Below are positions 1 to 23,196 of a stretch of 23,196 nt of DNA, in pieces (positions within the stretch are counted from its first letter, which is position 1; every line of letters starts with the position of its first letter). This DNA is from Candidatus Heimdallarchaeota archaeon (GTDB taxonomy: Archaea > Asgardarchaeota > Heimdallarchaeia > Hodarchaeales > Hodarchaeaceae), in NCBI GenBank assembly GCA_048881705.1, contig JBHLSH010000049.1, forward strand, positions 1 to 23,196, in the 5' to 3' direction. The notes below the pieces were generated by a model. That model was not told the DNA's origin, ran no database searches, and was given only the letters and a program-made list of their open reading frames with translations. Made by a program: the position numbers and the translations under genes.

Positions 1-286
1 GGCGTATATCGGTTACAAGTTTTTCTGGGAAAGACTCCAGTTTGTCAATCTTCTGATTTAGGATGGAAAACCTAAATGGGGGCGGGGTAAGTAAAATCTT
101 TTCAAAGTTCTCCAGCTGAGGTAAAAACGGCGCTCCAAGTACAAATCGTGCTAGCATCCATGATTCTGCAATATTTCTATATTCTGAATACTTTCGGAGG
201 GCCTTTTCTAGTGAAAGATTAGCAGGAGGATAAATTCCCGCATAATCAATACTCTTGTGAAGGAATGAGTAAAGACTGCCCAGCAT
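1..286 (-). CDS. Conserved hypothetical protein of the 'DYAGxxPP' family, 3'-truncated by the window edge; absent from the ORF track
   Basis: Manual translation from ATG at 286 gives MLGSLYSFLHKSIDYAGIYPPANLSLEKALRKYSEYRNIAESWMLARFVLGAPFLPQLENFEKILL..., open to base 1. GGAG lies just upstream and the start is 34 nt after the hmgA stop. The IDYAG-x-x-PPA...WML-x-RFV pattern matches a family I recall beside hmgA/fahA genes in bacteria. Confidence 0.8.
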   Translation of the reverse strand, partial: MLGSLYSFLHKSIDYAGIYPPANLSLEKALRKYSEYRNIAESWMLARFVLGAPFLPQLENFEKILLTPPPFRFSILNQKIDKLESFPEKLVTDIR

Positions 287-320
287 CGCTCCTTCAAACC
301 TGAACTTAAAAGACTCCTAC

Positions 321-1469
321 TTAGCTCATCCACGACTTCCAGTAATCTGGATTGGCAACTCTTCTTCCTTCAGGAGTTAATTCCATGGGATTTTTTGTAT
401 CCAGCATTACCGCATATTCATCTGTCATTGTTTTATCTTGCTTAAACATCTTAGTTAGGGCCTTGGGATGTGGGCCATGCGTAAATCCGCACGGGTGAAA
501 TGTTATCATACCAGAGCTAATATTATCCCTTGAGAAGAAATTGCCATCATGATAAAAGATTATTTCATCATAATCAACATTTGAATGATGAAAAGGAACT
601 TTGATCGCCGATTCTTCGGTTTCAAAGGGCCTGGGGACAAATGAACAGACAACAAAACTCCCCGTCGAACTGAGGAATGTTGTATGTGCTGAAGGAGGTA
701 AATGGTATCTATGGGACATAATCGGGCGAAAATCGTGAATACTTAGTTTCCATGGCGTTACATCTCCTTTCCAACCTACAACATCAATTGGATTATAAGG
801 AAAAGTAAAATCAGTATATTGATCATTACGTTTGACTCGCACAATCCACTCCTTTTTATCAGAGTTAATTATTGGAGCGGGCTCTGGGGTTTCGATAACT
901 GCAGGATCAAATAATGCATTGGGACCTAACATCCCTCTATCAGGTATTTCGATCTCCGATCTAGATTCGATAACCAAAAAATGATTATTTTTAGTTTCAG
1001 GAACAACTCTGTACATGGTTCCCCTCGGAATTACGATATAATCTCCCTGATGGAACTCCAAAGGACCATAAATTGTTTCGAAAGCTCCCTTTCCTTTATG
1101 AACAAACCATAGGTCATCGCCTTCTGAATTGCGAAAATAATATGGCATCGGTTCAGAACGTTTGGAAACTTTCAATTTGACATCCGAATTTTGCATCAGG
1201 ACGATAGGTGTGCTCCACACATCGTTCGAGCCATTAGGTTTCAGAAGGTTTGTATCCAGAAGCTCTGGCTTAAGTGGCCCGTCAATGTTGATCCAACCAG
1301 TTGGAGGATGAATATGGTATAGATGAGAAACTTTCCCAAAGAATCCTTTTCTTCCATGCTCTTCCTCAAAAGTGGTTTTTTCATTATATTTTGGCAAATC
1401 AGCATGTGCTTGTTTGCTAGTTTTACCCCTCACCAAAGGGAATACTGTAGTGAACTTCTTTTCAGGCAT
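321..1469 (-). CDS. hmgA: Homogentisate 1,2-dioxygenase (short prokaryotic type)
   Basis: Motifs GKTSKQAH, EEEHGRKGFFG, FRNSEGDDLWFVHKGKG, HLPPSAHTTF, PFHHSNVDYDEIIFYHDGNF and HPCGFTHGPHP (Fe ligands), plus YAVMLDT. GGTGAGGT ribosome-binding site immediately upstream of the ATG. Confidence 0.95.
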   Translation of the reverse strand: MPEKKFTTVFPLVRGKTSKQAHADLPKYNEKTTFEEEHGRKGFFGKVSHLYHIHPPTGWINIDGPLKPELLDTNLLKPNGSNDVWSTPIVLMQNSDVKLKVSKRSEPMPYYFRNSEGDDLWFVHKGKGAFETIYGPLEFHQGDYIVIPRGTMYRVVPETKNNHFLVIESRSEIEIPDRGMLGPNALFDPAVIETPEPAPIINSDKKEWIVRVKRNDQYTDFTFPYNPIDVVGWKGDVTPWKLSIHDFRPIMSHRYHLPPSAHTTFLSSTGSFVVCSFVPRPFETEESAIKVPFHHSNVDYDEIIFYHDGNFFSRDNISSGMITFHPCGFTHGPHPKALTKMFKQDKTMTDEYAVMLDTKNPMELTPEGRRVANPDYWKSWMS

Positions 1470-1708
1470 AACCTCACCAATTGTTATTTTAAGCTTTGTT
1501 CAAAGTCTATTGGCTCAATAAAGAATGTACGTCCGATTAATAGGCATTCTAAGATGATTTAAAAATATACCATGACCAATTTCGAAAGTCTGCTAATTAC
1601 AGTTTTAAACAACCCAAAAACTGCGTTCATGATGCTAATCTTCTTTCTAAGATCAGGATTTAGAAGATCCAGAGATGTTTGAAACACTTAACAGGATGAT
1701 GGAAAAAA

Positions 1709-2872
1709 GTGAAACAGGCAACAGTTCAACGTGAGGAGACAAAACGGAGGTCAAATCCAGCTGAAAATAGGAAGCAAGCGACTGATATCCTTACTGTTAC
1801 TGATTTTGATGCAATGGAGTTTTGGGTAGGAAATGCAAAACAAAGTGCCTATTATTTCCAACACGGACTCGGCTTCAGACCTATCGCATGGTCATCACTT
1901 AAAACAGGAAATCGTGATTTTGCGAGTTATGTTATGCAACAAGGTGACGCTAAGGTAATTTTATCTGCGCCTTATCATCCAACAAGTGAAATGGCGGCCC
2001 ATCACCTTATGCATGGTGACGGCGTAAGAGTTATCGGGCTTCAAGTCCGTGATTTAGAAGTTGCATGGGAAGAATGTGTTGCTAGAGGTGGTAAAGGGAT
2101 CACAGAACCAACCGAAATTAAGGATGAATACGGAACCGCCCGTTATGCTATTGTACAAACATATGGAGATGTAATCCACAAGTTCATAGAACGCGACGGT
2201 TATGATGGCCCATATCTTCCTGGATATAAACCCATTGAACCCATAATTGAAACTACGATAGCAGGACTCAAACGAATTGATCACGTTGTCGGAAACCAGC
2301 CCTTAGGCAAGATGGATTCAACGATTAAATTTTATCATGATGTTTTCGGTTTTGGCGAATTTATTGAGTTCACGGAGAAAGACATAGCGACAAAATACTC
2401 AGCTCTTCGTTCAAAAGTTGTGAAAAACTTTAACGATAAGGTTAAAATGCCAATAAACGAGCCTGCCGATGGATTACGTATATCTCAGATTGAAGAATAT
2501 GTCAATTACTATCATGGAGCCGGCGTCCAGCATATCGCCTTCTTGACCCATGATATCGTCAGTACGATAGCTAGGATGCGCGATAACGGGGTAGATTTTC
2601 TCCATGTACCGCAGACCTATTATGACACAGTTCTAGATCGGGTGGGTGAAATTGATGAGAATCTGAAAGATTTGGCTAAACATGGAATCTTGGTTGATCG
2701 AGATGAACATGGTTATCTATTACAGCTGTTTAGCAGACCAATTCAGGACCGACCTACATTCTTCTTCGAAGTAATTCAGCGGAAAGGTTCGCAAGGATTC
2801 GGAAAAGGTAATTTCCAAGCTCTTTTCGAATCTCTGGAGCGAGAACAAGAGGAACGTGGAAATCTAGTATAA
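1709..2872 (+). CDS. hppD: 4-hydroxyphenylpyruvate dioxygenase
   Basis: Motifs EFWVGNAKQSAYYF, HGDGV, IDHVVGN, KMPINEP, GVQHIAF, GYLLQLFS, FFEVIQR and GFGKGNFQALFESLEREQEERGNL. GTG start; divergent from hmgA. Confidence 0.97.
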   Translation: MKQATVQREETKRRSNPAENRKQATDILTVTDFDAMEFWVGNAKQSAYYFQHGLGFRPIAWSSLKTGNRDFASYVMQQGDAKVILSAPYHPTSEMAAHHLMHGDGVRVIGLQVRDLEVAWEECVARGGKGITEPTEIKDEYGTARYAIVQTYGDVIHKFIERDGYDGPYLPGYKPIEPIIETTIAGLKRIDHVVGNQPLGKMDSTIKFYHDVFGFGEFIEFTEKDIATKYSALRSKVVKNFNDKVKMPINEPADGLRISQIEEYVNYYHGAGVQHIAFLTHDIVSTIARMRDNGVDFLHVPQTYYDTVLDRVGEIDENLKDLAKHGILVDRDEHGYLLQLFSRPIQDRPTFFFEVIQRKGSQGFGKGNFQALFESLEREQEERGNLV

Positions 2873-3031
2873 GGGGCGGCAAAAGCCAAATTTCTTTCTG
2901 GCAGCTCTTAACTTTAAACAGGGTCAAATTTGGCCCAATTATTCAATCTAATACACAGCACCATTTGAAATAAAAGCGAGAGAACCTAGAAAAGTGGAAG
3001 GAGAGAGAATTTGTTCGAATCTATGGGAACG

Positions 3032-3916
3032 TCAAGAACTACTTCTACCTGGTCGGTTCATCCAGTAGTTCTGACAAAGGGGAAATAAAATGTTTATTGA
3101 AGTCTGGTCTACCCATGAACGTCCATTAAAATAAGCAACGACATATTCAACATAATGAGATATCATACGAAATCCTTGAATATAAGGGAGGAACTGATCC
3201 GGGGGAATTCTGACGCATACCTTGACCGTAACAGGGTTAACTGTCTCCATCTCCACCATAACATCCTCCATTTCTAGCCACGAAAAAAGTGTATCAAAAA
3301 AATGTTCTAAAAATCCAGGATTCCCCCAAATGGCCGGGTTAACATGTTCTATGGTATCTGTTTTTACCATTGAGCCCAATGTAAAATTCATCTGCGCTAA
3401 AAGCGGAAAATGAGAAAGGCTTCCCTTAAGAATTCTAGCAAGGCAGATGGGATGTGTTATTGGGGGTGTAGTGATCAACTGAATAATATCGGAAGCGATC
3501 AGGGTGGAAATTTTTTGCCTATGCGATGCCTGCAATATCCTGCTTAATATCAGGGGTGCCACCTGTTCATCTAACGCGAATGCATATGCTCCTAGACTAA
3601 TGGCCAGACTCGCTGTCCTTAATTCGTGTATTATCGACTCAATCAGGTTTGTTCTGTAACGATAAACAGTGTTTAAACACTGTAGAAAGTTATAACAATC
3701 GTTCAACTTTGTTTGCTTAAGTTCTAGATGCGATCTTTGAAAACTGGATTGCGGTATGGGATCTGTTGAGGGATGAAATCTACCTACCTGTGCGAATGCT
3801 TGAGAGTAAAAGAGTATCGAATTATCTTGAGGAGAAACAATTGCATAGGGATTAAAAGGTTGGTCCCCGATCTGTCCTAGGTCGGGTATCGAACAGGCGC
3901 CTTCTAATCCTTTCAT
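3032..3916 (-). CDS. Degenerate sensor histidine kinase-like protein (short PAS-like start, HisKA H-box, decayed HATPase)
   Basis: IIHELRTASLAI resembles the H-box HELRTPL. IWGNPGFLEHFFDTLF aligns with the N-box region but lacks the Asn. No DxGxG or GxGLGL. The C-terminus (YVEYVVAYFNGRSWV...INILFP) follows the HATPase terminal pattern. Confidence 0.6.
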   Translation of the reverse strand: MKGLEGACSIPDLGQIGDQPFNPYAIVSPQDNSILFYSQAFAQVGRFHPSTDPIPQSSFQRSHLELKQTKLNDCYNFLQCLNTVYRYRTNLIESIIHELRTASLAISLGAYAFALDEQVAPLILSRILQASHRQKISTLIASDIIQLITTPPITHPICLARILKGSLSHFPLLAQMNFTLGSMVKTDTIEHVNPAIWGNPGFLEHFFDTLFSWLEMEDVMVEMETVNPVTVKVCVRIPPDQFLPYIQGFRMISHYVEYVVAYFNGRSWVDQTSINILFPLCQNYWMNRPGRSSS

Positions 3917-3970
3917 GCTACCGCAGCTCTATATTGCATTTTGGGAGTTGTCATATGCAGTTATTATCAT

Positions 3971-4414
3971 TTATTTTTGCCTGAGTGTTGAAATAATTTT
4001 CTCCTTAGCAGGAGAGCTGGTTTTCCCAAGAATTCCATTCTTCTGCAAAATGCTATCTATTTCAAGTGAAAATCCCTCAAAGATTTTGGGTTCCAAGAAA
4101 TCTTGGCGTAGATATTCAGAATATCTATCCAAAAAGTTCGAGTGAATCTTCCTCATTATTGTAGCTATTTTTCGTCTGGATATGGTTCTCTTAGGTGTTA
4201 TTACGGCCAAAACCACACCCTGCTCCGATTCATAGAAGATATTATGGTGATCCATTCGAATTTCGTTGATCGCATCTCCAATGAGGTTTTCTGCAAAACA
4301 TGAAATTGCGGTTAACAACCCGCCAAATAGATCGAGATCCTTCGCATCGTCCCCATATGACCGTGATACTAATCCAAAGCCCGTTTCGTGAATTAAGAGG
4401 ATATTTTGAATCAT
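3971..4414 (-). CDS. Stand-alone longin-domain protein (Asgard eukaryotic-signature type)
   Basis: MIQNILLIHETGFGLVSRSY / DLFGGLLTAISCFAENL / INEIRM / VVLAVIT / KIHSNFLDRY / FEGFSLEIDSIL follow the longin beta-beta-alpha-beta-beta-beta-alpha-alpha pattern. AGGAGA ribosome-binding site upstream. Confidence 0.75.
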   Translation of the reverse strand: MIQNILLIHETGFGLVSRSYGDDAKDLDLFGGLLTAISCFAENLIGDAINEIRMDHHNIFYESEQGVVLAVITPKRTISRRKIATIMRKIHSNFLDRYSEYLRQDFLEPKIFEGFSLEIDSILQKNGILGKTSSPAKEKIISTLRQK

Positions 4415-4566
4415 TCTCCTTCTCCTTGATCAAGGTTTTTCACGGATAAAGTAAATGGGTAATACATATGCGCTTTTTCCTCATTTGTTTTGGATTCCTC
4501 TTTGCAGCTCCTTAATCTCTATTGAACGTACCAATTGGCAATTTCCCGCACCCTTATCAGGGGACA

Positions 4567-4857
4567 TTAAATCTTTTCGCTCCTACCCATATCTTGCATT
4601 AATAAACTGAATAATTTCGGATTGTCAGAACAGTACAAATGCAAAATATCTTCATTACGGTTTTTCTTCATATGGAACGAGTGGCCAGTCGCGAGGGATA
4701 TTAAACTAAGTAAATGCTTAATATAGGGAGGATGATATTCTGTTTTCAGAGTTAACCTAATGGAATCGTCTAAAACTGAAAAATCTTCAAACAGAAATAT
4801 TGGAAGGAGTAGGAGTTGAATACCTACATCCTCGAAAATTTCAGTTGGTTTCCACAT
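4567..4857 (-). CDS. Hypothetical protein, 96 aa
   Basis: ATG-started ORF filling the gap between co-oriented genes; no recognisable motif. Confidence 0.55.
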   Translation of the reverse strand: MWKPTEIFEDVGIQLLLLPIFLFEDFSVLDDSIRLTLKTEYHPPYIKHLLSLISLATGHSFHMKKNRNEDILHLYCSDNPKLFSLLMQDMGRSEKI

Positions 4858-4893
4858 AGTATCGGCTCTACATCCTGATGGGATACTTGGATC

Positions 4894-5028
4894 CTAGGCA
4901 CCGCCTGGATTATCTCCAGGCGGAGCTGTACTTGCAATAACGCTGATAAGAAGAAGTGAAATCCAGATTATTAACGGTACAGCTTGTATTAACCTGTGAC
5001 GACTGGGAAAGTATTGTTTTATGTTCAT
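4894..5028 (-). CDS. 44-aa secreted-peptide precursor or single-pass micro-protein (start corrected from the track's 5091)
   Basis: MNIKQYFPSRHRLIQAVPLIIWISLLLISVIASTAPPGDNPGGA. The ATG at 5028 is preceded by GGAGGTG (5034-5040) and a TATA-like CTATATAA (5057-5064). It has a basic n-region, hydrophobic h-region, V-x-A site and a polar Pro/Gly tail. Confidence 0.75.
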   Translation of the reverse strand: MNIKQYFPSRHRLIQAVPLIIWISLLLISVIASTAPPGDNPGGA

Positions 5029-5033
5029 TAAAA

Positions 5034-5064
5034 CACCTCCCCTTAATCGATCAAGGTTATATAG
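5034..5064 (-). promoter_or_regulatory. TATA-like box and Shine-Dalgarno site for the 44-aa peptide gene
   Basis: The minus strand reads TTTTTCTATATAACCTTGATCGATTAAGGGGAGGTGTTTTAATG, with archaeal TATA spacing and a strong anti-SD match. Confidence 0.6.
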
Positions 5065-5084
5065 AAAAATTAGTAACGAAAACC

Positions 5085-5166
5085 ATTTCACAACTTTTTA
5101 GGAAAACATGGTGAAATCATAAAGTGGCATAACTTTGAATGGTCAGCTATGGATATCACAACTTTT
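5085..5166. promoter_or_regulatory. Candidate operator array in the divergent promoter region
   Basis: TCACAACTTTT is exact at 5088-5098 and 5156-5166, with a degenerate CATAACTTT at 5128-5136. Inverted pair ATTTCAC (5085-5091) / GTGAAAT (5111-5117). Palindrome AAAGT-N6-ACTTT at 5121-5136. Confidence 0.45.
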
Positions 5167-5231
5167 AAATTGTATGGCCCTTCTTAGAGTGTAGTGCTCT
5201 TTGTTTAGCAGAAATGTGCGGCGATTAGCTG

Positions 5232-6710
5232 ATGTTTCAGCAGCAACCTATTTACATTAGAAAAAGAAAGGACTCAGAGAGTATAATCGAATATGAGCTC
5301 TTCTTCAAAGATCTAATAGACTACCTGGAGACCATAAGGCGTTTTATTCCAAAAGATGTCAACGAGATAAATTTGGTATGCAAAAGGTTGTATACAGATT
5401 ATACAAAACCTTTTTACAGTAAATGGGCAAATTTAAACCTTATTACCTGGAATTCTGAGTATGAGCAAAATTATCATTCATTTTTGCTGGAATACCTAAG
5501 TACAAAAATTCTCCTACCCCATAGATTTCTGATTTATTTGAATTTACAGCCTGAAACGGGCATTATAGATGAACTAAAAAAAGCCAAAAGTCCCAATTCG
5601 TTTTTCTTCATACTCAACAAGATTCAACGCGTACTAAACCTACCTTTATTGAGAAACGATGTAAGAATCATTGAGACGTTGACGAATCAACTTATAAAGG
5701 ATAAGATCCCTGTTTTTCCTTCAAATCGTCAGTTGGCTCGATTAATTCGCTGCAGCGAAAATACCATCTCGCGTAGGATTAATTTTTTAACCAATAGGGC
5801 TATGTTTACGCAAAAATACAGAGTCGATTTAGCTAAACTTGGTTATAATAGTTTCGCAATTATACACAAAGAACAGTTCGAAAATCTCCCTCCTTCGATC
5901 GAACCATTCTGTTTAGCAGATATTCCCATTGATTGGGGCGAGAGGGTTGCAAAGATTAAGATTTTTCAGATTCCTTATACAAAAAAAATACTATTAAGTG
6001 GTATAAGGGAATTTTATAGACCTGTTTATGAAATTACGCTCACCAAAAGCTATCTAGGGTGGAATTTGAGCGGACTCAAACCTGTTATCGCTGATCGCTG
6101 GAAAATTTATCCACCCATTTTTAATGGGGAACAATGGAGTGATATAGTTCTTTCACAATATAATGGTATTGAACAGAACCTATTTAATGATCTAACAGCC
6201 ATTAGGATTTCAAAAGTTCAAGCCAAAATGTTGGATCTTCTCCAAATAGAAGCACTAACCAACAAACATATTAGTAAAACCCTCGGTTTAACCCCAAAGT
6301 ATGTTCAAGAGTATTTTGAGCTATTCATAGAAAAAGAGTTGATCTCTCGGTTTTTACAGATTGGACATATGGGGCTTGATTCGAAGGTTTGGATCACTCT
6401 GATTGGATCAGAAGGGAATAATGACTATAACTTACTTACTAACATTGTGGAACATCTAAAATTCTTTCCGTTTAGCTGGCTGTTTTATAATGAAAACAAA
6501 ATGGATGCCGGAACCCGACCATTGTTGGCAGGACTTCTTTGGTTTCCATCTTCTTGGTTTGTTGATTTTTATGGGATTTGGATCCAATTGATCAATCACG
6601 GATTCATCCCAAAAGTTAATATGAGACAAGGGGTTATTAAATGGAATATCGAAATTGGGAAAACTTATGACTTTGCCAACACAAATCATTGGCTAGTAAC
6701 CAACAGGTAG
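5232..6710 (+). CDS. Large transcriptional regulator with two Lrp/AsnC-like wHTH + effector modules and an uncharacterised N-terminal region
   Basis: HTH1 PSNRQLARLIRCSENTISRRINFL...YRVDLAKLGY; HTH2 KMLDLLQIEALTNKHISKTLGLTPKYVQEYFELFIEKELI...IGHMGL. Confidence 0.75.
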   Translation: MFQQQPIYIRKRKDSESIIEYELFFKDLIDYLETIRRFIPKDVNEINLVCKRLYTDYTKPFYSKWANLNLITWNSEYEQNYHSFLLEYLSTKILLPHRFLIYLNLQPETGIIDELKKAKSPNSFFFILNKIQRVLNLPLLRNDVRIIETLTNQLIKDKIPVFPSNRQLARLIRCSENTISRRINFLTNRAMFTQKYRVDLAKLGYNSFAIIHKEQFENLPPSIEPFCLADIPIDWGERVAKIKIFQIPYTKKILLSGIREFYRPVYEITLTKSYLGWNLSGLKPVIADRWKIYPPIFNGEQWSDIVLSQYNGIEQNLFNDLTAIRISKVQAKMLDLLQIEALTNKHISKTLGLTPKYVQEYFELFIEKELISRFLQIGHMGLDSKVWITLIGSEGNNDYNLLTNIVEHLKFFPFSWLFYNENKMDAGTRPLLAGLLWFPSSWFVDFYGIWIQLINHGFIPKVNMRQGVIKWNIEIGKTYDFANTNHWLVTNR

Positions 6711-6752
6711 ATACATTTCAGATCTTTGATGCCTATATAGAACACTTTAAAA

Positions 6753-7709
6753 TTGGCGCAAAAAACAGGGTTATTAAATACCATATCAGCGGTTATACCA
6801 CAGGATAGGAGTAAAAAATGTGGGATCGTCTTCCTGAATCATCCATCTGACCAGTCAAAAAAACATTCTGGTATAGCGCTGAAACGCACACACTTCTCTT
6901 CTTTTGAAAGCTTTCTAAGTGCGGTTCAGTTGTCCGATCGGTATCATCAGTATGTCTTCATAGATTACGAGGGAAGAAGCAACCTTCTATCTGCTGAAGA
7001 ATTAAAGAGTATCCTCCAGAATATGGAAAACACCTTGGTGCTTACCGTTGCAGCAAGGGATGAGTACTTCTACTCAGATAACGGGCTGTTTGAATACCTT
7101 AATCTGATCCAGGCATTCTCGAATCTGAGCTTCTGCATTGTGGCAGGGCACCCAGCCTACGATACGATAAACAGAAGAATTCCACTACAAAACGCCTTCT
7201 ACAAGATATTTACACAAGTTAGACAACATTTCCACGCGGAATTATACTTAGGCGCAGAGAATCTGTCATCTCCACTAATACATAACATTCAAACTGTGTT
7301 TGGAAGAGTGACCCCGTTCTATCTTCACGGTGACGACCGAGTGTACAAACGAAACGGGAATGGGGACAGCAATGGAAATCAAATTGCAATATATTCCCCG
7401 ATCGCCCACACATTAAGTGAATCGGATGTACTAAAGACTCAAAAGGTAATAAATTATTTATTGCGTCGCAAATTGGTACAACAGTCATTAAATGAACTAA
7501 AGAAGGATCAAGGTGAAGGTAACGGCAAATCTTACAAGGAAATTGAGCAGCAAGTATTGAGGAGACACATTCGAGAATATATCCTCACATCAGAGAATCT
7601 TCGTTCAAAAATTCATCTTCTTCGCCAACGAGGTGCCACATTGGTTGTTGGCAATCCTGTTATTCCGGAGATGACAGCCAACTTAATCAAAGAATTCTCC
7701 GTTGTTTGA
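6753..7709 (+). CDS. Conserved archaeal luciferase-like TIM-barrel protein
   Basis: Motif series IALK / IDYEGR / IVAGHPAY / LGAEN / IAIYSP / REYIL / LRQRGATLVVGNP resembles an uncharacterised haloarchaeal/methanogen family recalled from memory. TTG start. Confidence 0.55.
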   Translation: MAQKTGLLNTISAVIPQDRSKKCGIVFLNHPSDQSKKHSGIALKRTHFSSFESFLSAVQLSDRYHQYVFIDYEGRSNLLSAEELKSILQNMENTLVLTVAARDEYFYSDNGLFEYLNLIQAFSNLSFCIVAGHPAYDTINRRIPLQNAFYKIFTQVRQHFHAELYLGAENLSSPLIHNIQTVFGRVTPFYLHGDDRVYKRNGNGDSNGNQIAIYSPIAHTLSESDVLKTQKVINYLLRRKLVQQSLNELKKDQGEGNGKSYKEIEQQVLRRHIREYILTSENLRSKIHLLRQRGATLVVGNPVIPEMTANLIKEFSVV

Positions 7710-7882
7710 TTTGATGAGCTTATATCAATTGGAGAGATGTTATATCCCTCCTCCCCTTTTCTTATACCGTGAAAAAGACGGGGTGATATCAAATTGCAGG
7801 TCATTCAAGTACAACGCGAACACCGTATTTTGCAGTAACCACCACTCATTTTAAAGATAGGAATCTATAATCTTCGAGAACC

Positions 7883-9508
7883 ATGTCTTCTTGGAAGAAA
7901 CCCCCCTTCCCTCTTTCTATCCCAAAAAATGATGAGAAACGATCACTAGGAAGAAATTTCCTAGCGTTCGGGTTAATGAATCTGTTTTGGCTTGTTTTCA
8001 GGATAGGATCAAAACCGACAAGAATAAATTACCCATGTCAACGGACTGCTTTATCGAATTTTTCGTTTACTCTATCTGTTATTACTCCAGTCTCACTAGC
8101 TACCTCGTTTACCATGATGGTCAAGGATTTCTTTTCCAAGAATAGTACAATAATTCTCTCCATGCTTCTCATTGGAACGATCAGTGGAGGGATATTTCTA
8201 AAGACCGCAGAACCTAAACCTTTTCAGGAGATACAATTAACCCTGAATTCTCAAACTGCGAGTATCGCCCCTGCATCAGACATATTTGTGGTCAATGGCA
8301 GAAAGGCTGCAAATATTGAGCGTCTAATGAACCTGATGGGTTCTCAGGGTCTCCTTTTTTACAACTCCTCTGAAACAAAAGAGAACCAAGGACCCGATGG
8401 ATTAATTGCGAGTAATGATGTGGTATTGTTGAAGATTAATGCACAGTGGCCATATCGTGGGGGTACAAATACTGATCTCTTGAAAGAAATTGTACAGGCA
8501 ATTATTAACCACCCCGATGGATTCACAGGAGAAATTGTGGTTGCGGATAATGGTCAGGGTAGGGGGAATTTGGATTGGACTCAAAATAATGCAGAAAATC
8601 GTTCTCAATCCGCCCAAAATGTCGTAGATTTATATTCAGTATCCTATAGCGTTTCCACTTATAACTGGCAGGCTATCAGAGGACATCGAGTTCAGGAGTA
8701 CTCTGATGGTGACACGGCAGATGGATATTGCCTAAATGAAACAGCCGATGCCGAAACAGGAATTAAAGTTTCTTATCCCAAGTTTAAAACATCGTTTGGT
8801 ACAAATATTAGTTTGAAACATGGCATATGGAATGGAAATGCTTACGAAACTCGATTAAAAGTTATAAATCTCCCTGTGTTGAAATCTCATTTCGTTTACG
8901 GAGTAACAGGTGTTTTAAAGAACTATATGGGAGTTCAATCGGAAGGAGAAGCGAATGCTGGAGGTTTAGCAAACGGACATAAGTCAGTAGCGACAGGAGG
9001 GATGGGAACTCTAATGGTGGAATGCGGACTTCCCGTTCTAAGTATAATAGATGCAATTTGGATTAATGCCAATCCCAGTCCCAGTTCATTCCAGGGCCCA
9101 TCTACTCCATATGAACTTTCGACGAGAGTAAATGTTATTATAGCGGGCAGAGATCCAGTGGCGCTTGATTACTGGGCCGCAAAGTACGTCCTAATGAAAA
9201 CTTCAAATGAAATTGGATATGAAGATACGCGTTCCCTAGATCCAGAGAATACCGAAAAAACCGTTTTAGAAGAATCATTCGGTGTTTGGTTTAGGTTAAC
9301 CCAAGAAGAACTTGAAAGGGGTGGCTTTCAAGTCACTTCCGATCCAAGCCAGATGAATGTTTATGTCGATGAAGAGCACGAATCTGTGGGAACCTCCTCA
9401 ACAACTACAACGTCATCTACAACTCCAGCTCCGCAAGTAACCTTATTAATCGCAAGTGTTCTTACTATTAGCTTTCTAGCATTACGAAAACGACGACAAA
9501 CACTATAA
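7883..9508 (+). CDS. Membrane-anchored DUF362-domain protein with C-terminal sorting-signal-like tail
   Basis: DUF362 motifs VLLKINAQW, VVADNGQG, INLPVLKSH-x4-VTGVLKNYMG, IIDAIW and IIAGRDPVALDYWA. N-terminal hydrophobic segments around GSKPTRINYPCQR. The C-terminus is a Thr/Ser linker, TPAP, a TM helix and RKRR. Confidence 0.8.
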   Translation: MSSWKKPPFPLSIPKNDEKRSLGRNFLAFGLMNLFWLVFRIGSKPTRINYPCQRTALSNFSFTLSVITPVSLATSFTMMVKDFFSKNSTIILSMLLIGTISGGIFLKTAEPKPFQEIQLTLNSQTASIAPASDIFVVNGRKAANIERLMNLMGSQGLLFYNSSETKENQGPDGLIASNDVVLLKINAQWPYRGGTNTDLLKEIVQAIINHPDGFTGEIVVADNGQGRGNLDWTQNNAENRSQSAQNVVDLYSVSYSVSTYNWQAIRGHRVQEYSDGDTADGYCLNETADAETGIKVSYPKFKTSFGTNISLKHGIWNGNAYETRLKVINLPVLKSHFVYGVTGVLKNYMGVQSEGEANAGGLANGHKSVATGGMGTLMVECGLPVLSIIDAIWINANPSPSSFQGPSTPYELSTRVNVIIAGRDPVALDYWAAKYVLMKTSNEIGYEDTRSLDPENTEKTVLEESFGVWFRLTQEELERGGFQVTSDPSQMNVYVDEEHESVGTSSTTTTSSTTPAPQVTLLIASVLTISFLALRKRRQTL

Positions 9509-9771
9509 ACTAGAAGCTAGAGACTAATTTACGGTTTTCTTGAAGGTTAATCGTGTTGTTTTCAGTATAGGGATTGTATTTATCGCCTATTTTCCCTTAA
9601 CATATTTTTTAGAAGTATTAATAAATGGAATTTCAGGGAAAAGCGGGGAAATATGATCATTCTGGGGTGATTTTCCTCCCCTTAGCCTATCATGGAACTT
9701 TCCACATTTATTAGTTGTTGTCCTCAATAATCTGTAATCCTCTTCTTTTAACACCGTTTCTTTTTCAGTAT

Positions 9772-10593
9772 CTATGCCTTGGTAAGGCGAATAAAGCATG
9801 AAGAACACATTTTGGCATAGATATTTGCCTCATAAACAAGGTAACATTTTGGACAATACAATCCATGGGGTTGTTCCAGGTCTACCTGGCGATGATCATT
9901 CCAATTTCGGTCATGAAGTTCTTCCTCGGATAATAAAGGAGGAAGCTGCACGATGTTCTCTGATTCGGGAATTCGTGCCAAATGGTTTGACATCCGATAT
10001 TCCGCGGGAGTCAAATCCTTCCATTGTATAAGATGCGCTTGAACTGCCTCCTTTTCTGGGGTTACAAGGTAAAATCGCTTGGGAATCATCCGCAGGTCAA
10101 GAACACGAATGCTACTGGAGAATAGGATCTGATCCAAAGGATCGTATACATTTTCAACATGAGATGTGAGCAGAGAGGCCTCCGGGCTATCTACCTTTAG
10201 AAAACGTTCCAACTTCTCGTAAGTAACGCGGAGGTCAATTTTTTTACTAAACGGGTCAATTAACAAATCATATTGATTGATTAAAATCTTCAAAAGACTT
10301 ATCTGGGCAAACTCTATCCGTGGGTAATCTCGGAAGCTATCCAATCGGAAGTTTTCTCCGAAAGCGAACTGTAATACGAAAAACAGCCATTTTTTCCAAT
10401 CATCCCTTATTCTTCCAAAACGTTTAATGTAATCAATTGCTGCTAATATGAGAAATTGCGAAACATCTGCCCGGTCGGCATATTGTTCAATTCGCTCGTC
10501 TCGGGAAAAACAAAGCTCGATAACATTAAATGGGAGAATAACAAAAACTGAGCAAGGATGTATCACCATATATACCCCCAGGCACCTTATCAA
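9772..10593 (-). CDS. Hypothetical protein with C-terminal Zn ribbon
   Basis: Long ORF starting 21 nt after the hisS stop; C-terminal CPKC-x12-CSSC. Exact start uncertain. Confidence 0.7.
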   Translation of the reverse strand: MIRCLGVYMVIHPCSVFVILPFNVIELCFSRDERIEQYADRADVSQFLILAAIDYIKRFGRIRDDWKKWLFFVLQFAFGENFRLDSFRDYPRIEFAQISLLKILINQYDLLIDPFSKKIDLRVTYEKLERFLKVDSPEASLLTSHVENVYDPLDQILFSSSIRVLDLRMIPKRFYLVTPEKEAVQAHLIQWKDLTPAEYRMSNHLARIPESENIVQLPPLLSEEELHDRNWNDHRQVDLEQPHGLYCPKCYLVYEANIYAKMCSSCFIRLTKA

Positions 10594-10614
10594 CCCGCAT
10601 GATTAAATAAACCA

Positions 10615-11925
10615 TTATTCTAGTTCAAGGAGGCTCTTTAATCTTGAAGGAAGCTGATCCAAGGGTATCTTCAATTCCTTGCCATCTTTCATGGATCGGA
10701 GAGTACCTACTTTTTCCTCCAAATCCCTTTTTCCCACTATTGCTACGTAAGGTATTTCATATTGGTTAGCATACTCCAGGTTTCTAGATATCCTTCTATT
10801 AAGCAAATCAATTTCTGTTCGGATACCTTCTCTACGAAGTTCGGTCGCAAGTACGACACATTGATCCAAAGTTCCAATCGGAATGATGAAAACCTGGGTA
10901 AGCGACTTGGGAGGGGTCTTTACCGACACCAGGGCATCGAAAATCGTGTCTAGACCGAAGGATATCCCGACAGCAGGGAACTCCTCCTTACGCCCGAGAA
11001 AACTTCCAATTATCTTATCATAACGACCCCCACCGCACAGCGAGGAGTCCAAAATTCCGGATTTTTTAAGAAATGCCTCAAACACAGTTCCAGTGTAAAT
11101 TTCCAGGCCGCGCGCAAGGCTGTATAGGAGTTTAACATCCTCGTGAATTTGAAATAGCTGTAAAAAGTGATAAAGCTGACGTAATTCAGTAATCCCTTCT
11201 AAACCAACCTTATTAGAGAGTTCAGGCTCGAGGTGGTCTAAAATCTTCATGTATTTGCCTGAGAATCTGAAGTATGAGAAAATCCGCTCAGTAAGATCAG
11301 AATCAATGCCTTTATCTCCTAACTCAGCCTGAACTCCATCGAATCCAATCTTTTTTAGTTTGTCTATAGAAAGAATCGTGGTCTTAAGTTTGTCATTGGG
11401 GACTCCAGCTTCCATTAAAATTCCAGTTAATAATTTACGATTGTTGACCTCTAGATACACCTCAAGACCAAGAGTTGTAAATATGTTGTGCGCTACGGCT
11501 AGACATTCAGCATCGGCCAACATGGAAGAAACGCCAATTACGTCAGCATCGCATTGGACAAACTCTCGATAACGACCCTTTTTGACTGGTCCATCACGAA
11601 AACAGGAACCTATTTCGTACCGCTTGAAGGGTCTACCAAGGTTTGGATTCATCCCTACGAGACGCGAAAGGGGAACGGATAGATCATAGCGAAGGCCCAG
11701 TTCCCTTTGCCCTTGATCACGGAGTCTATACGCTTCTTTAAGGATCTCTTCTCCGCCAGCGTATTTTGAGGCCAGAATGTCCCACATTTCGATAATTGGG
11801 GTCTGCGCAGGTTGATATCCGTATTTCTGAAATATCTCTTTAATCACTGTCACAATCTGATCGCGGAGGATCTGTTCTTGAGGGAGATAATCTTTTGTTC
11901 CCTTTAGAAGCGCTAGTTCCACCAA
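10615..11925 (-). CDS. hisS: Histidine--tRNA ligase (archaeal type)
   Basis: GTKDYLP, LRYDLSVPL, motif 2 FRDGPVKKGRYREFVQCDAD, LARGLEIYTGTVFE, GGGRYD, motif 3 AVGISFGLD, and the C-terminal anticodon-binding domain. Confidence 0.97.
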   Translation of the reverse strand: MVELALLKGTKDYLPQEQILRDQIVTVIKEIFQKYGYQPAQTPIIEMWDILASKYAGGEEILKEAYRLRDQGQRELGLRYDLSVPLSRLVGMNPNLGRPFKRYEIGSCFRDGPVKKGRYREFVQCDADVIGVSSMLADAECLAVAHNIFTTLGLEVYLEVNNRKLLTGILMEAGVPNDKLKTTILSIDKLKKIGFDGVQAELGDKGIDSDLTERIFSYFRFSGKYMKILDHLEPELSNKVGLEGITELRQLYHFLQLFQIHEDVKLLYSLARGLEIYTGTVFEAFLKKSGILDSSLCGGGRYDKIIGSFLGRKEEFPAVGISFGLDTIFDALVSVKTPPKSLTQVFIIPIGTLDQCVVLATELRREGIRTEIDLLNRRISRNLEYANQYEIPYVAIVGKRDLEEKVGTLRSMKDGKELKIPLDQLPSRLKSLLELE

Positions 11926-11942
11926 TTTTAATCATATTCGGC

Positions 11943-13385
11943 TTAACTGTGATATAAATTTAAGTATTCGGCCGCCGCTTTCGTCCATGAGAAATCTTGT
12001 TTCATCCCTCGCCGCATAATTTGGTGCCACGTCGTTTTATTCTTGAAAATCCCAAGTACCCTAGTAAAAGTGCGTTTGAAATGTTGATCATCGAATTTGC
12101 TGAATGTGAAGCCATTTCCTTTCTCTGGGTAGGTAAAGTAATCAATAATACTATCAGCAAGCCCTCCTGTTTTATGGACAATTGGGACTGTTCCATATCT
12201 TAAACTATACTTATCATTCAATCCACTGGGCTCGTAGCGCGAGGGCATTAGAAAGATATCTGCCCCTGCTTCAATCTGATGGGCAAGCCGATCATTAAAT
12301 GCAAGCGTAATACCTGTACTATTAGGGAATGTCTGATTCAAATCCAAGAACCTGTTTTCGATTGTTGGATCTCCAGTTCCTAAAAGTACAAATTGGATTT
12401 TCTCCCCTAATAGGTCAGGTAAAACGTGTAGGACCAAGTCCATCCCTTTTTGCCAATCCAAACGGGAGACTGCAGCACACAAGGGAATATCGGATGCTGG
12501 ATCCATGCGGAAATTTCTTTGTAAAACTTGTTTACAAACTTCTTTGCCGGATAAATCATTTTTATCATAATTTTTGGCAATAAATGGGTCGTTTTTGGGA
12601 TCCCAGATGGTATAATCTACCCCATTGAGAATTCCCACAAGTTTCGCTGCCTTGGAATTAATCAGGCCCCCTAATCCTGCCCCTTGGGTTTCAGTTTGTA
12701 TTTCTTGCGCATACGTAGGACTGACAGTAGTAAGCCAGTCCGCATGAAGAATTCCAGCTTTCATGAGATTGATTTTACCCCAATACTCAAGTTCATCTTG
12801 ATGAAAGAACCTTTGGCCGATTCCCAACAGGGGGAACGAAGACCTGGGATAGATTCCCTGATAGGCCAAATTGTGGATGGTAAATATCCGCAATGGCATA
12901 TGCTTCTTGGAAAACTCCATTAAACCAGTATATAATGCGATCAAGGCTGTTTGCCAATCATGCATGTGGAAGATATCATAATGATTGGTTTTGGAGAAAG
13001 CGGAGACAGCACGCAGTGCTGATTTACAAAAGAAAACGAATCGTGTGAGATTATCTTTATAGTCCCTGCCTTCTTTGCCATAGAGATGGCTTCGAGAACC
13101 AAATAGTTGATAATTACTGATGAAATAAACCTTTAAATTCTGAATCTCGGTTTGATATTCCCACGCCTTACCAAAATATGATCGACTCCCGATTTTCACC
13201 GGTATTGAGTCCAGAACGAGTTTCAGCGAAAGATTTGATCTTTCTATTTTCCGATAAAAGGGTAGAAACACATCAATTGCTGTTAGGTGGGGCGCTAAAG
13301 CTCGAGGGAGAGCTCTCATAACGTCACCAAGGCCTCCTGTCTTGATAAACGGTTCCATTTCACTGGCGAACATGGCAACTCGCAT
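11943..13385 (-). CDS. glgA: Glycogen synthase (GT5, ADP-glucose type)
   Basis: KTGGLGDV, HMHDWQTAL, FTIHNLAYQG, TTVSPTYAQEI, GILNGVDY, VSRLDWQKG and ADIFLMPSRYEP...RYGTVPIVHKTGGLADSI. Confidence 0.95.
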   Translation of the reverse strand: MRVAMFASEMEPFIKTGGLGDVMRALPRALAPHLTAIDVFLPFYRKIERSNLSLKLVLDSIPVKIGSRSYFGKAWEYQTEIQNLKVYFISNYQLFGSRSHLYGKEGRDYKDNLTRFVFFCKSALRAVSAFSKTNHYDIFHMHDWQTALIALYTGLMEFSKKHMPLRIFTIHNLAYQGIYPRSSFPLLGIGQRFFHQDELEYWGKINLMKAGILHADWLTTVSPTYAQEIQTETQGAGLGGLINSKAAKLVGILNGVDYTIWDPKNDPFIAKNYDKNDLSGKEVCKQVLQRNFRMDPASDIPLCAAVSRLDWQKGMDLVLHVLPDLLGEKIQFVLLGTGDPTIENRFLDLNQTFPNSTGITLAFNDRLAHQIEAGADIFLMPSRYEPSGLNDKYSLRYGTVPIVHKTGGLADSIIDYFTYPEKGNGFTFSKFDDQHFKRTFTRVLGIFKNKTTWHQIMRRGMKQDFSWTKAAAEYLNLYHS

Positions 13386-13570
13386 AATTTACCCACACAC
13401 TTGCCAGACAAAGGGGGAAGGTCTAATCTCCCTTAGGATTCTCAATTATAAAATCAAGAGCATACCCATTTGAAGCAGAATTTACCTTTTTTGTTGGATG
13501 AGGGTTTTGAACAGCATCCTCCAGAGCTTCTATCACTTAGTTTTTATCATGGTTTCGTGGACGTGTAATC

Positions 13571-14026
13571 ATGGCGGGTGATATCTTTCGTTTCCGACCC
13601 CAACTGTACGGTAGTTCGCTGCCGTATTCCAAAGACGCGATCGAAAATATGGAGTCTCTGAATATAGCAGTAGTTATCTCATTCGCTCGTTCCCGTATAT
13701 CTTTTCAGGGAACTAGTATTGAACATATCCCATTTCCAGTTCAAGACTTTGGGGTTCCGTCTCGGTCAAATCTGGAGGAGTTTCTTCAAATTGTTGAGCA
13801 GCGGCTTGCAGAGAACAAAAACATACTAGTTCATTGTTACGCGGGCTGTGGTCGTACGGGATTAATGCTGGCCGTCATTAACATGTTTTTCTTTGGGGAA
13901 GATCTGGATGCAACTCTAGAACGACTGCTATCGGTAAGGCCATGCGCTCGGGAGGTTGTGAATAATCCAATTCAGTATCAATTCTTAGAAGAGTACGAAA
14001 AATCACTAAATCGGGATTCTACGTAA
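13571..14026 (+). CDS. Dual-specificity protein phosphatase (CX5R)
   Basis: P-loop ILVHCYAGCGRTG and general-acid loop PVQDFGVP; single 151-aa domain. Confidence 0.92.
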   Translation: MAGDIFRFRPQLYGSSLPYSKDAIENMESLNIAVVISFARSRISFQGTSIEHIPFPVQDFGVPSRSNLEEFLQIVEQRLAENKNILVHCYAGCGRTGLMLAVINMFFFGEDLDATLERLLSVRPCAREVVNNPIQYQFLEEYEKSLNRDST

Positions 14027-14028
14027 TA

Positions 14029-15066
14029 TTAGGAGAGAGAATAAACCGCACGCGCTTTGCGAGCTCCCATTCCCGTTAACTGGCTAATAACTTGATAAAA
14101 CTCCATATCTCGAATTTTCGCTCTTTGATTTGCGGTACAAAGCTCTGTTAGATATGTTTTAAGCCCTGGAACAAGATCTTGGGCTATTTTAACTGGAAGA
14201 TTTCGCCATTTTTTCCGAAATCCTGTCTTTTTTAGTAGAACACGAGGATTGCCGAATAAAAATAGATTATTGGTAGTAACAACAAAATCCATTGCATTCA
14301 TTGGGTAGTAACCGAATATCAGACGTGCTGGCGTTGCATCGAAAAGGAACCGGCTAAATTGTACGATCACTCCTGAAAAAGCTGCAATTAATGCAGGATC
14401 AGCCGGCGGAAGATGCGAAAGGTACAATTCAGTTCCAGCAAGTGAAGAGATCAATCCCCACGGTGAAGTCGCTGATATAATGGGTATGTATCCTTCAAGG
14501 AGATCCCTTAGCAATGCGTGAAAGAATAACAATTCCTCTATCGATAAGGCAGAGAAGGAACATTCGCCATTTCCGACGGTGACATTCTTGTTATAAGTCA
14601 CTGCTTGTACAGCTTCTTGGAAAATACTGTCTATGATTGTATTATCAACCTCGATAGTGTCTCTAGTATAGAAATCAGAGTAGATAAGTGAGGCGGTACC
14701 CGCGAGGATACTTCTTATATCGTCAAGCGGAGGAATCGGATCAGAATTGAGCTGTATCTGATTCATTAACCTGGTTGTAACCAACGGATCAGAAACTATA
14801 ATGGAGTATTTCTCGAGAAGATTTACTATTAATATCTCTCGTGCTTTTGTTGGATGTGGTCTGGGATATCGGAGTCTAATCAACCCTATAACTTGATCAA
14901 GCATCTCTGTCCCTAGATTACTGAGGGCTTTAATAAAAGAAACAACCTGAATGAGTTTTGCTTGATCTATATCGCCAAAATGCCATTTTACTTGGTTTTC
15001 CGCTGTTAAAACGGCCCAATTGTCAATATATAGCCGTCTATTGGTGTTCAACAGAATCCCATTCAA
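14029..15066 (-). CDS. Hypothetical protein with two longin/roadblock-like segments
   Basis: Segment 1: WAVLTAENQVKWHFG...VVSFIKALSNLGTEMLDQVIGLIRL. Segment 2: WGLISSLAGTELYLS...DPALIAAFSGVIVQFSRFLFDATPARLIFG...MDFVV. TTG start. The CDS is solid; the fold call is tentative. Confidence 0.6.
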   Translation of the reverse strand: MNGILLNTNRRLYIDNWAVLTAENQVKWHFGDIDQAKLIQVVSFIKALSNLGTEMLDQVIGLIRLRYPRPHPTKAREILIVNLLEKYSIIVSDPLVTTRLMNQIQLNSDPIPPLDDIRSILAGTASLIYSDFYTRDTIEVDNTIIDSIFQEAVQAVTYNKNVTVGNGECSFSALSIEELLFFHALLRDLLEGYIPIISATSPWGLISSLAGTELYLSHLPPADPALIAAFSGVIVQFSRFLFDATPARLIFGYYPMNAMDFVVTTNNLFLFGNPRVLLKKTGFRKKWRNLPVKIAQDLVPGLKTYLTELCTANQRAKIRDMEFYQVISQLTGMGARKARAVYSLS

Positions 15067-15306
15067 TCTACAGAAGAGGCGTCTTAAAGCCTTCCTGAAT
15101 ACTTCAACCTGATGATGGAACTATGTTGGGTTTCAGGATATTACCAGATACGAGATCAATACCTAAACCAGCTCTATCGTGGTGCATTTATTTTAGAATC
15201 CCAGATTTTACCGGTTCCTCTTCCTTAACAAACTTAAAATTATACACGGACAGAATATTCATTCGATCTCGGGCAGTAGGGCAGCCCATGGAAGGAGAAG
15301 TTCTGA

Positions 15307-16020
15307 TTATGGATGAATAGCGATTTTCAGGAATAAAGACTGGCTGTTTAGGCTCCAATCATATTCCATGTACTTGATAGTTGATCGATCAAACATACTT
15401 TGCTCTGGAGGGGATTTCAGATATGGGTAGATGAATAATTTCACCCCTCCTGCAGAATCAAAGTCTTTTGTGTACATTTTGAATATTTCATTTAGCCAAA
15501 GAATTCCATTCTCCGCATCGAGTCGAACGTGAGACTCATTGTTAACGAAAGAAACAGTAAGTTCCTCTAGATGTTTTTCTAATGTCGATTCTTCAAATAA
15601 TTTTCCAGGAAGTACTGGACAACTCCGACTTGCGCAATTAATGGCAAAATGGATACGTGGATCGCGGAATTCCTCCCGAAGGATCTTGTTTTCTAGATAA
15701 TGCAATGAAATCCTCCGATTGGCTACCAAGTGCTTCCTCAAGTAAAAAAACTTGAACCGCTTCCAGAAAGTGGTATTGCCCCTCCATTTAGGATTCCTAC
15801 CCACCTCCTGACACGCGGATTTCAACACAAGTAAATTGTACGCATTTAGCCAAAAGGCCAATTTCGCTTTCTCCGACAGAACAGTGATATCTGTTTGTTC
15901 GATTCGCTGAATTTGTGAGTGTAACCAAGGATTCTCATGTAGTGATTCGTAATCTACCAAACCTTCACTGTTCAAGTAATCCTTTAATATTGCAAATTCA
16001 GTTATATCTGGCATAGACAT
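15307..16020 (-). CDS. DUF547 domain protein
   Basis: GLVDY, LAFWLNAYN, LENKILR-x4-DPRIHFAINCASRSCP, IFKMYTKDF and YDWSLN. Confidence 0.93.
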   Translation of the reverse strand: MSMPDITEFAILKDYLNSEGLVDYESLHENPWLHSQIQRIEQTDITVLSEKAKLAFWLNAYNLLVLKSACQEVGRNPKWRGNTTFWKRFKFFYLRKHLVANRRISLHYLENKILREEFRDPRIHFAINCASRSCPVLPGKLFEESTLEKHLEELTVSFVNNESHVRLDAENGILWLNEIFKMYTKDFDSAGGVKLFIYPYLKSPPEQSMFDRSTIKYMEYDWSLNSQSLFLKIAIHP

Positions 16021-16264
16021 CCATCAAGTACATCAATCGCCTGGATTAAATACCTATCTATCGTATTACGAATTAATTTAAAGCAGCCCAGGTGATAGTT
16101 CGAGATCAGTTAAGTAACTCATAGTATCAAGATAATATCTATTGAAAACAAAGTAAATTAAAAAATCCTAGGTGAAACTGACTGAGTGCTACTATAGTTA
16201 ATTTTTATTGCCCCTAGATTTTCAAATCATTATTTTTACTTGTTTAAACTTCAAGGTTCCTAGT

Positions 16265-17239
16265 ATGCCAATACCAGTCGGAGTTATCATCTTTGAAATC
16301 TTTGTTACTGCATCTTTTATTGGAACAGCTTTTCTAGTGATTTTGAAAAAGGAGTGGCTTGATCTGTTGGTCATTTTGGGAGCCACAGTGTTTGGTGTAA
16401 CTCTCGAATACTTCAATGTACTCCTCTATGATACATATGTATATAATCCCCTTTTTTTCCTCCAAATTGGGATTCCTCCTCAAAATATTCCTTTAGGAAT
16501 CGGGATGGGGTGGGGGTTAATCATTTACTCTTCTATGCTTGTATCTAATAGTTTAAGCATATCAAAATATGCAAAGCCGTTCTTAGATGCCACTCTTGCG
16601 TTGACAATCGATCTTTCCATGGACGCCATAGCTATCAGATTGGATGGAGGCTTTTGGACCTGGTTTTTGCCTCTAACACCCTCCGTCAGCGTAACTAGTT
16701 TTTTTGGGGTGCCTTATGCCAATTTTTATGGATGGTGGATGGTTGTGTTGATTTTCTCTTGTATGGCACGAATTGGTCGGAGTTTATGGAGAGCTTCGCA
16801 CAAACTTGGAGCGGTGTTCCTAGGAATTATCCCTTTTTTGAGTTACATCCCACTTTATTATGCTTTAGAAATGATTAGAGAGAGTTCTCGCTGGTTTTAC
16901 TCTTTTGGATTCTATTCCGATGAGACGCAGGCCCTTTTCATCAACACGTTCTTTATAACGATTCTCTTACTCTTCATCGGTCTTGTTATCCCACTAATGT
17001 CCTGGAAATGTCAAGAAAAACGATCCGCTACCACCTACAGACACAACGTCTTATTATCATCAATGGTTCCACGGATTACATTCTTTGGCTTCCATCTTGT
17101 TTTCCTCCTGCTAGGGACATTGTATCAACTCTGGTCAGGGCTCCCTCTCCTTCTACTAGTGAGCTCACTTTTACTGGGATTTCATGTTTATCTACGCCTT
17201 CGACTGAGCCATAATCCGCCCCTTAATCCCATGGTGTAG
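16265..17239 (+). CDS. Multi-pass membrane protein, CruF/DUF422 (carotenoid hydratase-like) family
   Basis: LEYFNV, IPLGIGMGW, DLSMDAIA, GFWTW and FFGVPYANFYGWW, plus extra C-terminal TM helices. The ATG at 16265 is in frame with the track's TTG at 16208. Confidence 0.7.
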   Translation: MPIPVGVIIFEIFVTASFIGTAFLVILKKEWLDLLVILGATVFGVTLEYFNVLLYDTYVYNPLFFLQIGIPPQNIPLGIGMGWGLIIYSSMLVSNSLSISKYAKPFLDATLALTIDLSMDAIAIRLDGGFWTWFLPLTPSVSVTSFFGVPYANFYGWWMVVLIFSCMARIGRSLWRASHKLGAVFLGIIPFLSYIPLYYALEMIRESSRWFYSFGFYSDETQALFINTFFITILLLFIGLVIPLMSWKCQEKRSATTYRHNVLLSSMVPRITFFGFHLVFLLLGTLYQLWSGLPLLLLVSSLLLGFHVYLRLRLSHNPPLNPMV

Positions 17240-18011
17240 ACTGTTGGCGTAAATCCATTTTTTGTAGACCTTTTTTCCCAATCGGTCTATAGGATAGGAT
17301 TTGCCCATCTAAAACTACACAATAGGTGCCATAAGGATGAGGTACGTTCTGTGCTTCACTAGAACTCGAAATCACACTTACCTCTAATGGTATGTCCTTT
17401 TCCTTCGCATATTCTTCAATTTCATTCATAGATGCATATGTATACGGACATTGATTTGATTTAAAGATCACAAAACCATTTTCTCTATTAGCTTTGCCGA
17501 ATTTATCAAGATTAAACCTTGGTAGTGCCGAATTTTCGCTGAAACGATAAACATATAGTTCTATATCGCTAAAAACAGATTCCACTTTCTCAAATCCACT
17601 TTTTTCGAAAATTTTTCTGCCGGGAAGCCACGTCCCTTCTGAAGTTACCACAGCAACACCATTCATATCTTTGGCATCATTTAAACACTCTTTGATTAGT
17701 TTTCTACCATAACCTTTTCCTTTATTGCGACCCACAACCCATAGGCAATGGATGACCATATATCCCGCTGCGTCAATTGCTCGCCATGAATATTCTCCTG
17801 GAACGTATTCAATAAAACCTCTTGAAGTAAGGCCCTTCCTTTCTCGTACTAGGAGCAATTTAATTCGCAAACCCGCCTTGTATTGCTCTTTAAACCATTC
17901 AAGTTTTCTCAGATACCCCAAGGACTTTTTCTTTGATTTATAACACAAAAGATCATAGTTTTCGACATTCTGGTCTGTAATATTGACAATCTTGTAATCG
18001 GCCACGCTCAA
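17223..18011 (-). CDS. GNAT-family N-acetyltransferase with C-terminal YoaP-like domain
   Basis: GFIEYVPGEYSWR, VIHCLWV-x4-KGKGYGRKL (acetyl-CoA motif A), SNQCPYT and AQNVPHPYGTYCVVLDG. Confidence 0.9.
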   Translation of the reverse strand: MSVADYKIVNITDQNVENYDLLCYKSKKKSLGYLRKLEWFKEQYKAGLRIKLLLVRERKGLTSRGFIEYVPGEYSWRAIDAAGYMVIHCLWVVGRNKGKGYGRKLIKECLNDAKDMNGVAVVTSEGTWLPGRKIFEKSGFEKVESVFSDIELYVYRFSENSALPRFNLDKFGKANRENGFVIFKSNQCPYTYASMNEIEEYAKEKDIPLEVSVISSSSEAQNVPHPYGTYCVVLDGQILSYRPIGKKGLQKMDLRQQSTPWD

Positions 18012-18104
18012 AACGCATTACTCCAAAAATCTACATAGACAGCCTTCTTCTTGGATTTCTGTCCTGATCAAATGCTCATGGTTTAAACGCTATGTCATAA
18101 TTTC

Positions 18105-20327
18105 TTAAAGAAATTGATCCAATTTCTGTCTTTTTTCGTCTAGCTCGGTGGGGATTAAACTTTCATAGGTGCGTTTCAGAAGCTTTTGGTACTCTTGCAC
18201 ATCGTATTGCTCGGTGCCTTTGAGAAGTTGGACAGGACGGACACGTTCCATAGAATTCTGGGCCTGCGCATCGAGAATGACATAACGGAGTTTCATCCCT
18301 GCCTCTACTTTGACATCCGAACGAGCCAATTGGAGTGCAGCGATTGCAGTTCGAGTATTGCTGACATATTCGTCTGGTGATCGAGAAGGGCGAATAGAAA
18401 TGGTGAGATCTTCCAGAGGAATGTCCCCTGATCCTAACCGATCCAGATAATCTTGGAGGATTTGTTTGGCACGCCTAAGCTGGGTTCGGAATTGGGCACG
18501 TGTCCGTACCTTGCTCAGCAGATGCAGGATTTCCTCTTGCATTTTTTTGCAGATCAATGGACTTGAGGACTGGCGAATCTCAATACCCCGCACCTTGAAT
18601 GTTCCGTCACTTCGTAAGCCATAGTATCGGTTTAACACACCAATAGTTGGTTCATGACGACGAGGAAGGAACACGATCCAGTGGTAGTCGGCTGCATGCT
18701 CAATAGGAAGATCAACCACTTCCTCGATTCGGTGAAGCATGTGGTCGATTGTTGCTTCATCCAGACGTTCTTTATCAGGTCGTTGCACCCAAATTGAGTC
18801 TACAATCCCCGCAAGTACTCGAAGGCCGAAATCAGCTGCTATGTGCTGGGTTTGGGTTAAGGCAGCACGACTAAATGCCGAAATCGCTTCGTGAGCCTCG
18901 ATACGCCCAAATCGGGCGTTTCTGTAGCCTGTATAACCGAAAGAACATACTAGAAGCCATTTTAATACTTGTTGTCGCCGCTCATAGTGTTGCTGATGCC
19001 GATGCTTCTTGAAGTAAGCCCGTCGATTCAAGATGTTTCTGAGGGATAGATTGATGAGTCCCGGTCGTTCTACACACACATGGTGATGTGTGAGGGGGAC
19101 CGGACGCTTGCCTGGACAACAGGTACAGTTCACAGTTTCAGGGGACACATTCCGGTAGACCATGATGTTGGGGTACATAGAAAGAAAATCAAACTCGGTC
19201 ACGTTCCGATGCCAACCCACCCGAGGACTGAAGACTAGGCCCCCAACATCAGTCGTCATTGTCCAAGCAGGGCGGAATGCTTCTGCATCCGCTTTTCTCA
19301 TCGGAATAAGGATTTTGTACAGATAAGCGGTGCGCATTTGAACCGCAGACAGGGTGGTACCGATAGTGCCCCGAGCGATGCGCTGGGGATCGCTACAACC
19401 GAGGCGGACGAGTTCATGGATGCCTTCGATGTTGCCATCGCCCCACATAAACGAGTTTCCGACATCATAGTGGTGGCGGCCGCCATCTGTGTAGACACCA
19501 TGTTCTGAATAGTAGACGCGTCCGTAGGACACGAAAGTATGGCCCCGTGGCAAGGTGGGGCGCTTTGTGTAGTTGACCAGGGATCGAGGGCCACGCCCCA
19601 GGCGCAGGTGACCAAGTCCGTTCATACTCGCCCTTTGTCCCATAAGAGGAAGGAAAGTATCTCCCCCCTTGGTAAACAGGATGTCAGGGTCAACTTGCTG
19701 AACATATTGACAGAAATTTTGAAGGATTTCCTCTTCTGAACCCTGGAACACCACTACTTTTTCGGCTTCATCAACAACAGAACGACAGCTGCGAATCTCC
19801 GTGATCTTACCTCGGTGAAACTGGGGTTCTTCAAAGGTCGGATGAAACCAGAGGGGGGAAAACGGTACAGAACGATAGTCCATCTGTTCGTAGGTTTCAA
19901 GGAGCTGCCAGTTGTTTTTCAGCTTCCCCTGTTCTACTTCGATTTCTGCGTATACATACGGAAATAATTCGGTTTGAAAGCAGAATTGTTGATAGAGACT
20001 TAAGTCGGCATTAAATAGAAAGGGATCCCAATGTTGTCGCAGATCGTGATAGGTCTGCTGGAGTTTCTTCGGGTTGACTCGGATCTGGAGGACATCGGCC
20101 ATCTGCCAGTCGTGGATTGACTGATATCGCGACACGACTTGGGCATCCGCGACGTGTGGATGGGAGAGTACCTGCGCAATGGTGTCACGATCGGTTTTGG
20201 TCATATAGAATTCAGCGGTCAGAGGATAGAATGTGTAGATTGGAGCTTCCTCGGTCAACCAAACCATGTTGACTCCCCAATCGGCTGCTGTAATGTCATG
20301 GAGCCAGGCTGTGTATTTGGGGGACAT
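18105..20327 (-). CDS. polB2: Family B DNA polymerase, archaeal PolB2 group
   Basis: Motif A DFLSMYPNIM, motif B RQQVLKWLLVCSFGYTGY, motif C variant AGIVDSIWV (YGDTDS altered as is typical of PolB2), NRYYG and KVRGIE. No recognisable ExoI acidic pair. Confidence 0.9.
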   Translation of the reverse strand: MSPKYTAWLHDITAADWGVNMVWLTEEAPIYTFYPLTAEFYMTKTDRDTIAQVLSHPHVADAQVVSRYQSIHDWQMADVLQIRVNPKKLQQTYHDLRQHWDPFLFNADLSLYQQFCFQTELFPYVYAEIEVEQGKLKNNWQLLETYEQMDYRSVPFSPLWFHPTFEEPQFHRGKITEIRSCRSVVDEAEKVVVFQGSEEEILQNFCQYVQQVDPDILFTKGGDTFLPLMGQRASMNGLGHLRLGRGPRSLVNYTKRPTLPRGHTFVSYGRVYYSEHGVYTDGGRHHYDVGNSFMWGDGNIEGIHELVRLGCSDPQRIARGTIGTTLSAVQMRTAYLYKILIPMRKADAEAFRPAWTMTTDVGGLVFSPRVGWHRNVTEFDFLSMYPNIMVYRNVSPETVNCTCCPGKRPVPLTHHHVCVERPGLINLSLRNILNRRAYFKKHRHQQHYERRQQVLKWLLVCSFGYTGYRNARFGRIEAHEAISAFSRAALTQTQHIAADFGLRVLAGIVDSIWVQRPDKERLDEATIDHMLHRIEEVVDLPIEHAADYHWIVFLPRRHEPTIGVLNRYYGLRSDGTFKVRGIEIRQSSSPLICKKMQEEILHLLSKVRTRAQFRTQLRRAKQILQDYLDRLGSGDIPLEDLTISIRPSRSPDEYVSNTRTAIAALQLARSDVKVEAGMKLRYVILDAQAQNSMERVRPVQLLKGTEQYDVQEYQKLLKRTYESLIPTELDEKRQKLDQFL

Positions 20328-20345
20328 TTTCTTATATTACGCCAT

Positions 20346-20627
20346 CTAGGGATTGGAAGACGAACCAGATCCCCCCTCCAATTGTTTCACTTTCTGTTTC
20401 AAGCGCTGGATTTCGGATTGCTGGCTGACTAACATCGACATGACCACATTGTCGTAAACAAGAGGCCGAGTGTTACCGGAGGCCGCATCGGCTAATTGAA
20501 AGGCCTTTTCCCATAATTGAGTAAAACTCGTCTTGTCGATGCCGCGCAGACGACTAGCAAAGTGCCGCTCCCACTCAAAACGTTCTTTTTCGAGCATGCG
20601 TCGAAATGACGGGAGAGTACGTCCCAT
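20346..20627 (-). CDS. Small alpha-helical PolB2-associated protein
   Basis: MGRTLPSFR...FASRLR...F..LWEKA...DAAS..TRP...VVMSMLVSQQ plus a coiled-coil tail; sits between the RadA-like gene and polB2 (gaps of 6 and 18 nt). Confidence 0.85.
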   Translation of the reverse strand: MGRTLPSFRRMLEKERFEWERHFASRLRGIDKTSFTQLWEKAFQLADAASGNTRPLVYDNVVMSMLVSQQSEIQRLKQKVKQLEGGSGSSSNP

Positions 20628-20633
20628 GTGTAT

Positions 20634-21470
20634 TCAGTCCTTTATTTCTGGATCAAGGAATCGGGTTAAAGCAATGCGATGATCCATTCGTAGGGGTTGA
20701 GCCTTAATCTGACCCACTGTCTCAGGGTGAGCAGGGTCTTGCTGGAGGAAGAAACGATAGCTTGTCGCCTGTTTACCTCTAACGGGATCAGGAGAGACAC
20801 GTACTACGGTAGTAGCGGCGTGAGCAATAAATGTTCCTCCCAAGGCCTTATTTCGGGAATGAGGGGCGGGTTCAGCGGTTGTGATGACAGCCAGATCATA
20901 TTGGAGTGCCAATGACTTTAATTTTCCTACTGTAGTCTTGAGTTCGGCCAATGAGGCGATTGCGGGTTGCTTCGCATAGGCGAGATACTGTGCAGCCTCT
21001 TCGGAGAGATATTGGGAAGAAATTTGCGGAACAAAGATTAATCGGATTGTCGGCCGTTCGTGTATCAGTTGGGGAAGGTTTTTTGTTACAATCTCGGTGA
21101 TTTGATGGTAATTAAACGCCCGTGCCAATTGAATACGATCCAGTGATTGCAACGGGTCATGCCCCAGTTTCCTGACCTCTAATGACACATCATGATATGG
21201 AAATATGTTCGCTCCATCTACAAAGGCAATATCTACTGTGGGATTACTAGATAATAAGGACACAGTCATCTGAGTGATGAATTTGCGCAAACTTCCTCGT
21301 GACCACTCTCCATAAAAGAGTACCAGGCTCCCAGGTCGGAGCGCCCCTACCAACAGTTCATCTAGCTGAGTAATCCCGAAACGAAGGCAATCTTGAAGTT
21401 GAGCGTACCGCGCATCGGCAGAAATAAAGCTATTTGTGGAGTATCCACTGAAAGTGTCATGGCCTCGCAT
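20634..21470 (-). CDS. Inactive RadA/RecA-superfamily protein
   Basis: FGITQLDELLVGALRPGSLVLFYG, FVDGAN, LDRIQLARAFNYHQ and GGTFIAHAATTVV. Walker A is replaced by GEWSRGSL and the Walker B Asp by Pro (LIFVPQIS). Confidence 0.85.
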   Translation of the reverse strand: MRGHDTFSGYSTNSFISADARYAQLQDCLRFGITQLDELLVGALRPGSLVLFYGEWSRGSLRKFITQMTVSLLSSNPTVDIAFVDGANIFPYHDVSLEVRKLGHDPLQSLDRIQLARAFNYHQITEIVTKNLPQLIHERPTIRLIFVPQISSQYLSEEAAQYLAYAKQPAIASLAELKTTVGKLKSLALQYDLAVITTAEPAPHSRNKALGGTFIAHAATTVVRVSPDPVRGKQATSYRFFLQQDPAHPETVGQIKAQPLRMDHRIALTRFLDPEIKD

Positions 21471-21569
21471 TCTTTGCCGAGTAGAGTTGGAAGGAGGGGG
21501 GAGTAATAAAGATGTACAAGAGAGAGGTCAGCAAAGATGACTGAAAATGAGAAGATGACGTTACTGTTG

Positions 21570-21640
21570 AAGTTACGAATGTTTGAGAAAAAGTTATGAA
21601 AGTTTGAGAAACGGAGTGAAAGTTACAAAAGATTGAGACA
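21570..21640 (+). repeat. Three imperfect 21-bp direct repeats
   Basis: AAGTTACGAATGTTTGAGAAA (21570-21590), AAGTTATGAAAGTTTGAGAAA (21591-21611), AAGTTACAAAAGATTGAGACA (21620-21640). Confidence 0.85.
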
Positions 21641-21681
21641 TTCTAAATTTCACTTCTGAATCAGATGATTGATCTTTCTTG

Positions 21682-21972
21682 TCAAGACATAAGGGGATAC
21701 TTTTGTTGACACTTTCTTATATGACCTTTATATGAATCTTTGTATAGAAATCTTGATCTGCTACAATAAGGACAGATCGGTTTGTTTTTACAAACCCAGA
21801 GATGATTTATGAAACTCTTTCTACAATTGAAACCCGATTTACCACATTCTGGGCAAATCGGGTTATTTTCACACGCCCATACATGGCTTGAGAAACTAAT
21901 CTTACTCGAGTAACCACTTTCCCCGCAATAAGGACAGAAACGATTTTGAACATTCTCTAAATGAAATGAGCT
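21682..21972 (-). pseudogene. Start-less 96-codon frame encoding three tandem C-x2-C-x13-H-x3-C zinc fingers; probable +1 continuation of the TnsA-like gene
   Basis: Manual translation: SSFHLENVQNRF-CPYCGESGYSSKISFSSHVWAC-ENNPI-CPECGKSGFNCRKSFINHLWVC-KNKPI-CPYCSRSRFLYKDSYKGHIRKC-QQKYPLMS*. Bounded by TGA at 21975-21973 and TGA at 21684-21682, with no ATG/GTG/TTG before the fingers. Confidence 0.8.
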
Positions 21973-22459
21973 TCAAGAGGGTGTTGAGATGTTCGGGAAG
22001 GGGTTTGGTTTTGGAAGATCCAAGAGTAAACCAAATATTTGCTAACCGAGGCGTTCGGATGTGTTTTCTGGCGCCAATCTTGAAATAAACGCCGTTTCTC
22101 TCCGAGAACATTCGGGCAGCCGTCCATCGCTCTTCGAACTGCCTCCTCTTGGTGTTAAAGGTATCCTCATCTTTAATTTCGACGAGCACACGTTTCCCAT
22201 TGTGAAATTCGACCAAAACGTTAGGAACATAATATTTTTTCTTGCCATGATTGTCTTCGAAGGTAATCCGTACGGGTTGATGTTGAAACCTTATTACTGA
22301 GGGATCATGGTCTAGTAGAAGAAAAAAATCCCTTTCTAGTTGTGATTCATACTCAGCTACTCCCCTTTGTACCTTAGCAGATGAGAAGAAACCCCAGTTT
22401 CCTTGACTTTTGGGAGAAATGGACCGAACAGCTGAAACATCTTCCGACAATATTTTCAT
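21902..22459 (-). CDS. TnsA-like PD-(D/E)XK endonuclease N-terminal domain, solo, with the catalytic Asp apparently changed to Asn
   Basis: GFFSSAK, YESQLERDFFLLLDHDPSV, QPVRI, YVPNVLV (usually YxPDFLV), VEIK, RWTAA and RTPRLANI. TTATAA lies at 22486-22491, 27 nt upstream of the ATG. No tnsB/tnsC in the window. Confidence 0.85.
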   Translation of the reverse strand: MKILSEDVSAVRSISPKSQGNWGFFSSAKVQRGVAEYESQLERDFFLLLDHDPSVIRFQHQPVRITFEDNHGKKKYYVPNVLVEFHNGKRVLVEIKDEDTFNTKRRQFEERWTAARMFSERNGVYFKIGARKHIRTPRLANIWFTLGSSKTKPLPEHLNTLLKLISFRECSKSFLSLLRGKWLLE

Positions 22460-22588
22460 TCTTTAGAAACCATGAGGGAGGTGCCTTATAACTATTAGCA
22501 AACTAGATATTTCTGGATCACTTCTTAAAAAATGATGGCCAGTAATCGTTAGGGAATTCCCTCACATTGTTACACCTAGGTTGAAACT

Positions 22589-22615
22589 AAAAAACCTTTG
22601 AAAGGAGTGTTTCAA
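22589..22615 (-). terminator. Possible terminator of the beta-helix gene
   Basis: The minus strand reads TTGAAA-CACTCC-TTTCAA (6-bp stem) followed by AGGTTTTTT, about 70 nt after the stop at 22687. Confidence 0.35.
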
Positions 22616-22686
22616 TGTTTCGAAGTCTTTCAACATGATACCAGAGGCGACCATCAACTGATCCCACTCAATGGAAAATTCACCAC

Positions 22687-23196
22687 TCATCCTCGCCTTT
22701 GTACCCAGACTGAGATGCTAAGGGCACCTAGAATCGAGACCACCAAAACTAAAGTAATGAGAAGCTGGTCTGGGAGACTGCTAGCGGAGCCTTGCATGGG
22801 TAAAGTCCGAGGAGAGAGATCTTGATTGTTTGCACCTCCATCAATAGGGTAGGGAAGGTCTACTAGCCCATCCCCGTTACTGTCTGGCTCTGTCCACTCA
22901 TTCCAGTAGTTATAAGCAAAGATATTGTTGATGCCATCATCATTGGCTTGGGAGGTGCCATTAGGATTGTTATCAATGAAGTCATTCCGTTCTACTGTAA
23001 CGTTCTCTGCTTTGATCAGAGACACACCATACCCGCTGTTATTGAAGATCTGGTTATTGTGGATTGATAGGTTCGAGCTGTAAGCTGCTAGTACCCCTAT
23101 TGACATATTGGAGAGGCTTTGGTTGGCAACGGTGACCGCGGTGCAATTCACGAGGATGACTTGGCCCACGCCATCTGGAACGACCCCACCCGTTGC
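22687..23196 (-). CDS. Right-handed beta-helix (NosD/CASH-like) surface protein, 5'-truncated by the window edge
   Basis: The frame is open to 23196 (ATGGVVPDGVGQVILVNCT...). It has IHNNQIFNN / VERNDFIDNN repeats, NYWNEW, PDSNGDGLVDLPYPIDG, NQDLSP and a C-terminal TM helix followed by RRG. Confidence 0.88.
   Translation of the reverse strand, partial: ATGGVVPDGVGQVILVNCTAVTVANQSLSNMSIGVLAAYSSNLSIHNNQIFNNSGYGVSLIKAENVTVERNDFIDNNPNGTSQANDDGINNIFAYNYWNEWTEPDSNGDGLVDLPYPIDGGANNQDLSPRTLPMQGSASSLPDQLLITLVLVVSILGALSISVWVQRRG

Follow-up and report, generated by a model that had tools for sequence, protein, structure and literature searches.

A multi-copy mini-gene and divergent tandem Lrp/AsnC-type protein in an Asgard archaeon: a candidate cassette for peptide-linked gene control

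We describe a cassette from an Asgard archaeon in which a mini-gene of 44 codons, encoding a protein laid out like a signal peptide with a short tail, lies head-to-head with the gene for a 492-aa protein of fused tandem Lrp/AsnC-type fold. The pair is tight, multi-copy and clade-restricted, with about 50 occurrences in one Asgard genus (Hodarchaeales-type). The best explanation that we can offer, and one that we hold tentatively, is a self-contained cassette in which the tandem-Lrp regulator is paired with a private peptide that is cleaved from the mini-protein, released and sensed again. Peptide signalling is a plausible reading of the cassette, with a serious rival in a mini-protein that stays anchored in the membrane. 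The window referred to below is the whole stretch of DNA analysed, 23,196 nucleotides in length.

Results

The mini-gene and its product

The mini-gene is a genuine gene, and purifying selection acts on it. Comparison with its closest orthologue gave pS 0.32 and pN 0.09 (pN/pS about 0.29), with four synonymous changes and one non-synonymous change in the tail. The orthologue carries the same GGAGGTG motif ahead of a TTG start codon, and the TATA-like box falls inside a spacer block that is conserved between the two (Table 1). The earlier note had taken this to be a genuine ORF with a strong ribosome-binding site and a TATA box; the first two points hold, and the TATA-like box is a probable one.

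Table 1. Positions of the cassette features within the window
Feature	Coordinates	Strand	Description
H-box gene (fourth in operon)	3032-3916	-	294 aa; invariant H-E-L-R-T box (H96-T100)
Longin-like gene (third in operon)	3971-4414	-	147 aa; Longin and Fuz_longin_1 matches weak, below Pfam cut-off
96-aa protein gene (second in operon)	4567-4857	-	α-β-β-α-β-β-α; start lies 36 nt beyond the mini-gene stop; no known family
Mini-gene (sm)	4894-5028	-	44 aa plus stop; basic n-region, hydrophobic and c-region, Pro/Gly-rich tail
Shine-Dalgarno motif of mini-gene	5034-5040	-	GGAGGTG, 5 nt before ATG
TATA-like box, probably of mini-gene operon	5057-5066	-	TTCTATATAA, about 28 nt upstream of ATG
Candidate operator palindrome	5085-5117		ATTTCAC-N19-GTGAAAT; arms 5085-5091 and 5111-5117; upstream of mini-gene promoter
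Direct repeat, first copy	5085-5098		ATTTCACAACTTTT
Block with second half-site copy	5150-5178		ATATCACAACTTTT, running into TTTTAAAT, the TATA-like box of the regulator gene
Direct repeat, second copy	5153-5166		ATATCACAACTTTT
Tandem Lrp/AsnC-type gene	5232-6710	+	492 aa; head-to-head with mini-gene

The mini-protein has the signal-peptide-like layout that had been claimed for it: an n-region (residues 1-15) with basic residues K4, R10, H11 and R12, a hydrophobic and c-region (residues 16-32) that ends in V-I-A, and a Pro/Gly-rich 12-mer tail, STAPPGDNPGGA. The cleavage site was placed by the -3/-1 heuristic alone; the junction, V-I-A followed by S, agrees with this rule and has no proline at +1, and the uncharged stretch of 23 aa would also suit an anchor that stays uncleaved. 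Other kinds of terminal signal were considered and, on reading of the sequences, rejected. The K/R-G/A/S site that precedes the core of a class III (pilin-type) signal is missing, there is no cysteine that could form a lipobox, and the order of the parts is the reverse of that in an archaeosortase C-terminal signal. ESM Atlas look-alikes of the 44-mer, the best with a score of 0.81, gave no lead.

The mini-protein family

Members of the family are 43-56 aa long and share one plan throughout: about 20 aa of basic N-region lead into a hydrophobic core of some 15-17 aa, which a small-x-small junction separates from a tail of 8-18 aa rich in Pro and Gly. The medians are 20 aa for the n-region, 20 aa for the hydrophobic and c-region together and 11 aa for the tail, and a small-x-small site was found by the -3/-1 heuristic in 48 of 48 scored mini-proteins. 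This uniform, export-like layout supports release of a peptide, with cleavage predicted heuristically. Two features bear on whether such cleavage would occur. The best-conserved Ala junction is followed directly by proline in about one fifth of the mini-proteins, where cleavage would be shifted 1-3 residues upstream or prevented, and the uncharged stretch, 13-32 aa across the family, reaches at least 20 aa in most members, which could therefore stay in the membrane as anchors.

The n-region carries two family-wide motifs, R-x-R and L-L-K-L-L-P. For cassettes whose regulators are 60-80% identical, the n-region is 70% identical, the hydrophobic and c-region 66% and the tail 49%, against 70% for the regulator itself. 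An n-region as well conserved as the regulator would be unusual for a mere export tag and suggests a cytoplasmic function beyond targeting. Between cassettes of the same genome the tails differ, and they diverge more quickly than the other parts of the mini-protein. One subfamily has PPG and PPP runs near the stop codon, and the tails of a second are poor in proline.

In more distant relatives the n-region is short and ordinary, and the exported part runs to about 45 aa. Two of them (L095 and L097) keep the same signal and a PPG or PPD start, followed by about 40 more exported residues, and the A-P-P-G-D junction motif returns at L099, a distant cassette with a regulator that matches the family profile at only E 2.6e-43. 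Long basic n-regions and similar cores are also seen in the Opp-type binding proteins of the same genome, which are genuine extracytoplasmic proteins.

Conservation and genome context

The earlier note had proposed looking for small signal-plus-tail ORFs beside homologues of the regulator. Within the genus, an adjacent mini-gene of the same family was found beside 52 of 63 regulator homologues or fragments, divergently oriented in 48 of the 52. An SD-like motif was flagged for 36 of the candidate mini-genes picked beside regulator homologues. Among the 21 genomes of the genus, 20 encode the regulator family, in as many as 11 copies per genome, and among 1.84 billion proteins the family yielded only 50 representative clusters at E <1e-30.

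The genome studied here has four regulator-family matches, two of them outside cassettes, a full-length regulator (contig C14) and a fragment (contig C81); of these two, the full-length one was inspected for neighbours and has no mini-gene nearby. The family HMM gave only three significant matches in 83,898 small-ORF segments of the genome. An orphan mini-gene (C40:7155-7379) adjoins no regulator and lies beside a gene for a BNR-repeat protein. No leaderless Pro-rich micro-ORF was found beside those regulators of the genus that lack a mini-gene. An apparent 17-codon micro-ORF at one locus (L010) was in fact the final part of a complete mini-gene of 46 aa, which is co-directional with its regulator. 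At one distant locus (L098) there is a single 13-codon candidate with an SD-like motif, which could be due to chance.

The window's cassette includes neither an importer nor a membrane receptor, and no modifying enzymes are encoded nearby; in other cassettes an MFS or EamA transporter gene lies directly 3' of the regulator. Elsewhere in the genome, one predicted S26 signal peptidase and at least seven predicted Opp/Dpp-type binding proteins are present as machinery that may enable peptide export and re-import.

The 492-aa tandem Lrp/AsnC-type protein

The neighbour of the mini-gene is a fused tandem Lrp/AsnC-type protein with putative DNA-binding activity. Residues 1-140 form an extra N-terminal domain, and residues from about 141 to 320 and from 322 to 481 each form a unit of a wHTH and a RAM-like domain. 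Pfam gave weak HTH matches, and profile matches were to PH1519 at residues 141-237 (E 2.8e-5) and to PH0140 at residues 322-418 (E 3.4e-8). In the AF2 model (pLDDT 90.8), residues 141-481 adopt the tandem fold and have NirDL as their best structural match (Z 13.9 over 268 aligned residues, identity 11%), a match also given at E 1.7e-8 by a separate comparison; single Lrp regulators align to residues of about 322-481 at Z 7-7.8. There was no Pfam match to a TPR, and the fold assignment covers residues 141-481. The double-HTH, Lrp-type neighbour free of TPRs that had been read from the sequence is thus borne out by the two profile matches and the model.

The shared spacer

The two divergent ORFs are separated by a spacer of 203 nt which, as the earlier note had observed, contains repeated motifs, now resolved as direct and inverted repeats (Table 1). 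The arms of the palindrome are conserved in the orthologue and the sequence between them is variable, and the block that holds the second half-site differs from the orthologue at only 1 of 29 bases. A degenerate 14-mer of the repeat occurs, at zero mismatches, only at these two spacer sites in the 3.96-Mb genome, and an 11-mer core matches the window 4 times, where 0.92 matches would be expected. With one mismatch allowed there are 18 copies of the 14-mer elsewhere in the genome and 12 for a reversed-pattern control, which gives no sign of further target sites or of a wider regulon. Each clade of regulators has its own conserved spacer motif. Given that the palindrome and half-site are conserved and unique to this place in the genome, they constitute a candidate operator at which binding is predicted.

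The operon behind the mini-gene

The mini-gene heads an operon, in which it is followed by the genes for a protein of about 100 aa and α/β type, a longin-like protein and an H-box (DHp) protein. No T-run terminator lies between the mini-gene and the next gene; the promoter and terminator scan used bacterial models and is uninformative for an archaeon. Homologues of the 96-aa second protein (model pLDDT 88) occupy the same position in other cassettes, and its two subfamilies are linked by hhalign (72%, E 3e-5). Searches for its fold gave nothing at E 0.001 or better in Foldseek and a best Z of 5.0 in the wide VIA search (ArgR C-domain, H-NOX and ACT-like), and Roadblock was absent from the fold-search matches listed. 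We rejected the idea that it is a stand-alone copy of a regulator domain, as hhalign of the two alignments of the protein (A4 and A6) against that of the regulator (A1) gave nothing. Neighbours of 101-124 aa in distant cassettes scored below 10 bits against A4 or A6, so that homology with these was not demonstrable.

The position of the longin-like gene is kept in 7 other cassettes and that of the H-box gene in about 14, and some sister cassettes encode a receiver domain. The 294-aa H-box protein matched the DHp region of CpxA at E 0.07, which is not significant; it gave no Pfam kinase match and no significant PDB match, and no membrane segment was obvious by eye. The mini-protein is the only membrane-spanning product among the soluble, signalling-type proteins of the operon.

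Discussion

A model for the cassette

Conserved pairing in multiple copies, with tails that differ from cassette to cassette within a genome, is what peptide-receptor pairs look like at the genomic level. We propose, as a tentative model, that the tandem Lrp/AsnC-type protein would bind the palindrome and half-site in the spacer and so control both its own gene and the divergent mini-gene operon. The N-terminal signal would take the mini-gene product to the membrane, where signal peptidase I could cut at the small-x-small junction to release a Pro/Gly-rich peptide of about 9-15 aa, in this cassette the 12-mer. The released peptide may then report to the regulator, most likely, by analogy with RRNPP systems, through re-uptake followed by binding to a RAM-like effector domain. 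Each cassette would thereby have a private peptide and form an autoinducer-like loop, in which the ~100-aa, longin-like and H-box proteins could serve as cytoplasmic output or modulator parts. Several points count against the model. To our knowledge, the effectors of RAM domains and the Lrp family are amino acids rather than peptides, and archaea have no SecA, which weighs against export of a 44-mer after translation. The strong conservation of the n-region, the long uncharged spans, the proline at +1 in some members, the lack of an importer or membrane receptor in the window's cassette, the orphan mini-gene and the full-length regulator on C14 likewise speak against it. When the regulator (A1) was co-folded with the entire 44-aa precursor (A2), the score was 0.01, the mark being 0.32, a value with no bearing either way. 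The wider proposition, that the cassette is one channel of an archaeal, gene-encoded peptide autoinducer system independent of RRNPP, with tandem-Lrp intracellular receptors and several orthogonal pairs per genome, is one that we consider rather doubtful.

The most serious alternative is that the mini-protein stays uncleaved as a single-pass membrane protein (N-in, C-out), tail-anchored in style, whose cytoplasmic N-region of 15-20 aa tethers or modulates the regulator, the soluble operon proteins or both; the short outside tail would then be a sensor stub or a mere topology determinant. We judge this somewhat improbable. The conservation of the n-region (median 20 aa) on a par with the regulator and its family-wide motifs argue for it, as do the long uncharged spans, the proline right behind the conserved alanine in some members and the position of the mini-protein as the sole membrane-spanning product of its operon. 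A 44-mer must moreover be inserted after translation. Weighing against an anchor are the small-x-small junction, whose distance from the core is constant across the 48 scored mini-proteins, and the tail, which is under purifying selection and has clade-specific motifs. The distant relatives, with their ordinary n-regions and longer exported parts, likewise speak for export, and long basic n-regions are normal for the signal peptides of this genome.

Two further readings accept the mini-gene as real and differ on what it does. An exported and cleaved peptide might act outside the cell (at the surface, in adhesion, as an antimicrobial or between species), with the regulator controlling only its production. 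This is consistent with the export-like layout, with the orphan copy beside the BNR-repeat protein and with the lack of an importer in the window's cassette, but the near-universal adjacency to one regulator family and the presence of several cassettes in a genome, all with different tails, sit poorly with it. Tails of 8-12 aa with neither cysteine nor charge patterns would also be short for a structural or antimicrobial role, and modifying enzymes are absent nearby; we regard an extracellular role as unlikely. Less likely still is a cis-acting leader, in which aIF5A-dependent ribosome pausing at the Pro-rich end would tune the operon genes 36 nt downstream. The PPG and PPP runs near the stop codon of one subfamily and the unbroken passage, free of a T-run terminator, to the next gene fit such a leader; the Pro-poor tails of the second subfamily do not, and protein-level selection spans the n-region and core. 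From the lengths involved, the hydrophobic core would still be in the ribosome tunnel at termination, so that a SecM/MifM-type force sensor cannot work, and we rejected an arrest peptide of that type, the tail being too short for the core to exit the ribosome.

Release and re-sensing of a private peptide is the reading that we prefer. We consider the cassette to be an undescribed candidate for peptide-linked gene control, with a mini-gene family that is unannotated. The literature searched held no publication on this mini-gene/double-Lrp cassette and no peptide-plus-receptor circuit in Archaea, in line with the earlier note, which knew of no characterised archaeal equivalent; cassettes of the RRNPP kind were found there only for Bacillota and mobile elements (PMC10075063, PMC9765709). 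Beyond what was first noticed, the operon headed by the mini-gene is new, as are the palindrome and direct repeat, both of which the orthologue conserves and neither of which recurs elsewhere in the genome.

Were the peptide a signal, peptide communication would have been invented convergently here, on a new receptor fold, and Lrp-type RAM domains would gain a new class of ligand; a 12-mer, a single protein and some 100 bp of DNA would then allow a direct test. Should it instead be an anchor, the mini-protein would couple an archaeal transcription factor and proteins of longin, kinase or GTPase type to the membrane in a new way.

Comparison with known systems

The 492-aa protein has the architecture of the Lrp/AsnC (FFRP) regulators, such as Pyrococcus PH1519 (FL11) and PH0140: an N-terminal wHTH and then a RAM-like domain of βαββαβ type, here twice over as in NirDL, together with palindromic sites beside its own promoter. 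It differs in that two units are fused in a single polypeptide and preceded by an additional domain of about 140 aa. The NirDL and AhbA-AhbB siroheme decarboxylases (PDB 4ch7, 4czc) share the single chain of two Lrp/AsnC-like units, but they are enzymes of haem d1/haem synthesis that have no partner mini-gene, multi-copy expansion or operator-like repeats. The neighbours of the present gene are unrelated to haem synthesis, the family reaches 11 copies per genome and identity to NirDL is low; nothing in our data suggests haem chemistry.

A tiny bitopic protein encoded beside a possible target, with a conserved cytoplasmic N-terminal end and a short outside tail, recalls small single-pass membrane regulators such as MgrB and the anti-sigma factors. 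There is no sequence relation to these, which are bacterial and have kinases or sigma factors as partners. In Agr/Com-type sensing, a peptide acts with a membrane-embedded sensor kinase and a response regulator; possible counterparts here would be the 294-aa H-E-L-R-T protein and, in some sister cassettes, the receiver domain.

The RRNPP(A) cassettes of Bacillota and phages (Rap-Phr, PlcR-PapR, NprR-NprX, AimR-AimP and Alo) are recognised by five features: a propeptide of 10-100 aa, its secretion by Sec (SignalP) or PptAB, a receptor of 250-500 aa, TPRs in that receptor, and direct neighbourhood of the two genes (PMC10075063). Both sizes fall in these ranges, the genes are direct neighbours, and the n/h/c layout with its heuristically placed -3/-1 site would be compatible with secretion. 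The regulator has no TPRs and the cassette is therefore not RRNPP. The likeness to Phr, PapR and AimP that the earlier note had drawn is accordingly kept in part. It stands for the small gene with an N-terminal export signal and a C-terminal would-be mature peptide, placed beside a cytoplasmic regulator, for the numerous paralogous pairs in a genome, every pair having a peptide of its own (cf. PMC7425212), and for a peptide end that diverges faster than the rest. It does not extend to the receptor, nor to a two-gene, Phr-like pair, since a mini-gene that heads an operon of cytoplasmic signalling-type proteins makes the module larger than that. The archaeal cassette, known from its genes alone, differs from RRNPP in the long conserved n-region of its mini-protein, in the ~100-aa, longin-like and H-box proteins encoded behind it, in a receptor that would be a fused tandem Lrp/AsnC fold, and in its Asgard host.

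The mini-gene and its signals

A 44-aa ORF, here the mini-gene, lies divergent from a 492-aa regulator, and had been put forward in the earlier note as a real gene with a strong ribosome-binding site and TATA box. Both signals are conserved in the closest orthologue, a cassette whose regulator is 86% identical and whose mini-gene starts with TTG behind a Shine-Dalgarno (SD) sequence identical to that of the window. The mini-protein comprises a basic n-region (residues 1-15), a stretch of hydrophobic and small residues ending in V-I-A (residues 16-32) and a 12-residue tail, STAPPGDNPGGA. Against this orthologue the mini-gene gave pS 0.32 and pN 0.09, close to the values of 0.40 and 0.07 for the regulator, and the tail codons carried four synonymous changes versus one non-synonymous. 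The pattern therefore indicates that the mini-gene is coding and that purifying selection extends to the tail; together with the SD sequence and the conservation of the family beside regulator homologues, this upholds the ORF as real.

Features of the cassette and its spacer
Feature	Coordinates	Strand	Remark
294-aa protein	3032-3916	-	after longin-like gene; invariant H-E-L-R-T box
Longin-like protein, 147 aa	3971-4414		after 96-aa ORF
96-aa ORF	4567-4857		36 nt after mini-gene, no T-run between
Mini-gene	4894-5028	-	44-aa ORF
GGAGGTG (SD)	5034-5040	-	5 nt ahead of mini-gene ATG
TATA-like box of mini-gene	5057-5066	-	~28 nt upstream of ATG
Direct repeat, 14-mer	5085-5098 and 5153-5166		spacer
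Inverted pair ATTTCAC / GTGAAAT	5085-5091 / 5111-5117		spacer
Regulator	5232-6710	+	492-aa ORF, divergent from mini-gene

Pairing of mini-gene and regulator

Searches with the 44-mer (tblastn, 40 related genomes) returned weak matches, yet these lay 100-400 nt upstream of regulator homologues in divergent orientation. Pairing was surveyed at 65 non-redundant loci with 63 regulator-family members or fragments, taking as candidates small ORFs whose products combine a hydrophobic core with a short tail. The small-ORF search placed a divergent mini-gene beside 48 of the 63 regulators, and a family HMM with inspection found four more, at least two of them (L052, L010) co-directional with the regulator. 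The proposed search for small signal-type ORFs near regulator homologues was thus borne out at 52/63. Of the 11 regulators without a mini-gene, nine lie within tandem clusters of regulator paralogues; that at locus L009 has only ~230 nt of searchable upstream DNA, and that at L079 is solitary. A search for leaderless micro-genes beside the regulators of this genus that lack a mini-gene found none.

The 47 aligned mini-proteins belong to a single family: the n-region carries R-x-R, and the core opens with L-L-K-L-L-P and closes with S-x-G-x-A. In the window's genome the HMM gave three significant matches out of 83,898 small-ORF segments, namely the window's mini-gene, that of a further cassette on contig C5, and one orphan on contig C40.

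The orphan (G000:C40:7155-7379 (+); L092:3156-3380), a third family member with no adjoining regulator, directly precedes the gene for a 470-aa BNR-repeat protein, and a Ras-family GTPase is encoded ~1 kb off. Its tail is identical to that of a copy in the closest relative (G001:C14:81905-81997), while the hydrophobic cores differ. The window's genome also holds a full-length, 507-aa regulator paralogue (G000:C14:47849-49372 (+); L093:4850-6373; HMM E 1e-124), and no recognisable mini-gene was found in its inspected flanks. Tandem clusters of 3-4 regulator paralogues occur in related genomes at L057 (G020:C234), L061 (G001:C14) and L056 (G005:C14); their regulators mostly lack a mini-gene of their own, and ~100-aa and ~155-aa proteins lie between the regulators in some of them. 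A distant regulator homologue at L098 (GCA_048886485.1), itself followed by genes for a 101-aa protein and an MFS_1 transporter, has ~470 nt upstream of it a Pro-containing ORF of 13 codons (L098:1349-1387 (-)) with AGGTG as an SD-like motif; this lone instance may be due to chance.

The regulator and the shared spacer

Pfam gave only HTH matches to the regulator, all sub-threshold. A 56-member regulator profile, in comparison, meets Lrp/AsnC regulators twice along one chain, matching PH1519 at positions 141-237 (E 2.8e-5) and PH0140 at 322-418 (E 3.4e-8). The AlphaFold2 model (pLDDT 90.8, pTM 0.89) has NirDL as its best solved match (Foldseek E 1.7e-8; VIA Z 13.9 over 268 aligned residues, model residues 141-481). 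Single Lrp/AsnC regulators align with residues ~322-481 (Z 7-7.8), and residues 1-140 form an extra domain in the predicted model. These matches support the description of a double-HTH regulator with Lrp-type effector domains, and we infer that it binds DNA. The family is small and clade-restricted: among 1.84 billion representatives, 50 clusters matched at E <1e-30 and 123 at E <1e-10. Most homologues carry the source name Hodarchaeales or Hodarchaeota and the closest that of Thorarchaeota, all of them Asgard archaea.

The head-to-head layout with repeated motifs was also confirmed. The 203-nt spacer is 74% identical to that of the orthologue in a block-wise manner, the conserved blocks being the SD sequence, the TATA-like box, both palindrome arms and the second half-site, whereas the 19 nt between the arms vary. 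The second half-site continues into TTTTAAAT of the regulator promoter. The degenerate 14-mer has zero-mismatch matches only at the two direct-repeat sites of the spacer in the 3.96-Mb genome (91% complete; the window is its contig C49). Other regulator clades have conserved spacer motifs of their own, such as a box containing TCTAGA immediately before the regulator TATA. Such a pattern would suit a private operator with autoregulation. An exact copy of the 11-mer repeat core at 2414-2424 (-), inside the coding region of a glyoxalase/HPPD-like gene (1709-2872), is probably due to chance.

An operon behind the mini-gene

Judged by sequence, the cassette is larger than the two-gene layout first described, with the mini-gene heading an operon. 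Homologues of the three downstream genes keep their position in many cassettes. In a second subfamily of cassettes, the place of the 96-aa protein is taken by a related one of ~100 aa (hhalign 72%, E 3e-5), with other small proteins after it, and the operons of sister cassettes include a receiver domain, a NUDIX protein or an Arf/Ras-like GTPase. The 96-aa protein has a confident predicted α-β-β-α-β-β-α fold that matched no known family in Foldseek and VIA fold searches, and Roadblock was absent from the matches listed. The 294-aa protein has an I-H-E-L-R-T box and further residues invariant across 11 homologues; it showed neither a Pfam kinase domain nor a significant PDB sequence match. Genes downstream of the regulator vary, being DUF7388 and DUF362 in the window and Mrp/ParA ATPase with MFS_2 transporter, or EamA transporter, elsewhere. 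In a distant cassette, L099:737-2371 (-) (GCA_016839955.1), the mini-gene is followed in its operon by genes for a ~103-aa protein, a 281-aa Arf/Ras-like GTPase and a 93-aa TrmB/HTH_24 protein, which would link the cassette to small-GTPase signalling.

Exported peptide or membrane anchor

The observation in the earlier note stands, and its interpretation as a peptide signal is only partly supported. A peptide autoinducer appears to be the single most likely mechanism, possible rather than probable. In all 48 scored mini-proteins a small-x-small site follows the core at a constant distance, and the tails, which differ between cassettes of one genome, diverge more quickly than the other parts of the mini-protein. 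The n-region, however, is as conserved as the regulator, the uncharged span ranges from 13 to 32 aa and reaches at least 20 aa in most mini-proteins, the window's having 23 aa, and Pro directly follows the conserved Ala in about one-fifth of members, all of which count against export and cleavage or in favour of a membrane-anchored mini-protein. We regard this rival as only a little less likely than the autoinducer.

Further evidence for export and cleavage comes from the window's genome, which encodes a single S26 signal peptidase and at least seven binding proteins of Opp/Dpp type, those of Opp type likewise opening with a long basic n-region and a similar core. Furthermore, the A-P-P-G-D junction recurs in the distant cassette L099, and relatives at a still greater distance combine a short n-region of the ordinary kind with ~45 putatively exported residues that open with a motif of this kind.

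For each of three Opp-type substrate-binding proteins encoded in tandem (G000:C18:40977-48032 (+)), the predicted features are an N-terminal signal, a Thr-rich linker and a C-terminal membrane segment with a basic end, an arrangement that resembles a C-terminal anchoring signal.

Comparison with known systems

No peptide-plus-receptor circuit from archaea turned up in the literature searched. The regulator belongs to the Lrp/AsnC fold class in fused form. NirDL, in which two Lrp/AsnC-like units are naturally fused, is to our knowledge the only solved case of the fused form; the gene context and copy number of the regulator do not fit this enzyme. RRNPP membership is defined by five criteria (PMC10075063). 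The cassette shares three of the five, namely a small propeptide, receptor size and adjacency, whereas RRNPP receptors have TPRs and the window's regulator does not. The fifth is secretion of the propeptide by Sec, for which the mini-proteins show a signal-peptide-like layout, their cleavage sites being placed by a -3/-1 heuristic. By analogy the cassette may thus work like an RRNPP pair, but it falls outside that family. Collectively, the cassette is real, conserved and undescribed.
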